Origin: a virus
Taxonomy: Duplodnaviria; Caudoviricetes
Length of the DNA stretch: 64,000 bases
Virus record (IMG/VR): IMGVR_UViG_3300044991_001466
Direction: 5' to 3' (one strand)
How positions within the stretch are numbered: position 1 is the stretch's first letter; each line of letters begins with the position of its first letter. The notes beneath the pieces are model-generated. The model did no database searches, was not told the DNA's origin, and worked only from the letters and a program-made list of their open reading frames with translations. This document shows positions 1 through 64,000 of this stretch, in pieces. A program made the position numbers and the translations under genes.

Positions 1-67
1 GACCTCACCTGATTTTAAACATTCTTCTATATATTCTTTATCTTCTTTAGATACTATGAATTTCATA

Positions 68-715
68 TTATTTTTTACATTTTTTCCATCCACCACCTTT
101 AGCCTTATAATCTTTAGCTGCGAAGCCATTTGCGTAGGCAGAAGGGTATACGTCAAATTTAGATTTAGCTTTAGCCTTAGATGCTGCCCATTTTGCGGGG
201 TCTGTTGGACAGTTTTTACTTTCGTCTATTTCCATCGCCTCATACATTTCCTTTTCTGATAGATTTTTAGGTTCAACACCTTTTTTCTTCATATTAATAG
301 CAATTGCCGCTTGTTGTGCAGGACTACTCGCTTCATTGACTGGTACACAATTTGGTACCGTTTTTCCATTTTTTTTCTTACTACCAATTCGTTTGTACCC
401 ATCCCAACATTTTTCAGATAAATCTTTTTTTGATTCAGATAGGTTTTTTTGTTCAAAGTAACCTTCCATAAAATTTGCAACTTCTTCAATGTCGTCTTTA
501 GATGTTGTGATATGGTCACCAGCCCAAGCGTGTTCCCCTGTTACTAATTTAGGGAAATCTGGCATATGTTTAAAGTTTAATATCTTTTCAATATCATTTT
601 TCATTTGAATTAGGTTACTTAAAACCATATATGTTCCATCTTGTGAAATGTGATTTTCTGATTCCATTTGTATTATCTTTTTGAGTTGGGACTCGGTTAG
701 AATGATTTTTTTCAT
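68..715 (-). CDS. Putative internal head protein, modular and basic (215 aa; start moved to MKKIILTESQLKKII)
   Basis: CTATTTAT motif lies 4 nt before the ATG at 715. N-terminal LTE leader. Short modules (CWDGYK..VPNCVP, SPAQQAAIA, YPSAYANG) are separated by LSE/VNE/IDE. Confidence 0.5.
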   Translation of the reverse strand: MKKIILTESQLKKIIQMESENHISQDGTYMVLSNLIQMKNDIEKILNFKHMPDFPKLVTGEHAWAGDHITTSKDDIEEVANFMEGYFEQKNLSESKKDLSEKCWDGYKRIGSKKKNGKTVPNCVPVNEASSPAQQAAIAINMKKKGVEPKNLSEKEMYEAMEIDESKNCPTDPAKWAASKAKAKSKFDVYPSAYANGFAAKDYKAKGGGWKKCKK

Positions 716-728
716 ATATATAAATAGT

Positions 729-2099
729 TTACTTTTCAGACACAATCTCAAATTTTATTTTATCCTTATAAAAAATTTCCTCTGAGAATGTTTTACCTTT
801 TATCTCTAAAGTATATTCACGAGGAATAAGGTATGATGTGTTTAAAACAAATGAATTTTCGTTTGTTTTATCAACTTTAGTCCAATCATGAACGTTAACC
901 TGAACAAGTCCTTCGTTTATATAAATTCGATAATGTACCTCGTCTAATAATACACTTTTTGGGGTGTTAATTGATCTAAATGTTATTACAATTTTTCTTT
1001 CTTCACCTCTTTTTATTTTTTCGTTTTGATTAACTCCAAAATATTGTATTGAATAACGTTCTAAATCAGTTTGATTTACCCCAATAGAAAATCCTGAAGA
1101 AAGTGGTTTTGGTATGAATTTTTGTACGGTATTATCAAATTGGACACCTTCAATGAATATGTTTTTCCAAACATCACTAAAGAATTTTTTACCATCACAA
1201 TTAATACCAGATATTCCAAAAGTAACTTTATAAACACCTTTTCTTACTAATGTTGATGTAATTCCTGTTAATCCACTAATTGGTGTATTAGTTGAGTTTA
1301 AAATATCAACAGTAGGAACTGAATCTAAATTTATATAATTTCCATTTTTTGTGACATACAAATATAGATTTTGTTGTAAATCTTCAATAAAATCAAATCT
1401 ATCATCATCTATTCTATCTTCAAACACTGATTCAACATATGGTTCAAAAAAGGTTTGTGTGTATTTTGTGAAAAATGAGACAGATTGGTCAACTGGTTGA
1501 GGAACTAATTGATATGGTACACTAAAGGCCACACCTAAACCATGGTCTGTGGCACCCGTTAAAACACCATTAACATAGTTTGTAATGTCAACATCTAAGT
1601 TTTCATTACCATTATCAAAATGTGCGGTAGTAACGATGGTTGGAGATGCGTTATAAATACCGTTTATCGTCCAAGCACTTAATGTAGTTCTATTATACCA
1701 GTTAGAAGGTCGTTGGTCAAATGTATTGTTATCTTCATTAAAATCATAAACTTGGTCATAATCAAAACCATATCCCTCATCCCAAAATTCAGGTATTTTA
1801 AAAACAATTAAATCAAATGAAGTTGCTCTTAATCTACCACTATAACCATTTTGACCAATTAATGCTTCATCACCAAAAATGGTGTTTGTCATTTTAAGGT
1901 AATGTTTAGTTGTATTTAAATTTAGAACCAAATCATCATTATCTGTTTTAGTTTTTAAATCAGAAAAATCAACTTTAAAGATATATTTAGAAAAACCAGA
2001 ACCGAAAAATATGTCGGTATTAGGGTTTTTAGACGTATTTGTCTGAGAATCCTTTACAATAGTATTGTTTTTTTCAAAATATGAACGGAAATATGACAT
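729..2099 (-). CDS. Virion structural protein, function unknown (456 aa)
   Basis: Long beta-rich ORF rich in T/S/N/F, preceded by GATATTTAT and adjacent to the gp5-like gene. Confidence 0.45.
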   Translation of the reverse strand: MSYFRSYFEKNNTIVKDSQTNTSKNPNTDIFFGSGFSKYIFKVDFSDLKTKTDNDDLVLNLNTTKHYLKMTNTIFGDEALIGQNGYSGRLRATSFDLIVFKIPEFWDEGYGFDYDQVYDFNEDNNTFDQRPSNWYNRTTLSAWTINGIYNASPTIVTTAHFDNGNENLDVDITNYVNGVLTGATDHGLGVAFSVPYQLVPQPVDQSVSFFTKYTQTFFEPYVESVFEDRIDDDRFDFIEDLQQNLYLYVTKNGNYINLDSVPTVDILNSTNTPISGLTGITSTLVRKGVYKVTFGISGINCDGKKFFSDVWKNIFIEGVQFDNTVQKFIPKPLSSGFSIGVNQTDLERYSIQYFGVNQNEKIKRGEERKIVITFRSINTPKSVLLDEVHYRIYINEGLVQVNVHDWTKVDKTNENSFVLNTSYLIPREYTLEIKGKTFSEEIFYKDKIKFEIVSEK

Positions 2100-2122
2100 C
2101 TTTTTTATTTATAAATATCCAA

Positions 2123-3694
2123 TTAATTAATCTTAATTGAACTATTCAACATGTCACCTTCTAAATTTGAAATTTTAGTCTGTAAATCGATATAATTGGG
2201 GTCATCTTGTAATAATGGTTTTTCCATATGATGGATATGACTAGCAAAAAGATTGGCCATACTATACAATACCTGTAATAATACCTCACCTCTAACAAGT
2301 GAAAATGTGTTTGGTTCAATCGATTCCAAATATTCTTCTTGTTTAATTTCGTATTTGTTTAACTTCTCAAAAGAAATTGGTTTTTTATTCTCAAAATTGG
2401 GGGATTTTGCCTCAGTGGATAACATGTAAATTTTATCAGTTATTAATGCTGAAAAAGATTGTTCCAACCCATCAGGACCTTTCTTAAGATATGTGTTTTT
2501 TACCCTTTTATTTTTACCTGGAATTGTATAACTACCAACTGAAAAAACTAAACCATTTTGTGGGCCAACACTTGTGGCTAAAATTACTTTACTAAATTTT
2601 GTAATTCGATTGGCAGTTTCACCAGATGATAGTTGTTTTTCTTTACAATCTTTTGTTGGTCTGAAATAAAACGGATGTAAATCAACATCACTTATTGGTA
2701 AGGTTCCTCCAGTTAATTCTTTTTTATATGAATTATAAACTTCACTTAATGTTCCTTTCGAGTGAATTGTTTTAAACACATCCCTTATTAACACTTCAGG
2801 GGGACGTTCATCACTTGAATCTAATGAAAATGTCACACCTGATGTACTACCATCAAAACTATTTAATTTAGTTAACCCCGAAAGAATTAAAACGTCAGCT
2901 AAATTGGTATTATCGGTTTTATAAACGTTTTTACCATAAAAAGTTTTACCCGATGAAATGGCTTCGTTTATTGTGTAAACATAAAAATCTACGGTTGTTG
3001 AATCTCCTGAAAAACTTTTAATATCATATTCAATAATTGATTTTAGAGGTTTTGATTCAATTTCAAAAGTATCAATTGTATCTGTAACTTGTTGTAAATT
3101 CTTATCAAATTTTTTAAGATATAATGAAGAATTTTTATTCGCTAAAAGAGGTTGTGAAACCAATTCAGTTTTTTGTTTTATAGTGGCACCTTTTTTTGAT
3201 ATTAATTTACCACCTCGTATCATTAAACCGTTTTCGGTGAATATAATATCGGAACCATATTTTCCATAAACACCATAGTCGGTATGTCTGGCAAACGCAC
3301 CATCATTTTTAATTAATTCATCTGTATCTTTTTTTGCAATATTTGGACCGTGTTTTGAGGCAATACCATAAGTGGTATTTTCAACTTGAGCTGAGTGTGT
3401 TTGAGAATTATAATCGTGCATTGTTGTAAACGGACCCGCAACATACTCTACGTTGGCTAATTCTTTTTCTGTGTTATATGATAATAATTTTACAGTTTGA
3501 CCAATTTCAGGAATAAAATTAATATTAGTTGGTAAAAATGGATTTGCTGTAAATAAATCTTTATCATCCCACGCACTATAATCCAACGCCTTTTCTAGTT
3601 CTCCTGTATATGAACTATATTTAATACATCTAATTCGACCTAAGTGTTTTGGGTCTAAATTATCAATACAAACACCAATATCAATTATTTTCAT
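2123..3694 (-). CDS. gp5-like baseplate spike/hub protein with N-terminal OB fold
   Basis: N-terminal GVCIDNLDPKHLGRIR matches the gp5 OB-fold signature. C-terminal LVRGE...SHIH has an HxH spike-tip-like motif. No lysozyme motif seen. Confidence 0.65.
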   Translation of the reverse strand: MKIIDIGVCIDNLDPKHLGRIRCIKYSSYTGELEKALDYSAWDDKDLFTANPFLPTNINFIPEIGQTVKLLSYNTEKELANVEYVAGPFTTMHDYNSQTHSAQVENTTYGIASKHGPNIAKKDTDELIKNDGAFARHTDYGVYGKYGSDIIFTENGLMIRGGKLISKKGATIKQKTELVSQPLLANKNSSLYLKKFDKNLQQVTDTIDTFEIESKPLKSIIEYDIKSFSGDSTTVDFYVYTINEAISSGKTFYGKNVYKTDNTNLADVLILSGLTKLNSFDGSTSGVTFSLDSSDERPPEVLIRDVFKTIHSKGTLSEVYNSYKKELTGGTLPISDVDLHPFYFRPTKDCKEKQLSSGETANRITKFSKVILATSVGPQNGLVFSVGSYTIPGKNKRVKNTYLKKGPDGLEQSFSALITDKIYMLSTEAKSPNFENKKPISFEKLNKYEIKQEEYLESIEPNTFSLVRGEVLLQVLYSMANLFASHIHHMEKPLLQDDPNYIDLQTKISNLEGDMLNSSIKIN

Positions 3695-3891
3695 TTCGAT
3701 TGTCTTTTACCTATTTCCGTATTTACGTTATTATATAGTTCACTAATACTTTCCATATGTCTAGTTAAATCAACAATTAAAGTTTTAGTTTTTTCAAATT
3801 CCACATATAACTCTTTTTCCGCCAAAAATAAATCACTGTTTGATTTGTTCTTAACGTCAGTTGATATGTCTATTAATTTTTCTTTTTCCAT
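3691..3891 (-). CDS. Small coiled-coil hypothetical protein (66 aa, start MEKEKLID)
   Basis: The ATG at 3891 directly follows the upstream stop at 3893-3895, and the stop overlaps the gp5-like start. The longer ORF-track start overlaps the upstream gene. Confidence 0.6.
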   Translation of the reverse strand: MEKEKLIDISTDVKNKSNSDLFLAEKELYVEFEKTKTLIVDLTRHMESISELYNNVNTEIGKRQSK

Positions 3892-3892
3892 T

Positions 3893-5782
3893 TTAATGTG
3901 TAATACCAAAAGAAGGTCCCGCCAACGGATTTGCACCAAATACCGAAACCTTAGAGTTAGTGTCATGTTCTTTAGTATGACCATCTATTATACCTTTTAC
4001 AAAATCGCCAATTTGACTTGGTACACCAAATTTATCACCTGTATCAATACCAGCTCCGTTTAAATTTTCCATTGCATTCATGTATGCTCTGTCGGCACTA
4101 TAACCATCCCTAAGTGCGCTTGTTAAAAGTAATATTGGAGGAATTTGTATTAAGCTTAAACCACCCATCAACGCACCATTAATTGTCGCATTAATTAATG
4201 CATATAATGTTTCACAATTTGTTAAATCAGTTTCTAATAATTTTGTTAACAAAGCAATTAACGAACTTATTATTAGTACATATTTTTTTGATTTGTTTAA
4301 TAAAATTTTAGCAGCAAAAATAGCTAAGAATTCAATTAAATCTTTTTTAACACGAGACCAAAATTCCGCCAAAAATTTCCAAAAAAGTTGGTTAATAATA
4401 TAATCAAAAAGTTTATGTAATTTTTTCATCATAGCTTTAACATCGTTAACCGTATTACCACCTTCAGAAACTAATTGTTTATAAACGATAACAATAGGTA
4501 AAAAATATTTTGGTGATAATACCGTAGCAATTAATGCTTTAGGTAGATTTAATATAAATGAACTTAACAAATTAATATGGAAATTATCCACGGGTATCGT
4601 ATCATTAGTTTGATTGTGAGCATCTGCAGCTGCATTATATAATGTTTTAGAAACAACATCGTTTAAATTTTTATTTGATAGGTAAACAAAATCTTCAAAA
4701 TGGGTAGAACTAATTTGAGTTGTAAAGTCGTTACAATCTCTAAATTTTAAAACTCGATTACGTCTATTTGCCTCGTCATCTAAATCAATTCCTTCAACAT
4801 CATCAAAATCAAAATAAAATTCTGAATCTTGGTCGTTCTCGTTAAATTGAGTTGTAGCGTTTTGTTTTAATCCAGGGTCAGGAGCACCACAATTTGCACA
4901 AATTTTCTTTAGTAATCTTGTTAAATTATCAAGACCAATATTAAATAAAGGTGGTTCACTACCATCGGCATTTATTGTCATTAACACCGCCATTTTGGTA
5001 ACTCCAGACATATCGATGTTTTCAATGTTACTATAGTAGTCATTAAAAAACCCTTGGATTGTTGCTCCTGTAACTGCGTTTGTTGGATTAAGAGTTAATC
5101 CTGAAATATTATATTTTTGATTGTTTTGATCCCAAGAAAAACTAAATAAATCTTCGTTATTTTGTGTTGTAAATTTTTGTGGTGTAAGTCCACCACTAAA
5201 ACTATTGAATAACATTCTATTCATTTGTATAAGACCTGTTCCAGATGATGATGGTTCATAAACTATTTTTCCCGTACTTGAAGTTGGGTCCATAGTTAAA
5301 ACGTTCATAAAATCAAATTCAGTAGGGCTTAATGTAACAGTACTTCCTGTAAATGATTTTTGTGTTCCACAAATACCGTCACCGGCAAATAAGATTTTTT
5401 GAACCCCATCCATTACAATCGTCTTTGAACTTTTTATAGTTTCGTGTGCCGATTCTTGTGTTATTTGTTTTAATCTTTGTTTTGAAAATGCCCTATCCGA
5501 ATAGTCCACTGTGGGATTTTTGGGTGCAGTACCTAAAAACCCTTCAACGGTGTCAATTAGGTCTTGAAATATATCAGTCTGACTTTCTTTTTTTTTAGCC
5601 TTCTTGGGAATTAAATCACTTAAATTTTTTCCATTTAAATTTGGAATTTTTGATGCCAATTTATCTGGAATAGACCCAACAAAAGCTTTACCCGAATCAA
5701 CAGCTTGTTTTGCGTCGTCGTTGATTTTTTTAACGGCATTAATCTTAGATTTAATCTTAGCTTTTTGTTCTTTAATTGACAT
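3893..5782 (-). CDS. Hypothetical protein, probably virion-associated (629 aa)
   Basis: Long ORF, stop/start-coupled to its neighbours, downstream of a late motif at 6164. The C-terminal third is helical and hydrophobic. Confidence 0.45.
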   Translation of the reverse strand: MSIKEQKAKIKSKINAVKKINDDAKQAVDSGKAFVGSIPDKLASKIPNLNGKNLSDLIPKKAKKKESQTDIFQDLIDTVEGFLGTAPKNPTVDYSDRAFSKQRLKQITQESAHETIKSSKTIVMDGVQKILFAGDGICGTQKSFTGSTVTLSPTEFDFMNVLTMDPTSSTGKIVYEPSSSGTGLIQMNRMLFNSFSGGLTPQKFTTQNNEDLFSFSWDQNNQKYNISGLTLNPTNAVTGATIQGFFNDYYSNIENIDMSGVTKMAVLMTINADGSEPPLFNIGLDNLTRLLKKICANCGAPDPGLKQNATTQFNENDQDSEFYFDFDDVEGIDLDDEANRRNRVLKFRDCNDFTTQISSTHFEDFVYLSNKNLNDVVSKTLYNAAADAHNQTNDTIPVDNFHINLLSSFILNLPKALIATVLSPKYFLPIVIVYKQLVSEGGNTVNDVKAMMKKLHKLFDYIINQLFWKFLAEFWSRVKKDLIEFLAIFAAKILLNKSKKYVLIISSLIALLTKLLETDLTNCETLYALINATINGALMGGLSLIQIPPILLLTSALRDGYSADRAYMNAMENLNGAGIDTGDKFGVPSQIGDFVKGIIDGHTKEHDTNSKVSVFGANPLAGPSFGITH

Positions 5783-6159
5783 TATAATGAATACTTATCG
5801 GATTTCTTATCTTCGTCAGTGTTAACGAGTCTGTCTAATATTTCTCTATCTTCATCTGATAATGTTAACTTACCCATAGGTCCTCCACCAGAACCACCAC
5901 CTGAAGTTTGTTTAAGTAAAACACTCTGTAATTTAACTAATGAGATTTTCTTCTCTGTACAGTCGTTTAAGATTTTTTGTTGTTCCTTAATAACAGGACC
6001 AATAACACTCATATCTTCAGCATCTTTCATAAAACTCATCATTTTTCTCATGATGGTAGATGCGGTGTTTCTATTTTCTACAACGTCATTATATATCTCC
6101 TGCATCAAAGCCATTGCGGAATCAATATCTAAAGTAATATTGTTTTTTCTTTCTCTCAT
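5782..6159 (-). CDS. Helical hypothetical protein (125 aa); small-terminase-like size and architecture possible
   Basis: Coiled-coil character, Gly-rich linker, CTATTTAT upstream. The function is a guess. Confidence 0.35.
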   Translation of the reverse strand: MRERKNNITLDIDSAMALMQEIYNDVVENRNTASTIMRKMMSFMKDAEDMSVIGPVIKEQQKILNDCTEKKISLVKLQSVLLKQTSGGGSGGGPMGKLTLSDEDREILDRLVNTDEDKKSDKYSL

Positions 6160-6173
6160 AACAATAAATAGAT

Positions 6174-6872
6174 TTATTCTAAAAACCCAACTAAAATACC
6201 ATCATAAATCTTTTTAAAACGTTTCATAGCTATTCTAATCTCTTTAGTTGATAATGAGGTCATTTCTCTTAAAGAGAGTAAAATGAGGTTCTTATTGAAC
6301 TTATTACCGTCACCTACTTGGAAAATTTTATCAAAATTGCTAAATATTTCAAGTAAAGCGTAACCTAATTTTTGTTCGTTTTCGTTTAAATTTTGACTTT
6401 CTACAAATTCTTCTAAATTTGACGCTAGTTTAATTATAATTGATTGATAATCAATAACATGTTCATCAATCACATATGACAAATCGGACCTATCTTCAAT
6501 ATCTGAAGATATGTCATCATAAGATACTTGTCTATTCTGTTCTTTAGTGTCTTTCTGTATTGCACCCATGAGGTAATTTTTACAGATTGTACCAAAATAG
6601 GAATAAGCTTTAGTATTTTTAGTATGGTCAAATTTATTAATTTTTGTAATTAAAAAAGACATGGTATCGGTATGAATTTCATTGAAATCCATATCTTTTC
6701 TATATAATTTATAACGTCTAATGATACTTTCTACCATTATGATTAAGGGTTCTCTTAAATATTCATTGAATATCTTGTTCTTTTCTGTTTCGTCAGTACT
6801 TTCAAGGTAATTGACTACCGCCTTTTCTTGATCCTCACCAAAGTAAATTTTTTGGGTTCTAGGTCTTGGCAT
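6174..6872 (-). CDS. gp55: gp55-like late-transcription sigma factor
   Basis: KFDHTKNTKAYSYFGTICKNYL resembles the region-2 signature of T4 gp55-type sigmas (FDPEK..NPFAYFT.I). It has an N-terminal IYF motif, and 232 aa is the typical size. Confidence 0.75.
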   Translation of the reverse strand: MPRPRTQKIYFGEDQEKAVVNYLESTDETEKNKIFNEYLREPLIIMVESIIRRYKLYRKDMDFNEIHTDTMSFLITKINKFDHTKNTKAYSYFGTICKNYLMGAIQKDTKEQNRQVSYDDISSDIEDRSDLSYVIDEHVIDYQSIIIKLASNLEEFVESQNLNENEQKLGYALLEIFSNFDKIFQVGDGNKFNKNLILLSLREMTSLSTKEIRIAMKRFKKIYDGILVGFLE

Positions 6873-7651
6873 TAAGTGGTTATATAGTTTACTTCTCGTT
6901 TATTTTTGAAGAAAAATTCTTTTTTTGCGGTGTCTAACCAAAATTTAACTTCATTTTCTTGTAATTTATTTTCTTCATTATTTCTATAATTCCAAAATAA
7001 AGAATCCTCTCTCATATTAACATGTTGATATCCAATACGTGGTACTGTCATAATTCTAACACCATTGTGTGTTAATCTTAATAAAAATTCATAACTAAAT
7101 GATAGTTTAATATTTTCTTTAAGACTACCGTTATCTTTAATAACTTGTGTTCTATATAAACCACCACTTGTTTGATAATTTTGGAATTCTAATAAGACTT
7201 CATTATCTATAAATCCTTGTAATTCAGTAAATCCGTATGCCCAAGCAGACTCGTTTGTGAAATTAACAAAAGTACCCTCTTGGTTTATATCTCTAATGAT
7301 TGGTAAGAATACGTCAACATCAGAATATATGTTTAGATATTCATTCATTGATTTCAACCAAATTGGTCTATACTCATCATCGATTTCAAAAATTGAAAAC
7401 CATTCAGTTTCACATTTTTCAATACCTAAATTTATTTGTGAACAAAAATCTGTATTACCTTTATTTTCAATAAATGTAATTTCTAATTTGTTTGAAAGAT
7501 TTGTAAGTTCTTCTTTAATTTTGGTTGGACAAACAATAGATAATACTACGTCATTATGAAAATCCTCAATAGAGGAAATCGCGTTAGTTAACATTTCTTT
7601 GTAGTCACCATCAATTTTATGGATTGGTAATATAATTGTTATTTTTTTCAT
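6872..7651 (-). CDS. Glycosyltransferase, GT-A fold (GT2-like)
   Basis: N-terminal ITIILPIH, FCSQINLGIE, acidic EIDDEY motif and late ENIKLSFSYEFLLRL, as in GT2 enzymes. Confidence 0.75.
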   Translation of the reverse strand: MKKITIILPIHKIDGDYKEMLTNAISSIEDFHNDVVLSIVCPTKIKEELTNLSNKLEITFIENKGNTDFCSQINLGIEKCETEWFSIFEIDDEYRPIWLKSMNEYLNIYSDVDVFLPIIRDINQEGTFVNFTNESAWAYGFTELQGFIDNEVLLEFQNYQTSGGLYRTQVIKDNGSLKENIKLSFSYEFLLRLTHNGVRIMTVPRIGYQHVNMREDSLFWNYRNNEENKLQENEVKFWLDTAKKEFFFKNKREVNYITT

Positions 7652-8715
7652 ACAGTTTCTTCTTGTTTTAATTTTTCTAATGCAGTTTCGATTGACTCCA
7701 CTCTTTTATTTTTTAAAGAATTAAAAATTGATTTAATACTTGTTTTAGTTATTGATGTGTCATAAGGTAATAATGTTTCTTTCATTTTTTCTTTAACTTC
7801 TTCAGTTAATTCAACACCATCAATCCAAGCCAAAATATATGACCCCAAAACATCTACAATTTTATTACTATCGTAAGTCCACATTCCATTTTCACTTAAC
7901 CAAGATGGTTCTAAATTTGGAATTTTACCAACAACAGGTACACCACATTTCATAGATTCTAATGGGAAGGTACCAAAGGTAGATTCATCATCAATCCACA
8001 ATGAAACCATGCATTCTTTTAAATTCATTGCAAATTCATCATATGTCATTTGAACCATATCTCTAAATGTAATCCATCTAAGTTGTGGGAATTTTATGTA
8101 AAATTCTGAAATTAACTTTCTATGTTTTGATCTATCTCGACAACTAATAGCCACATATGGTTTTAATGGTAATTCAATAGGTGAAAATTGGTCACCAATA
8201 ATTGGTGGAATAACATGAACTAAACTCTCAGGGAAATATTCCATGATATATTGTTTAGTTTCTTCTGTTGTTGTGATTACTTTATCAAAACCAAAATCAC
8301 TAAATCTACTACCGATTGGTAATGTTTCAAACATGTAATCTTTTTCTTGAATTAACATCACTTTTACACATTTGATGTTTGATAATTGTTGTAACGCATT
8401 TCCATAATATTCAGGAACAACAACAATGTCATCTATTTTTAATTCAACTTTATCATCTTTAATACTTACGATATCTAAAGATGAGTATGTCTCACCTAAC
8501 CAAGATTTAACACCAACATATGATTTATCTTCAACTAAAATTTTAGCTTCAATACCATCTTCTTTTAATGTTAGTGCCAAATCGTAAATATATTTTACGG
8601 ATGCCCTTGCGTTATTTTTAGAGTCGTATGTTAAAAAATATACAATACTCTCTTTTGTTTTTAATCTACCTAAAGCAGATTCTAATTTTTCTATGTTTTC
8701 GTTTTTATTACTCAT
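7648..8715 (-). CDS. Glycosyltransferase, GT-B fold (GT4-like)
   Basis: ESTFGTFPLESMKCGVPVVG matches the GT-B E-x-F-G-x-P-x-E-x-M-x-x-G-x-P-V motif. Confidence 0.8.
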   Translation of the reverse strand: MSNKNENIEKLESALGRLKTKESIVYFLTYDSKNNARASVKYIYDLALTLKEDGIEAKILVEDKSYVGVKSWLGETYSSLDIVSIKDDKVELKIDDIVVVPEYYGNALQQLSNIKCVKVMLIQEKDYMFETLPIGSRFSDFGFDKVITTTEETKQYIMEYFPESLVHVIPPIIGDQFSPIELPLKPYVAISCRDRSKHRKLISEFYIKFPQLRWITFRDMVQMTYDEFAMNLKECMVSLWIDDESTFGTFPLESMKCGVPVVGKIPNLEPSWLSENGMWTYDSNKIVDVLGSYILAWIDGVELTEEVKEKMKETLLPYDTSITKTSIKSIFNSLKNKRVESIETALEKLKQEETV

Positions 8716-9010
8716 CGTCTTCGATTAATATTTGGTTTTTTATTAAAGTGTTAAATGCAATTTTAAATGATACTGACGTTCCTTCTTGTCCAAATTTTCC
8801 GAGACCTTCGTCTACTTCATCAATTTCACCTAATATTCTTTCTAAACACATTTTTATTAGTTCATACTTAAAAATGTTGATGTGAGTTGATTCATCTTCT
8901 TCTTCAACAACAACAACACTGTTTTTTTTACTTACTGGTGGTTCGGTTCTACATTTATCTGTGATTCCGTCGATATTAATGTAGTAGTTTTTTCCAAAGA
9001 GTTCAACCAT
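8708..9010 (-). CDS. Hypothetical protein (100 aa)
   Basis: ORF coupled to the GT-B start; overlaps the upstream ORF by 79 nt. Confidence 0.6.
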   Translation of the reverse strand: MVELFGKNYYINIDGITDKCRTEPPVSKKNSVVVVEEEDESTHINIFKYELIKMCLERILGEIDEVDEGLGKFGQEGTSVSFKIAFNTLIKNQILIEDDE

Positions 9011-9582
9011 AATTCTTGTATTTCAGTTAATTTAGATATTTCTTTTTTATTTGTAAAGTGTTGATTATAAATTGTATTGAATTTGATTACCTCTTTATCT
9101 TCAGGACATAAATCCAAAATATTTTTATTATCGGTAATCCAAACATCACATTTACTCCAATTATTTTTAATTTCATCACTTTTAATGAATTGAATGTTAT
9201 TACCTAAAAATCCATTTTTAGATAAAAAGAATAATGTCGCAGGTTTAGCTTTACCCAATTCATCTAATCCAATCAATGTAAAATTATGATTTGGGTTTTC
9301 GTAAATTATTTTATGTAAATCACTAAATGTTGTTGAATAACTTAATCCTGCATGACCAAAAATTTCAATCGGATATTCTATAAAAAGAAAATAATCCGAT
9401 TCTTCTTTAGATTCAAATTTATATGAGTTTAATAAGTTATCATTCTGAATTGGTTCAATTACCCCATATTCAAAATTACTTTCTAACTTAACATCATCTG
9501 CTAAGTAAGCGTCATTATAGTGATAGTCAAATTTTTGTATTGTGTTTCTTATTACTCCGTCTATACTAATGAATATTTCCAT
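8932..9582 (-). CDS. HAD-superfamily 5'(3')-nucleotidase-like protein with altered motif I
   Basis: IFISIDGVIRN corresponds to HAD motif I (DxDGV) with the first Asp replaced by Ser. CDVWITDN resembles motif IV. Confidence 0.55.
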   Translation of the reverse strand: MEIFISIDGVIRNTIQKFDYHYNDAYLADDVKLESNFEYGVIEPIQNDNLLNSYKFESKEESDYFLFIEYPIEIFGHAGLSYSTTFSDLHKIIYENPNHNFTLIGLDELGKAKPATLFFLSKNGFLGNNIQFIKSDEIKNNWSKCDVWITDNKNILDLCPEDKEVIKFNTIYNQHFTNKKEISKLTEIQELWLNSLEKTTTLISTESQINVEPNHQ

Positions 9583-9618
9583 AGTAGAAATATACAAGTA
9601 AAAAATACATAAGTAAAC

Positions 9619-9658
9619 AATAAACCCACACCATTATGTTAAACGATGTGGGTTTATT
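9619..9658 (-). terminator. Intrinsic terminator downstream of phoH
   Basis: 12-bp inverted repeat AATAAACCCACA / TGTGGGTTTATT with T-rich flanks. Confidence 0.7.
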
Positions 9659-9678
9659 AATTGAAATTAACTTTATTG

Positions 9679-10410
9679 TTAATCGTATCTATTTAAAATT
9701 TCACCAATAATTGGATTTCGTACAATGTCTTGCATTCCAAATTCAAAAATTCCAATTCCTTTAACATCTTGTAATCTCATTTTAGCATCGTAAAGACCTG
9801 ATTTTGTTTTATCACGATATTTGTCTGATTGTTCAAGGTCTCCTGAAATGAAGAATTTTGAATTGTATCCTATACGAGTTAATAATAATTTAATCTGTGA
9901 TGGCGTAGCATTTTGTGCTTCTTCAAAAACAAGGATTGTATTATCTACGTTCCAACCTCTCATGTAAGCGAGAGCGGCAACTTCAATATATCCTTGGTCT
10001 TTTAGTTCTTCTCTCGCTTCTTTACCGATAATCTTATTTAAAAGATAATATGATGGATAAATGTATGGGTCTAATTTCTCTTCTAAACCACCTGGAAGTG
10101 ACCCTAATTTCTCTTCAGCTTCAACTGCTGGTCTAACTATGATTATCTTCTCATACTTGTTAGAATCGTCATATAATAGGTCTATTGCACGTTTCATTGC
10201 TATGTAAGACTTACCTACACCTGCGGGACCGAAACATAATGTTATTTGATTTTCTCCAAGAATGTTCCAATAGGTTTCTTGGTTTTTGGTTAGGAACTTT
10301 TCTTTAGGACGTTTGATGATTTGTCTTATCCTATCTTTATGAGATATTTTTTTCTCTTCTATTAATACGGGTGGTTGGTTGGTGGTTTTAGTTCTTGTTT
10401 TATAAGCCAA
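9679..10410 (-). CDS. phoH: PhoH-like ATPase
   Basis: GPAGVGKS Walker A, RPAVEAEEKLGSLPG, YMRG, EEAQN, GDLEQSD and VRNP motifs. TTG start. Confidence 0.93.
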   Translation of the reverse strand: MAYKTRTKTTNQPPVLIEEKKISHKDRIRQIIKRPKEKFLTKNQETYWNILGENQITLCFGPAGVGKSYIAMKRAIDLLYDDSNKYEKIIIVRPAVEAEEKLGSLPGGLEEKLDPYIYPSYYLLNKIIGKEAREELKDQGYIEVAALAYMRGWNVDNTILVFEEAQNATPSQIKLLLTRIGYNSKFFISGDLEQSDKYRDKTKSGLYDAKMRLQDVKGIGIFEFGMQDIVRNPIIGEILNRYD

Positions 10411-10453
10411 AGTGGATAGTTTTAAAAATTCTGTTTATTGTTAATAAATATCA

Positions 10454-11083
10454 TCACTTTCCTGTTGAGCCGAACCCACCCGTACCTCTATCTGAATCAG
10501 ATAATTCAGGAACCTCAGTCATATATATGGTAGGATAAGGTAATATGATGATTTGAGCACCTCTTTCACCAACTTTATATTTAATTGAATCCAACCCTTG
10601 GGTTTTCTTAAATGTTGCTTGTAATTCACCTCTGTAACCACTATCAATAACACCAACACAATTTGATAATATTAAATCTTGATTACGTACTGAAGAACGA
10701 GGAAATATTAACCCAACAAATCCTTTCGGAATTTCCATTGCAATACCAAAACCATAAGAAACACTAAATGATGTATTTTCAATTTCTCTTGTTATTGTTA
10801 AATCCATACCAGCATCACCAACTTTAGAATATGATGGGATTACCGCATTTGAATCTAATTTTTTAACCTTAACTAAAGTACCACCACCCGTCATTGTTGG
10901 TTGAGTGTTAATTATGCTTTGTCCCATGGGTTGTGTTGGTCCTGTTGGCATTTCTTTATGAAGTGAACTCAATACATTATCAATTTCATTCATAAAATTA
11001 ACATCAACATTTCCTTCAGAACCTAATGTTTCTTCAATATCTTTTAATTTTTTAAGATATTCTTCAATAGCGTTTTTATCCAT
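10454..11083 (-). CDS. dut: Trimeric dUTPase with N-terminal extension
   Basis: All five motifs present: AGMDL, PRSS, GVIDSGYRGE, ERGAQII, RGTGGFGSTG. Confidence 0.95.
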   Translation of the reverse strand: MDKNAIEEYLKKLKDIEETLGSEGNVDVNFMNEIDNVLSSLHKEMPTGPTQPMGQSIINTQPTMTGGGTLVKVKKLDSNAVIPSYSKVGDAGMDLTITREIENTSFSVSYGFGIAMEIPKGFVGLIFPRSSVRNQDLILSNCVGVIDSGYRGELQATFKKTQGLDSIKYKVGERGAQIIILPYPTIYMTEVPELSDSDRGTGGFGSTGK

Positions 11084-11297
11084 TTTTTTCTTTTTTATCT
11101 AAAATCCATTTATCTAACTTCTTAACTCGTTCTTTTAAGTCATTATCTTGTGGTCTTAAACAACACTCAACAAAAACATCGGTTACTCGTTGTAATTCCT
11201 CAAATGTAACTTGAACACCAACTGTACTGAGGTATTCTAAAGCCATTTTACTTTGCGATTGACGCATTATCTGTATATCTCTGCCGTAAAAATCCAT
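11076..11297 (-). CDS. Hypothetical protein (73 aa)
   Basis: ORF in the operon, overlapping the dut start. Confidence 0.6.
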   Translation of the reverse strand: MDFYGRDIQIMRQSQSKMALEYLSTVGVQVTFEELQRVTDVFVECCLRPQDNDLKERVKKLDKWILDKKEKNG

Positions 11298-11318
11298 AGT
11301 TCAGTTGGTGTTGTTAAA

Positions 11319-11555
11319 TTACTTTGTTTTGTAATATTCAGGTGTGTTCTTGTCATCAATAATACAATCGATTTTTAATTTCTTAACATCGATAATTTGA
11401 CTTGAACGAATATCGCCCGCTAAAAATTTTGAAGCGGTGATGTTTGCCTCAGCATTTGATTCTGCTTGAACGATAATGTTTGATTTTGTTAAACGTGGGT
11501 TACCCTCTCTGTCTAATTGTTCGGATTCATATCCTACTGTTACTGTGTAATGCAT
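11319..11555 (-). CDS. Hypothetical protein (78 aa)
   Basis: ORF in the same minus-strand operon, tightly spaced. Confidence 0.6.
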   Translation of the reverse strand: MHYTVTVGYESEQLDREGNPRLTKSNIIVQAESNAEANITASKFLAGDIRSSQIIDVKKLKIDCIIDDKNTPEYYKTK

Positions 11556-11567
11556 AATTGTTTTTTT

Positions 11568-12794
11568 TTATTTATTTATAATTGATTTGAAAAATTCTAC
11601 TCTATCTTGACAAACTTTTTTAAGTGAATATTTGTCTTTTACTGTTTCATATAAACGTTCACCTAAATCTTCAATCATATTTGGGTTTTCAATTAAACGT
11701 TTCATGTTCTTCGCCCAATCTTTATGATTTCTTTTTGGATTAACCAATAGTGAGTTCCCGTTTTTATTGAAAACACCGTTATCAACCGCTGAAATTAAGT
11801 CTATTGTATATGGGTCAGTCTCACTTGCAATTATTGCCTTTTTATGAAATCCTGCCTCAATAACTTTTAGTTGTGATTTATTTCCATTAAATAACGATTC
11901 AACAAGTGGAGCTAAAGATACATCAAATGTATTATAGTTAGTCGCATAACTATTAATTTCTTTTGTCCACCTTCTTCTATATGGTTCATTAACATCATCA
12001 TAAGGTGTGTCTGTAAATGAATTTAAATATGTTTTATATTCATCGTTCAACACACTATAGTTGTCTGTGAAAATTTTCTCATACTTATACCAAACGGTTT
12101 CGTTAGGTTTTATTGGTCTATTTCTTTGTTGATTTGTTTGACTATCAATTTCAGTCACAGTACCTCGTAAATCAAATCCACATAATACAAATTGAATCTT
12201 ATCCTTATACAAATTAAATGTTGTTGAAATTCCTTGAGCCATTAAATCAATGTCGTGTAAATGTGAAGAACCACCTAACCAACCAAATCTAATTTTATCT
12301 GATTTAGTTTTATTGATTTTATATTGAGGTTCTTCTTCATTAACTGCGTTTGGAAAAACCTCAACATTTTTTACTTTTAATCTATCTTTAATTGTATTTG
12401 CAAAAATTGGTGTTGTGGTTGTAACATAATCAACTAATTTTAACATTTCAATTTTCATTTCACCAATTTTAGATGCTTTAACTTGGTGATACATTGGGTG
12501 TCTTTGATCAACAAACCATAAATCATCAATATCCATGATAACTTTAATTCCTTTTGATTTTAACCAATTAATTCTTTTAATATTATCATCGTGATTTGTT
12601 TGATGAATAAATGTATGAAAAACAACGATATCGTAGTTTAAGAAAAATTCATCATTATTATCTGCATTATATGATATATCGACATGTACATCATTTGAAT
12701 GATTATCACCAATATATTTATAGGGGTCCATAACCCTGAATTTACCAACACCGTGTTTGTCCGATGGGATTGCTAAGATTTTAATTTTTGACAT
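11568..12794 (-). CDS. Glycosyltransferase, GT-B fold
   Basis: GVGKFRVMDP N-terminus, IMDIDDLW, RFGWLGGSSHLHD and DVSLAPL..FNGNKSQLKVIEAG, typical of phage GT-B enzymes. Confidence 0.8.
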   Translation of the reverse strand: MSKIKILAIPSDKHGVGKFRVMDPYKYIGDNHSNDVHVDISYNADNNDEFFLNYDIVVFHTFIHQTNHDDNIKRINWLKSKGIKVIMDIDDLWFVDQRHPMYHQVKASKIGEMKIEMLKLVDYVTTTTPIFANTIKDRLKVKNVEVFPNAVNEEEPQYKINKTKSDKIRFGWLGGSSHLHDIDLMAQGISTTFNLYKDKIQFVLCGFDLRGTVTEIDSQTNQQRNRPIKPNETVWYKYEKIFTDNYSVLNDEYKTYLNSFTDTPYDDVNEPYRRRWTKEINSYATNYNTFDVSLAPLVESLFNGNKSQLKVIEAGFHKKAIIASETDPYTIDLISAVDNGVFNKNGNSLLVNPKRNHKDWAKNMKRLIENPNMIEDLGERLYETVKDKYSLKKVCQDRVEFFKSIINK

Positions 12795-12831
12795 ATAATA
12801 AAATATATCAAAAATTATTGAAAAAACAAAA

Positions 12832-13416
12832 TTACTTTGCTTTATTTACTCCGGTAATTTTACCTTTGAATATGGAGTCACCTACTTTTAATACTAAATT
12901 TTCATTTATAGATGATGTTGTGGATGCTGTGAGTATTTGATTTAATTTTTCATCCATTACTTTACGAATGGTATTTTCAATTAAAATTGAAATTGCATTC
13001 ATATCAATATTAGATGTTTGTTGTGAATTGTTTTGTTTTGATTGAGGTTGTTTTTTACCTAAACCCTCTTGTTCCATTAAACGTTTAGCCCCTTTAACAA
13101 AATCCATATCTAAAGTATCGTTTAATGATATTTGGTCCATTTGTTGAATTGGATTTTCAATCATCGCCCTTTTAATTGCTTCAGGTAATTTAGATTGATT
13201 AATTTTATCAACCGACGGTACACCCATAGGTCTTGTTGGTTGTTTTGTAGGTTGATATTCTTCATTGTTTACAACATCTTCCGGTGCTGACCTTAGTAAA
13301 CTTTCATCCACATTACCTCTTTCGTAATTTCCTGAATCAACTTTGTTCATAACCTTTTTAGCTTGAACTAACTTATGCATTAAATCGTTTTGTGATATTG
13401 AACCTTGTTGTGACAT
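12832..13416 (-). CDS. Hypothetical protein (194 aa), Q/P/N-rich linkers
   Basis: ORF in the minus-strand late cluster; conserved-looking C-terminal ENLVLKVGDSIFKG. Confidence 0.55.
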   Translation of the reverse strand: MSQQGSISQNDLMHKLVQAKKVMNKVDSGNYERGNVDESLLRSAPEDVVNNEEYQPTKQPTRPMGVPSVDKINQSKLPEAIKRAMIENPIQQMDQISLNDTLDMDFVKGAKRLMEQEGLGKKQPQSKQNNSQQTSNIDMNAISILIENTIRKVMDEKLNQILTASTTSSINENLVLKVGDSIFKGKITGVNKAK

Positions 13417-13452
13417 AATATTAAATATTTTCTATTTTAATTATAAACTATT

Positions 13453-14220
13453 TTATGAAAACATTAAATGTTTTATTTTCCTAATACTTTCATTTAATAA
13501 TTCATCTTCATCTTTTTCTTCTGGATTTTGTATTGGTGGTTCAGATTGTTTTGGTTGTGGTAATTCGTCTGGTTGTTTTGGTTCTTCCGGCTGTGGTTCC
13601 GGTTGTGGTTCCAGTTGTGGTTCCAGTTGTGGTTCCGGTTTAGGAACCTCAGGTGTTTTACTTGGTTTACTTTGTGGTGTAGGTTGAGGTAATTCTTCTG
13701 GTTTTTTAGGTTCAACAGGTGTTGGTTCCGTTGGTTTAACAATCGGTTCAACTTTAGTTGGTTTTCCTTTAATTAGAGTTGGTTTTTCAATCGGTTTAGT
13801 TTTAGGTGTTTTTGTCCAATCAGAGGTTACATACGTAACACTCATAGAACGATCATCACCTTCCTTATATTGTGGTCTTTTAGTGTCAAAAGTTTCATCA
13901 CTCATTACCTGAACACTTTTCATTCTACCAACCATGAAAGTTCTCCAACCATGTTCACTAAAACCTTTTTTTGATACTGATGGTGGTTGAACCCAAGCTC
14001 TTAATATTAAATAACCCTTTTTACTTAAACCTAACGCAACCGCCTCAGCTTTAACTCTATTACCAGCCCTAACACTATCTTTCTTAGGTTTTCTTGGACC
14101 TGAATAATAGAAAGATATTGGATATCTATTTTTAATAGCATCCACAATCGGTTTTGTTTTTGTGGTCTTTAGGATATTTTCTTCCTCAAGTATTAAAAAG
14201 AATAATTTATTAAAGTTCAT
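13453..14220 (-). CDS. WYL-like domain protein with P/E/Q/K-rich linker and C-terminal LNESIRKIKHLM tag
   Basis: ISFYY..R..EAVALG..LILRAW..GWRTFMVGRM follows the WYL domain pattern (EPY.L..YL.A..R.FRLDRI). Confidence 0.55.
   Translation of the reverse strand: MNFNKLFFLILEEENILKTTKTKPIVDAIKNRYPISFYYSGPRKPKKDSVRAGNRVKAEAVALGLSKKGYLILRAWVQPPSVSKKGFSEHGWRTFMVGRMKSVQVMSDETFDTKRPQYKEGDDRSMSVTYVTSDWTKTPKTKPIEKPTLIKGKPTKVEPIVKPTEPTPVEPKKPEELPQPTPQSKPSKTPEVPKPEPQLEPQLEPQPEPQPEEPKQPDELPQPKQSEPPIQNPEEKDEDELLNESIRKIKHLMFS
13592..13639. repeat. Four tandem copies of the 12-mer TGTGGTTCCRGT (encodes the EPQL/EPQP repeats)
   Basis: Read directly from the sequence. Confidence 0.9.
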
Positions 14221-14615
14221 TATTGAAAATCAGGGTATTTGTTATTTTCACCAAACGCATTTTTAGTTACAGTTGCAATTCTTGTTTGAATGTCGGTCAT
14301 AGAACCAACCTCACCATTATCACCTTTTTGACCTTTACCAAATTCATCTCCATCGGAAATTGCGTTAGGGTTTGTAACACCATAACCATTATTTGCACCA
14401 TATTTATTGGTTGATACGATATCAGTTCTTGTGTTTATATCTGTTAATGAACCTACTTGTCCATTTTGGTTTTGACCTTTACCTAATTCATCACCATCAG
14501 AAATTGCGTTAGGGTTTGTAACACCATAACCATTATTTAATGAGTATCGGTTAATAGCCAATTCAATTGGTCTAAATTGATTAGCTAAGGCTTCTAATTG
14601 TGTTATTTTTGCCAT
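14220..14615 (-). CDS. Hypothetical protein with an internal 48-aa duplication
   Basis: NNGYGVTNPNAISDGDExGKGQ occurs twice. Confidence 0.65.
   Translation of the reverse strand: MAKITQLEALANQFRPIELAINRYSLNNGYGVTNPNAISDGDELGKGQNQNGQVGSLTDINTRTDIVSTNKYGANNGYGVTNPNAISDGDEFGKGQKGDNGEVGSMTDIQTRIATVTKNAFGENNKYPDFQ
14356..14538. repeat. Identical 39-bp direct repeat (14356-14394 and 14500-14538), period 144 bp
   Basis: GAAATTGCGTTAGGGTTTGTAACACCATAACCATTATTT occurs twice. Confidence 0.9.
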
Positions 14616-14616
14616 A

Positions 14617-15114
14617 TTAGTATAATATTAATTTTTTTATTTTGTTAATTTCCTCAAATAAACCTAACGATGTGATTGGTGAAATTGATGATTTATGTGA
14701 ATTACTTTTAATTAAATTTAATGGGGGTAACATACTTGGTTTCTTCTTGTGTTTCTTTAAAAAACTATTTTTTCTTTCTCCGGTCATTGCACTCATTTCA
14801 TCCGCATCTTTTCTACCTTCTTTTCTATTGACAATCATATCTCTTTCACCATCTAAGAATTGTTTTCCCCAGTTATTCATTAAATCACCACCAGCCAAGT
14901 CATACTTAATTTTATCACCAATTTTATCAATATTTTGTAAGTCATGAATAATTCGTTTTAATTGACCGTATTTAACTTTTTTATCCGTTAATAATTTTTT
15001 AGCTCTTTGTAACCCATGTGCGTGAGACCCATTAAGTCCCATGACGGCATGATTTACATTATCTAAAATATTTTGTGGGATATCAAATATCCTCTTTTTT
15101 AATTCACTATTCAT
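14617..15114 (-). CDS. Basic hypothetical protein (165 aa), putative head-associated
   Basis: C-terminal LFEEINKIKKLI tag; coupled to its neighbours. Confidence 0.5.
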   Translation of the reverse strand: MNSELKKRIFDIPQNILDNVNHAVMGLNGSHAHGLQRAKKLLTDKKVKYGQLKRIIHDLQNIDKIGDKIKYDLAGGDLMNNWGKQFLDGERDMIVNRKEGRKDADEMSAMTGERKNSFLKKHKKKPSMLPPLNLIKSNSHKSSISPITSLGLFEEINKIKKLILY

Positions 15115-15898
15115 TATCCTTTTTCAAATGTTTGATAATATCATCTGCAGTTAATCCATTACTTTCTAAAGAATCTCTTAATGAATCTATTTGTCTTTTT
15201 ATTATTGGGTTTATTTCTTTCTCTTCGTCTTGTTCCCCAACTTTAGAAACTAAATCGTTATCTTTTCTTTTTTTAACAACACTTTCAATATACTCCTCCA
15301 TGAATTTTTTAGGATTCTCGATTAGTCTTACTTTATCGGTTCCTTTTAATTTAGGGTCATATCCCATTGCTTCTAATCTTTCCATAGTTTCTTCGTGAGA
15401 TAAACCTAATTCTTTTGTGAAATGGTTATAAGCTTCTTTAAAACTTTCATCACCACCCATGGTATCATCATAACCTAAAGCGTCACCCATTGCAATTTCT
15501 ATAAGTTTTTCTTTACTTATTTCTTTACCCTCACCCCAATACCTTGTATAGTTTTGAATACCCAACGTACCATAATTACCTGACATACCTCTACCTGTTT
15601 TAACAACCTTATCCGTGATTGAATTTGATGTTACACCTTTGGTATTTAAATCACCCGGTTTTTTACCACGAGCAATATTTCCGTTTTTATCTACAATTTC
15701 GTCAACCTCTTCTTCTTTTTCCACTTTATCAGGAATTTTGGAATAATCGGTATCATCTGAATTTTCTTTCGCCCATTTCCCCCATTTACTCTTCTCTTTC
15801 TTAGGTTTACCCTTTTCATTTGCTTTCGCATAGAAGAATCTTTGTTGTGCTTTTGACGCAAATTTCTCTTCAATTACCTGTTTTATAAAATTATTCAT
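15107..15898 (-). CDS. Hypothetical protein (263 aa), putative internal head protein
   Basis: GATATTTAT upstream; leader MNNFIKQVIEE followed by a FASKAQQRFFYA module. Confidence 0.5.
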   Translation of the reverse strand: MNNFIKQVIEEKFASKAQQRFFYAKANEKGKPKKEKSKWGKWAKENSDDTDYSKIPDKVEKEEEVDEIVDKNGNIARGKKPGDLNTKGVTSNSITDKVVKTGRGMSGNYGTLGIQNYTRYWGEGKEISKEKLIEIAMGDALGYDDTMGGDESFKEAYNHFTKELGLSHEETMERLEAMGYDPKLKGTDKVRLIENPKKFMEEYIESVVKKRKDNDLVSKVGEQDEEKEINPIIKRQIDSLRDSLESNGLTADDIIKHLKKDNE

Positions 15899-15910
15899 CT
15901 ATTTGGACTT

Positions 15911-15949
15911 TTATATAAATATCAAATGTTATGAAAGATATTTATATAA
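15911..15949. promoter_or_regulatory. Back-to-back pair of putative late promoters (13-bp inverted repeat)
   Basis: TTATATAAATATC (15911-15923) and GATATTTATATAA (15937-15949) lie between divergent genes. Confidence 0.65.
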
Positions 15950-15951
15950 TA

Positions 15952-18144
15952 ATGAATAGACAGAATATTTTAAACTTTTACGGGTCTAAATTTAATTTGA
16001 AATTAGATTCGTCCGAATTATACGATTTTGAACTTGGGAAAACGACCATAGATTATAATACCGATGTGTTGGATTTAACAAACGAAATCACCTATACAGG
16101 ACTAACAATCGACTCTTCTTGCTATTCAGGGTTTACAACCCCTTGGGTATTACCAATCAATGAGTTATACACAGGACACACTTGTGATTTCACAATTAAA
16201 AGAAGAACTGAAAAGGGTTGGACATTAGATTTTGTTTTTGATAGAAACAATATTGAATGGTCTGGTGGAACGACTTTTTATTATTGGGGGATTAGCGGGG
16301 AAACCAATCAATCATATTATGCTGATAATAATCTTTCTTTTAAATTTACCAATGATGGTAGAATTAAATGGGATTCCTACAGATATTCAGGTAATTGTGA
16401 TGCAACTTCAGGATATACCGAATCATATTATATCTCATCAGGACAGACACCTGTTTTATGTTCAGGAGGTACGTCATCTGATTTTAACGTAACAATAACT
16501 TTTGATAGATATAAACATTATCAAGATTGTGATATTGAAAATGAGGGCGGGTGGAACGATTTAATTCGTGGACCACACCCAATTAGTTCTACCGGTAATA
16601 CGGGTTCTACAACCACTCAAATTACCACAGGATATACGATTATTAACAATTACACCGATTGGATTACGGGCGCAACAGGAACAACTGAGTTTATTGAGGT
16701 TTTAAATAAAAAATGGTTTAATGAAAGACAAAAAAGGTTAGGTGTCTTAAAAATATATCTAAACGGTAAAAGAATTTATAAATTAGATGATTGGGAAGAG
16801 GTTATTCCATCTCTTAGGAAATCTGAAAATGACATAATTCAAAAATGGGGTGGAGGTACAACCGCGTATAATACAATACACACGGGAACAACTCTTTTTG
16901 AAATTAAACAAGTAAAGTATTTTGAGGAACCTTTAGATTTCATTCATGTTAATCATCATTATTTAACATCAATTAAACCAAATTATTCAATAAATGAATG
17001 TGCGGATGATTGTGTTGACACTATTATTGGTTTAATAACGCCAACTCCAACACCAACTCAAACTATAACACCAAGTGTTACACCAACACTTACCGTAACA
17101 TCATCCGTTACTCCAACTCGTACAGTTACACCAACACCAAGTGTGACCCCAACTTATACCGTAACACCTACAAATACGGTAACACCAACACCAAGTGTAA
17201 CTCCAACTATCACTCCAACCGAAACTGTTACACCAACGGTAACTGTAACACCAACCAATACCGTGACACCTACGGTGACAGAAACTGTTACGCCAACAGT
17301 AACAGAAACTGTTACACCAACTGTAACTGTAACTCCGTCGATTACGCCAACTAACACAGTAACACCATCTTTTACACCAACAAACACGGTGACACCAACT
17401 AATACAGTAACACCATCTGCAACACCATTACCTAAAATAATTCAAGACGGATTGGTAATCAATGTTAACGGGAACCCATCGTCATATATTGGAACGGGAA
17501 CTACTTGGACAAGTATTGCGACTGGTACAACATATAATGGTGATTTAATAAATGGACCAACTTGGAATACCGGTAATGGTGGTTATTTTTCATTCGATGG
17601 AGTAAATGATTATTGTTATTTTGGCGATAATTCGAAAGGTTTGGATTATGTGTCTAAAACTTTTGGTGGATGGGTTAAAACAACAACATCAAACACAGAT
17701 AAGGTGTTTTTTTTAAGAGGAGAAGAGGGTTATGAATATGGTGGTAGTTTAGGTATATATAAAGAAAATAGTACTAATAAATTTAAATTATTTGCAAGAA
17801 CCGGACAACCTGGTCCAAATGGGTATGATAAAAGAATTGAAAGTAGCACAACACTTATAGATGATACTTGGTATTATGTTATTGGGGTTTATAAATATGA
17901 ATATAATTCTAATCAAAATTTTATAAGTTTATATATAAATGGAATTCAAGAATCCATATCGAATAATAACATATCACCACTATTGTCATTAAACTCATCT
18001 TCAAGAGGTTGGGAAATTGCCAGATATGAGGGACCAACATATAGAGATGTGTCAGTAGGTAGTTTTGAATTATATGAAAGAGATTTATCTGACTCTGAAA
18101 TTCTTGATAATTTTAATAGAAGAAAATCAATTTATGGTTATTAA
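15952..18144 (+). CDS. Virion protein with Thr/Pro mucin-like linker and C-terminal LamG/ConA-like domain (730 aa; start moved to MNRQNIL)
   Basis: 130-aa TP repeat followed by YFSFDGVND..TFGGWVK..WYYVIGVY..SLYING..LSDSEILDNF, the LamG-like pattern. Confidence 0.75.
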   Translation: MNRQNILNFYGSKFNLKLDSSELYDFELGKTTIDYNTDVLDLTNEITYTGLTIDSSCYSGFTTPWVLPINELYTGHTCDFTIKRRTEKGWTLDFVFDRNNIEWSGGTTFYYWGISGETNQSYYADNNLSFKFTNDGRIKWDSYRYSGNCDATSGYTESYYISSGQTPVLCSGGTSSDFNVTITFDRYKHYQDCDIENEGGWNDLIRGPHPISSTGNTGSTTTQITTGYTIINNYTDWITGATGTTEFIEVLNKKWFNERQKRLGVLKIYLNGKRIYKLDDWEEVIPSLRKSENDIIQKWGGGTTAYNTIHTGTTLFEIKQVKYFEEPLDFIHVNHHYLTSIKPNYSINECADDCVDTIIGLITPTPTPTQTITPSVTPTLTVTSSVTPTRTVTPTPSVTPTYTVTPTNTVTPTPSVTPTITPTETVTPTVTVTPTNTVTPTVTETVTPTVTETVTPTVTVTPSITPTNTVTPSFTPTNTVTPTNTVTPSATPLPKIIQDGLVINVNGNPSSYIGTGTTWTSIATGTTYNGDLINGPTWNTGNGGYFSFDGVNDYCYFGDNSKGLDYVSKTFGGWVKTTTSNTDKVFFLRGEEGYEYGGSLGIYKENSTNKFKLFARTGQPGPNGYDKRIESSTTLIDDTWYYVIGVYKYEYNSNQNFISLYINGIQESISNNNISPLLSLNSSSRGWEIARYEGPTYRDVSVGSFELYERDLSDSEILDNFNRRKSIYGY
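17038..17427 (+). repeat. Low-complexity (VTPT)n coding repeat, 130 codons
   Basis: Direct reading; synonymous codons vary, so it is a protein-level repeat. Confidence 0.9.
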
Positions 18145-18171
18145 TCAAATAAAAAACAATATTTATAACAT

Positions 18172-18540
18172 ATGGAATTTTTTATAAGACAAGGGGCATC
18201 TGACCCAATTTTAAAAATGAGGTTGATTGATGATGGTAAAAACGACAAATCATCATTTAATGATTTATTGGAAAATGCAACAATCTCATTTGATATGTAT
18301 GATACAAAAACAGACCTACCGGTTATTTTAAATCAACCTTGTCTATTAACAACAAGAACAAAGTTATATAATCAAACAACAGACGAATATTACATCACAT
18401 ATCGATTTACAGAAAGTCAAACATCTGAGGTGGGTAAATTTGAAGGTAAAATAACCGTACAATTTGATGATGGGTTGGGGAATAACACAACTAAGTTAAT
18501 TTTACCGATTAAGGAGAAATTATTCATTAATATCTCATAA
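18172..18540 (+). CDS. Small Ig-like virion protein (BppU N-terminal-like)
   Basis: FFIRQGASDPILKMRL...GKFEGKITVQF..KLILP resembles the BppU_N pattern; late motif upstream. Confidence 0.45.
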   Translation: MEFFIRQGASDPILKMRLIDDGKNDKSSFNDLLENATISFDMYDTKTDLPVILNQPCLLTTRTKLYNQTTDEYYITYRFTESQTSEVGKFEGKITVQFDDGLGNNTTKLILPIKEKLFINIS

Positions 18541-18640
18541 CTTTTTTATTACCGATTTTTTTTCTTATACTTATTAATGTAAACAAGGCAAACTGTGATT
18601 TAATCACAAGCTAATACGTCACATTTAAAAAAATTATAAG

Positions 18641-21538
18641 ATGAAAGAGGTTATCTCTCAGGAAGTTATTGAAAACTTTCTTAATGGGGGTGACGATGAG
18701 AAATACATCGTAGGTGTCGAATATGACTACCCCACAAATTCAATATCCAAAATTATTCAAGACCCAGTTAAGGGTAAAATCGTAAAAACAGACTCATTTG
18801 TTCCGTTTTTGTGGGTTGGAGATTTAAGTAATTTAAATTTCTATGGTAATTCCAAAGCCACACAAAAAAAGATGATGGGTAAGTATGGGATTATCATTGA
18901 TAAACTTGAAACTCAAGGAAATGAACGACTTGAATTGGGAATGAAGTTTTTAGTAAAGAGTATTAAAAGTTATACCGACTTAATTAATTTCTTTAAAACA
19001 GGTGGACTTGACCCTTGGGGTGAAGATGTTAGAAAACATTTTACAATTCTATCACCCGTTGAACAATATCTTGTTCAAACAAAAAAAAGATTATTCAAAG
19101 GGATTGACGATTACGGTGGAGTTAATCGATTTGTATTTGATATTGAAACTACAGGTCTTGACCCCGAAACTTGTCATATCATATTAATTGGGGTTAAAGA
19201 TAATCGTGGTTTAAATGAAACTATTAGCGCATTTGGTGAAGATGGTGAAAAGAAATGTATTGAAAGATTTTTTAAATATATTAGTGATTTAAAACCAACT
19301 ATTGTTGCTGGATATAACTCCGCATTCTTTGACTGGCCGTTTATATTAAAACGTGCACAAATATTAGGTGTTGATATAAATGCGTTAACACAAATATTGA
19401 CGGGTACGGGGATGAAAGAAAAGAAGGGGGTTTTAAAACTTGCAAATGAAATTGAAGATTACACACAACATGTAATTTGGGGATTTAATATTATTGATAT
19501 TGCACATTCGGTTCGTAGAGCACAAGCAATTAATTCTGAGATTAAATCTTGGGGTTTGAAATATATTACCAAATATTTGGAGAAAGAGAAAGAGAATCGT
19601 GTGTACGTTGAAGGTAATCAAATATCAAAAATTTATTTGGATAACGAAAGTTATTATGTAAATCCAAAGACAGGTGGTTATAAAAAAATTGGAGAACCCG
19701 GTACAGAAAATTTATTAGATAGGTTCCCTGGTAAGTTTGAGATATGGCCAGGTAGAAAAATTGTAGAACAATATCTTGACGATGACTTGTTTGAAACTAT
19801 GGTTGTTGACGATTCATTTAGTCAATCTACTTTTTTGATTTCTAAATTGGTACCAACAACTTATGAAAGAGTTGCCACAATGGGTACTGCAACATTATGG
19901 AAAATTATAATGTTAGCATGGTCATATGAAAATGGTTTAGCAATTCCAGCAAAAGATGAAAAACGTGCATTCACAGGTGGACTATCAAGATTATTAAATG
20001 TTGGTTACTCCAAGAACATTGTTAAGTTTGACTACTCATCACTTTATCCATCAATTCAACTTGTTTATGATATATTTCCCGAGTGTGATGTAATGGGTGT
20101 ACAAAAATCAATGTTAAAATATTTCCGTAACATTCGTATTAAGTACAAACAACTTGCCGGTGAATTAAAAGATACTGACCCTGTACAATCGGAGATGTAT
20201 GACCGTAAACAATTACCAATTAAGATTTTTATTAACGCATACTTCGGTAGTTTATCTGCTCCACACGTATTTCCTTGGGGTGAAATGGATTCAGGTGAAA
20301 CCATTACCTGTATTGGTCGTCAGTGTTTACGTATGATGATTATGTTTTACATGAAGAAAGGATATAAACCTCTTGTAATGGATACTGATGGTGTGAACTT
20401 TGAAACACCTGAGACCGCTAAGGATACTGTTTATATTGGTAAAGGATTAAATGAATTGGTTATTGAAGGTAAAGAATATCGTGGGATTGAAGCGGACACC
20501 GCAGAATTTAATGATATCTTCATGAGAAATGAAATGGGTCTTGACATTGATTATACGGCACCCGCTTGTATTAATATTTCACGTAAAAATTATATCATTA
20601 AGTTAGTAAAGAAAGGTAAAGAAAAAATAAAACTAACGGGTAATACGATTAAGTCTAAAAAGATGCAGACATATGTTACTGAATTTTTAGATGAGGGTTT
20701 AAAGTTTTTATTAAATGGTGACGGATTATCTTTTGTTGAATTATATTATGAATATGTGAATAAAATTTATAATAAAGAAATTCCATTATCAAAGATTGCA
20801 AACAAAGCACGTGTTAAACAATCCATTAAAGATTATAAGAAACATGTTCAAAAAGTTACCAAATCAGGTTCTTTAATGTCACGTCAAGCACATATGGAAT
20901 TGATAATGAATAGTGACTATCCCGCAGGATTAGGTGACACAATTTATTATGTTAATAATGGAAGTAAAAAATCTTCTGGTGATGTTCAAAAAATTACCAA
21001 ACCAACTAAAAAACAGAATGAAGATTATATGGCTAAATTTGGTGTGTTAATGCCTGAAAATTTTATTGAGGTTAACTGTTATATGATTGATGAAAAGGAA
21101 ATTCTAAATAATCCAAATTTAACTGGTGACTATAATGTACCTCGTTATTTAAATAATTTTAATAAAAGAGTTGAACCATTATTAGTTGTTTTTAATCCAT
21201 CAATAAGAGAAGATATATTAGTTGAAAGTCCTGAAGAAAGACAATATTTTACTAAAACACAGTGTGAATTGGTTAATGGGTTTCCGTTAAAGGAAACAGG
21301 TCAAGATAAATTTGATGAGGTTATGACCTTATCAGATAGTGAGGTTGTGTTTTGGAATAAAGTTGGACGTGATCCATTCTTTATGTATGTAGAAAATAGT
21401 TTAGAATTAGCTGACCCATATTGGGTAAATCTTAATAGAGAAGTTGTTGCGTCCCAAGTGGGGTCTACTGTGAGTAATGAAGACGAAATTATCGGTAACG
21501 ATAATGGTGATTTAATACTACACGTAACTGAAGTTTAG
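18641..21538 (+). CDS. polB: Family B DNA polymerase with 3'-5' exonuclease
   Basis: ExoI FDIETTG, ExoII GYNSAFFDW, ExoIII YLDDD; polymerase motifs FDYSSLYPS, KIFINAYFG and MDTDG. Confidence 0.95.
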   Translation: MKEVISQEVIENFLNGGDDEKYIVGVEYDYPTNSISKIIQDPVKGKIVKTDSFVPFLWVGDLSNLNFYGNSKATQKKMMGKYGIIIDKLETQGNERLELGMKFLVKSIKSYTDLINFFKTGGLDPWGEDVRKHFTILSPVEQYLVQTKKRLFKGIDDYGGVNRFVFDIETTGLDPETCHIILIGVKDNRGLNETISAFGEDGEKKCIERFFKYISDLKPTIVAGYNSAFFDWPFILKRAQILGVDINALTQILTGTGMKEKKGVLKLANEIEDYTQHVIWGFNIIDIAHSVRRAQAINSEIKSWGLKYITKYLEKEKENRVYVEGNQISKIYLDNESYYVNPKTGGYKKIGEPGTENLLDRFPGKFEIWPGRKIVEQYLDDDLFETMVVDDSFSQSTFLISKLVPTTYERVATMGTATLWKIIMLAWSYENGLAIPAKDEKRAFTGGLSRLLNVGYSKNIVKFDYSSLYPSIQLVYDIFPECDVMGVQKSMLKYFRNIRIKYKQLAGELKDTDPVQSEMYDRKQLPIKIFINAYFGSLSAPHVFPWGEMDSGETITCIGRQCLRMMIMFYMKKGYKPLVMDTDGVNFETPETAKDTVYIGKGLNELVIEGKEYRGIEADTAEFNDIFMRNEMGLDIDYTAPACINISRKNYIIKLVKKGKEKIKLTGNTIKSKKMQTYVTEFLDEGLKFLLNGDGLSFVELYYEYVNKIYNKEIPLSKIANKARVKQSIKDYKKHVQKVTKSGSLMSRQAHMELIMNSDYPAGLGDTIYYVNNGSKKSSGDVQKITKPTKKQNEDYMAKFGVLMPENFIEVNCYMIDEKEILNNPNLTGDYNVPRYLNNFNKRVEPLLVVFNPSIREDILVESPEERQYFTKTQCELVNGFPLKETGQDKFDEVMTLSDSEVVFWNKVGRDPFFMYVENSLELADPYWVNLNREVVASQVGSTVSNEDEIIGNDNGDLILHVTEV

Positions 21539-22650
21539 ATGATATTGATTGGAGCTGGCATTGCTCTGAACTTGAGTGACTTATTAAGGTTCTCAGCTTC
21601 GCCAGCTTTTCTTTCAAGAATTTTGTCAGGACGAAGTCTTTCAAGTCGAGCCATAAGTTCTTCAACTAATTTAGATTTTTCATCCTTACCCTCAGTAATT
21701 AATGAAGTGTAATCTAATTTAATTGTACTATCAGGAACTTGTAAATCTCCTGAGAATTTACCCCAAATACGACCTAAACCTTCTTTAGAATAACCAATTA
21801 GATATTTTCTAACCCAATTCTGAGAAGGTTTATTTAAACTATCCCATGTTAATTCTTCGGTCATCACATCTGACGGTAATTTAATAACGTCTTTGTTTTT
21901 CTTTATACAAGTGTCTCTATCGTCGGTATCATAATACCAATACCATACATAATAATTTTTTGTTGAAATAGAACCGAAATCAAATCGACCACCAGGAACA
22001 TTAAATAAATGTATTAATTTTTTTCCTTCAGGACCCGCAGTTATTTTATATGTTAAGTCACCACCGATAAGTCTATTCTTAATATTCCTATCACCCATTC
22101 TAAGTAATAAGTCAAAACCTGGTGTCATTAGATATGAACCTGTTGACCCAACTTGAGCAAATCCACCCATACCTCCAAAACCATTACCACCTAATCCACC
22201 AAAACCCGCAGATATTGGGTCAACTATGGTATCTGTTAAAGTCGCTCGTGTAAACCATAATAGTTCATTAATCTCACGACCAGCAGGTACTTCATATATT
22301 TGTTCACCATGAGTTAATTCAATAAAATCTTTTTTAAGTTCATTATCCCCACCAGCCTGTAAACCCACTATTTTAGAGTAGGAATGGGTATATTGGGTTT
22401 CATAATCCAAACTTCTTGTTGTAAAAGCTCTCGATAAGGATTGAGTATCTAAATTAAGTCCCGCCAATGCAGACCATTGAGACTCAATTAACCAATCACT
22501 AACATATTGTTCATATTCAGATAGAGATAACTCCAAAAACGTGTCCATTTGTTCTTGAGTTAATTCAATACCACGAACAGGCATACCTAATAGATGGAAT
22601 ACTTGGGTATATAATTTTTCTTTTTCTTGTTCTGAAATGATTGTCGCCAT
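21535..22650 (-). CDS. gp13: Neck protein, gp13-like
   Basis: C-terminal WVRKYLIGYSKEGLGRIWGKFSGDLQVPDSTIKLD...EL matches the T4-like gp13 C-terminus; GATATTTAT upstream. Confidence 0.75.
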   Translation of the reverse strand: MATIISEQEKEKLYTQVFHLLGMPVRGIELTQEQMDTFLELSLSEYEQYVSDWLIESQWSALAGLNLDTQSLSRAFTTRSLDYETQYTHSYSKIVGLQAGGDNELKKDFIELTHGEQIYEVPAGREINELLWFTRATLTDTIVDPISAGFGGLGGNGFGGMGGFAQVGSTGSYLMTPGFDLLLRMGDRNIKNRLIGGDLTYKITAGPEGKKLIHLFNVPGGRFDFGSISTKNYYVWYWYYDTDDRDTCIKKNKDVIKLPSDVMTEELTWDSLNKPSQNWVRKYLIGYSKEGLGRIWGKFSGDLQVPDSTIKLDYTSLITEGKDEKSKLVEELMARLERLRPDKILERKAGEAENLNKSLKFRAMPAPINII

Positions 22651-22688
22651 AATTTGGTATATTCTTATAAATATCTTAATTTTGTATT

Positions 22689-23708
22689 ATGAATGAAATA
22701 TATCCACAGAGTATTATAAATTTAGGTTATCATTATTTTCATGGCCTTTTTCAGAATGGTACATTTAAGTCATATTATGTTAAAAAGTGTAATGATGTGT
22801 TTAAAAGGAATGGTGAAAGACTTGGAATATATGGGTTTTGGTGGAGGGGGACCTATGGAATTTTAAATGAATATTTAATTTGGTGTTGGAGAAATACAGT
22901 TAACACTCACCCATATTGTACATTAGACCTTTTTTATTTGTATAAACATTTTAAAGGCGAAACTTTAAATTACGATAATCAAGAAACTTTGTATGAAAAT
23001 ATTGATAAATTATTTGATTTTGTGGATGAAAATTTTGATTTATTTTTTACACCTAATATTGAAGAAAAATATTTTAAAAGTTTTTGGCGTCGATGTAATA
23101 AATCTTGGGGAAAAGGTCAAATAACAACCATTGCTGTTATGTATAAATTAAGGGAAATATTTCCCGATTGTAAAATAACTAAAATGGATTTTAGTATTAT
23201 GAGAGGTGATGGAGAAGATTTTAAAGGAATTGATATTATATTTTATAATGATTGTAACGAAAAAATAACAATACAAGTTAAATCGGGGAAAATTATTGAA
23301 ACAAATGAAATTGGGTATGTTATTCAAAGTTCAGTTAACGATTTAAAATCGGAAGCAGATTATTATTGTTTTGTCGATATTACGGATAATAATATAAAAA
23401 TTGTTACATTTCAAAATTTAAAACCTTACATAATAAGAGGAAACCCAAACCACACCTTTCGTAAAGAAATTTTACAACCGATACAAATTGATGAACATAT
23501 GAAAACACCAGAAACTTTACAAAAAATAGCAGAATTTGTTTACACTAAACCAGATTTAATATTTGAATTACAATACGTTAAAAGTGATACAAATTTAATG
23601 GAAATAAAAGATAAGGTTATTAATGTAATTATAGGTAATTTCTTAGATGAAAATTTACCAAATCAATTATCTGAGTTTTTAAATGAATTAGAACAAAGAT
23701 TTCAATAA
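22689..23708 (+). CDS. Hypothetical protein, possible PD-(D/E)xK nuclease
   Basis: EDFKGIDIIF..ITIQVKS fits the D..G.D / Q-x-K core. Lone plus-strand gene between two minus-strand genes. Confidence 0.4.
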   Translation: MNEIYPQSIINLGYHYFHGLFQNGTFKSYYVKKCNDVFKRNGERLGIYGFWWRGTYGILNEYLIWCWRNTVNTHPYCTLDLFYLYKHFKGETLNYDNQETLYENIDKLFDFVDENFDLFFTPNIEEKYFKSFWRRCNKSWGKGQITTIAVMYKLREIFPDCKITKMDFSIMRGDGEDFKGIDIIFYNDCNEKITIQVKSGKIIETNEIGYVIQSSVNDLKSEADYYCFVDITDNNIKIVTFQNLKPYIIRGNPNHTFRKEILQPIQIDEHMKTPETLQKIAEFVYTKPDLIFELQYVKSDTNLMEIKDKVINVIIGNFLDENLPNQLSEFLNELEQRFQ

Positions 23709-25439
23709 ATCTTTACTAAAAGATTCTGAATATTCACCGTCTCCCATTACTTGGTCAATCACTCCTTTCTTTTTCTGTAATATATTATAGATAATTTTCT
23801 CAACCGTATTCTCAAAAACGGGATAATATACTAACACACTATTTTTTTGTCCATATCTATATGCTCGGTCTTCACCTTGAGCGTGGTCGGCGGGTACAAA
23901 AGATAAGTCATTCATAATAACAACTTCCGCAGCAGTTAAGGTAATCCCAACACCCGCAGCTTTAATATTACCAATAAAGACTTTTATTTTATCGTCTGTT
24001 TGAAATCTGTCAACGTTTTCTTGTCGTTTATCTTTATTCATACGACCATCAAGAGTTACTGATATTTTTTTATACTTGTCATGTAACATATCTAATGACA
24101 TTGTAAAATTGGTAAACACAATTACCTTTTTACCTTGTTCAACAAATTTGTCAATCAATTCACAAGTGTATGGTATTTTTTCATAAGCGATAAGTTGTCT
24201 AATTTTCATTAAACGATTTAACGTAACTGTAATTGTTTCGTCATTTTTCTTATCGGTACTAATACGTGTAAACTCTTCCAATTCCTCATCATACATTTTA
24301 CTACTCAATTCAACAAAAACAGGTGTAACAATTTTTTCAGGTAAATCAAGAATATCATTCTTCATTCTTCTTAATACAACGTGTTTTGTTCTTTCACGAA
24401 GTTCATCTAAATTACTTGCACCACTTGTGTTCCACACTTTACGATTACCAACTCTAAATTGATATCCTTTACAATAACGACGAACATAAGATTGCCAATT
24501 TAAAGTTAATGGAGAATCAACAATCTTCAATAAGTTAAAATAATTAATTGGTCTTGAGGTCATTGGTGTTCCTGTTAATAACCAAACTTTGGGTATGGTT
24601 TCAAGAACATCGTTTAATAATCGAGTTCTGTTTGCGGTTGCATTTGAAATGTAGTGAGCCTCATCTACGATTGCCAAGTCAAAATTGGCATTAACCAAAA
24701 GTTTATAATCGTCGCTATCCTCACTCTTGTCTGTGGTGTGGTAGTTCTTAATAATATCATAATTAATAATGTAGAAATCAAAAGTAGAACCCCATTTACG
24801 TCCTTCGACAATTAAAACTTTTCTATCTGAATAGTTTTTTATTTCCCTCTCCCAATTTATTTTTAAAGATGCGGGACAAACAATAAGTATCTTCCTTGCT
24901 TTACTTTCCATCGATGCAATAACTGCGGATGTTGTTTTACCTAAACCCATGTCATCAGCTAAAATAAATTTATCGTTTGCCAATAGTTTCTCAATGGCGA
25001 TTTTTTGATGTTCCATTGGTGGTCTAACGTCGTACTTACTATAATCTATAATTCGATTAAGTTTTTTCTCTTCTTGCATTACCGCAGCTTTTGGTAACCA
25101 CATTGCACTATTTTGTTCAGTTTCTAAAATTTTACCCCATATATGGAACGCCTTGTCAGATTCACACAATAGTTTCTCACACCAAATTTGTTCAGGTGCT
25201 GTCGGTAATAATCTTTCTTCTTGAATTTTCTCACCAAAAGTTGAAACAATTTTAATATATTTTCTTGCAACCTTTGGAGTTATCTGATGATATTTTTGTA
25301 CATACTCAGATTGAGGTCTTGTTAACTTAAAATTCTTAACTTCCACAAATTTTCTTTTCCAATCTAATAGTTGATTGTTAGAACCTTCATAGGTTAATAA
25401 TATATTTCTCGCCTCAATTTCGGGAATCTTAGTTTCCAT
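23688..25439 (-). CDS. SNF2-family (SMARCAL1/HARP-like) helicase (583 aa; start METKIPE)
   Basis: LADDMGLGKT, DEAH, LLTGTP, RRMK and QGEDRAYRYGQ motifs. Confidence 0.9.
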   Translation of the reverse strand: METKIPEIEARNILLTYEGSNNQLLDWKRKFVEVKNFKLTRPQSEYVQKYHQITPKVARKYIKIVSTFGEKIQEERLLPTAPEQIWCEKLLCESDKAFHIWGKILETEQNSAMWLPKAAVMQEEKKLNRIIDYSKYDVRPPMEHQKIAIEKLLANDKFILADDMGLGKTTSAVIASMESKARKILIVCPASLKINWEREIKNYSDRKVLIVEGRKWGSTFDFYIINYDIIKNYHTTDKSEDSDDYKLLVNANFDLAIVDEAHYISNATANRTRLLNDVLETIPKVWLLTGTPMTSRPINYFNLLKIVDSPLTLNWQSYVRRYCKGYQFRVGNRKVWNTSGASNLDELRERTKHVVLRRMKNDILDLPEKIVTPVFVELSSKMYDEELEEFTRISTDKKNDETITVTLNRLMKIRQLIAYEKIPYTCELIDKFVEQGKKVIVFTNFTMSLDMLHDKYKKISVTLDGRMNKDKRQENVDRFQTDDKIKVFIGNIKAAGVGITLTAAEVVIMNDLSFVPADHAQGEDRAYRYGQKNSVLVYYPVFENTVEKIIYNILQKKKGVIDQVMGDGEYSESFSKDLLKSLF

Positions 25440-25487
25440 ATTAAAATATACATAAATAGAATGTAACATTAAACTATTTATTAGAAT

Positions 25488-26000
25488 ATGAACAATAAAC
25501 TACCTATCACCAGAATGTCTAAATTCCTATCTCAGGATGACTTCGATTTGAATATTCAAATGGGTGAGGAGTATCTTCATGGGGATTTAAACATGAAATT
25601 GGTGTTGTATCGAGTGGACAGACAAAAGACTGAAAATGACGATGTATATGCTGAAGTGGGTACCGATGAGATAAAATATTTCCCACCAATAGAATTTAAT
25701 GGTTTAGTTAAAATAGAGGAACCAAAAAATAATGCTTATAAAACAGGTTTACTTAGATATTTGGAACCAGGAAATATGACATTATCTGTTTACATTAAAC
25801 ATTTAGAAGAATTAAAGATTGATATTAGATACGGTGATTATATTGGATATCCTGAATCCGAAACAAGAACAAGGTTTTATACCGTTACAAATGACGGAAA
25901 AGTAACGTCGGATAATAAACATAATATGTTTGGATATAAACCATATTATCGAACAATAACGTGTACACCAGTACAAGATTCATCATTTAGAGGAGTATAA
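25488..26000 (+). CDS. Head-tail connector, gp14-like
   Basis: 170 aa with the D.VY.E and DI..GDYI.Y..RFY.V pattern; sits upstream of the terminator-like gene; CTATTTAT upstream. Confidence 0.55.
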   Translation: MNNKLPITRMSKFLSQDDFDLNIQMGEEYLHGDLNMKLVLYRVDRQKTENDDVYAEVGTDEIKYFPPIEFNGLVKIEEPKNNAYKTGLLRYLEPGNMTLSVYIKHLEELKIDIRYGDYIGYPESETRTRFYTVTNDGKVTSDNKHNMFGYKPYYRTITCTPVQDSSFRGV

Positions 26001-26001
26001 C

Positions 26002-27234
26002 ATGGGAATACCGAAAAGAAAACTTAATGTAAACCTATATCCTGAAAAAATATTAGGGGAAAGAAGACAAGAATTGTTAGAAAAAATAACTAAATCTGAC
26101 ACATATCTTCCTGAAACTATATTACATGATGATATGGATATGGGATTTTTGGAATATGTAAATAAGAATTTTAAAGTAGTATCAAATAATATTCAAATAC
26201 CAATTATTAATAAAATATTAACCATTCAAAGATGGGGTGAATTTACACAAAATTGGAGTTTTAGTAATGAGGATGGAAATATGGAACTTCCGTTTGTTGC
26301 AATTATAAGAAAGCCAGACGTTCAATATGGTACCAATCCATCAGTACAAAGAACAATACCTGATAGATATCAATTTCATTATGCTACCGTACCTACTTGG
26401 AATGGAACAACTATGGGTGCCGATATCTATAAAATCCCACAACCAATTCCGGTTGATATTTCATATGAGGTTACTATTATTTGTAATCGTTTTAGGGATT
26501 TGAATAAGTTTAATAAAAAAGTATTACAAGGGTTTCCATCAAGACAAGATTACACAAGAGTAAAAGGTCATTACATTCCGATTGTTTTAGATGGTATTGA
26601 TGATACAAGTCCGATGGAAGCATTAGATGGGCGTAGATTTTATATGCAAAATTATAAATTTACAATGTTGGGGTTCTTAATAGATAGTGAGGAGTTTGAA
26701 GTTAGTCCCGCTGTTAGTAGACTATTTATTATGAGTGAATTTACAAATGAAAACGCAAATATGAGAAAATATCAAAATAAGTCTCTTAGTTTAACTAACG
26801 TTAACTTTACGGGAAATGGAACACAAACATTATATAGTGTGGGTGAAAGTATCGGTACGTTATTTGGTGTATCAGTTAATGGAGTTTTACAAGAAAAAGG
26901 TAATGATTTTTATCACATTACATATACCCATAAAATAACATTTGTTACACCTCCACCAGCAAATGCTTTAATATTAATAACTTATTATAAGGGTAGAAAC
27001 AACGTTATATTAGATACATACGGTAAGGTTATTCAAGTTGATAAACAAGTCTTCACATATGACGGGTCTTCAATTACGTTTACCTTATCAAATCCAATTA
27101 GTAGTGTCATTACATTAGATATTAACGGATTGGTTGAAGATGAGGGATCAAGTTATACTGTTGGTGAACAATCTGTTACTTTATTAGGAACCCCTGTTGT
27201 TGGTTCTGTTATTACCGTTTCTTACTTATATTAA
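26002..27234 (+). CDS. Tail terminator (gp15-like) with two appended beta-rich repeat domains
   Basis: PIPVDISYEVTIIC..DLN resembles gp15 P.P.D..Y.L.I. The C-terminus has two F.G(N/D)G..F.L..V.(V/I)NG repeats. Confidence 0.6.
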   Translation: MGIPKRKLNVNLYPEKILGERRQELLEKITKSDTYLPETILHDDMDMGFLEYVNKNFKVVSNNIQIPIINKILTIQRWGEFTQNWSFSNEDGNMELPFVAIIRKPDVQYGTNPSVQRTIPDRYQFHYATVPTWNGTTMGADIYKIPQPIPVDISYEVTIICNRFRDLNKFNKKVLQGFPSRQDYTRVKGHYIPIVLDGIDDTSPMEALDGRRFYMQNYKFTMLGFLIDSEEFEVSPAVSRLFIMSEFTNENANMRKYQNKSLSLTNVNFTGNGTQTLYSVGESIGTLFGVSVNGVLQEKGNDFYHITYTHKITFVTPPPANALILITYYKGRNNVILDTYGKVIQVDKQVFTYDGSSITFTLSNPISSVITLDINGLVEDEGSSYTVGEQSVTLLGTPVVGSVITVSYLY

Positions 27235-27386
27235 GACTCCCCATATATGTCTTTTTTAGGTTTACATAGGTCTTCTATGAACTTTTCCAACAATTTATAA
27301 ATTTTTAATCCATTTTTTTCACAATGGGTTTTAAGTAGTTGGTGATGTTTTTCACTGATTTTGACGTTTTTTGTTTTGTTTTCCAT
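27231..27386 (-). CDS. Ribbon-helix-helix DNA-binding protein (51 aa, start MENKTK)
   Basis: KNVKISEKHHQLLKTHCEKNGLKIYKLLEKFI has the beta-strand/helix/G-turn/helix RHH pattern. Confidence 0.6.
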   Translation of the reverse strand: MENKTKNVKISEKHHQLLKTHCEKNGLKIYKLLEKFIEDLCKPKKDIYGES

Positions 27387-27502
27387 AATTAAAGATATAA
27401 AAAGATAAATAACTATCCTTTTATTAAAAGTATCGAAATCTTTGATAAAAACAAAGATATTTATTAGATAACTAATAAAAACATTTAACCAAAAACAAAT
27501 CG

Positions 27503-29989
27503 ATGGCAAATTCAAACAGAGTATTCGTTTCTCCAGGTGTATATACATCTGAGAAGGATCTAACATTCGTAGCGCAAAGCGTCGGAGTAACAACATTGGG
27601 TTTAGTGGGTGAAACCTTAAAGGGTCCCGCATTTGAACCTATTTTAATTGGAAACTTCGATGAATATAAAACATACTTCGGACCAACTTCACCTGAAAAA
27701 TATGGTGACGGTAACCCAAAATACGAATTAGGGTATGTTGCAAAATCATATTTACAAGAATCCAACCAATTATTCGTAACAAGAGTATTGGGATTAACAG
27801 GATATAAAGCAGGAAAAACATTCGGAATTAAAACTTTAGGTATTACGGGTAACACTTATGGAAACATTGTGGTTGCTGCGTTAAGATCAAGAGGACGTTA
27901 TTCAGGTGAAACTTTAATATATGAAGTTACAGGTAACACCTCATTTGAAATTGCTTCAGGTACAACTTTAGAATCAAATCCATTAGCCGAATTTACAATT
28001 AATGTAACGGGTGTAACTGGAGGTGCAAAATCATTCACTTGTAGTTTAGATACAACATCTCCAAAATTTATAACTAAAGTATTAGGAACTGCACCGTTTG
28101 ATAAGGCTTATGGTGATGTACCACTTTACGTACATGAAGTTTATCCAAATTTAAATTTAAACCTTTACCGCAAGGGTTCAATTAGTGGACTAAGTTTAAC
28201 TGAGGTATATAACGCTGAAGGTAATAATTTTGCTGACGGGTATAGTGCAGATGATTTATCTAAATTAGCTGCTATTTCACCAACTGTAGTTTCAGAAGTA
28301 AGAGGTGGTAAAGTTGACGAATTATTTGATGTCATTACAATTTCAGACGGGGATACCGCAAATATTGAGGTTAAAATAACGATACAAAATATTAATTTAG
28401 ATACTGGAGAATTTGATTTATTAGTTCGTGATTTTAATGACTCTGATGAAAATATGGTTGCGTTAGAGAAGTTTACAAGATGTAGTATGAATCCAGATGT
28501 TGCAGGTTATATCGCAAGAAAAATTGGAACATCTGATGGTGAATATTCATTAAATTCAAAATATATCATGTTATCAATGAGTGATAATGCGCCTGTCGAT
28601 GCATTTCCAGCAGGATTTAAAGGATTTGCAGGAGCAACAATCTCAGGGGCTACGTTAGGTAGTGTTTTATATAAAACTGAATTTTTTGATGCTGGAGATA
28701 CAATATATACAGGAGCCACTCTTTCAGGTTATACAGGATTAACAAGTAGTGGTGACAAATATAGAAAAACGTCATTAGGTTTATCTTCTGATGGTTATTA
28801 TAATTTTGATAGTGATTTATTTAAATATAAAGGTACGGGTTCTACTATGAATTATACCAATGGATTCCATTTGTCAACAAACGCATCTTCAATCACAGGA
28901 ACAACATATCAATGTACTCCATATGATTTAGAGGGTCAAAGTGGTGGAGATGGAAATAAATTAACATCTATTAACTATCGTAAATTCACATTTGCTGCTT
29001 GTGGTGGTCATGATGGTTGGGATATCTATAGACAAACAAGAACAAACACAGACGCATATGTCTTTGGAAAAAATACATATACATCAGGTAATACAACTAA
29101 TGGAGGGTTATTTGGAACAGCATTTGGTACCGCTAACTCAGATTTATACTCTTATTTAAAGGGTATTGAAACATTTGCCAATCCTGAGGCTGTTAATATT
29201 AACGTATTTGCAACTCCAGGTATCAATTTCTTTGACCACTCATCTTTAGTTACACAAGCTATTGATATGGTTGAAAATGATAGAGCGGATTCAATCTATA
29301 TTATTGGTTCTCCTAATGAATCGGCTTCAGCAAATGTTATTTCAGATTTAGAAGAACAAGGAATTGATTCTAACTATTCTGCAACATATTGGCCTTGGAT
29401 TCAAGTAAGAGACACAGATAACGCAACTCAACTATATATCCCACCAACAGGTGAGGTTGTTAGAAACATTGCGTTGACAGATAACGTTTCTTATCCTTGG
29501 TTCGCGGTGGCAGGTTATTCAAGAGGTTTGGTAAATGCAATTAAAGCAACCAAAAAATTAACTCTTGATGAAAGAGATGAATTATACAAGAACAGAATTA
29601 ACCCAATCGCAACATTCTCTGATACAGGTACTATTATTTGGGGTAACAAAACGTTACAAGTTAGAGAATCTGCTTTAGATAGAATTAACGTAAGAAGATT
29701 ACTATTGAGAGCAAGAAAGTTAATATCAGCTGTAGCTGTTAGATTGTTGTTTGAACAAAACGACGACCAAGTAAGACAAGAATTCTTAAGATTGGTAAAT
29801 CCAATTTTGGAAGCAATTAAGAAAGAGAGAGGTCTTTATGATTTCCGTGTAAGTGTATCAAATTCTCCTGAAGATATTGATGCTAACACATTGAGAGGTA
29901 AGATTTACATCAAACCAACTCGTTCTCTTGAATTTATTGATTTGGAATTCATTATTACTCCAACAGGAGCTTCATTTGAAAATATCTAA
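27503..29989 (+). CDS. gp18: Tail sheath protein
   Basis: SPGVYTSEKD N-terminus; YWPW, PPTG..WFAVAGYSRG, INPI, WGNKT, RINVRRL and IYIKPTRSLEFI motifs. Confidence 0.95.
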   Translation: MANSNRVFVSPGVYTSEKDLTFVAQSVGVTTLGLVGETLKGPAFEPILIGNFDEYKTYFGPTSPEKYGDGNPKYELGYVAKSYLQESNQLFVTRVLGLTGYKAGKTFGIKTLGITGNTYGNIVVAALRSRGRYSGETLIYEVTGNTSFEIASGTTLESNPLAEFTINVTGVTGGAKSFTCSLDTTSPKFITKVLGTAPFDKAYGDVPLYVHEVYPNLNLNLYRKGSISGLSLTEVYNAEGNNFADGYSADDLSKLAAISPTVVSEVRGGKVDELFDVITISDGDTANIEVKITIQNINLDTGEFDLLVRDFNDSDENMVALEKFTRCSMNPDVAGYIARKIGTSDGEYSLNSKYIMLSMSDNAPVDAFPAGFKGFAGATISGATLGSVLYKTEFFDAGDTIYTGATLSGYTGLTSSGDKYRKTSLGLSSDGYYNFDSDLFKYKGTGSTMNYTNGFHLSTNASSITGTTYQCTPYDLEGQSGGDGNKLTSINYRKFTFAACGGHDGWDIYRQTRTNTDAYVFGKNTYTSGNTTNGGLFGTAFGTANSDLYSYLKGIETFANPEAVNINVFATPGINFFDHSSLVTQAIDMVENDRADSIYIIGSPNESASANVISDLEEQGIDSNYSATYWPWIQVRDTDNATQLYIPPTGEVVRNIALTDNVSYPWFAVAGYSRGLVNAIKATKKLTLDERDELYKNRINPIATFSDTGTIIWGNKTLQVRESALDRINVRRLLLRARKLISAVAVRLLFEQNDDQVRQEFLRLVNPILEAIKKERGLYDFRVSVSNSPEDIDANTLRGKIYIKPTRSLEFIDLEFIITPTGASFENI

Positions 29990-30011
29990 TCTAAAAGGAG
30001 ATATAAATAAG

Positions 30012-30037
30012 AAGGGGGTCGAAAGACCTCCTTTTTT
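30012..30037 (+). terminator. Intrinsic terminator after the sheath gene
   Basis: AAGGGGGTC-GAAA-GACCTCCTT stem with GNRA loop, followed by a T tract. Confidence 0.85.
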
Positions 30038-30047
30038 GTTTGTGGAA

Positions 30048-30063
30048 TGCTCCACGTGGAACG
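30048..30063. promoter_or_regulatory. parS-like palindrome TGCTCCACGTGGAACG
   Basis: 14/16 identity to the symmetric parS variant TGTTCCACGTGGAACA; lies in a non-coding region. Confidence 0.4.
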
Positions 30064-30095
30064 TTTTACGAGAAAAATAAATGTATACTCGGCCC

Positions 30096-30133
30096 AGTAT
30101 ATACTAGTATATACTAGTATATTCTAGAACTAG
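30096..30133. repeat. Tandem palindromic 10-mers (AGTATATACT)x2 plus degenerate copies
   Basis: AGTATATACT AGTATATACT AGTATATTCT AGAACT AG; each exact unit is self-complementary. Confidence 0.85.
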
Positions 30134-30325
30134 TTATTTAAGTATTTATATTTAATAAAGAGATATAAGAGTTTATACTGGAACTAGATACTGGAGCCTG
30201 TAAAAAACTACGAAAAATAATTGACATTATCAAGTACTTTAATAAAAATAGTAAAAATAAATTATTTTCCAATATAGATATATTTATAAGAAGTATAAAA
30301 TAACAAAAAATTTAACAAATACAAA

Positions 30326-30814
30326 ATGGCAGATTTACTAATGAAAATGCCGGTTCCATATGAACCGAAAAGAACAAACCGATTTATCTTAAGATTTCCA
30401 TCTTCATTGGGGATTAATGAATGGTACGTGTTCTCAACATCTAGACCAAAAGCAAAAATAAAATCAGTAGAGATACCATTCTTGAATACTTCAACATACG
30501 TGGCGGGTAGATTTGAGTGGGAGGAAATGTCTGTAACGTTTAAAGACCCAATTGGTCCTTCTGCATCACAAGCGTTAATGGAATGGTTCCGTTTACATGC
30601 TGAATCAGTTACAGGTCGTATGGGTTATGCTGCTGGTTATAAAAAAGACATTGAACTTGAGATGTTAGACCCAACAGGTGTTGTGGTTGAAAAATGGATT
30701 TTACAAGGTACTTTCTTAACAGGATTGAACTTTGGAGATTTGGACTACTCAAGAGACGATATTGCAACTATTCAAGCTTCTTTAAGAATGGATAGATGTA
30801 TTCAAGTTTATTAA
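30326..30814 (+). CDS. gp19: Tail tube protein
   Basis: 162 aa directly after the sheath gene; EPKRTNRF, AGRFEW..VTFKD and YKKDI.L.MLDPTG..W.L.G.F motifs. Confidence 0.9.
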   Translation: MADLLMKMPVPYEPKRTNRFILRFPSSLGINEWYVFSTSRPKAKIKSVEIPFLNTSTYVAGRFEWEEMSVTFKDPIGPSASQALMEWFRLHAESVTGRMGYAAGYKKDIELEMLDPTGVVVEKWILQGTFLTGLNFGDLDYSRDDIATIQASLRMDRCIQVY

Positions 30815-30838
30815 TATTACATTTTTTTCATACATAAG

Positions 30839-30872
30839 ACCGATAACTCAGAAATGGGATATCGGTTTTTTT
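30839..30872 (+). terminator. Intrinsic terminator after the tube gene
   Basis: ACCGATA-A-CTCA-GAAA-TGGG-A-TATCGGT followed by a T tract. Confidence 0.8.
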
Positions 30873-30917
30873 ATTTATAAACTTTACTTTCTCGTAGTTA
30901 TAGTATAAACTTATACT

Positions 30918-31667
30918 ATGGAAGAATATAAAATTGACCCAACAATCGCATATGACGTTGTAGAATTACCTAGTCGAGGAATTTACTACGCCAACAACAA
31001 GAAATCACTCAAAATTTCTTATTTAACCGCTGCGGATGAAAACATATTGGCAGCACCAAATTTAATACAGACAAATCAAATTGTTACAGAACTTTTAAAA
31101 AGAAAAGTTTTAGACAAAGATATGAATGTAGATGATTTAATTGAAGAGGATAAACAAGCGATTTTAATATTTTTACGAAACACAGCATTTGGCACGGAAT
31201 ATAAGTTGACATTAACTGACCCAAAAACGGATAAGACATTTGACATTGAGGTTGATTTAAGTTCATTGGATTTTAAACCATTTGATTTGGTTCCTGATGC
31301 AAATGGGGAATATTCATATTTTATGGAAAAAAGTAAAATTGATGTTACATTTAAATTTTTAACACAAAAACAAGAATTAGAAATAAAAGAAATTCAAAAG
31401 AGTTGGAATGGTAACGGGGTTGCACCAATTATCACAAAACAACTTGAATTTATGATTAAATCAATTAAGGGTAACAGAGATATTATGAATATCAGAAACC
31501 TAATTGAAAATTTACCAATAAGAGATTCCCAAAGTTTCAGGAAATTTATCAACGATAAAAAACCTGGAATCAATTTAAACAAAAAAACAACGACCCCTTC
31601 AGGAGAAGAAATCCAATTTGAAATTGGGTTTGGGGTAGAGTTTTTTCGCCCTTTCTACGGATTATAA
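30918..31667 (+). CDS. Tail/baseplate assembly chaperone, gp26-like
   Basis: VVELPSRG.YY, YLTAADENIL and DKQAILIFLR..FG.EY pattern; ends GVEFF; lies between the tube and tape measure genes. Confidence 0.7.
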   Translation: MEEYKIDPTIAYDVVELPSRGIYYANNKKSLKISYLTAADENILAAPNLIQTNQIVTELLKRKVLDKDMNVDDLIEEDKQAILIFLRNTAFGTEYKLTLTDPKTDKTFDIEVDLSSLDFKPFDLVPDANGEYSYFMEKSKIDVTFKFLTQKQELEIKEIQKSWNGNGVAPIITKQLEFMIKSIKGNRDIMNIRNLIENLPIRDSQSFRKFINDKKPGINLNKKTTTPSGEEIQFEIGFGVEFFRPFYGL

Positions 31668-31797
31668 GCGAAATCAATTAACGGAGATACTATTTTTAGT
31701 GAAAAGAGGGTTTTCATATGGGGATATTATGTCAATGCCAGTCTATGTTAGAAAATATTTTATTTCATTCATGATGGAATTAGAAAACTCTAACTAA
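31639..31797 (+). CDS. Hidden gp51-like frame (52 codons), probably reached by +1 frameshift from the chaperone
   Basis: The +1 frame reads SFFALSTDYKRNQLTEILFLVKRGFSYGDIMSMPVYVRKYFISFMMELENSN. It has no ATG, GTG or TTG in its first 20 codons and opens over TTTTTTC. Confidence 0.65.
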   Translation, partial: SFFALSTDYKRNQLTEILFLVKRGFSYGDIMSMPVYVRKYFISFMMELENSN

Positions 31798-31810
31798 TCT
31801 ATTTATATGT

Positions 31811-33697
31811 ATGGCAACAATTAATTGGGAAGAGGCGGGTAAAACATCAAAATCATTAAGACATGATGATAAACAATCCCGAGAATATGCAAAAAAGTTA
31901 AATAATGGTAACGATTTAACAATGGCAGAAACCGCGTCGTTTGCTAAGGGATATGTTGGTACCGGTAAAGAGACGTCACAAGTGTCTACTAACGTATTTA
32001 AAGGAGTTTTAGGTTCATTAAAATCACAAGAGGCTGGAGGTTCATATGGTGATAGTAAGGGGATTATGGGTGTTGACAAAATGGCCGAATTGGCATTTGA
32101 TACCGAAGGTTCTTTTTTAAAAATAGATAAAATAATCGGTAATATTGCAAAATATGGTTTAGAACAAGTAAATCAAGAATGGGCTAATCAAGCAACATTA
32201 CTAACAGATGTTAATACTAAAACTGGTTTAACAGGTAAATTATCAAAAGATTATAGAGAAGAAGTTTCGGCAGCATATCCTGCATTAGCAAGGTTAGGTA
32301 TTGAATATTCTGAATTAGCAAACGCAGCAGTTTCATTAGTTCAACAATCTGGAAAGTTTAATTTAATAAATCAAGAGACGTTTGAGTCTATGGGTTTAGC
32401 AGCTAAAGCCTATGTTGGTAGTTTGGCTGAAGTTGTTGAAATGATACCTGGATTTGAAAGGGTTGGTATTGGTGCAACGGGAGTTGTTAAATCGGTGTCA
32501 GAAGCTGGTGCAAGATCATTAACTCTTGGTTTAAATTCACAAAAAATCACAAAAGAATTGGGTCAAAATATTGGATTATTGAATTCATACGGTTTTCAAA
32601 ATGGTGTTCAAGGACTTGAAAGAATGGTTCAAAAAGCAACCGAGTTTAGAATTAGTATTGCTGAGGTTTCTAAATTGGCGGATAATGTGTTCACACCTGA
32701 AAAGGCCATTGATTTGGCTGCAAATTTACAAGTGTTAGGTGGAGCAATAGGGGATTTTAACGACCCACTTAAATTAATGTATATGGCCACGAATAATGTG
32801 GAAGGTTTACAAGATGCGTTAATTGGTGCTGCCGGTTCATTAGCAACATATAATCAAGAACAAGGAAGATTTGAAGTAACAGGACTTAACTTAAGAAAGG
32901 CAAGAGAAATGGCTCAAGCGTTAGGTGTTGATTATAAGGAACTAACCAATGCTGCGGTTGCGGCACAAGAAAGGTTAACAGCGGGAGAATCTTTATCAGG
33001 ACTTAGTATAAAAGCGGAAGATAAGGAATTCTTAACAAATATTGCACAGATGAAAGACGGTAAAATGACCGTCGCATTACAATCTAAAGAATTACAAGAC
33101 TATTTTGGTAAAACGTCTGTAGCGTTGGAAGATTTATCATCATCACAAGCTGATAAGTTATTGGATTATAAAAAAGAATTTGAAAAATTACCACCAGAAG
33201 AAATTGTTAGAAAACAAGCCACTGATATTGAAAATATTAGAAGAGATTTAACTTTCTTAGTTGCATCTGCAAGACTTGAGGGTACTAAATTAATAAAGGC
33301 GGTTGCGGATAGTACTGGATTATCATTAGAAAAAGCTGCGAAATATGTAAAAGATATGACAGGTTCAAGTGAGTCCGAAGTTAAAAAACAATTAGCACAA
33401 TTAACTGCTGAACAGAAAAAAGATAATGATAAAAAGGCTCAAAAAGTTAATGTAAATGCCCCAAAATCAAACGAAAATATAACCGCAGAACAAGTTAAGA
33501 ATGCTGCCGATAAAAAAGTTGCAGACGCAGGAAACTCAACACGAAATGTAAACATGAATATTAAAACTGAAGTTCAAGTTCCTGCGGTTATGGACGCACT
33601 TCAAAGAGAAATTGTAAAAGACCAAAGTTTATTCTCAAGTTGGGGTGCAAAAATAGATTCGGAGTTAACAACACCTTCAGTTGCTAAAGGAAGATAA
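31811..33697 (+). CDS. Tape measure-like protein (628 aa)
   Basis: A/G/L-rich helical sequence directly after the chaperone gene; size comparable to T4 gp29. Confidence 0.7.
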   Translation: MATINWEEAGKTSKSLRHDDKQSREYAKKLNNGNDLTMAETASFAKGYVGTGKETSQVSTNVFKGVLGSLKSQEAGGSYGDSKGIMGVDKMAELAFDTEGSFLKIDKIIGNIAKYGLEQVNQEWANQATLLTDVNTKTGLTGKLSKDYREEVSAAYPALARLGIEYSELANAAVSLVQQSGKFNLINQETFESMGLAAKAYVGSLAEVVEMIPGFERVGIGATGVVKSVSEAGARSLTLGLNSQKITKELGQNIGLLNSYGFQNGVQGLERMVQKATEFRISIAEVSKLADNVFTPEKAIDLAANLQVLGGAIGDFNDPLKLMYMATNNVEGLQDALIGAAGSLATYNQEQGRFEVTGLNLRKAREMAQALGVDYKELTNAAVAAQERLTAGESLSGLSIKAEDKEFLTNIAQMKDGKMTVALQSKELQDYFGKTSVALEDLSSSQADKLLDYKKEFEKLPPEEIVRKQATDIENIRRDLTFLVASARLEGTKLIKAVADSTGLSLEKAAKYVKDMTGSSESEVKKQLAQLTAEQKKDNDKKAQKVNVNAPKSNENITAEQVKNAADKKVADAGNSTRNVNMNIKTEVQVPAVMDALQREIVKDQSLFSSWGAKIDSELTTPSVAKGR

Positions 33698-33730
33698 TTA
33701 GTTTATACCTATTTATATTAAAACAGAATA

Positions 33731-36700
33731 ATGCCAAGTTACTTAGATTTTGATTCAACCAAAAGTTTTAGGGATAAAATATTAGGTAAAACGTTAAATA
33801 AACCAAATGGTCCACAAACGTTTACCAATACAGACTATAGTGTACAAAATTTAAGTGATACTGCCAATAAAGATTTAGACAACGTTGACACTAATAGAGG
33901 TAAAGATTTATTAATACCACAGAATTCCAATACATTTAAACCTGAAATTTACACAATTAAAGAGGATTTAAATACATTACCAAGAAGGTCTAATTTAAAC
34001 CTATACCCATATTTTCCAACTAACGGACAATCATATAATTTGATTGGAATAATGAATACAGACCGATATGATACTGAGTCTGAATTATTCAAATTTGCGG
34101 CTAATAACATTAAAAATAACACAGATGGTCCTGTATATTCAAGAATTGCTCAAAATGTTGCAAAAAACACTTTAGGTAGAGTTAGAATTCTTGATGCGTT
34201 AAATGGTAATACAACCACCGCGGTAAACATTATCACAGGTAGGGAACCCTTAATTGAATCAAATTATAAAATTACGGTTGATAATACATTAAGTATTCCG
34301 GGTCAAGCTGCAAATTTTTTGGAGATTGTATCTGGCATCCAATTACCGTTCTCAACAATACCTGGAGATTACCTTAGTAATCCATCAAATCCAATCAATT
34401 ACAGACCTGTGGCTTCCACGGAGTTAGGTAAACTATATCAAGATGTAACTGGCGCTTTAGGTTCCTTAATTGGAATAAAAAGACGTCCTAAATTAGATAG
34501 AAAACCTTCTGACCTATTGATTGAACATATGGGTCAAGGACAGAAAAATAGATTATTTGATTTGTTGTCATTTTCAAAATATTCACCAAATTACACAACA
34601 ACCGCTAGATCACAAAACACATCAAAAATATTTAGTTATGTTGATAAAGCAGCACAAGGTGTTAAAAATTTATTAGGGTTAGAGGCACCAAAAGGTATTG
34701 CATATATTGGTGACGATAGAGGAGAGGATGTGAAATATGCGATGAATGATTTTAATGATAGACCTGTTAGAAGTAGTTACTATTTAACACTATTATTTGA
34801 TGAGGTGTCAGCAAATTTATTTCACTCAACTAAAAATTATACAGAAGGTGGTTCAGTTGGTGGTAAATTATCATGGATTAGTAAAAACTCTAAAAATGAG
34901 TTAGGAGCTAATAACCAACAATATACTGATAGTGCTTCAGCATTAACAGAATCCTTATCAACAAAATACGGTTTTAGGTCGGATTCTATATTAGGAATTA
35001 CACAAGAAATATTGGATTCAATGCCATCAGATGGTGGGGCCGCTCGTTCACATGTTGCAAATGTCATTGACCAAACAAGTAGAATATTCCAAGACGGTGA
35101 TATTAAAATATCACGAGGTTCAGCAATTAAGTATACCGATAAGTACGGTGGTGAAAAGGGTGTTGAGTATTGTAGAGTTTGGACAAAAGATAGACCATAT
35201 TCACATCTTTCAGATACAATGAAAAGAACGTCAATTATTAGAAAATATGACGGTAGTGTTATGGGTGGAGGAAGTCGTCCTTGGAATTTGAATATTGGAC
35301 CGATGTCAAATGGTAGAAAATCATTTGATAATTCAACCAACATCAAAGATGGACAAGCTAAAAAGTATATGTTTTCTTTTGAAAATTTGGCATGGAAATC
35401 GTCAAATAGAGATGGATTTAGAGTTTCAGACTTACCTGTTTGTGAAAGAGGTCCAAATGGTGGTCGTGTTATGTGGTTTCCACCTTATGATTTAAAGGTA
35501 AGTGAACAAAACGCGGCAAGATGGGAAGAAAATTCATTTTTAGGAAGACCTGAACCAATATACACATATCAAAACACAGCAAGAAGTGGACAAGTTTCAT
35601 TTAAAGTTGTTGTTGATCATCCAAGTATTTTAAATCTTTTAGTGAGAGAACATTTTGGTGGAATGAGTGATGAAGAATCTGAAAATTATATTAACGCATT
35701 TTTTGCTGGATGTAAAGATGAGGATTTTTATAGTTTAATTCAAAAATACACACAATTAGATCAGAATGATGTAAACAATATTAAGGCGTATTTGAATGCG
35801 GGTTCACCTAAAGAGATTATTAAAAAATTCAAATATACATCAGAGGATGTTAAAATATCAAAACCAGATACGAATTCAGAAAAAACTAATCAACCGGCAC
35901 CATTTGAAAAACAATTCTATTTTGATAATGATTTTCCAAAAGTTGGTAGTGACGATGAAAAATCAAGTCAAACATATTCACAATTATTTGCCGCTTATTC
36001 AGGAAAAAGCGGAACTTTTGTTACCGATTTAGATGGTGATTTAAAAAAATTATTTACAGGAACCACCACAAATTATATATCAGATATTAAAACGTTATTT
36101 GGTGACACTACGGTTACAGGTTCAACAATTAGTGCAACCACAATAAATAACCAAACAACTAAAATAACAAACGCATTTAGTGAATTAACTAACACATATA
36201 ATTCATATATTGGTAAGATTAATGAAATTAAAACGGGTTTAGAAAAAAATAATATTAAAGAAGTTAATTTTAGAATTTTTACATCAACATCAGAAGTTGC
36301 TGACGACACGTATAATTTTTATTTAGGTGTAAGAAGAATTCACAGTATAATTCTTGATATTTTTGATAAAATTAAAAAAGACAAAACACCAAATTTAAAG
36401 TGGCCGTCCAAAAAAGAGTTTTCAAATTTCCAAAAAAAGGGGTTTCCACTTTCACAATTTCCATTTGGTTATACATTTGAAGATTTTGGTTATGTTGGTA
36501 ATAAAGGTGTTATAACTTTTGTACATAAAACCGAGGGTGAAAGTGCTGTGTTATCAAACGGTGGAGGTGAAAAAAATCTTGATTGTAAGACAAAATTAAA
36601 TACAACATTTGGTTTAAAAACAACTGCACCTGTTGCATTCTTTTGTAGACAGGCTAATGTTAGTATTGAAGTTAGTACAAACCCAACAGAAACAAAAGAA

Positions 36701-38461
36701 CCTACTACAATTACAATACCTAAGATTAAAATTGAAGATGACGAACCACAAACAATATATAATTCAAAACCATCAATAGATGTGATGAAAAGAATCATCA
36801 TGAAAACTTTATCTGAATGTTTTTATTTTAAACAATTAGAGGAGAAATCACCGGTGGCATTTACATCACTAAAAGAAAAATTAAAATATTTCCATCCAGG
36901 ATTTCACTCAACAACACCAGAAGGTTTGAATAGTAGATTAACATTTTTATTACAATGTGTTAGACCTGGCGATACCATCCCAATTAAGGGTACCTCAGAT
37001 AATGCGGATTTAAATGCAAGAAACACTTCATTTGGTCCACCACCTGTTTGTGTTATGAGAATTGGTGATTTTTATCATTCTAAAATTATCATTCGTGATA
37101 TTAATATTAGTTATGACGATAGTCCATGGGATATGAATCCAGAGGGTATTGGATATCAACCAATGATTGCAACAGTTCAATTACAAGTTAGTTTTATTGG
37201 TGGTCAAGGTTTAGAAAAACCTGTGGAAAGATTACAAAATGCATTATCATCTAATTTCTTTGCAAACACTGAAATGTATGATGAAAGGTCTGATTCAACC
37301 ACAACTACAATGGGTGGTAAAAAGACTGATGAGTTTACTAAAGAATTTTTGGAAGAATTAACAAAGAAACCAGAATTCCAATTAGATAAAATGAAAGAAG
37401 ATAATAAAACCGAGGTAACCGAAGGAACATATATTGGGACATTATCTGGAACAAAATTAAACTATGATACTTTAGTTAATTCGGTATATAGTACTGTTGG
37501 TCAATATACAAACACATATCAATCAGCATACACACATATTGTTAAAACATATGGTAAAAAAATTGGTGATGTTTTATTATCACCAACATATAGAACAATT
37601 AATACAATAACGGGATCTACCATAGACTTTCCAATTTCAATATTAGGAGAATATCCAACAGGACTTTTTAATGATTTAGAATCAATAGTTTTAAACATAA
37701 AAAGTGCAATGAATTCGGCAATTACACTAATTCCATTAAGTTCTTCGGTCTTTGATTTACTTGAGTTTGCTGACCCTAAAGTTGATTCATATGATCAAAT
37801 TTTTAAAGATGAAATTACTTTTATTGTTAATCAGTCTCTCGATTCTTTAGTTGAAAATAAACAAATTAAGGATGTTGAAAATGCAAGAAATGAGGTAATA
37901 TCAGTTATAGATAAAATTAATTTTATTATTGAATATGAACATGATATTCAAATTTCGGGATTAACATATACTAAATCAAATTTAACAGGTTTTGACGGCA
38001 ACGCTTTTTATCTTCAATGGAGACCAGCAATAATGTATTTAAAATCGGCAAGTGAACAAAATGTTTTGGAGTTGGAACCGACAAATCCTAATTTTACTGA
38101 ATTGACATTAAGTTTTAATTCTGAAGATTTAAAAAGTATTTTATCAATATTATTAATTGGTAAAAAAGATACGATAGTACAACAATTTGCTAGAAACCCT
38201 TTAATGTCTGCAGACGATATTGGAAATGTTAGTACTATGTTAGATAGTTTTATTTATAAAGAACCTACTTCAACATTAGGTGAAGAGAATCGACTTAACA
38301 TTATATTAGGTCCATTTCCAGTTAGACCAAATGATAAACCAATAGAATTTGAAATTTCAAGTACAGAAGAAATGACAGATGATGATGAAGGATTGGTTGC
38401 TAATAATATTTTCATAAATAAAAATAAATTGGGGACCACATTAAATTTTTATAAACCATGA
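33731..38461 (+). CDS. Large baseplate/tube-initiator protein with an inserted OmpA-like domain (1576 aa)
   Basis: Tube-initiator-like segments (W...FLGRPEPIYTY..RSG.VSF; PPVCVMRIGDFY..II..INISYD) before the LysM gene, plus an OmpA-like YN.YL..RR motif. Confidence 0.6.
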   Translation: MPSYLDFDSTKSFRDKILGKTLNKPNGPQTFTNTDYSVQNLSDTANKDLDNVDTNRGKDLLIPQNSNTFKPEIYTIKEDLNTLPRRSNLNLYPYFPTNGQSYNLIGIMNTDRYDTESELFKFAANNIKNNTDGPVYSRIAQNVAKNTLGRVRILDALNGNTTTAVNIITGREPLIESNYKITVDNTLSIPGQAANFLEIVSGIQLPFSTIPGDYLSNPSNPINYRPVASTELGKLYQDVTGALGSLIGIKRRPKLDRKPSDLLIEHMGQGQKNRLFDLLSFSKYSPNYTTTARSQNTSKIFSYVDKAAQGVKNLLGLEAPKGIAYIGDDRGEDVKYAMNDFNDRPVRSSYYLTLLFDEVSANLFHSTKNYTEGGSVGGKLSWISKNSKNELGANNQQYTDSASALTESLSTKYGFRSDSILGITQEILDSMPSDGGAARSHVANVIDQTSRIFQDGDIKISRGSAIKYTDKYGGEKGVEYCRVWTKDRPYSHLSDTMKRTSIIRKYDGSVMGGGSRPWNLNIGPMSNGRKSFDNSTNIKDGQAKKYMFSFENLAWKSSNRDGFRVSDLPVCERGPNGGRVMWFPPYDLKVSEQNAARWEENSFLGRPEPIYTYQNTARSGQVSFKVVVDHPSILNLLVREHFGGMSDEESENYINAFFAGCKDEDFYSLIQKYTQLDQNDVNNIKAYLNAGSPKEIIKKFKYTSEDVKISKPDTNSEKTNQPAPFEKQFYFDNDFPKVGSDDEKSSQTYSQLFAAYSGKSGTFVTDLDGDLKKLFTGTTTNYISDIKTLFGDTTVTGSTISATTINNQTTKITNAFSELTNTYNSYIGKINEIKTGLEKNNIKEVNFRIFTSTSEVADDTYNFYLGVRRIHSIILDIFDKIKKDKTPNLKWPSKKEFSNFQKKGFPLSQFPFGYTFEDFGYVGNKGVITFVHKTEGESAVLSNGGGEKNLDCKTKLNTTFGLKTTAPVAFFCRQANVSIEVSTNPTETKEPTTITIPKIKIEDDEPQTIYNSKPSIDVMKRIIMKTLSECFYFKQLEEKSPVAFTSLKEKLKYFHPGFHSTTPEGLNSRLTFLLQCVRPGDTIPIKGTSDNADLNARNTSFGPPPVCVMRIGDFYHSKIIIRDINISYDDSPWDMNPEGIGYQPMIATVQLQVSFIGGQGLEKPVERLQNALSSNFFANTEMYDERSDSTTTTMGGKKTDEFTKEFLEELTKKPEFQLDKMKEDNKTEVTEGTYIGTLSGTKLNYDTLVNSVYSTVGQYTNTYQSAYTHIVKTYGKKIGDVLLSPTYRTINTITGSTIDFPISILGEYPTGLFNDLESIVLNIKSAMNSAITLIPLSSSVFDLLEFADPKVDSYDQIFKDEITFIVNQSLDSLVENKQIKDVENARNEVISVIDKINFIIEYEHDIQISGLTYTKSNLTGFDGNAFYLQWRPAIMYLKSASEQNVLELEPTNPNFTELTLSFNSEDLKSILSILLIGKKDTIVQQFARNPLMSADDIGNVSTMLDSFIYKEPTSTLGEENRLNIILGPFPVRPNDKPIEFEISSTEEMTDDDEGLVANNIFINKNKLGTTLNFYKP

Positions 38462-38784
38462 GTAGACAATATTTCGATAGGTACCAATATTTTGTAAAAG
38501 ATGGAAATTTTAGAATAATTCCTGGAATTGAAATACCAATTAAAGGTAGTGACAAATATATTCAATATAAAAGCGGTAAAGATAGATTAGATAAATTATC
38601 ACAAGAATATTATAACACCCCATTATATGGGTGGTTAATCTTGTTAGCCAATCCTTTGGCTGGTAGTATTGAATTTACAATACCAGATAATTTCTACATG
38701 AGAGTACCATTTCCTTTACTTGACACTTTACAAGATTACAAAAGTGCCGTAGAATTGTATAACTTATATTATGGCGAACAATAA
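38458..38784 (+). CDS. LysM-like baseplate wedge protein (gp53-like)
   Basis: DRLDKLSQEYYNTPLYGWLILLANP matches the gp53/LysM signature. Confidence 0.8.
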   Translation: MSRQYFDRYQYFVKDGNFRIIPGIEIPIKGSDKYIQYKSGKDRLDKLSQEYYNTPLYGWLILLANPLAGSIEFTIPDNFYMRVPFPLLDTLQDYKSAVELYNLYYGEQ

Positions 38785-41700
38785 TTTAAATAGTGGTGAA
38801 AACATATTGGTTAAAGTTGACCAAAACAATGTAATTTTAATTGACCCAAATAGCGTTTCAAACGGTCCAAATGTGGAAATGAGAAATGTGAAACAGGAAA
38901 ATTTGGTTATGTATGTTAATTTGGAAGCTGACTTAGTTCCGAGAACAACACTTGCGGCGTCAGGAGATGGTTCAGCTCAAAGTACATTATTGACTGTGGC
39001 TAAAGGAAATCTTAGTTTTTTGAGAGCACAAGATGGACAAGATTTAAACACAGGTTGGACAGATTCATTTTTTAATTCGACAGAAAAAACACAAACAGTA
39101 ACAGATAAGAATGGTAAGAAAACACCGGTAGGGACTGGTGAGTTTTTTCAAGCCGATTCTTCAGGTCAATCATTTGGTATTGAAAGTATTAACATAAATG
39201 TTAAAGGTTCAAATTTCATTCCACAGGTAAATATAAATTTTGTGGACGTTAGAGGTAAGACATTATTTGAATCACCAAACAACACCCCATATAAAGCATT
39301 CTTTCATTTACCGTGGCCAATTTTTTATCTAACAGTAAAAGGATATTATGGTAAAGCAATTAGATATCGATTACATTTAACAAAATTCACATCAAAGTAT
39401 AATGGTTCTAATGGTAATTTCGATATATCAACAACATTTGTTGGATCAACTTATGCATTTTTAAATGATATACCATTAGAGGGTATATTGAATGCTCCAT
39501 ATATGTACATGATTGAAAATGACGGAAAGAACTCAACATTTAACACAAATACAGGTACGTATCAAAAGAAAATATCAAAATCAAGTAGAGGGTATACTTT
39601 ACTAAGAACAATTTATAGTGAATATAAACAGAAAGGACTTTTACCAAAAAACTTTCCCGTCAAGACATTAAGAGAAGTTATTACCATTGCCAAATCACTT
39701 GATAACATATTAGAAAGAGAAATATTTGACCAAAAGGTTGATATGAAAATTTTTAATGGTATTAAAGAATTTGAAAAAATTGTACAAGATTTTGAGTCTG
39801 CTGTGGTTCAATGGGGTAAAAAATATTTAAGTAACGACAGTTATACTGATGCGACATCAAAAATAAAATATTATTATTTATCTGGTCAAAATAATGGTAA
39901 GTTAGATAACATTACAAATGCAACCGATAATAAAACTTTAGAATTTATTTTAACCAATAAAGTAAAAGAACTTCGTAAAACTGCCGATTTCTCATCAAGT
40001 TATATTAACAAATCGGGGATTGATTTTAAACAACAAACATTTAATTTTTTAAATAAAATTAAAGACATTTCTAAGTACTATCAACCAAAAGAAGGAAAAT
40101 ATTCGATAGCATATGATTTATTGTTAAGTGACATATATGAAATACAAAAATCATTTTTAGCCCAAAGAGATAAATTACAAAAGTATGTTGAGGAGGTAAT
40201 GAACCAAGTTATTAAAGACCCGTTAAAAGGTATTGGGTTCAAACCTACAATACGTAATATATTTGGTGTAATCATGGCTAATGCCGATGTATACATTAGA
40301 TTATTAAAAGATGTACATACAAAATCGTTTGAGGCGTCATCAAAAAGAAAAGACTTAGTTAACAACTATAGTAATGAATCTGAAGGTGATAACATTTATC
40401 CTTGGCCTGAAATTAGAAAAATTACATCAAACAAACAAAGTGTTATTGCATATCCTGGTGATTCAGATTTAAGGGCAATATTACGTGCTGATGATAAAAC
40501 AATGTGGCCTGAAGTTGATTTTATTGAAAACTATCAATCTGTTGCAACAAAAAGAACTGACCCATTAGCGGAAAAAGAGGGTGGAGTGGGTGCAATTAAT
40601 TATGTATTTGAAAGTAATTCACCCGATATTAATTTAAATAAAACAGCCACATTATTTCAAATTGAAAGTAGTCAACCATACATGGATAAATCTATGGCAG
40701 GATTACTTTATGAGATATTTGAAAGAGCAAGATATTCCACATTATTGGATTCATATAATAGTCAAACCATAATTGAGTTGGCAAATAATGAATTTGATAA
40801 TTTACAAAAAATATTAGAAGAAGATTTTGATATTGTTGATATAATGAAAACCATCAACAGTGCATCAACATTGACTGATTATATGTTATCATTTTCACCA
40901 TTTGATAGATATCCGTATTTCCAAGATAAATTACCAACAATACCATATATAAAAAATTTGGAGGAGTTTCCGTTTAAAATATCTCAATATAATATTGATT
41001 CAAATCCGTCAAGAAATGAAAATTATACTAAATTAATTGAAGAATTAAAAAACTATCAACCTGAGAGTTATAGAAAAAATATATATCCATTTAATTCTAG
41101 TCTTTATTTAAATTATTTAAATAAAACAGACTATAATTTAGACGATTTAAATTTAAGAAATATTACTAATGTTGATACAACAGAAGGTTTAGTTAGTACC
41201 GCACGCGATTCTAAAATGTGGGTTAAGTCTGAATATACTAAGAATTTATTTTTACAAAATTTTAATATTGTACAAAGTAATGGTAAAACTAACATTCTAA
41301 ACACACCATATTTTCACAAACAACTTTATACGGATTTTAAAAAAAGTAGTCCATTAGGAAAATATTCGGGTTCGGCATATCTTTTATTAAATTCTTTACC
41401 ATTTAAAGATTTAGAAGATAAAGTACTTCAGGATCAAACAAGAATGTCGAGTTTATTTAAAGAAATTGGGGCATCTCATTATGTGCCATATCATTTAATG
41501 TTAAAGTGGGGTGCAATTTATCATAGATATAAAAAGAAAATTTTAGAAGACGTTGATATACTATCAGGTTTTTTAACAAACAATATTACACAACCAATTA
41601 GTGGAAGTACTCTTTTTGATTTTGGAGTTGGAAGTACGTATACTATAAATTCAGAATCAATTACTCACTCATCTAGTAAACATATTGGATTACATCCTTT

Positions 41701-44548
41701 TTATGATTCAATATTTCATCAAATAGTAAATAATTACGCTATATCTGATACGGGTTCTACTATTTTTAATGCAAATGTAACCGGCGGTACAATAAATGCT
41801 AAAACAGAAACTTATGGTGACGGTATAAAGTACCACACCACATTTGTTAATAATTCAAAAACAGATCCCGACCTTTACAAATTTTATACCTTATTACCTT
41901 CAGTAGGTGGTAACCCAAAAGAAAGTGCACCTTATAGTGTTTCGGGATATGAGTCAAAAATACAATCAAGTTTTAGAGTTGTGTGGGTTGACGATGATAT
42001 TAAAACAATAGATTATAGTGGAGCAACTTTTCCAAGTTATAATCAATATGTTAAATCATATGTTAGTGAAACTATTAAAACAGATGATAACAAATTTGGG
42101 TTAGGTTCGGACTATAGAAAAGTGATGGATTTAATTGGAACTTTTAGTCCATCAATATTAGATGAATTTGAATCTTGTTTTATTGAATTTTCAACAGAGA
42201 AAGTTAATGAAGAAATACCTTATCACAAATTTCCACCGTATACAGGAACAACAAAGGAAGTTTACACATTAAAATATGATAAGTTTCAAGATTTATTAAA
42301 AGAAATTGTTACTGTACCAATAGACACCCAAACCGACCCGGCCGATTCTGGTGAGTTAATTAAAAGTTTAAAAACTAAACAATTAACTAAATTAGAATTA
42401 ATAACCGCAGAAATGTTAAAGGCTGATAATTTAATCAAATTAACTATGGGTAATCCAAAAGAGATTAACCCTAATGTTTGGTATGGTTTGGCTAAATTTG
42501 ATAATGTTAACACATTTAATTATGGAACATATAATTTAACAACACAATCGGGAGATACAAAATATGTGGAATTATATGTTGGACCATATGTAAGCGGAAC
42601 CTCTATTAATAACGAGTACTTAAATTTTTTCAAAGATTTAAATATTGAACTTAGTGAAAGTAATGTTCTTCAATTTAGACCATTAATACTAATATATGCT
42701 GGTTATATTAAAAATGGAGGTACAAATACGTTAACCGCATTTAGAACATATCTTACAGATAATGTACTAACCAAAGCGTCGGATAGATTGTCAATTTATT
42801 TAGTACAGTTAATTGGAAAATTTAGTTCATTAAAAACCAAAGAAAATAAAAATCAATTAACTGTTTTTAGTGGATTTAATGATCAAATCCTAAAACTTGA
42901 AGAATATAATTATTTTAAAACATTTAATGATAAATGGGTTTCAGGTAATTCATTAGGTAGTAGGTCATTAATGGAAGAATTTTTATTCTTTGATAAGGCC
43001 AATAAAGATATTGGTGACGTTGCATATATTAGTTTAGAAAAATTATTACCATTAGATGACCGTAAAAATGATAAGGCTAATTTATATAGTGTAATATCTA
43101 TGTTAATCCAAGGAACTGGTTTTGATATGAGAGCATTACCAGCATATGTTAATTTTTATGGAACTAATGTTAATGGTAAATCTAAAACAACATCTTCTAA
43201 AAAAGTCGCAGAAAATTTGTTCGGAACATTTTTAGATGTTGATTACCAAGAATCCTCACCAAAAATTATTATTCAATATACAGGACCCACATCAAAAAGA
43301 TTGGAGTTGTCTGACATTGAGGCAAAGGAAAATAAATTTAAAAACGATAGTGGTAACTTATTTGCAAACGCACAAAGTCCACTTGTTGTAACAATAGATG
43401 CTGGTAACCAAGTCGGTGATTTATATAAATCAAATAAGGTGGTTGCTTTTGAAGTAAGTGTTGGAGATGAAAATCAAGCGTTATTTAAAGGAGTTCAACT
43501 TGACCAATCCTCACAAAGAGAAACAACTGAATCAATGGCAGCAACCGAAAACTTAGGTCGTTCAGAATCGGGTGCTGGTGTTTATCAATTAGACACAAGT
43601 TTGTTTGATATCTATAGATTGAGGTCATATACTTGTGAGGTAACAATGATGGGTAATGTAATGATACAACCAACAATGTATTTCTACTTGAAGAACATAC
43701 CAATGTTTAGAGGTTCATATTGGATAACCGAAGTTTCACATAATATAAAACCTGGTAATATTTCAACCGTATTTAAAGGAACAAGAATACCATATACTTC
43801 TTTACCCGACCCAAAAGATTCTTTTTTATCAAGTTACAGAGTGTTATTTGATAAAATAACTAAGGCGGCACAAAATAGAGTTAAGGAAGAAAATTTAGTA
43901 TTATCAGGAGATACAAAAACTGAAAAAATACTTAACACGAATAACGGAGCACTAATCATTGATATGGGTGACCCTAAAGTTGCACCTAAAGGAGAAAAAT
44001 TACAATCCACATCAGGAGTTAATGAATTTGGAGTTAATTGGGGAGGTAGAAATGGTGAAAAATATATTCAAGAAGTTGAATATAATGGTATCAAATATCT
44101 TAGAGCAATTGCTTGTGTTATGGGAGGTAAAAATTATACACCCGATAACGATATTGAAATGTCAATTATAAATCGTGTTACAACTAAAACAATATCAGGT
44201 ACTACAATTTTAAATAAAATGACCTATCAAGATATTAAGGATAATAAAACAAATCAATTCTATTCAATGAAGTTTGATTTATCATCTTCTTTTCCAAGTT
44301 TAATTATAAGTGCTAAAACAACATTTGTAAATCCAAATGGGACAAAACCCAAAACGGTTATAGTTAAACCACTTCAAATTGAAAAACCAACCGACAATAG
44401 TGTAATTAGGCCGGACAATATATGGGGTCCAATTCATAGAGGACCAAATGTCTCGGGTTTTGGAGTTGCATTATCCAAGAAATTAATGACTGATTTAGGA
44501 TTAACTGACGGACAAGTTGTTTATTTTACAATGGAGAAGGGATATTAA
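38771..44548 (+). CDS. Large baseplate hub protein (gp27-like, 1925 aa)
   Basis: YTCEVTMMGNVMIQPTMYF.L..F.GSYWITEVSHNI..ST.F.G.R is the typical hub C-terminal barrel; follows the LysM gene. Confidence 0.7.
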   Translation: MANNNLNSGENILVKVDQNNVILIDPNSVSNGPNVEMRNVKQENLVMYVNLEADLVPRTTLAASGDGSAQSTLLTVAKGNLSFLRAQDGQDLNTGWTDSFFNSTEKTQTVTDKNGKKTPVGTGEFFQADSSGQSFGIESININVKGSNFIPQVNINFVDVRGKTLFESPNNTPYKAFFHLPWPIFYLTVKGYYGKAIRYRLHLTKFTSKYNGSNGNFDISTTFVGSTYAFLNDIPLEGILNAPYMYMIENDGKNSTFNTNTGTYQKKISKSSRGYTLLRTIYSEYKQKGLLPKNFPVKTLREVITIAKSLDNILEREIFDQKVDMKIFNGIKEFEKIVQDFESAVVQWGKKYLSNDSYTDATSKIKYYYLSGQNNGKLDNITNATDNKTLEFILTNKVKELRKTADFSSSYINKSGIDFKQQTFNFLNKIKDISKYYQPKEGKYSIAYDLLLSDIYEIQKSFLAQRDKLQKYVEEVMNQVIKDPLKGIGFKPTIRNIFGVIMANADVYIRLLKDVHTKSFEASSKRKDLVNNYSNESEGDNIYPWPEIRKITSNKQSVIAYPGDSDLRAILRADDKTMWPEVDFIENYQSVATKRTDPLAEKEGGVGAINYVFESNSPDINLNKTATLFQIESSQPYMDKSMAGLLYEIFERARYSTLLDSYNSQTIIELANNEFDNLQKILEEDFDIVDIMKTINSASTLTDYMLSFSPFDRYPYFQDKLPTIPYIKNLEEFPFKISQYNIDSNPSRNENYTKLIEELKNYQPESYRKNIYPFNSSLYLNYLNKTDYNLDDLNLRNITNVDTTEGLVSTARDSKMWVKSEYTKNLFLQNFNIVQSNGKTNILNTPYFHKQLYTDFKKSSPLGKYSGSAYLLLNSLPFKDLEDKVLQDQTRMSSLFKEIGASHYVPYHLMLKWGAIYHRYKKKILEDVDILSGFLTNNITQPISGSTLFDFGVGSTYTINSESITHSSSKHIGLHPFYDSIFHQIVNNYAISDTGSTIFNANVTGGTINAKTETYGDGIKYHTTFVNNSKTDPDLYKFYTLLPSVGGNPKESAPYSVSGYESKIQSSFRVVWVDDDIKTIDYSGATFPSYNQYVKSYVSETIKTDDNKFGLGSDYRKVMDLIGTFSPSILDEFESCFIEFSTEKVNEEIPYHKFPPYTGTTKEVYTLKYDKFQDLLKEIVTVPIDTQTDPADSGELIKSLKTKQLTKLELITAEMLKADNLIKLTMGNPKEINPNVWYGLAKFDNVNTFNYGTYNLTTQSGDTKYVELYVGPYVSGTSINNEYLNFFKDLNIELSESNVLQFRPLILIYAGYIKNGGTNTLTAFRTYLTDNVLTKASDRLSIYLVQLIGKFSSLKTKENKNQLTVFSGFNDQILKLEEYNYFKTFNDKWVSGNSLGSRSLMEEFLFFDKANKDIGDVAYISLEKLLPLDDRKNDKANLYSVISMLIQGTGFDMRALPAYVNFYGTNVNGKSKTTSSKKVAENLFGTFLDVDYQESSPKIIIQYTGPTSKRLELSDIEAKENKFKNDSGNLFANAQSPLVVTIDAGNQVGDLYKSNKVVAFEVSVGDENQALFKGVQLDQSSQRETTESMAATENLGRSESGAGVYQLDTSLFDIYRLRSYTCEVTMMGNVMIQPTMYFYLKNIPMFRGSYWITEVSHNIKPGNISTVFKGTRIPYTSLPDPKDSFLSSYRVLFDKITKAAQNRVKEENLVLSGDTKTEKILNTNNGALIIDMGDPKVAPKGEKLQSTSGVNEFGVNWGGRNGEKYIQEVEYNGIKYLRAIACVMGGKNYTPDNDIEMSIINRVTTKTISGTTILNKMTYQDIKDNKTNQFYSMKFDLSSSFPSLIISAKTTFVNPNGTKPKTVIVKPLQIEKPTDNSVIRPDNIWGPIHRGPNVSGFGVALSKKLMTDLGLTDGQVVYFTMEKGY

Positions 44549-44573
44549 TAATAATTGAGATATTTATATGAAT

Positions 44574-44774
44574 ATGAGAAATAACTTAGATAACACAATA
44601 GACCAATTCTTAAGTCCTAAACAGACTAAAATAACATCAAATGATGGTATGGAAAGAGAAGAATGTGATATGTTAACAGGAGAATGTTACACTATCAGAG
44701 AAAAAGACGGAATCGTTGAAAGAATAAATAAAAGATATATTACCGATGACGGTAGACAATTATTACAAGATTAA
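44574..44774 (+). CDS. Hypothetical protein (66 aa)
   Basis: GATATTTAT upstream; contains ECDMLTGEC. Confidence 0.6.
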   Translation: MRNNLDNTIDQFLSPKQTKITSNDGMEREECDMLTGECYTIREKDGIVERINKRYITDDGRQLLQD

Positions 44775-44777
44775 GCC

Positions 44778-45428
44778 ATGTTAGAACAAAAACTACAAGA
44801 AGAATTAAATCGTTACAAAGCCATCAATAGATATGGTAAAACGATGATAATGGAACAAGATGCTCTTGGTGGTGAATTACCTCCACCTGCTGACCCTGCG
44901 GCAGCACCTGCTGACCCTGCGGCATTACCTACGGATGTTCCACCTGCAGACCCTGCAATGGACCCTATGGCTGACGCGGGAGCGGCACCAGCATTACCTG
45001 AAGGTGATACTACAGAGGAAATTGATATTACTGATTTAGTTGATATGACTAAGAGTATTAAAAAAGACATTGAAACTAATAAACAAGACCATGGTGCTGT
45101 TGTAAGTAAAATGGACGACGTGTTCACTAAATTAGGTGACTTAGAACAAAAACTTGCTCAAATGGACCAAGTTATGGCTAAAATTGACCAATTAGGTACT
45201 CAAGTTCAACAAATGAAACCTGAAACTCCAGTTGAGAAATTAGAAATGAGATCTTTAGATTCATATCCATTTAACGAAAAACCACAAGAATTTTTCGCTC
45301 ACAAACAAGGTGAAATGAGACAAAGTGGTAAAAATGAATATATTCTAACTAAAGACGAGGTAAGTAATTACTCTCCTGACCAAGTTAAAACATCTTTTAA
45401 TCCAACACCTGATGAATATCAATTCTAA
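44778..45428 (+). CDS. Putative head-associated protein with Pro/Ala/Asp linker and coiled coil
   Basis: N-terminal LQEELNRYKAI tag, MEQ, PADP repeats and a heptad region. Confidence 0.5.
   Translation: MLEQKLQEELNRYKAINRYGKTMIMEQDALGGELPPPADPAAAPADPAALPTDVPPADPAMDPMADAGAAPALPEGDTTEEIDITDLVDMTKSIKKDIETNKQDHGAVVSKMDDVFTKLGDLEQKLAQMDQVMAKIDQLGTQVQQMKPETPVEKLEMRSLDSYPFNEKPQEFFAHKQGEMRQSGKNEYILTKDEVSNYSPDQVKTSFNPTPDEYQF
44884..44924 (+). repeat. Two copies of CACCTGCTGACCCTGCGGCA (period 21)
   Basis: Read directly from the sequence. Confidence 0.9.
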
Positions 45429-45783
45429 TATAAATTTTTTATTAGGATTAAGTGCTCAGTTAAAGGTGATGCATTGGCAAACTAAAGGTTATTCAAGACA
45501 TCAAGCTTTTGGTAGTACGTATGACACTTTGAGTGATTTAACGGATACTTTCGTTGAAGCTGCAATGGGAAAATATGGTCGTTTTAAGTTAGATGATGAG
45601 ACAAATACAATAACATTAGTTAATTTATCAGAGTTAAAACCTGAGGAAATGGTTAATACTGTGAAAAATGCTCTTATCCAATACAGCGAACAATTTGAAC
45701 CAACCGATACGGACATTTTAAACATTAGAGATGAGATGTTGGGTTTATTTAACAAATTATCATATCTATTAACTTTAGAATAA
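45412..45783 (+). CDS. Ferritin/Dps-like four-helix protein
   Basis: HWQTKGYSRHQAF...Y..L..L.D.FVE resembles the Dps ferroxidase motif (HW..G..H..F...Y.....D...E). Confidence 0.65.
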   Translation: MNINSNINFLLGLSAQLKVMHWQTKGYSRHQAFGSTYDTLSDLTDTFVEAAMGKYGRFKLDDETNTITLVNLSELKPEEMVNTVKNALIQYSEQFEPTDTDILNIRDEMLGLFNKLSYLLTLE

Positions 45784-45811
45784 GACTTAAAAACATTTTT
45801 AAAAATAATTG

Positions 45812-45838
45812 AACCGGATTTCTTAATTCGGTTTTTTT
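45812..45838 (+). terminator. Intrinsic terminator before the replication operon
   Basis: AACCGGATT-TCTT-AATTCGGTT followed by a T tract. Confidence 0.75.
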
Positions 45839-45884
45839 TATTTATATTTTACTATAACAGTTTTATAAATAAAAATTTTTAATT

Positions 45885-46733
45885 ATGTCAACATTTGATG
45901 CAGTACTAGCACAGTACGAGAAAAACAAAAATGCCACAAGTGGCAATTCTAACAAAATGTCCTCAGAAGACAGAATGAAGCGTTATTTCACTACCGTATT
46001 ACCTAAGGGTTCTAAGGGAGAAGAAAGACGTATTCGTATTTTACCTACAAAAGATGGTGGTTCACCATTTGTTGAGGTCTACTTCCACGAAGTTCAAGTG
46101 GATGGAAAATGGGTTAAATTATATGACCCTAAACAAGAAGGAAAACGTTCACCATTGAACGAAGTTCAAGAAGCTTTAATGGCTACAGGTGTTGAGTCAG
46201 ATAGAGAATCTGCTCGTCAATTTCGTTCTCGTAAATTCTATATCGTAAAAGTTATCGATAGAGACCACGAAAATGATGGCGTTAAATTTTGGAGATTTAA
46301 ACACAACGCAAAGGGTGACGGTATTTTAGACAAAGTATTCCCAATCTTCCGTAACAAAGGTGATATTACAAATCCTGAAAATGGTCGTGATATGATTTTA
46401 TCTTTAACACTAACTAAGGCGGGTACAGGTAAAGAATACACAGTAATCAACTCAGTAATTCCTGAAGATGCGGGTCCGTTACATGCCGATTCTAACGTAG
46501 CTAAAGCTTGGTTAGATGATGAATTAACATGGTCTGATGTTTATTCTAAGAAAGGTGAAGATTATTTAGAGATGGTTGCAAGAGGTGAAGTTCCACGTTG
46601 GGATTCTAATCAAAACAAATTTGTTTCAAGTAATAACACTACTGACGAAGAAACAATTTCAGCACCTAAAAAATCTACTCCTGTGGTTGACCCACAAGAA
46701 GAAGAAGAGGTTGATGGTGATTTACCATTCTAA
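45885..46733 (+). CDS. gp32: gp32-like single-stranded DNA-binding protein
   Basis: IRILP..PF..V..H, VKVIDR..GVKFW, DI...G.D..L..T pattern; acidic tail EEEEVDGDLPF. Confidence 0.8.
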   Translation: MSTFDAVLAQYEKNKNATSGNSNKMSSEDRMKRYFTTVLPKGSKGEERRIRILPTKDGGSPFVEVYFHEVQVDGKWVKLYDPKQEGKRSPLNEVQEALMATGVESDRESARQFRSRKFYIVKVIDRDHENDGVKFWRFKHNAKGDGILDKVFPIFRNKGDITNPENGRDMILSLTLTKAGTGKEYTVINSVIPEDAGPLHADSNVAKAWLDDELTWSDVYSKKGEDYLEMVARGEVPRWDSNQNKFVSSNNTTDEETISAPKKSTPVVDPQEEEEVDGDLPF

Positions 46734-46742
46734 TTAATTTAT

Positions 46743-46777
46743 GATGTTCCCGACATTCGTGTCGGGAACATCCTTTT
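46743..46777 (+). terminator. 13-bp perfect hairpin between ssb and recA
   Basis: GATGTTCCCGACA-TTCG-TGTCGGGAACATC followed by CTTTT. Confidence 0.75.
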
Positions 46778-46789
46778 AAAAACAACAAC

Positions 46790-47770
46790 ATGGCAGGTAT
46801 AAAAAAGACTGATTTTTCAGCAATCAAAAAGAAATTCTCAAAAGAAGCAGAATATAAACCAGACCGTTTTTTCGATTTGGGAGATGCTTTCTTGGATGCA
46901 ACAGGAATTCCCGGTCCAGCAATGGGTCACATCAATATGTTGTTAGGACATAGTGATACAGGAAAAACAACTGCACTTGTAAAGTCAGCGGTAGATGCAC
47001 AAAAGAAAGGTATTGTTCCTGTATTTGTAATTACAGAACAGAAATGGAGTTGGGACCACGCAGAATTAATGGGTTTCAATAAAGACGGAGATTATCTTTT
47101 CAATAGTGATTTCGAGTACATCGAACAAATCACAGAGTATATTAATGAATTATTAGATGCTCAAGAAAAGGGAGACTTACCTCACGATTTATTAATACTT
47201 TGGGATTCAGTTGGTTCAGTTCCTTGTAAAATGACTTACGATGGTAAAGGTGGTAAACAACACAACGCATCAGTATTAGCTGACAAAATTGGAATGGGTA
47301 TCAACCAACGTATTTCAGGTTCAAGAAGAACAGATAAACCTTATACAAATACATTAATCATTGTTAACCAACCTTGGGTAGAATTACCTGACAATCCTTT
47401 TGGACAACCTAAGATTAAAGCAAAAGGTGGAGAAGCAATTTGGTTAAACTCAAGTATTGTGTTCTTATTCGGTAATCAAAAAGGTGCGGGTACAACTAAA
47501 ATCTCAATCACTAAAGATAAGAGAAAAGTTAAAATTGCAACAAGAACAAAAATCTCTATCATGAAGAATCACATCAATGGTTTAGGATATGAGGATGGAC
47601 GTATATTGGTTACATCACACGGATTTATGGGTGGAAGAGAAGAAGGAGAAGAAAAGAAATCTCTTGAAGAATACAAAAAAGAATGTGGAGAATACATCAG
47701 TAAGATGTTAGGTGTTAGTGTTACAGACATCGCAGACGTAGAAGTTGTAACAGAAGATTCAGACCTATAA
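46790..47770 (+). CDS. recA: RecA/UvsX-like recombinase
   Basis: Walker A GHSDTGKT, Walker B LILWDSVG, IVNQ and KAKGGEAI motifs. Confidence 0.85.
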   Translation: MAGIKKTDFSAIKKKFSKEAEYKPDRFFDLGDAFLDATGIPGPAMGHINMLLGHSDTGKTTALVKSAVDAQKKGIVPVFVITEQKWSWDHAELMGFNKDGDYLFNSDFEYIEQITEYINELLDAQEKGDLPHDLLILWDSVGSVPCKMTYDGKGGKQHNASVLADKIGMGINQRISGSRRTDKPYTNTLIIVNQPWVELPDNPFGQPKIKAKGGEAIWLNSSIVFLFGNQKGAGTTKISITKDKRKVKIATRTKISIMKNHINGLGYEDGRILVTSHGFMGGREEGEEKKSLEEYKKECGEYISKMLGVSVTDIADVEVVTEDSDL

Positions 47771-47779
47771 AATTTTTAA

Positions 47780-48802
47780 ATGTCCGTTTTACTTGTTGAT
47801 GGAGATAATTTACTTACGATTGGTTTTTATGGTGTCAAGAATATGTTCTATAAAGGGCAACATATTGGAGGAATTTATCATTTTCTCAATACTCTTAGGA
47901 GAACGTTTGAGTTATATCACTTAGATAAGATAGTTGTATTTTGGGATGGATTTGAAGGTTCTCAAAATAGAAAAAAAATCTACGTTCATTATAAAGAAAA
48001 TAGACGGCAAAGACTTAGGTCTGAAGAAGAATTAAGTTCATACTCATACCAAAGAGAACGAGTTAAACAATATCTCGAAGAGTTATTTGTGAGACAAGGT
48101 GAGTATGAATTTTGTGAAACAGATGATAGCATTGCTTATTATACACAAAACTCACCTAACGAAAAGAAAATCATTTATTCATCTGATGGAGATTTAACAC
48201 AATTAGTGTCAGATAATACGGAAATTTATAATCCGTCTCATCACAAATTATACAAACAAAATGATACGATAGTTTACGACCACGAAGAAATCTTAATTGA
48301 AAACGTTAAGTTAGTAAAAATGATGTGTGGTGATTCCTCAGACAACATTGCAGGAATTAAAGGAATGGGAGTTAAGAAATTCATCTCCTTATTTCCCGAA
48401 ATCAGAACCGAAAGAATATCTGTTCAACAAGTTAAAGAAAGGGGTAATCTCCTTTTTGAACAGGACAAACACAACAAATTAATTGCAAATTTATTAACAG
48501 GAGTTACAAAGTACGGTGTATTTGGTGACGAGTTCTTCGACGTAAACAATCGTATTGTTAGTTTGGATGAACCCTTTTTGACTGACGAGGCAATCGAAAA
48601 TATTACATTGTTAATAAATGAATCATTAGACCCTGAGGGTAGGTCGTATAAAAATACAATGAGAATGATGATGGAAGATGGATTGTTTAATGTGTTACCA
48701 AAATCAGACGACGCATGGACAAAATTTTTAAACCCATTTCTCCGTTTAACAAGAAAAGAAAAAAACAATAAAAAAACAATAAAAATCAAAAATTATGAGT
48801 AA
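47780..48802 (+). CDS. 5'-3' exonuclease / RNase H (T4 rnh or PolA N-terminal-like)
   Basis: LLVDGD, VVFWDG, YKENR, ETDDSIA, SSDGDL.QL and GDSSDNIAGIKG.G.K motifs. Confidence 0.9.
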   Translation: MSVLLVDGDNLLTIGFYGVKNMFYKGQHIGGIYHFLNTLRRTFELYHLDKIVVFWDGFEGSQNRKKIYVHYKENRRQRLRSEEELSSYSYQRERVKQYLEELFVRQGEYEFCETDDSIAYYTQNSPNEKKIIYSSDGDLTQLVSDNTEIYNPSHHKLYKQNDTIVYDHEEILIENVKLVKMMCGDSSDNIAGIKGMGVKKFISLFPEIRTERISVQQVKERGNLLFEQDKHNKLIANLLTGVTKYGVFGDEFFDVNNRIVSLDEPFLTDEAIENITLLINESLDPEGRSYKNTMRMMMEDGLFNVLPKSDDAWTKFLNPFLRLTRKEKNNKKTIKIKNYE

Positions 48803-49244
48803 TCAACAGCCAGACATTACAAAATTCGAATTTATTCTAACATTAGAAGGGAACATAATATGCCAAAGATACTTCAATGTAAAAGATCACGTTGACCAAG
48901 CTAGACGTTCAATGGACTTACACTATTATATAAAAAATATTTGTGAGGAAATTAGTGAAGATTTGAAAATAAAAAGTTCCAATTATTTGTGTGAAAATCA
49001 AAATTATTTCTTATCTTCCGACTATGTGGAAGATTTACCAGAGAAGGATAGAGAACATTTTTTGTTAGAAATTAAGTTGGAAGACGATGTATTTATTCAG
49101 AGGATATTTCCCGCATATTGTTACCACCCAAAAGTTAGATATACGGTTGACATACGTCCAAAACTCAAAATAATTTTATCAGAGTTAACTGATATTTTAT
49201 CATCCGAAGAGTTGGAGACCACATATTTGAACTACGAGTTATAA
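48795..49244 (+). CDS. Hypothetical protein (149 aa) in the replication operon
   Basis: Overlaps the exonuclease stop and precedes the helicase. Confidence 0.6.
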   Translation: MSNQQPDITKFEFILTLEGNIICQRYFNVKDHVDQARRSMDLHYYIKNICEEISEDLKIKSSNYLCENQNYFLSSDYVEDLPEKDREHFLLEIKLEDDVFIQRIFPAYCYHPKVRYTVDIRPKLKIILSELTDILSSEELETTYLNYEL

Positions 49245-49270
49245 TTTAAAAATATATATAAAAAATAAAC

Positions 49271-50653
49271 ATGGAAGAGAGGAATTTTGGGTATTTAGGG
49301 TTTTCATTTCAACAATCCCTAATTAAAGCAATAGTTGAAGATAAAAAATATGCAGAATCAATAATTGACGTATTAGAAACTAAATTTTTTGAGAACGCCT
49401 CATTTAAATTTATCATTGAGAACATTAAAGAGTTATATAAGACCTATAATAGAATTCCCGATTACAATACCCTGGCCCAAAAAATTATGGCTGAAGGTGG
49501 TAATAAAGATTCCTCTAAGGTACATCTTGATACGTTGGAATCGATAAAGGAAAATGAAGACCAAATTGCGTATGTTAAAGACACGGCTCTTAATTTTTGT
49601 AAACAACAAAATTTAAAAAGAGAACTTAAAAGTGTTCAAAATATCATTGAAAGTGGTGAATTTGAGGCGTATAATAAAATTGAACAAATCATTCAAAAGG
49701 CGTTACAAATTGGTATTACAAATGATGAAGCTCATGATGTGTTTTTTGATATTGATGGAGCGTTAGAAAAGGATTTTAGACACCCATTACCGACAGGTAT
49801 TGTTGGGGTTGACAACTTACTTAAAGGTGGATTAGGAATTGGAGAATTGGGGGTTGTATTGGCTCCTACGGGTACTGGTAAAACCACATTACTTACTAAG
49901 TTTGCTAATACGGCATATAACTTAGGATATAATGTTGTTCAAATATTTTTTGAAGATAATCCAGGTAACATTAAAAGAAAACATTATACCATTTGGTCGG
50001 ACATTGCACCTGACGAACAACCTGAATTTAAAGACTTGGTAAAAGAAAAAGTTGAGGAAGCTCAATCTCGTTCTACAGGTACTTTAAAATTATTAAAATT
50101 GGCTAGTGATAATGTTACGGTTTCTGAAATTAAAAATAAAATCAGAAAAATGAATTCAGATGGTATTAAAGTGGATTTATTGGTGTTAGATTATGTGGAT
50201 TGTATTTCTTCAGATAAATCAACTAACGGTGAAGAATGGAAGGGTGAGGGTTCGGTAATGAGAAGTTTGGAATCAATGACAGGTGAATTTGAAATGGCGA
50301 TATGGACCGCAACTCAAGGTAATCGTGAATCAATTTCAAGTGAAGTTGTAACGGGAGACCAAATGGGTGGGTCAATTAAGAAAGCACAAATTGCTCACGT
50401 CATTTTATCTATCGGTAAAACGTTAGAACAAAAAGAACATAACTTAGCCACATTAACTTTGCTTAAATCACGTATTGGTAAAGATGGTGTAGTATTTCAA
50501 AACTGTAAGTTCAATAACGAATATTTGGTAATCGATACCGAATCACAAAATACTTTGTTAGGTCACGAACAAGATGAAGTTGAAAAGAGAAAAAATAGAG
50601 TTGCCGATGTCTACAGAAAGGCACAAGAAAAAAAAGTATCACAAATTAAATAA
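49271..50653 (+). CDS. dnaB: Replicative DNA helicase (DnaB/gp41-like)
   Basis: APTGTGKTT, LLVLDYVD, WTATQGNR, SIKKAQIA and KSRIGKDG motifs. Confidence 0.9.
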   Translation: MEERNFGYLGFSFQQSLIKAIVEDKKYAESIIDVLETKFFENASFKFIIENIKELYKTYNRIPDYNTLAQKIMAEGGNKDSSKVHLDTLESIKENEDQIAYVKDTALNFCKQQNLKRELKSVQNIIESGEFEAYNKIEQIIQKALQIGITNDEAHDVFFDIDGALEKDFRHPLPTGIVGVDNLLKGGLGIGELGVVLAPTGTGKTTLLTKFANTAYNLGYNVVQIFFEDNPGNIKRKHYTIWSDIAPDEQPEFKDLVKEKVEEAQSRSTGTLKLLKLASDNVTVSEIKNKIRKMNSDGIKVDLLVLDYVDCISSDKSTNGEEWKGEGSVMRSLESMTGEFEMAIWTATQGNRESISSEVVTGDQMGGSIKKAQIAHVILSIGKTLEQKEHNLATLTLLKSRIGKDGVVFQNCKFNNEYLVIDTESQNTLLGHEQDEVEKRKNRVADVYRKAQEKKVSQIK

Positions 50654-50659
50654 ATTAAC

Positions 50660-51634
50660 ATGACAGAGAAAATATTAATGGAGAATCCCCATAGATTCGT
50701 TTTGTTCCCTATTGAACATAATGATTTATGGAAAATGTATAAACAACAACAAGCTTGTATATGGACGGCGGAAGAGATTGATTTAGGTCAAGACGTAACA
50801 GATTGGGAAAATAAATTGAATTCAGATGAACAACATTTCATTAAACACGTATTGGCATTTTTTGCAGCGTCTGATGGTATTGTGAATGAAAATATTGCTG
50901 AAAACTTCGTAAACGAAGTACAATATACTGAGGCTAAAATGTTTTACGGTTTCCAAATTATGATGGAAAACATTCATAGTGAGACATACTCATTACTGAT
51001 TGATTCATATATTAAAGACAAAGAAGAACAATTACATTTATTTCACGCAATAGATACAATTCCAGCAATTCAAAAGAAAGCGGAATGGGCGGTAAAATGG
51101 ATTAGTTCAGAATCTTTTGTTGAGAGACTAATTGCATTTGCTGCGGTTGAGGGTATTTTCTTTTCAGGATCATTCTGTTCAATATTTTGGTTGAAGAAAA
51201 GAGGTTTAATGCCAGGGTTAACATTCTCAAATGAACTAATCTCAAGAGATGAGGGAATGCATTGTGATTTTGCTTGTCACCTATATAATAACCACATTGA
51301 AAATAAATTAAGTGAAAAGAAAATTAGAGAGATTATCTGTGGAGCGTTAGAAATTGAAAAAGAATTTATTCTTGAAGCATTACCAGTTAGGTTAATTGGT
51401 ATGAATTCAGAATTAATGGCTCAATATCTTGAGTTTGTAACAGATAGGTTATTAACTGCGTTAGGTTGTTCAAAAGTATATAACTCTACAAATCCATTTG
51501 ATTTTATGGAGAACATTGCAATACAAGGGAAAACAAATTTCTTTGAAAAACGAGTTGCCGAATATCAAAAGATGGGAGTAAATAACAACGGTTCCGAAGA
51601 TTTAGATTCGGCATTTGGTGACGTAGATTTTTAA
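50660..51634 (+). CDS. nrdB: Class Ia ribonucleotide reductase beta subunit
   Basis: [30 protein letters not shown] and SRDEGMH di-iron motifs. Confidence 0.97.
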
Positions 51635-51650
51635 AAAAATTAAATATAAG

Positions 51651-54092
51651 ATGAAAGTAAAGAAAAGAGATGGGTCCCTTGAGGAAATGAGATATGATAA
51701 AATTACAAGAAGAATAAGTATTTTTTGTAGTGATTTAAATTTAGAATATATTGACCCAACATATGTTACCTTAAAAGTAACACAAGGTATATATGATGGA
51801 ATTTCAACAACAGAATTAGATGTTTTAGCTGCTGAGACCGCAGCATCAATGACAACAACACATCCAGACTATGCTAAGTTATCTGGTAGATTGGCGGTTT
51901 CTAATTTACATAAAACCACACCAAAAAAATTCTCACAATGTATTAAAGAGTTATATTCTTTTATTGAACCAAAAACAGGGAAAGAATCTTCATTAATATC
52001 AACTGAGGTTTATGAGTTTGTCATGAACAATAAAGAATCACTTGACGGTTCAATTCATCAAGAAAGAGATTTAGAATTTGATTATTTTGGTTTTAAGACA
52101 TTAGAACGTTCATATCTTTTAAAAATAGGTTCACGAGTTGTAGAAAGACCACAGTATATGTACATGAGAGTTGCTGTAGGTATATGTAATGGAGATTTAT
52201 CAATGGCGTTAAGAATTTATGATGATTTGTCACAACATTATTATACACACGCAACACCAACATTATTTAATGCAGGAACAAAACGACCACAAATGTCATC
52301 TTGTTTTTTAATTGGAAATAAAGGAGACGATATCAACGGATTGTTTGATACTATTAAAGACGTTGCAAACATTTCTAAGTGGGCTGGCGGTATTGGATTA
52401 CATGTACATGATGTTCGTGCTAAGGGTGCATATATTAAAGGAACTGGTGGAGAATCTGATGGTATTGTACCAATGATGAAAACATATAATGAAGTTGCTC
52501 GTTGGATTAATCAAGGAGGAAAACGTAAAGGTTCATTTGCCGTTTATCTTGAACCATGGCATGCAGACGTTTTTGAATTTATTGATTTAAGAAAAAATAC
52601 AGGTAAGGAAGAAATGAGAGCAAGAGATTTATTCTTAGCTATGTGGACACCTGATTTATTTATGCAACGTGTTGAACAAGATGGTGATTGGTCTTTATTT
52701 TCACCAGATGAAGCTCCAGGTTTATCTGATGTATATGACACACCTGAAGAAAAGAAATTCACTAAGTTATATGAATCATATGAAAAGCAAGGAAGGGCAA
52801 GAAAAGTAATTAAGGCGAGAAAGTTAATGGACGCAATTTTAACTTCTCAAATTGAAACGGGAACACCTTATATGTTATATAAAGATCCCGCAAACTATAA
52901 ATCAAATCAAAAAAACTTAGGTACAATTAAATCTTCAAATTTATGTACCGAAATTATTGAATACTCTTCACCAACAGAACAAGCTGTTTGTAATTTGGCA
53001 TCAATCGCATTACCTAAGTATATCATTAACGGTGAGTTTAATCACGAAATGTTATATGAATATACCTACCAAGTTGTTAAAAACTTGAACAACGTAATCG
53101 ATTTAAATTTTTACCCAACCGAAGAAACAAAACGTTCAAATTTCAAACATCGACCTGTTGGTTTAGGGGTTCAAGGATTGGCGGATGTATTTTGTTTATT
53201 GGGTTTACCATTTGAAAGTGAATTGTCAGATACATTACAGACAGATATTTTTGAAACAATTTATTTTGCGGCATTAACATCATCTAAAGATTTGGCTAAA
53301 GAATTTGGACCATATGAGTCTATTGTTGGTTCACCTATTGAAAAAGGTATTTTCCAATATGAAATGTGGGGTAAAAAAGATTCAGATTTGTCAGGTCGTT
53401 GGGATTGGAAATCTTTAAGAAAAGAAATAAAATCCAATGGTGTTAGAAACTCATTATTAGTTGCACCGATGCCAACAGCATCTACAGCACAGATTTTAGG
53501 AAATAATGAGGCGTTTGAACCATTTACAACTAACTTATATTCTCGTAGAACATTAGGTGGTGAATTTATTGTTATCAATAAACATTTAGTTAAAGAACTA
53601 ATTAAATTAAATGTTTGGAATGACAACTTAAAAAATAAATTAATAATGGAAAATGGGTCAGTTCAAAATATCCCTGAAATACCTACCGAAATAAAAGAAA
53701 GATATAAAACTGTTTGGGAAATGTCACAAAAGAGAATTCTACAAATGGCGGCAAATAGAAGTGTTTTTATTGACCAATCTCAATCTTTAAATTTATTTAT
53801 TGATAATGCAACTAAACCTAAATTATTGGCGGCGCATTTATTTGGTTGGAAATTAGGATTAAAAACGGGTATGTATTATTTAAGAACAAGAGCTGCGGTG
53901 GATGCGTTAAAAGGTTTGGGTATTGATATGTCAAGTTCAAAACCTGTGGAACAAAATCCTGGACAACAAACTGCGGTGTTTTTATCCACCCCAACAAATA
54001 ACACATTAATAAGTGAAGAAACTCCGGAAATGGAAATGACAACTGTAAAACCAACAGATTCTCCATTTGATTGTGAGGGTTGTGGTTCTTAA
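51651..54092 (+). CDS. nrdA: Class Ia ribonucleotide reductase alpha subunit with ATP cone
   Basis: VKKRDG ATP cone, SSCF, SNLCTE, VCNLASI, APMPTAST, GMYY and C-terminal CEGC. Confidence 0.97.
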   Translation: MKVKKRDGSLEEMRYDKITRRISIFCSDLNLEYIDPTYVTLKVTQGIYDGISTTELDVLAAETAASMTTTHPDYAKLSGRLAVSNLHKTTPKKFSQCIKELYSFIEPKTGKESSLISTEVYEFVMNNKESLDGSIHQERDLEFDYFGFKTLERSYLLKIGSRVVERPQYMYMRVAVGICNGDLSMALRIYDDLSQHYYTHATPTLFNAGTKRPQMSSCFLIGNKGDDINGLFDTIKDVANISKWAGGIGLHVHDVRAKGAYIKGTGGESDGIVPMMKTYNEVARWINQGGKRKGSFAVYLEPWHADVFEFIDLRKNTGKEEMRARDLFLAMWTPDLFMQRVEQDGDWSLFSPDEAPGLSDVYDTPEEKKFTKLYESYEKQGRARKVIKARKLMDAILTSQIETGTPYMLYKDPANYKSNQKNLGTIKSSNLCTEIIEYSSPTEQAVCNLASIALPKYIINGEFNHEMLYEYTYQVVKNLNNVIDLNFYPTEETKRSNFKHRPVGLGVQGLADVFCLLGLPFESELSDTLQTDIFETIYFAALTSSKDLAKEFGPYESIVGSPIEKGIFQYEMWGKKDSDLSGRWDWKSLRKEIKSNGVRNSLLVAPMPTASTAQILGNNEAFEPFTTNLYSRRTLGGEFIVINKHLVKELIKLNVWNDNLKNKLIMENGSVQNIPEIPTEIKERYKTVWEMSQKRILQMAANRSVFIDQSQSLNLFIDNATKPKLLAAHLFGWKLGLKTGMYYLRTRAAVDALKGLGIDMSSSKPVEQNPGQQTAVFLSTPTNNTLISEETPEMEMTTVKPTDSPFDCEGCGS

Positions 54093-54123
54093 GATATTTG
54101 TATCAATTTTAAAATAGTATATT

Positions 54124-54148
54124 AAATCCAACTTAGGTTGGATTTTTT
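54124..54148 (+). terminator. Intrinsic terminator after nrdA
   Basis: AAATCCAAC-TTAG-GTTGGATTT followed by T residues. Confidence 0.8.
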
Positions 54149-54185
54149 ATTTATTACCATTTTAGTATTGTTTATATTTATTGTT

Positions 54186-54638
54186 ATGGCAGTAACATAT
54201 GGTATAGATTTCCCTTTTAGGGATAGTCTCCAAGGTAAGTTTATAAAGATGACTAGTAGTCCTGAAAGAGAGATTAGAGCCAATCTAATTCATCTTTTAT
54301 TGACAAAAAAAGGAAGTAGGTATTATCTACCTGATTTTGGGACTAGATTATATCAATATATTTTTGACCAAAACGATAGCGTGACGTTTAATTTAATTGA
54401 AGATGAAATTAGGGAATCTGTAAAAAAGTATATACCAAATTTAGATATCAATTCAATTTTGGTTATGTCGGCAGAAGATGACCCTGACCATACAACTACA
54501 TTTACAGAAAATGAAGATGAAAGACTTTTTAGAGTAAGTGACAATGCAACTAAACCATACACTGCGGTGGTTAAAATAAACTACACAGTTAATAACGGAG
54601 CTTTTTCATCTTCGGACTTTATAATATTAAACATATAA
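54186..54638 (+). CDS. gp25: Baseplate wedge protein gp25-like (150 aa; start MAVTYG)
   Basis: GIDFPF, LLTKKGSR..PDFGT.L...IF..I.E...Y.P; TATTTAT immediately upstream. Confidence 0.9.
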   Translation: MAVTYGIDFPFRDSLQGKFIKMTSSPEREIRANLIHLLLTKKGSRYYLPDFGTRLYQYIFDQNDSVTFNLIEDEIRESVKKYIPNLDINSILVMSAEDDPDHTTTFTENEDERLFRVSDNATKPYTAVVKINYTVNNGAFSSSDFIILNI

Positions 54639-54639
54639 A

Positions 54640-56472
54640 ATGGCTAAAAAAATATCATACGCAACCAGAGATTTCGCTGGATTAAGACAAGAGTTAGTAA
54701 ACCTAACTACCGAATACTATCCTGATTTAATCAAGAACACAAACGACGCATCCATATTCTCGGTATTATTAGATTTGAATGCTGCGGTTGCGGATAATTT
54801 ACATTTCCACATTGATAGAGTTTGGCAAGAAACTATGTTGGACTTTGCACAACAAAGACAATCGTTATTTCATATTGCAAAAACATATGGTATTAAGATA
54901 CCAGGTAATAGACCTTCAGTTTCTTTAGCTGATTTCTCAATAAATGTTCCTGTTAGAGGCGATAAGGAAGACGAAAGATATTTGGGTACAATTAGAATTG
55001 GTGCTCAAGTTTCAGGTGCGGGTCAAATATTTGAGTCTATTACTGATATTGATTTTTCAAGTCCTTTTAATGACAAAGGTGAACCAAATCGATTAAAAAT
55101 ACCAAATTTTGATAGTAACAATACATTAGTATCATATACAATAACTAAAAGAGAACCTGTCGTTAATGGGGTTTCAAGAATATATAGAAGGGTTATCACA
55201 GAATTAGACCAAAAACCTTTTTTAAGACTTTATTTACCTGAACAAAATGTATTAGGAGTTACTTCAGTTATTCATAAGGATGGTACAAGTTTTAACGCTA
55301 ATCCAACGTCTAGTGAATTTACAACGATAACAAATAAATGGTATGAAGTTAAATCTTTAATACAAGATAAAGTTTTCATCCCCGACCCAACTGCGGTATC
55401 TGACAAAGATAATTTTAAGGCGGGAAAATATATTAATGTTGTAAATAAATTTTATACGGAACATACCCCTGAAGGTTATTATTCTTTGACATTTGGTTCA
55501 GGAAATGTAGACCCATTGGATAATTTAGACAATTACATGAATGGTTCACTTAAAGTGAACTTAGCAAGTTATTTGAATAACATGTCTTTGGGGTCAATAC
55601 CAAAAGCTGGTACCACATTATTTGTTAAGTACAGAATTGGTGGTGGAAAAAGTTCAAACTTAGGTGTGAATGTTATTAACAGTGTGGATGAGGTTGAATT
55701 TAATGTAAACGGTCCAAACGGAACTGTTAATAGTCAAGTAGTTAGTTCATTAAGAGTATCCAATGTAACTCCCGCAATCGGTGGTGCTGACCAACCAACA
55801 ATCGAAGAAATTAGAAACATGGTTGCATATAATTTTGCAGCACAAAATAGAGCGGTAACATTAAATGATTATAAATCATTAATTGAAACGATGCCATCTA
55901 CATTTGGTGCACCGGCTAAAGTTAATGTAATGGAAGAAGATAATAAAGTTAGAATTAAATTACTATCATATGATGATTTGGGTAATTTGACTGACACAGT
56001 TTCTAACACATTAAAGAATAACATTATAAATTATCTTTCTGAATATAGAATGATAAATGACTATATAGACATTGCAAGTGGTGAGGTTATAGATTTTGGT
56101 TTAGAGATTGATTTACATATTGATAAAAATGAAAACCCAACTGACATTGTTAGAACGGTTATTCAAAACACAACAAGTTTCTTTGCCATTGAAAAAAGAA
56201 AAATGGGAGACCCATTGTTTGTTGGTGATTTAAAAAGAGAAATTGGTAATGTTGGTGGAGTGACTAACGTAATTGATGTTCGCGTTTTTAATAAAATTGG
56301 AGGTCAATATTCTTCAACTGAAGTATCTCAATCATATAGTGATACTTTAACAAAAGAAATTTTACAATCAGATATGACCATTTTTATGAAATCAAATCAA
56401 ATTTTTCAAATTAGGTTCCCAAATATTGATATAAAAGTGAGGACCAAAACATTAGGAACGACTACATATTAA
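54640..56472 (+). CDS. gp6: Baseplate wedge protein gp6-like
   Basis: RDF..LRQ.L, FG.G, KYRIGGG..N, GGAD..IEEIR..QNRAVT..DY motifs. Confidence 0.9.
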   Translation: MAKKISYATRDFAGLRQELVNLTTEYYPDLIKNTNDASIFSVLLDLNAAVADNLHFHIDRVWQETMLDFAQQRQSLFHIAKTYGIKIPGNRPSVSLADFSINVPVRGDKEDERYLGTIRIGAQVSGAGQIFESITDIDFSSPFNDKGEPNRLKIPNFDSNNTLVSYTITKREPVVNGVSRIYRRVITELDQKPFLRLYLPEQNVLGVTSVIHKDGTSFNANPTSSEFTTITNKWYEVKSLIQDKVFIPDPTAVSDKDNFKAGKYINVVNKFYTEHTPEGYYSLTFGSGNVDPLDNLDNYMNGSLKVNLASYLNNMSLGSIPKAGTTLFVKYRIGGGKSSNLGVNVINSVDEVEFNVNGPNGTVNSQVVSSLRVSNVTPAIGGADQPTIEEIRNMVAYNFAAQNRAVTLNDYKSLIETMPSTFGAPAKVNVMEEDNKVRIKLLSYDDLGNLTDTVSNTLKNNIINYLSEYRMINDYIDIASGEVIDFGLEIDLHIDKNENPTDIVRTVIQNTTSFFAIEKRKMGDPLFVGDLKREIGNVGGVTNVIDVRVFNKIGGQYSSTEVSQSYSDTLTKEILQSDMTIFMKSNQIFQIRFPNIDIKVRTKTLGTTTY

Positions 56473-56529
56473 AATGTTTTTAGTTTATAATAGTGGAAAA
56501 TGGGATAGTTTCTATTTATTATAAGAACC

Positions 56530-59500
56530 ATGCAGAAACATAGAATTTCAACAAATATAGGGAAGGACCAAAGAGTCACAGTCGAAATTAAACAAGATTA
56601 CGACTTGCTTGAAATTTTGTCTTTAAAATTTAGTCAACAAGACATCTACACATCCCTTTGTGCTGATTATGGGGTTGTTTGCGGTAGGGTAACAGCGAAT
56701 GACGGGTTTGGTATTCCAAACGCTAAAGTATCGATTTTTGTACCCCAATTAACTATACATTCGGATGACCCGGTTATATCTGCATTATACCCATACACAT
56801 CAATATCAGAAAAAGACGAAAATAACTATCGATACAACTTATTACCGGCAAGAAAACAACATGGTGGACACGTACCAACCGGTACATTTCCCGACCAAAC
56901 TGAAATTTTAACAAGAGAAGAATACTTGGAGGTATATGAAAGTTATTACACATATACCGTTAAGACTAATGAATCGGGTGATTTCATGATTTGGGGGGTT
57001 CCTTTAGGTCAACAAACAATAAATGTTGATATTGATTTATCTGACATTGGATGCTTTTCTTTAAGACCATATGACTTTATTAAAAAGGGAGTTGGTATTG
57101 ACCAATTTGATAGGTACTACAATTTTAAATCGGGTTCAGATGTAGATGGTTTACCACAAATTGTTAATTTTCAAAAAACAGTTGAAGTATATCCGTTCTG
57201 GGGTAATATAGATTTATGTCAGATTGGTATAACAAGAACTGATTTTGACTTGTTAGATAAGGGAATTAAAATTGAACCAATATCATTAATTTTAGCTTCC
57301 ACCATTACAGATGATAATGGGGATGCGATTAAAAGAAGTGGTGTAATTAGACGTAAGTCTGGTTACAAATGTAATTTACAAACAACAGAGGGTAGAATTG
57401 AAGCGGTTAGATATACAGGTAATAAAATACTTGGTTCTGATAAAGTTACGTTATATCCTGAATTGGAATATTTTAATCCGAGTGAATCTATTGATTCAGA
57501 TGGAACCGCAATGGTTGTATTACCAATGAACATGGAGTATGTTTACACAAATGAATTTGGTGAACAAGAAATAACAAACGATATAAATAAAGGAATACCA
57601 ACCACAACGGTTGCACGTTTTAGATTTACCTTAGATGGTAACAACGATAAAACAGGTACTGCAAAATATTTGGTTCCACAAATTAGAGAGTATAATAAAA
57701 ACGCTAATGGGTCAAATAATTTAGGTGAATATGACGAAGAGTTATTAACTACTTATCAATTCTCAAATGTTTTTGAAGATTATTTAAATATTGTACCACC
57801 GGAAGGTGTTACGACATCTGTAATGTCATCCGAATTTAGTGATGATAAAAAGGATTTGATGTTAGGTAAAAATAATGGTGGAGTACCTGAAGATGTTTTT
57901 TATAAATTTATTTTTGGTAAGGTATATACGGTTTCATCATTTCAAGGTTCTCATTATGAAACATCAGGAGTTGAGAATTTTTTAGGACTATCAAGAAAAG
58001 ACGCCTTCTTAGGGATTAAAGAAATTAGACCAAGTGTTGAAGATGATTGTGCTTCTAAAGCAAATTATTTCCCAACAAATTTTGGATTTAGAAATAGAAT
58101 AAAATTTGGATTAATTGTTTCTGAAATATTATTGTTTTTACAATATATTTTTACAATAGCGTATATTTTTATTATTGAAACATTGGCAGGTACATTGTGG
58201 TCTATTGCAAGATTTTTAGGACCTAAAGATTATACCTTTGCAGATCATCCATTTTTTGATTTTTCGGTTAAATTAATAAAACTGGCATATGATTTACAAG
58301 AATCGGGTCAAACTGTTTTACCGTTAACCACATATCCGGATTGTGAAGAATGTACTTCTGATGTGGATACTGTTGACCCCTCAAATAACACAACATTTGT
58401 CATTGAAGAAGGATGTAAAAAATATGATAAATTCTACAATGAGAGTTTAGTTTATGCTTATATATGGTCAAATGATGGTAGTTACGGTAGAAATGATTTA
58501 CCATCTAATAGTGGTAACAAAAATGGTCCTAGTTGGACACAAGCGTCTGTACGAATTTCTTATGGTTATTTAAAAACAACAAACCCGTGGCATTTATTAG
58601 GAAAACCATATTATGAAAGTACTCCAAATTTAAAAGAACAACTAACCAGTCCAGGGTCTGGTTGGACAATAATGGCTGCGGTTGTCGGTGCAACTGGCGT
58701 TAATGTTAATATTAATGTTTCCGGAACGGCCTACGATGTCTCCACATTTAACACAACAACAAGAAGATTACCGAATGTTGTTGATAATGAGGGAGGATTA
58801 TTATATTATAATAAAAAAACAAAATCAGGATTAACTGAGATTAGAGATGGTGTTATTACTATTGTACCAGTAATTGATGGGGAATCAAAAAATTTAAGTG
58901 TAATTAAAGAATGGTATAAAAGAAAAAGAGTTGGTGTATTTTTCTGTGGTGGAGTTGTTAACTATTCATTTATTGATAACTGGTTAAACGGAATTTTATA
59001 TTTCTTCAAATTTGACAAAAGAGTTAGATGGGATGATGAGGCTGCGTTAGATTTAAACCAAAGAGGTACAAAGTATCCGAGAGAATTGGTATTTTTTAAT
59101 GTTTTAGATAAAGAATTTTATTATAGAGCAACACCATATAACCCAACAAGTGGATTTATTGGACAAAAATATTTTGATATTTATGGTAATCTAAAATATA
59201 GAGAAATTTTACACCCAACAACATTTTATGATGTTGGTGTTAGAGATGAATTCTTATTTGAGATTTGTCAAGATCCAAGAGTTGATGCAACCTGTTCGGT
59301 TGTTAGAGATATTAATGCAACATCTTATCAAGATCCGGCAAATATTGTTGAATATGCAATTAACTATAGATTAGACACAAACAACGGTAATTTTGATGTA
59401 GGTGATTTTTTCACTGGAACAGGAATGGGAACTAACGTGAATGTATTTGATGGTGACATCACACAACTAATGTCAATAAATTGTGAAGCGGGTATTGAGG

Positions 59501-61074
59501 CATTTGACTTAGATAGTCCACATTATTTCTTTTACAATGGAGAAATAATGGACCCTGAAGACCCTACGTTAGTTGATTTTTTTACCGATGGAAATGGTAA
59601 TTATGGTCCAACACCTATTGATTTAAAATTAGATAATAATGGTGCATTTATTAGACAATGTTTAAATTTTAGATTAGGAGATTATACACAAAAAGTACCT
59701 TTTTATTTGTGGGATAAAAAAGGATATGGTGATGTGGGATTTGGTTCATTCGATCCAGATTTATTAGATGACCAACAATGGGATAAGACTGTAATTGCGG
59801 TTGAACCATTACAAAGATTACATTCAATCTCAGGAATGGCAAATTCAGGTATATTTTCAACTGAAAATACTACAAACTATGTTATGGCAGATGGAGAAGA
59901 AGAATATCTTTTAAAACCAATCACTAAAGACCATCCTGGTTATGTCTTTGATGGTGACTATGCCGATATGTTAGAGAGATTTGAAAACATTAGTTTTTTG
60001 GCACCAAGTGGGTCTGCAGTTGGTTATGTTGAGGGAGACGTATGGTTACAAGTTACGTCAGGTACAAAGAAAAATCCGTTAGGTGGTAACATATATGTTG
60101 TGGTAGATGAGACTTGGACCTTAGAACCAAATCAATATGTTTCCGGTTCTAAAGAAACCTTCTTATTTAAAACAATAAATAATTACACAGGAAGCAAACA
60201 AGTATTATCAACACCGTTCTTATTTTATTTTGGTTTGAGACCAGATAAAACATCTTTGGATACCTTAATAAAATATTATGGACCTAAGGGTGTATTCCCA
60301 TCAACAGATTCTTGTGTGAATATTGATGTTGTAAGTGATCCATTGGCATCACCAACACCAACACCAACACCAACGCCAACCACTACGATTGGAGGTACTC
60401 CAGTTGGAACACCACCAGCAACTCCTGTTGCGTCCCCAACCGCAACACCATATTATAGATATTACAAATTACAAAGGTGTTCCGATAATGAAATTTTCTA
60501 TTCAATAAAATATATTAATGACACATTTGATTATGGACAACGAGTTTACTCTAGTTCTCAAGATATTTCATATGTGATTACCGATAAGTTAAATGCAACA
60601 TTAACTCCGGGAACCACTGGTGCAATACCCGATAATATTAGTTCGTATAGTTTATTACAAATCACCAGATCATTTGATGTTAATTCATTAGAACCATTAT
60701 TTGGTTGTCCAGACACGGGTGTATCAACACCTAATTACACTAGAATAACATTAATACGTGGAGGTACCAATACTTGGTATAATGGAACATATGCTAAAGA
60801 ACAACTTTGTGGTAAAACCCCAATATCAGCATTTAATTATGTACAAGGAGAAACAGGAGGTGGTAATATTTTCACCAAATTTATTAATTATATTCCTGGA
60901 AGTATGACACCATCAACAACATATAATGTATGGGACGAAGAAGATAGATTTACACCATTTAATGGAGGCAATTATAACTATGGAGTTATGATACCTGAAT
61001 CTGGCGCAACAATTACACATATTGTTGAAGTTTCATCAAGTGGACAAATAACTAACTGGCGTAGTTGTACGTAA
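56530..61074 (+). CDS. Large baseplate/tail protein (1514 aa) with Thr/Pro linker
   Basis: Follows gp6; N-terminal beta-sandwich motif GRV.ANDGFGIPNAKVSI; TP linker at 60349-60450; late motif upstream. Confidence 0.55.
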   Translation: MQKHRISTNIGKDQRVTVEIKQDYDLLEILSLKFSQQDIYTSLCADYGVVCGRVTANDGFGIPNAKVSIFVPQLTIHSDDPVISALYPYTSISEKDENNYRYNLLPARKQHGGHVPTGTFPDQTEILTREEYLEVYESYYTYTVKTNESGDFMIWGVPLGQQTINVDIDLSDIGCFSLRPYDFIKKGVGIDQFDRYYNFKSGSDVDGLPQIVNFQKTVEVYPFWGNIDLCQIGITRTDFDLLDKGIKIEPISLILASTITDDNGDAIKRSGVIRRKSGYKCNLQTTEGRIEAVRYTGNKILGSDKVTLYPELEYFNPSESIDSDGTAMVVLPMNMEYVYTNEFGEQEITNDINKGIPTTTVARFRFTLDGNNDKTGTAKYLVPQIREYNKNANGSNNLGEYDEELLTTYQFSNVFEDYLNIVPPEGVTTSVMSSEFSDDKKDLMLGKNNGGVPEDVFYKFIFGKVYTVSSFQGSHYETSGVENFLGLSRKDAFLGIKEIRPSVEDDCASKANYFPTNFGFRNRIKFGLIVSEILLFLQYIFTIAYIFIIETLAGTLWSIARFLGPKDYTFADHPFFDFSVKLIKLAYDLQESGQTVLPLTTYPDCEECTSDVDTVDPSNNTTFVIEEGCKKYDKFYNESLVYAYIWSNDGSYGRNDLPSNSGNKNGPSWTQASVRISYGYLKTTNPWHLLGKPYYESTPNLKEQLTSPGSGWTIMAAVVGATGVNVNINVSGTAYDVSTFNTTTRRLPNVVDNEGGLLYYNKKTKSGLTEIRDGVITIVPVIDGESKNLSVIKEWYKRKRVGVFFCGGVVNYSFIDNWLNGILYFFKFDKRVRWDDEAALDLNQRGTKYPRELVFFNVLDKEFYYRATPYNPTSGFIGQKYFDIYGNLKYREILHPTTFYDVGVRDEFLFEICQDPRVDATCSVVRDINATSYQDPANIVEYAINYRLDTNNGNFDVGDFFTGTGMGTNVNVFDGDITQLMSINCEAGIEAFDLDSPHYFFYNGEIMDPEDPTLVDFFTDGNGNYGPTPIDLKLDNNGAFIRQCLNFRLGDYTQKVPFYLWDKKGYGDVGFGSFDPDLLDDQQWDKTVIAVEPLQRLHSISGMANSGIFSTENTTNYVMADGEEEYLLKPITKDHPGYVFDGDYADMLERFENISFLAPSGSAVGYVEGDVWLQVTSGTKKNPLGGNIYVVVDETWTLEPNQYVSGSKETFLFKTINNYTGSKQVLSTPFLFYFGLRPDKTSLDTLIKYYGPKGVFPSTDSCVNIDVVSDPLASPTPTPTPTPTTTIGGTPVGTPPATPVASPTATPYYRYYKLQRCSDNEIFYSIKYINDTFDYGQRVYSSSQDISYVITDKLNATLTPGTTGAIPDNISSYSLLQITRSFDVNSLEPLFGCPDTGVSTPNYTRITLIRGGTNTWYNGTYAKEQLCGKTPISAFNYVQGETGGGNIFTKFINYIPGSMTPSTTYNVWDEEDRFTPFNGGNYNYGVMIPESGATITHIVEVSSSGQITNWRSCT

Positions 61075-61089
61075 TAAAAAAATATAAAA

Positions 61090-62841
61090 TTGGAAGAGAA
61101 TAAAAAAATAGTATTACCAAGTAAAAAGTTTGCCAACGCACCTGACGAAGAATTAGATTTAAAATTAAATCTTGATACTTCAGAATCTTTGCTAAGAATT
61201 GGTGAAAGGGATATTGTATTGGATGTTGCCAAGTTATATTCTAAAGAAAGAAATGACTCCATTAATTATAAAATTTATGGTAAGTTAAAAATGATTTTTC
61301 GTAATCTTTATTGTGGAAATACAGATTATACTTATTTGAAAGATAGATTATATTTGGTTGGAGATGGGACAACTACAGACCATACTGGTTTTTTACCATA
61401 TGATGAATTTGCGTTCATGAGACGTGATGTTTACCGAGAGATTAATACTTCAGAAACAAGAGATACTGTACCCACATTATTTACAAAAAATATATCTTAT
61501 ACTGGTTCAACTTCTCACACAACTATAACCCCAATTAATGCTCCATATCAAAATTGGAATTTATATTTAAGTTATGTTTATAGTGGAGATACTAATTTCC
61601 CAATGACATATAGTTTAACTGGTAGTACATATAGTGGTTTTACCGCTAACGATGGTATACCATTTAGGGTAACATACACTGGTGGAACATATTACGAATT
61701 AACAAGTCCTGTTGAACATGGAATGACTAATGGTGATTATATCGTTTTATCAGGAGGAACATTTACAGGTAACGCATCGGGAAGAACATATTCAATCACA
61801 AGTGTTGGAAATGAAATTTATGGTTCAGAAAAATATGTTGTTAATATTCTTAAATCACAAATACCTAAAACTAATATTTTTAATATCATCATGTTTGGTA
61901 AGAGATGCTTGGATATAAATAACATATCGGCATCAACATCAACCTATTATGTACATAAACATAAAACATTAACAGATGTTAATGGATATATTTTAGATAA
62001 AGTCGGATTTGAAACTCCAATATGGGAAGATGAAAAGAAATTAGTATTTGAAAATTTTTCAGGTGCTAATGATGTGTTGGTTGAAAGAAATAGAATGGAA
62101 TCTGTCTTATATGATTTTAAAGAACCATTTAAGTTAAGTGGGTTAACAAACAATTTAGGATTTACACCAACGGAAGTTTATGTAACCGCATTGTTTAGAA
62201 ATGGAAATGGATATTTTAATTACCCACCAAAAGTTGGTTACAAATTTAATTTTCATGATACTTGGATTGACCGTCAATTTAGTGGAACAACAGCAAATGA
62301 AACGAGTTTAAGTGGAGAAACATTTACAAGAGATTCTTTCACATTTACTAGTGGGAATACAATTCCTATTGATACGATATTAAATGGTGCCTTTGTTGAA
62401 TATAATCCAAAGGAGATGAAAGAGAGAATTGTAAGTGAATCTTTTCATAAAATAACAAACCCAACGACAATTTTTGACCATAGTCAAACCGTAGGGTCAT
62501 TAAATGCTTCATCTGATAATTTAGAGGGGTTATTATATCAACCACATTACAGAGTTAAATTAAGAGAGTTGTCACCATATGTTGAAACGGCAACAACCAA
62601 TGATATTTTTAATTTACCTGAAAATACAAATTATGATGCAGATGAAAATGTTTGGAGATGGAGAGATTTATATGACCAAGGTTATGTAGACCAAGATGGT
62701 TATGGTACTAATTTTCCATTTGTAAATGGTACACACTATGTTAGAACAAATATTAATTTCTATTTAAGAAATGAAAGATATTATACAAATAAACAGGATG
62801 GAGTTACCAACTTCAACAATAGAAAAAATATTAATTGTTAA
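61090..62841 (+). CDS. Virion structural protein (583 aa, TTG start)
   Basis: Beta-rich T/S/G sequence in the baseplate operon. Confidence 0.5.
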   Translation: MEENKKIVLPSKKFANAPDEELDLKLNLDTSESLLRIGERDIVLDVAKLYSKERNDSINYKIYGKLKMIFRNLYCGNTDYTYLKDRLYLVGDGTTTDHTGFLPYDEFAFMRRDVYREINTSETRDTVPTLFTKNISYTGSTSHTTITPINAPYQNWNLYLSYVYSGDTNFPMTYSLTGSTYSGFTANDGIPFRVTYTGGTYYELTSPVEHGMTNGDYIVLSGGTFTGNASGRTYSITSVGNEIYGSEKYVVNILKSQIPKTNIFNIIMFGKRCLDINNISASTSTYYVHKHKTLTDVNGYILDKVGFETPIWEDEKKLVFENFSGANDVLVERNRMESVLYDFKEPFKLSGLTNNLGFTPTEVYVTALFRNGNGYFNYPPKVGYKFNFHDTWIDRQFSGTTANETSLSGETFTRDSFTFTSGNTIPIDTILNGAFVEYNPKEMKERIVSESFHKITNPTTIFDHSQTVGSLNASSDNLEGLLYQPHYRVKLRELSPYVETATTNDIFNLPENTNYDADENVWRWRDLYDQGYVDQDGYGTNFPFVNGTHYVRTNINFYLRNERYYTNKQDGVTNFNNRKNINC

Positions 62842-64000
62842 ATGGAAATTCTTAGAAAAAATGTTGATTTAAATATCATTCTTAATCAAGAAACTGATTT
62901 TCAAACTAATGCGGGTTGGCAAGAGAATTTAGTTGCATTTGAAGATGAGATATTGTCTACAATAATTAATCCGATTGAAAATTACGAAACTATTAGGTAT
63001 ATACATAAACCTTATAGTGGGATGACAACAAATGTCGACGATAAACAAACCGATATTTGGTTTTATTTTTATTTTGCAACAAGTGGAAACACACCAAATT
63101 ATGTTCAAGATTATTCAGCACAAGGAATTACAATATTAGAAAATGAAAAAATGATGAAACAATCATCAGAAAGTTTTTTCAGATTAGAATTTTTTAAAAC
63201 ACCAGGTATTTTAGATGTTAGTGGAAATACGATAGGTTATCAACCACCAACAAGACAAAATAGAAAATTGGTTTTTGCAAAAAACCTTTCATTACCGTTA
63301 GGTGAAAAATATTATTATACACCATTAAATGGATATGTTCATTTACCGGTCTTTAAAGGTTCAAATTATGAAAATAAAGAAAACATGTATTTCTTTTGGT
63401 TTCAAGATGAGAGCGTTTTAAAAGAAACTAATTTAAGTGGAAGTACAACAGGAAACACTTTCTTTATGACCGCTAAATTCTTTAACGCAAAAGATGGTAG
63501 CATTCAAGATTTTACAAACGATTGTCACGCCACTGGTTATACAATAAATGAACAAAATGATATGTATTATCAAGTTGATATTGATAAGACAGATTACTCA
63601 TATAAAGTATATTATTTTAACGGTGTTGTTAAATGTGACCAAGTTGGTTTTATTAAAAAACCAATTAACTTTTTTGAAAAGGGTGGAGGAAGTTGTCCTA
63701 ATGGATTAACATATTATACATGTTCTAACGTTACCCCAACCCCAACCCCAACGTTAACACCGGTTAGTCCGACACCAACACCTACATTAACGGCAACTCC
63801 AACGGCAACGCCTGTGTTTAGTAAATGTTCTGATTGTGGATTATCATTAAATGGTGTTCCTGGTGGATTACTTAGTGTAATGACAGCTGGTGTTATTACG
63901 TCAAGTATTGGTTGTACCGTTGGCGAATATGCCATTGATTGGTATTTAAATGACAAAATAGGAGACCCTGAATTTACATCGGCTTCAACTATTGGTGCTG
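62842..64000 (+). CDS. Virion structural protein with Thr/Pro linker, truncated by the window end (absent from the ORF track)
   Basis: The ATG at 62842 directly follows the previous TAA and reads MEILRKNVDL. The same frame reads CSNVTPTPTPTLTPVSPTPTPTLTATPTATP at 63721-63813. I did not check every intervening codon. Confidence 0.65.
   Translation, partial: MEILRKNVDLNIILNQETDFQTNAGWQENLVAFEDEILSTIINPIENYETIRYIHKPYSGMTTNVDDKQTDIWFYFYFATSGNTPNYVQDYSAQGITILENEKMMKQSSESFFRLEFFKTPGILDVSGNTIGYQPPTRQNRKLVFAKNLSLPLGEKYYYTPLNGYVHLPVFKGSNYENKENMYFFWFQDESVLKETNLSGSTTGNTFFMTAKFFNAKDGSIQDFTNDCHATGYTINEQNDMYYQVDIDKTDYSYKVYYFNGVVKCDQVGFIKKPINFFEKGGGSCPNGLTYYTCSNVTPTPTPTLTPVSPTPTPTLTATPTATPVFSKCSDCGLSLNGVPGGLLSVMTAGVITSSIGCTVGEYAIDWYLNDKIGDPEFTSASTIGA

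Follow-up and report, generated by a model that had tools for sequence, protein, structure and literature searches.

Organization of the Sheath-Tube Locus

The window analyzed in this study is a 64,000-nucleotide stretch of DNA from an uncultured AT-rich (~31% GC) T4-like myophage of lake water, the full genome of which is probably well over 250 kb in size. A close IMG/VR record (G001) is 98% identical, and there are at least 596 related contigs. A search of cultured phages for near matches found none; the closest sheath proteins, which are 31–40% identical, belong to an uncultured huge phage, Microcystis phage Mel-JY01, and Flavobacterium phage immuto.

The tail sheath gene (positions 27503–29989, plus strand; PHROG 23 tail sheath, E 3e-68) and the tail tube gene (30326–30814, plus strand; PHROG 4542 tail tube, E 2e-23) are the upstream and downstream neighbors of a spacer of 336 nt. 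The first-pass annotation of this DNA had described the spacer as the largest non-coding stretch in the window, and this description is borne out because the longer gap of 484 nt at 11084–11567 is filled by two small minus-strand ORFs. All of the sequences named in that annotation are present where it had placed them. The intrinsic terminator of the sheath gene was located at 30009–30036 on the plus strand by a terminator scan, and 9 of its 11 stem pairs show compensatory changes among 24 relatives.

A parS-like Palindrome Downstream of the Sheath Terminator

The 16-mer TGCTCCACGTGGAACG at 30048–30063 (no strand assigned) matches TGTTCCACGTGGAACA at 14 of 16 positions, with T3>C and A16>G as the two mismatches, and includes a perfect 10-bp core, TCCACGTGGA, at 30051–30060. 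An extra partial half-site, GTGGAA (30042–30047), was read directly from the sequence and is inverted with respect to the left arm of the 16-mer; the GTGGA-ATGC-TCCAC element described previously was likewise read at 30042–30055. Within the 64-kb window, TCCACGTGGA with up to one mismatch is observed once as compared with an expectation of 1.08, and the parS consensus with up to three mismatches is observed five times as compared with 3.8 expected. The 10-bp palindrome is thus no more frequent in the window than expected by chance, and the window by itself proves nothing for it; selection on the palindrome is apparent only in relatives.

Sheath-tube spacers were taken from 80 related loci with tube proteins that are 87–100% identical and comprise 59 distinct sequences, nearly all of which are 270–340 nt long; their flanks are saturated. 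Whether relatives keep palindromes in this gap was a check proposed in the first-pass annotation, and 44 of the 59 do so: A-TGTTCCAC-RN-GGAAC-C is found at the same place, just past the sheath terminator and 30–90 nt downstream of the sheath stop. The consensus of the 44 copies is TGTTCCAC-RN-GGAAC-M, and the information profile has a sharp 17-nt peak, with AT-rich flanks that carry almost none. Residues G2, T4, C6, A13, and A14 are invariant in all 44 copies, and A7, C8, and C15 are each kept in 43. The relatives match parS at 13–16 of the 16 positions; a perfect TGTTCCACGTGGAACA is present in L067, L100, and L164, and TGTTTCACGAGAAACA is present in L028 and L078. The conservation is lopsided, with a near-invariant left heptamer, GTTYCAC, and a right half that allows nearly any base at position 10 and either G or A at position 9; in this respect, the phage sites are unlike canonical parS, which has a CACGTG center. 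The 44 copies represent 21 variants of the 16-mer, and conservation over so many variants rules out a chance origin of the palindrome. Extra half-sites (GTTYCAC/GTGRAAC) are adjacent to the palindrome in L017/L020/L021, L075, and L076. Adjacent half-sites have been gained independently in several lineages, namely that of the window (GTGGAA, 30042), L017/L020/L021, and L075/L076.

The site is absent from 15 of the 59 relatives, and a 248-kb relative (G007:C1) has no such site at all; it is dispensable. In a tree based on the sheath 3′ end and tube DNA, the presence or absence of the site requires at least four to six state changes, and for this reason the site appears to be old and to have been lost several times. 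The basal clade that comprises L037, L041, L054, L060, and L081 lacks the parS-like site. In L037, L041, and L081, TTGGTCC/GGACCA(A) units occupy the sheath-tube spacer instead, and L054 resembles L041; these repeats look as if another binding protein were served at that position. In each phage record (38–212 kb), the spacer copy is the only intergenic parS-like match, and the other matches fall inside ORFs, including fiber repeats and a 664-aa ORF. The further check of whether parS-like sites occur elsewhere in the genome therefore gave a negative answer for intergenic DNA in these records.

Comparison with Chromosomal parS and the Probable Host

The published parS consensus is TGTTNCACGTGAAACA, and a TGTTCCACGTGGAAC(A/G) variant occurs in Pseudomonas and Myxococcus (PMC7022226). 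The CC/GG variant TGTTCCACGTGGAACA, known in these two genera, was also observed in Bacteroidota. Chromosomal parS is degenerate at positions 5 and 12 (PMC7022226), and these are the main variable positions in the phage sites as well. The side half-sites of the phages correspond to the half-parS heptamers GTTCCAC and GTTTCAC, which are bound by several ParBs (PMC7022226). ParB sites are told apart from Noc sites by G2 and A7 of the 16-mer (bioRxiv 10.1101/724823). The left half of the phage sites has the parS-type bases at both of these specificity positions (G2 in 44/44 copies and A7 in 43/44), whereas at the mirror positions in the right half C15 is present in 43/44 copies but T10 in 28/44.

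Among 81 sampled Bacteroidota genomes, exact TGTTYCACGTGRAACA is found in 60, as compared with 0 for the reversed control, usually as one to three clustered copies, and all four Y5/R12 combinations occur. In three Bacteroidota genomes, a CACATG-centered copy lies ~1.9 kb from a canonical parS, at the position of the second site of a pair; because of this pairing, the A9 variant that is common in the phage family appears to be a natural parS variant.

Relatives of the phage PhoH gene were found in two Bacteroidota MAGs, one from Chitinophagaceae and one from Flavobacteriaceae. Both MAGs encode ParB (ParB_N) and carry two TGTTCCACGTGGAACA sites each, although the Chitinophagaceae MAG has AGTT in its second site. 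The sites are upstream of gidA and after ybeY in one MAG and flank the ends of gidA in the other. In the Flavobacteriaceae MAG, the PhoH match is on the 248-kb phage contig, and a parAB operon is on another contig. This phage contig (L208 or G007:C1; CBFHJJ010000001.1, 248,233 bp) is a near-complete-looking relative in a public "Flavobacteriaceae" MAG and is 85, 81, and 55% identical to the window phage in the tube, PhoH, and a ribbon-helix-helix ORF, respectively. It is phage DNA binned as bacterial and lends weak support to a Bacteroidota host. A cognate ParB and a matching parS are present in Bacteroidota, which we infer from the MAGs with phage relatives to be the probable host phylum.

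ParB_N (PF02195) was not found in G002–G005 (76–212 kb) or in G007:C1 (248 kb), and ParA/CbiA (PF01656) was not found in G001–G004 or G007:C1, all of which are partial genomes; CheckV completeness is 12–63% for the IMG/VR records. The same searches did recover the host parAB operon in the Flavobacteriaceae MAG. Linked genes for ParA and a centromere-binding protein, as expected for a self-encoded partition system of the ParABS or ParFGH type, were not found in the sampled partial genomes. From the partial genomes sampled, the phage seems to provide a parS-like site without a ParB of its own, and a ParB-like gene could lie elsewhere.

CYAGTAT Arrays and Avoidance of CTAG

The spacer also contains two arrays of CYAGTAT/ATACTRG units, neither of which was assigned to a strand. 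The first (30094–30134) comprises CCAGTAT, three 10-bp AGTATAWWCT units, and CTAGAACTAG; the second (30175–30194) comprises ATACTGG, CTGGAACTAG, and ATACTGG and forms a conserved block in the alignment of 24 relatives. The three 10-bp units are in tandem, with AGTATATACT at 30096–30105 and again at 30106–30115 and AGTATATTCT at 30116–30125. The GTATAC reported earlier is at 30083–30088, five CTAG sequences are within 30104–30187, and the two copies of ATACTGG start at 30175 and 30188. In the 59 spacers, the most over-represented words are CCCAGTAT, CTAGTAT, ATACTGG, CTGGAAC, and GAACTAG. The units occur in both orientations and in two clusters with a TATTTAT box between them, and their number differs between relatives. 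L003–L005 have one 10-bp AGTATATACT unit fewer, although the sheath and tube flanks are 98–99% identical, a difference that is typical of replication slippage in a tandem repeat; the three 10-bp units of the window are a recent, lineage-specific expansion of a conserved array. The first-pass annotation had viewed the tandem units as helically phased palindromes. The units are present as described, but helical phasing is not a conserved property because L003–L005 have one unit fewer and other relatives space their units by 6–9 nt.

CTAG is observed 26 times in the window as compared with 183 times expected from base composition, and five of the 26 copies are within 84 nt of the spacer; this cluster is not due to chance. 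In the 248-kb relative, the corresponding numbers are 2 observed and 766 expected, and its spacer keeps the units in the form CCAGTAT/ACTGG, without CTAG. The units therefore appear to be maintained despite pressure against CTAG, because they are present in a CTAG-poor window and this relative retains CTAG-free versions of them. The extreme avoidance suggests that restriction or repair in the hosts acts strongly against CTAG. A CTAG-rich array in CTAG-poor genomes points to a second candidate DNA-binding factor.

The layout of the arrays is similar to that of operators for ribbon-helix-helix proteins, such as the omega heptads, the ParG ACTC boxes, and the Arc/Mnt operators, which share with them 7-nt units in direct and inverted orientations near promoters and a variable copy number. 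A further likeness is a conserved ribbon-helix-helix gene 2.9 kb upstream of the arrays. This ORF of 51 aa (27231–27386, minus strand) is divergent from the sheath gene and was masked in ORF lists by a spurious 133-aa frame. It has a PHROG Arc-like repressor match (2e-4) together with weaker Pfam matches to RepB-RCR_reg and ParG, and the AF2 model of its product, with an extended N-terminal segment followed by two helices, fits a ribbon-helix-helix fold. The ORF is syntenic in 11 relatives at 54–100% identity, three of which have neither the palindrome nor the CTAG array, and its identity is 74–82% in relatives without arrays; this persistence is the difference from the known systems. CYAGTAT-type units were sought upstream of the ORF and none were found there. 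The ORF was rejected as the factor for either the arrays or the palindrome because it is kept in relatives that have neither element.

Promoters, Other Conserved Boxes, and Transcripts

The T4 late promoter consensus is TATAAATA, the reverse complement of which is TATTTAT[AT]. The late-promoter core of the phage family is TATTTAT[AT], and 20 of its 38 copies in the window are in the intergenic 3% of the sequence. Correctly oriented copies are located within 60 nt upstream of 14 ORFs; examples of cores are at 2110, 15914, 18160, 22666, 27458, 30281, 30872, 33710, 45839, and 56513. The spacing from core to start is 37–38 nt for the sheath and tube genes and for the genes at 30918 and 45885. In several other genes, the core is just 3–15 nt before the start codon, and these may have leaderless mRNAs or mis-set starts. 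The core of the tube gene promoter, TATTTATA (30281–30288, plus strand), is 37 nt before the start and is invariant in relatives. A second TATTTATA, at 30143–30150 on the plus strand between the two arrays, is a predicted internal late-promoter-like box with the core that is shared with 14 genes, and the presence of GTATTTAT in 38 of the 59 relatives supports it. Back-to-back TATTTATA boxes are found in a 32-nt divergent gap at 15899–15930, which is where the genes change strand and the GC skew turns.

The spacer also includes a pair of conserved boxes, GTAAAAAACTACGAAAAAT and TTGACATTATCAAG (30200–30234, plus strand; inverted TTGA-N5-TCAA). They form near-invariant columns in 24 relatives, and each box occurs only once in the window. 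The same description applies to the boxes written as AAAAACTACGAAAAAT and TTGACAnnnnTCAAG. Within 30200–30234, TTGACA-17-AAAAAT scores 10/12 as a σ70-like site. A sigma-like ORF at 6174–6872 has only a weak Sigma70_r2 match. The FNR/CRP-type consensus is TTGAT-N4-ATCAA, and an assignment of TTGACATTATCAAG to this type was rejected in view of its TTGA-N5-TCAA arms with odd spacing. The right arm of the palindrome was also considered as the −35 element (GGAAC) of an ECF sigma factor, a reading that was rejected because it leaves the better conserved left arm unexplained and no conserved −10 element follows.

Metatranscriptome contigs from four RNA runs cover the sheath and tube genes and leave 30023–30302 uncovered, which is uninformative because the spacer is divergent and a 90% identity threshold applied. 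Single contigs from two studies start with an Illumina adapter near 30322–30326; the join is 4 nt before the tube start codon in one contig and 12 nt before it in that of a relative. These adapter-joined ends may correspond to the 5′ end of an abundant RNA, past the point at which transcription from the late promoter is expected to start. An RNA element in the spacer is unlikely because RNAalifold, applied to 24 spacers, predicts no stem besides that of the sheath terminator apart from 3 bp of pairing in the palindrome, and the arrays are left unpaired. A permissive Rfam search of the spacer gave only sub-threshold noise.

Interpretation of the Palindrome

The palindrome is best read as an orphan parS of the host type, which would recruit the ParB of the host. 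Our confidence in this reading is kept near one half by the asymmetric conservation and the repeated losses. Chromosomal parS of ParABS systems and the phage element share the 16-bp palindrome (14/16 in the window and 16/16 in some relatives), the two positions at which variation is tolerated (5 and 12), and, in the left half, the parS-type bases at the positions that distinguish ParB from Noc. In contrast, chromosomal parS is near oriC and clustered, whereas the phage site is single, is carried on a lytic-type genome with no linked parA or parB, has a right half that is relaxed at positions 9–10, and has been lost in some lineages. The first-pass annotation had proposed a phage origin or a packaging or organizing site, possibly one that recruits host ParB. 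What stands of that proposal is a conserved site of parS type, with recruitment of host ParB as its best reading, and the probable host phylum has a matching parS; the origin reading is not supported.

The main rival to the parS reading is an operator function: a dimeric regulator encoded by the phage, other than ParB, would bind the palindrome and control sheath read-through or tube expression, and the likeness to parS would be convergent. We judge this unlikely, although it deserves to be taken seriously. It would account for the position of the palindrome in a regulatory spacer with other conserved boxes and promoters, for the asymmetric conservation of the two halves, and for the different repeat motif at the same place in the basal clade. 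However, convergence is an improbable source of a 14–16/16 match to the parS of the host phylum that also has, in its left half, the parS-type base at each specificity position; the palindrome is single-copy, whereas multiple sites would be expected for a global regulator. The only nearby DNA-binding gene is the ribbon-helix-helix ORF, which is kept in palindrome-less relatives and is thus not tied to the palindrome or the arrays.

There is a small chance that the spacer is a replication origin in which the CYAGTAT/CTAG units would serve as iterons and the AT-rich center as the unwinding element, and the parS-like site would mark the locus as parS does beside bacterial oriC, with the internal promoter priming replication as at T4 oriF and oriG. 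Short repeats of variable copy number flank an AT-rich center with a promoter-like box, CTAG is retained in the spacer of a genome that purges it, and T4 oriE, which has iterons, is located among baseplate genes. Although repeats and an AT-rich center are present, the center is undistinctive in a genome that is AT-rich throughout, and the adjacent genes encode the sheath and tube rather than an initiator. The cumulative GC skew turns only once in the window, at ~16 kb, and in the 248-kb relative it turns at ~55–60 kb, as compared with 72 kb for the spacer; both turns are at gene-strand switches. The inflection proposed as a check on the origin claim is thus not seen at the gap in either sequence, although skew is a weak test in a phage of this kind, where it follows transcription and the gene strand.

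It is highly improbable that the repeat clusters are a pac site bound by the small terminase subunit. Their two clusters of 7-nt units around an AT-rich stretch of ~45 nt resemble phage P1 pac, in which four and three short repeats surround the cut site, but the spacer is far from any terminase gene in the window and T4-type phages are not known to use a defined pac site. By our estimate, the five of 80 related contigs that start inside the gap are about the number expected by chance, which also led us to reject contig ends as genome termini. With respect to a packaging or organizing role more generally, the evidence neither supports nor excludes it. The least probable reading is that the elements function through secondary structure, either as a DNA cruciform or as an RNA hairpin in a leader or 3′ end, or that the palindrome is due to chance; it is already largely refuted. 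The sequences are self-complementary, and two DNA hairpins have energies of −4.4 and −6.2 kcal/mol (z-scores near −2), but these energies are modest, the tandem layout that might extrude as a cruciform is not conserved, the RNAalifold stems are short or absent, the CCCAGTAT/ATACTGGG changes are not compensatory, the palindrome sits past the terminator and ahead of the promoters, and its conservation across 21 variants rules out chance.

Proposed Role and Precedents

The 336-nt spacer as a whole appears to be a conserved cis-acting region of separable modules. The first module would be the single orphan host-type parS directly after the sheath terminator, a palindrome for the nucleation of ParB. 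During infection, a dimer of host ParB would bind this site, close into a CTP-dependent clamp, and slide onto the flanking phage DNA as it does on the chromosome; the outcome would be that host partition or condensin machinery is placed on the phage genome or that ParB is drawn from the host origin. The second module would be the two CYAGTAT/ATACTRG arrays, around the late-promoter-like box, for a candidate sequence-specific protein, and the third would be the two conserved boxes followed by the tube gene's own late promoter.

The first-pass annotation had noted that recruitment of host ParB would be unusual for a lytic T4-like phage, which is fair, but it is not unprecedented, because the virulent Bacillus phage phi29 has five parS sites for host Spo0J and no ParB of its own, and its genome is trapped in the forespore (PMC2731898). 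Phi29 is the closest precedent for a phage-borne host-type parS. The likeness is one of principle only, namely a host ParB site on a phage without its own ParB; phi29 has five sites and a role in spore entrapment, whereas a single site is predicted here in a giant T4-like phage of Bacteroidota. Members of the Bacteroidota, the probable host phylum, are not known to sporulate. The spore-entrapment role is inapplicable to them, and therefore the benefit for a Bacteroidota phage must differ. Phages P1 and P7 (parABS) and N15 (sop) likewise have a centromere-like site on the genome but encode their own ParA and ParB and use plasmid-specific centromeres, whereas the site in the window phage is of the chromosomal type and neither ParA nor ParB was found on the sampled partial phage DNA.

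The exact TGTTCCACGTGGAACA 16-mer is present in at least 120 unrelated IMG/VR contigs (L087–L206) with GC contents of 23–70%. Controls gave 3 and 66 copies, so the intergenic fraction is the informative measure: 28 of the 120 matches listed (23%) are outside open frames, as compared with 2 of 66 (3%) for the center-swapped control. Several exact copies (L088, L090, L126, and L138) directly follow terminator-like T-runs. ParB_N was sought in five IMG/VR records with an exact parS, one of them 351 kb, and none was found. Orphan host-type parS sites in phages may be commoner than the searched literature suggests.

Bacteria rely mainly on ParB-parS for chromosome partition and condensin loading, and spore entrapment of phi29 was the only use of it by a lytic phage that we found in the literature searched. 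We propose tentatively, as somewhat short of an even prospect, that giant T4-like phages of freshwater Bacteroidota, a widespread family, recruit the host ParB CTP-clamp by means of a single orphan parS. If this is true, the purpose might be to load host condensin on, or to position, a very large replicating genome, or to deplete the host origin of ParB by titration; the most speculative possibility is a sliding clamp next to the strongest late promoters, analogous to gp45 of T4. The logic of the search, for a host parS without a phage parB, is applicable across viral metagenomes. If the proposal is correct, very large phages would engage the chromosome-organizing machinery of the host in ordinary lytic growth.

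What the first reader, a model, noticed from the sequence alone, without database searches (positions are those of the whole stretch)
31636..31797. Probable programmed +1 ribosomal frameshift (UUU_UUU_CGC) fusing the tail chaperone to a hidden gp51-like domain
Seen: the chaperone ends GTA GAG TTT TTT CGC CCT TTC TAC GGA TTA TAA. The +1 frame opens after a TAG at 31636-31638, exactly over the T6C run. It stays open for 52 codons (..FFALSTDYKRNQLTEILFLVKRGFSYGDIMSMPVYVRKYFISFM..) and ends just before the tape measure promoter motif. Its first possible starts (GTG 31699, ATG 31729) fall mid-domain. Established: tailed phages make G/GT chaperone pairs by frameshifting upstream of the tape measure gene, usually -1 (lambda) or -2 (Mu), and UUU_CGN is the +1 slip motif of influenza PA-X and amalgaviruses. 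The peptide resembles T4-like gp51 (S..EI..M....R..Y). Inference: tRNA-Phe slips from UUU to UUC and gives a 292-aa product alongside the 249-aa one. This would be a +1 G/GT mechanism in a T4-like phage, joining what are separate gp26 and gp51 genes in T4. A -2 slip reaches the same frame.
Basis: partly seen in the sequence, partly recalled or inferred. Interest (0 to 1): 0.85.

Follow-up and report, generated by a model that had tools for sequence, protein, structure and literature searches.

The report
Conserved +1 frameshift in hub chaperone
A tail-building helper gene of this lake phage almost certainly makes a short and a long protein because some ribosomes slip one base forward at UUU-CGC, so one gene does what phage T4 does with two genes (26 and 51), and T4-type phages are no longer the odd ones out among long-tailed phages.

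Summary
The 249-aa ORF (30918-31667) ends over TTT TTT CGC. The +1 frame opens at TAG 31636-38 and stays open to 31797 with no usable start.

The ORF belongs to the T4 gp26/gp51 family (PF12322, phrog_150). T4 gp26 and gp51 are paralogues: gp26 is the core, and gp51 is the core plus about 45 C-terminal residues. The frame-0 product matches the gp26-type extent. The conceptual +1 fusion (292 aa) matches the gp51-type extent. It aligns end to end, across the junction, with a natural in-frame 293-aa protein (E 2e-37).

All 80 close relatives keep TTY TTT CGN and the +1 peptide. So do 79 relatives of Flavobacterium phage immuto and seven further lineages. The frame is always +1. The common denominator of the slip sites is UUU followed by C or U. 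Variants TTC TTT C and TTT CTA T argue against a -2 slip and against polymerase stuttering. Lineages without the overlap carry two adjacent paralogues, one short and one long.

Best reading: a programmed +1 ribosomal frameshift (confidence 0.8). There is no experimental proof. This scan had already found the same frameshift in other genomes (e1-5336019). I found no paper describing it.

The parts
30918..31667 (+). Frame-0 ORF, 249 aa: short form, analogue of T4 gp26 (baseplate hub assembly chaperone family)
   Evidence: PF12322 at 35.6 bits (cut-off 24.5); phrog_150 'baseplate hub' profile positions 16-233 of 282. It aligns to its very end (..FFRP) with the stand-alone short paralogue of L090 (35% identity, E 2e-42).
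31641..31649 (+). Slip site TTT TTT CGC: proposed P-site UUU 31644-31646 re-pairs on UUC 31645-31647; the zero-frame A-site codon is CGC 31647-31649
   Evidence: TTY TTT CGN is kept in all 80 related loci, 60 of them unique genes. CGC is 4 of 19,223 codons in the window's long ORFs. It is the only re-pairing site inside the 26-nt shift window.
31648..31797 (+). +1-frame continuation, 49 codons plus TAA: gp51-type C-terminal helical domain of the 292-aa long form
   Evidence: Translation P0001/P0002. Coding-type codon-position variability. A profile of this peptide finds 118 cluster representatives, including the C-termini of natural in-frame 293- and 308-aa PF12322-type proteins. hhalign against gp51 C-termini gives P 8.5e-4.
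31636..31638 (+). TAG in the +1 frame: upstream limit of the shift window and of any independent +1 ORF
   Evidence: In 14 of 42 unique relatives this stop lies one codon before the conserved FF.
31665..31667 (+). Frame-0 stop TAA, embedded in the conserved +1 motif [D/E]-Y-[K/R]
   Evidence: The stop position is identical (6 codons after CGN) in all 80 loci.
31593..31598 (+). 5' arm (ACCCCU) of a candidate upstream stem
   Evidence: RNAalifold consensus. The closing pair covaries: G-C 28, A-U 17, U-U 14, A-C 1 of 60 unique genes, with about 6 independent switches on the gene tree. 0 of 500 shuffles reach the covariation score. In the window itself the closing position is U-U.
31631..31636 (+). 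3' arm (UGGGGU) of the candidate stem, also a Shine-Dalgarno-like G run. It ends 7 nt before the P-site codon
   Evidence: GGG is invariant at a synonymous position in an A+T-rich genome.
30326..30814 (+). Context: tail tube protein (gp19-like)
   Evidence: phrog_4542 tail tube, 1.9e-23; PF06841 at 25.2 bits, below its 28.2-bit cut-off.
31811..33697 (+). Context: 628-aa putative tape measure protein
   Evidence: Position only, plus language-model neighbours: PF10145 in 79 of 100 hits and PF20155 in 18 of 100. No Pfam or PHROG match. No significant BLASTP match to the immuto tape measure protein.

Best explanation
This is a programmed +1 ribosomal frameshift.

Most ribosomes translate 30918-31667 into a 249-aa hub-assembly chaperone of the gp26 type. 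A minority, with peptidyl-tRNA-Phe on UUU (31644-46) and the very rare CGC waiting in the A site, slip one base forward to UUC. This improves the third-position pair from G:U to G:C. Those ribosomes then read GCC CUU UCU and onward to 31797. The result is a 292-aa protein with the same 243 N-terminal residues plus a 49-residue helical domain of the gp51 type.

So the phage makes, from one gene and in a fixed ratio, the short/long pair that T4 encodes as two paralogous genes (26 and 51). This is analogous to lambda gpG/gpGT.

Shown here: the anatomy of the site; conservation of site, frame and peptide; the absence of a conserved start; and homology of the two products to natural short and long paralogues.

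Inferred: that ribosomes actually shift, the efficiency (probably low), the exact P-site codon, any stimulatory role of the upstream stem or G run, and the function of the two forms in hub and tail-tube initiation.
For: 1. Family and extent.
- The frame-0 product covers phrog_150 positions 16-233. The +1 fusion P0002 covers 16-275, and its score rises from 45.2 to 52.8 bits.
- T4 gp26 covers 14-235 and T4 gp51 covers 13-280 of the same profile. Both match PF12322.

2. Natural in-frame proteins bridge the junction.
- P0314 (293 aa) aligns with P0002 over 293 columns, 32% identity, E 2e-37.
- P0285 (308 aa, PF12322 plus the domain) gives E 8e-18.

3. The layouts are complementary.
- Lineages without the overlap carry adjacent short and long paralogues upstream of a large gene: L089 (284 + 308 aa), L090 (252 + 293 aa), and T4.
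- Two complete genomes of the overlap type (immuto, Mel-JY01) have exactly one core gene and one copy of the C-domain.

4. Conservation.
- 80 of 80 loci at 67-100% identity keep TTY TTT CGN CCT TTC TAY GGA NTA TAR and the +1 peptide.
- All 79 readable immuto-clade loci, plus Mel-JY01, L085, L086, L087, L092/L094, L093 and GXN1, have the domain in the +1 frame. It is never in the -1 frame.

5. Variability downstream of the frame-0 stop follows +1 codon positions: 0.21/0.11/0.36.

6. No conserved start. No terminator between the frame-0 stop and the next gene.

7. The slip-site variants share only UUU_Y: TTC TTT CGC; TTT CTA TGG; TTT CTT TAC; TTT TTT TGG.

8. CGC is 0.2 per 1000 codons in this window.

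9. Precedent.
- UUU_CGN is an established +1 site in influenza PA-X (PMC3498833) and in amalgaviruses (PMC5052127).
- Upstream duplexes stimulate +1 shifting on 70S ribosomes (PMC6321510).
Against: - There is no direct evidence of the shifted protein: no reporter assay, mass spectrometry or ribosome profiling.
- No stimulator is universal. The A-site codon is CGN here but CUU/CUA or UGG in other clades, and CGU/CGA in close relatives are not especially rare. The upstream stem was seen only in the window clade and rests on one covarying pair.
- Three other in-frame TTT_CGT sites occur in the window's genes. The motif by itself is therefore either weak or tolerated.
- One GC-rich lineage (L088) encodes the domain in a separate 146-aa ORF with its own ATG, directly after the PF12322 gene. 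Covalent fusion may therefore not be obligatory everywhere.
- Taken alone, the +1 peptide's similarity to gp51 C-termini is modest (hhalign probability 24%).
- The host, and hence its tRNA pool, is unknown.
Confidence: 0.8

Rival explanations
1. The +1 ORF is a separate small gene. Its product of about 50 aa would be made by independent or coupled (termination-reinitiation) initiation and would work beside the 249-aa protein without being fused to it.
For: Gene callers list 40-110-aa ORFs for this domain in many metagenomes. In L088 the domain sits in a 146-aa ORF with its own ATG, one base after the upstream stop. Some relatives have TTG or ATG a few codons upstream of FF.
Against: - 14 of 42 unique +1 ORFs in the window clade and 14 of 58 in the immuto clade have no ATG/GTG/TTG before the conserved FF..EY segment. 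ATG is present in only 3 of 42 and 17 of 58, at varying positions.
- In the window the first start is 19 codons into the conserved peptide.
- The conserved segment begins inside the upstream gene, exactly at the U-run, in every lineage, and always in +1.
- Natural long forms are covalent fusions that align across the junction.
Confidence: 0.1
2. Transcriptional slippage. RNA polymerase stutters on the T run and makes a fraction of mRNAs lacking one U, which are then read in frame into the long form.
For: T6 here and T7 in many other lineages are homopolymers on which stuttering is conceivable.
Against: - The run is broken in natural variants that keep the arrangement: TTC TTT C (L011, L012, GXN1) and TTT CTT T / TTT CTA T (28 unique immuto-clade sequences).
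- From my own knowledge, known bacterial cases need runs of about 8-9 or more.
- Contigs from RNA libraries that span the site show no indel. This is weak, because contigs hide minority variants.
Confidence: 0.05
3. A -2 ribosomal slip on the U run reaches the same frame and adds one extra Phe.
For: On T6C or T7, tRNA-Phe could re-pair two bases back.
Against: In TTC TTT CGC a -2 move puts tRNA-Phe on UCU. In TTT CTA TGG only the +1 move UUU to UUC re-pairs. A single mechanism valid for all lineages must therefore be +1.
Confidence: 0.03
4. Artefact or decay: an assembly error, or a recent frameshift mutation, in what should be a single 292-aa gene.
For: One TARA scaffold (L091, P0219) has the two parts in one frame through a 1-nt deletion about 14 codons upstream.
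Against: The same frame structure, stop position and site occur in 80 + 79 independent contigs from many samples and in isolate genomes. 18 lake metagenome runs hold at least 88% of the sampled words of this stretch, 15 of them all of them. The frame-0 tail FFxP+3-5 aa is itself conserved and matches the end of the stand-alone short paralogues.
Confidence: 0.01

Closest known systems
Lambda gpG/gpGT and the conserved tail-assembly-chaperone frameshift of long-tailed phages (Levin 1993; Xu, Hendrix and Duda 2004; summarised in PMC5009743)
   Same: One gene lying between the tail tube gene and the putative tape measure gene. It gives a short product and a C-terminally extended product that share their N-terminus, through a shift near the 3' end. 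The expected role is an assembly chaperone absent from the virion.
   Different: The direction is +1 on UUU_Y, not -1 on a heptamer; the -1 frame closes quickly. The protein family is unrelated: PF12322, no Pfam TAC family among its Pfam matches, and no PDB fold match. Binding partners are unknown.
T4 gp26 and gp51 (baseplate hub assembly chaperones; PMC3004832)
   Same: Same protein family. The short form has the gp26 extent and the long form has the gp51 extent of phrog_150. gp51 is essential, acts in hub assembly and is not in the virion, which fits a low-abundance frameshift product.
   Different: T4 uses two diverged paralogous genes (20% identity over 161 aa) that are divergently transcribed and has no frameshift. 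Sequence identity of the window protein to the T4 proteins is too low for BLASTP.
UUU_CGN +1 frameshift sites of influenza A PA-X (PMC3498833) and plant amalgaviruses (PMC5052127)
   Same: The core motif is identical: tRNA-Phe moves from UUU to UUC with a rare CGN codon in the A site.
   Different: Those are eukaryotic 80S systems. In this phage family CGN is replaceable (CUU/CUA, UGG), so the conserved core is UUU_Y.
prfB (RF2) +1 frameshift, CUU_UGA with a Shine-Dalgarno element 3 nt upstream
   Same: A bacterial +1 slip of a P-site tRNA onto a U-rich overlapping codon, with a G-rich element (GGGGU) upstream.
   Different: [quoted passage not shown] The G run lies 7-8 nt upstream, not 3. There is no autoregulatory logic.
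Other +1 shifts in tailed-virus structural genes: Listeria phage PSA (cited in PMC9024508) and the haloarchaeal myovirus HSTV-2 chaperone (PMC5009743)
   Same: These show that +1 recoding is used for C-terminally extended virion or assembly proteins.
   Different: The genes, slip sites and hosts differ. None is in the gp26/gp51 family.

Membership tests
T4 gp26/gp51 baseplate hub assembly protein family (PF12322, phrog_150) | Core domain matches the family profile above the curated threshold | tested here: met
   PF12322 at 35.6 bits against a cut-off of 24.5, profile positions 12-211 of 219. phrog_150 at 1.6e-11.
T4 gp26/gp51 baseplate hub assembly protein family (PF12322, phrog_150) | The long (gp51-type) member carries the C-terminal extension (phrog_150 positions about 235-280; PF28602 in newer Pfam) | tested here: met
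   Met only when the +1 frame is read: the fusion covers profile positions 16-275. hhalign of the +1 peptides against gp51 C-termini gives P 8.5e-4, aligned over LVK..Y...IM.M.P.ER. A multiple alignment places FF/VF, DEI and MP..R in register. PF28602 is not in the local Pfam copy, so that model was not run.
T4 gp26/gp51 baseplate hub assembly protein family (PF12322, phrog_150) | Predicted fold like other 'baseplate hub subunit / assembly' proteins | tested here: met
   Tested on the natural homologue P0314, not on the window protein. AF2 model with pLDDT 89.8. 60 BFVD matches with E <= 1e-3, named baseplate hub subunit or assembly protein.
T4 gp26/gp51 baseplate hub assembly protein family (PF12322, phrog_150) | Chaperone role in hub assembly, absent from the virion | not testable with these tools
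   Known for T4 only (PMC3004832).
Lambda G/GT-type tail assembly chaperone pair | Two N-terminally identical products made by recoding near the 3' end | tested here: inconclusive
   The sequence architecture and its conservation fit. No protein-level evidence.
Lambda G/GT-type tail assembly chaperone pair | Gene lies between the tail tube gene and the tape measure gene | tested here: met
   Tube at 30326-30814. The next gene, 31811-33697, is a putative tape measure protein by language-model neighbours only. The order is the same in immuto, where the record annotates a tape measure protein.
Lambda G/GT-type tail assembly chaperone pair | -1 slip on an X XXY YYZ heptamer | tested here: not met
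   The extension is in +1 in all lineages. The -1 frame closes after about 13 codons.
Lambda G/GT-type tail assembly chaperone pair | Homology to gpG/TAC protein families | tested here: not met
   PF12322 was the only Pfam family matched at E <= 1. No PDB sequence or fold match. It is therefore an analogue, not a member.
UUU_CGN / UUU_Y +1 shift sites | UUU in the P site followed by C or U, so that tRNA-Phe re-pairs in +1 | tested here: met
   Present in every lineage examined.
UUU_CGN / UUU_Y +1 shift sites | Slowly decoded zero-frame A-site codon | tested here: inconclusive
   CGC is 0.2 per 1000 codons in this window. Relatives use CGU/CGA, CUU/CUA or UGG. Host tRNA levels are unknown.
prfB-type +1 frameshift | [quoted passage not shown] | tested here: not met
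   The A-site codon is a sense codon. GGGGU ends 7 nt upstream of the P codon.

The most novel reading that the evidence does not exclude
The gp26/gp51 pair is the T4-type counterpart of lambda G/GT: a short chaperone plus a rare long chaperone that together start tail-tube or tape-measure assembly on the hub. In this reading, a +1 UUU_Y frameshift is a widespread way of making the pair in large freshwater, marine and cyanobacterial myoviruses, while T4 and some other lineages make it from two paralogous genes; which came first was not tested. This would remove T4 as the textbook exception to the conserved tail-chaperone frameshift. It would give the 'essential protein of unknown function' gp51 a concrete role. 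It would also add one of the largest natural families of bacterial +1 recoding sites.
Probability: 0.45. Interest if true: 0.85.

Novelty: new variant of a known kind. Interest (0 to 1): 0.75.

Why it matters
[quoted passage not shown] T4 gp51 is still described as an essential hub-assembly protein of unknown function (PMC3004832).

Three results bear on this.
- T4 gp26 and gp51 are a short/long paralogue pair.
- Hundreds of relatives make the same pair from one gene by slipping +1.
- Other lineages carry the two forms as tandem genes just upstream of a large gene in the tape-measure position.

Together they tie the T4 hub chaperones to the general logic of fixed-ratio tail chaperones and make that link directly testable.

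The finding also has practical and mechanistic value.
- It supplies a large, naturally varied set of bacterial +1 sites (UUU_CGN, UUU_CUN, UUU_UGG) for studying P-site wobble slippage.
- It corrects annotation: the three isolate records I read call the core gene 'baseplate hub subunit', 'baseplate protein' or 'hypothetical protein', and the extension a small hypothetical protein (immuto, Mel-JY01) or nothing at all (GXN1).

Tried and rejected
- Complex prediction of the tail tube protein with the 51-aa C-domain gave no verdict (score 0.00). It is not evidence either way.
- Foldseek against the PDB, and sequence searches of the PDB, found no solved relative of the family. No structural link to gpG-type chaperones could be tested.
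- Rfam found nothing in 31300-32000.
- Single-sequence folding of 31585-31710 is no more stable than shuffles (z -0.14). Only the alignment-based stem has support.
- No comparable conserved structure was found upstream of the site in the immuto clade.
- BLASTP of the fusion against T4 gp51 finds nothing. The link needs profiles.
- The search for related loci with a mixed C-domain alignment failed because no stretch was conserved enough.
- A six-frame PF12322 search misses the immuto and Mel-JY01 genes. A custom profile was needed.
- The window's own assembly is not held. Absence of a second paralogue was checked in two complete relatives and two large contigs instead.
- RNA-library runs are available only as contigs. 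They span the site without an indel but cannot show minority slippage or prove transcription.
- A purine-rich GGAG(G) element about 26-38 nt upstream recurs across clades, but it is explained by a conserved Gly/Glu motif. I do not count it as a signal.
- Literature searches found no description of recoding in gp26/gp51 genes. The library lacks most subscription journals.
Full report
**1. The observation**

The sequence is as described.
- The 249-aa ORF 30918-31667 ends GTA GAG TTT TTT CGC CCT TTC TAC GGA TTA TAA.
- In the +1 frame a TAG lies at 31636-31638. After it, 52 sense codons run to TAA at 31795-31797.
- The first canonical starts in that frame (GTG 31699, ATG 31729) lie 19 and 29 codons past its first Phe codon (31642).
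- Both frames are open together only in 31639-31664. In that window TTT TTT C is the only place where a P-site tRNA can re-pair one base forward.
- The motif alone is not remarkable: four in-frame TTT_CGN sites occur in about 19,200 codons of the window's long ORFs.
- No terminator separates the frame-0 stop from the next gene, and no Rfam family matches.

**2. What the gene is**

The gene sits after the tail sheath gene (27503-29989) and the tail tube gene (30326-30814). It lies before a 628-aa protein whose only support as a tape measure protein is its position and its language-model neighbours.

The 249-aa product is a member of PF12322 'T4_baseplate' (35.6 bits, cut-off 24.5) and of phrog_150 'baseplate hub'.

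The key result concerns T4. Both gp26 (208 aa) and gp51 (249 aa) belong to these same two families.
- gp26 covers phrog_150 positions 14-235 and gp51 covers 13-280. Pairwise, they are 20% identical over 161 residues, E 2e-6.
- gp51 is therefore the gp26-type core plus about 45 extra C-terminal residues. A newer Pfam model, PF28602, marks that extra part in gp51 homologues.
- In the window, the frame-0 product covers profile positions 16-233.
- The conceptual +1 fusion (P0002, 292 aa, made by reading TTTC as one step) covers 16-275 and scores higher, 52.8 against 45.2 bits.

The unshifted product thus has the extent of gp26 and the shifted product has the extent of gp51. The T4 tail review lists both proteins as hub assembly chaperones. 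It describes gp51 as essential, of unknown function and absent from the particle (PMC3004832).

**3. Close relatives**

The search for related loci returned 80 IMG/VR loci at 67-100% protein identity.
- Every one keeps TTY TTT CGN CCT TTC TAY GGA NTA TAR, with the frame-0 stop at the same codon.
- Every one has an open +1 frame encoding FF[A/V/D]LS[T/M][D/E]YK..L.EIL.L.K.GF.Y.D...MP.Y.RRY.
- Among 60 unique genes the site variants are GAR/GAC TTT TTT CG[C/T/A] and one GAA TTC TTT CGC.
- Downstream of the frame-0 stop, column variability by +1 codon position is 0.21/0.11/0.36. This is the pattern of a translated frame.
- In 14 of 42 unique +1 ORFs there is no ATG, GTG or TTG between the upstream +1 stop and the conserved peptide. 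Only 3 of 42 have an ATG.

**4. Distant relatives**

The same arrangement, always in +1, occurs in the following lineages.
- Flavobacterium phage immuto (AGC TTT CTT TGG CCT) and Microcystis phage Mel-JY01 (AAC TTT TTT TGG CCT).
- All 79 readable loci of the immuto clade, from at least 599 matches in IMG/VR.
- Five further metagenomic lineages, L085, L086, L087, L092/L094 and L093, all with TTT TTT TGG CCT.
- A phage deposited as Streptococcus phage vB_SagM-GXN1 (GAA TTC TTT CGT CCC, with a 122-codon +1 ORF).

Informative variants are TTT CTA TGG (L104, L115, L126) and TTT CTT TAC (L132).
- In TTT CTA TGG only the move UUU to UUC can re-pair.
- In TTC TTT CGC only the second Phe codon can slip.

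The one feature common to all sites is UUU followed by C or U. This argues against a -2 slip and against polymerase stuttering, because both need an unbroken run.

The isolate records read here do not annotate any slippage. They list a small hypothetical protein or nothing at all.

**5. Natural long forms and the two-gene layout**

A profile of the +1 peptide was searched against 1.84 billion cluster representatives and found 118 hits.
- Most are 40-110-aa ORF calls that begin a few codons before FF.
- Two are full-length in-frame proteins.
  - P0314 (293 aa) aligns with the conceptual fusion over its whole length and across the junction, at 32% identity and E 2e-37.
  - P0285 (308 aa) has PF12322 followed by the domain and covers phrog_150 positions 30-280.
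- Their contigs show tandem paralogues.
  - A short one (L090, 252 aa; L089, 284 aa, profile positions 10-233) lies directly upstream of the long one.
  - In L089 a 1009-aa gene follows the pair; in L090 a 297-aa and a 743-aa gene follow.
- The short paralogue of L090 aligns with the window's frame-0 protein to the very end (..LDFFYP against ..VEFFRP, E 2e-42). The short frame-0 tail is therefore a real, conserved C-terminus.
- Conversely, two complete genomes of the overlap type (immuto, Mel-JY01) and two large contigs of the window clade contain exactly one core gene and one C-domain.

This family therefore makes a short and a long form in one of two ways: from two genes, or from one gene with a +1 overlap.

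One GC-rich lineage (L088) is different. There the domain lies in a 146-aa ORF with its own ATG, directly after the core gene. This is the main support for the rival idea that fusion is not always needed.

**6. Link of the extension to gp51**

- Taken alone, the +1 peptides match gp51 C-termini only modestly in a profile-profile comparison (P 8.5e-4, probability 24%).
- In a joint alignment, however, the FF/VF, DEI(L/F) and K.(G/N)(F/Y)S...IM.M.P..R positions line up. This holds for gp51, the natural long forms, the small-ORF calls and the window peptide.
- An AlphaFold2 model of P0314 is confident (pLDDT 89.8). It shows the extension as three helices.
- The fold matches viral 'baseplate hub subunit / assembly protein' models. 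It matches no solved structure.

**7. How the slip probably works**

Shown here:
- The site.
- CGC is the rarest kind of codon in this window, 4 of 19,223.
- A nucleotide-level conservation island surrounds the site. Contigs of otherwise diverged relatives in RNA libraries also pick it up.

Inferred: peptidyl-tRNA-Phe on UUU 31644-46 moves to UUC while the A site waits. This is the mechanism described for UCC_UUU_CGU in influenza PA-X (PMC3498833) and for UUU_CGN in amalgaviruses (PMC5052127).

The A-site codon differs between clades (CGN, CUU/CUA, UGG). The core determinant is therefore likely the weak G:U wobble of tRNA-Phe on UUU, with efficiency set locally. The known shift-proneness of UUU-pyrimidine sites in E. 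coli is from my own knowledge.

A candidate local stimulator exists in the window clade: the stem ACCCCN / N'GGGGU (31593-98 with 31631-36).
- Its closing pair covaries: G-C 28, A-U 17, U-U 14 and A-C 1 of 60 unique genes. There are about six independent switches on the gene tree, and 0 of 500 shuffles reach the covariation score.
- Its 3' arm ends 7 nt before the P codon and is also Shine-Dalgarno-like.
- Upstream duplexes are known to promote +1 shifting on bacterial ribosomes (PMC6321510, PMC3639245).
- The evidence is thin, because only one pair varies and the immuto clade shows no counterpart.

**8. Comparison and novelty**

- Functionally and architecturally this works like lambda gpG/gpGT. 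It is not a member of that family: the slip is +1, no TAC family is among its Pfam matches, and the fold has no solved relative.
- It is a member of the gp26/gp51 family.
- The Atkins review states that G-T frameshifting is conserved among long-tailed phages 'except T4', and mentions only one likely +1 case, in a haloarchaeal myovirus (PMC5009743).
- I found no paper describing recoding in gp26/gp51 genes.
- Within this scan the same frameshift was already noted on other genomes and confirmed once by a follow-up, e1-5336019. My results agree with it. They add the gp26/gp51 paralogue mapping, the two-gene lineages, the wider slip-site spectrum and the candidate stem.

**9. Verdict**

- A programmed +1 ribosomal frameshift is the best explanation, at confidence about 0.8.
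- The main remaining alternative is separate expression of the small ORF.
- The decisive tests are a reporter assay and detection of the junction peptide. The cultivable immuto-Flavobacterium system is the most convenient place to do them.

Noticed in passing
L091:560-760 (TARA scaffold, protein P0219): A close relative has a 1-nt deletion about 14 codons upstream of the slip site. The core and the extension are then in one frame, and the intervening residues match the +1 reading of other members. It is a single 963-nt scaffold, so it could be an assembly error or a natural long-only variant.
   Followed up: partly
L088:774-1941: In a GC-rich lineage the PF12322 gene (241 aa, ending ..EFLLPKM) is followed one base later by a 146-aa ORF with its own ATG. 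That ORF carries the gp51-type domain after an unrelated 75-aa N-terminal part. This is a third genetic layout for the pair.
   Followed up: partly
window:31599-31606, and the equivalent place in L001, L002, L087, L092, L093: The purine-rich, Shine-Dalgarno-like TCAGGAGA is invariant in the aligned window-clade sequences, including at synonymous positions. GGAGG-like strings recur 26-38 nt upstream of the slip site in other clades. This probably reflects a conserved Gly/Glu motif, but the synonymous invariance is unexplained.
   Followed up: partly
L083:2983-4000 (PQ819873.1): The phage deposited as Streptococcus phage vB_SagM-GXN1 (pond water; only 40 annotated features on 176 kb) has the same TTC TTT CGT site. 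Its unannotated +1 ORF of 122 codons has an acidic insert before the conserved domain.
   Followed up: partly
window:31624-31668: Short contigs from four metatranscriptome libraries, belonging to otherwise diverged relatives, align only to this 45-nt island around the slip site and diverge on both sides. This shows how strongly the nucleotide sequence is conserved here.
   Followed up: no
window:31811-33697 and 33731-38461: The 628-aa putative tape measure protein has no Pfam or PHROG match and no BLASTP similarity to the immuto tape measure protein. It is followed by a 1576-aa protein that also lacks family matches. Which of the two sets tail length was not settled.
   Followed up: partly
L084:3803-4090 (T4 gene 26'): The T4 record annotates an internal in-frame product of gene 26 (26', the C-terminal 95 aa). 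T4 therefore already makes more than one product from this gene family by a different route.
   Followed up: no
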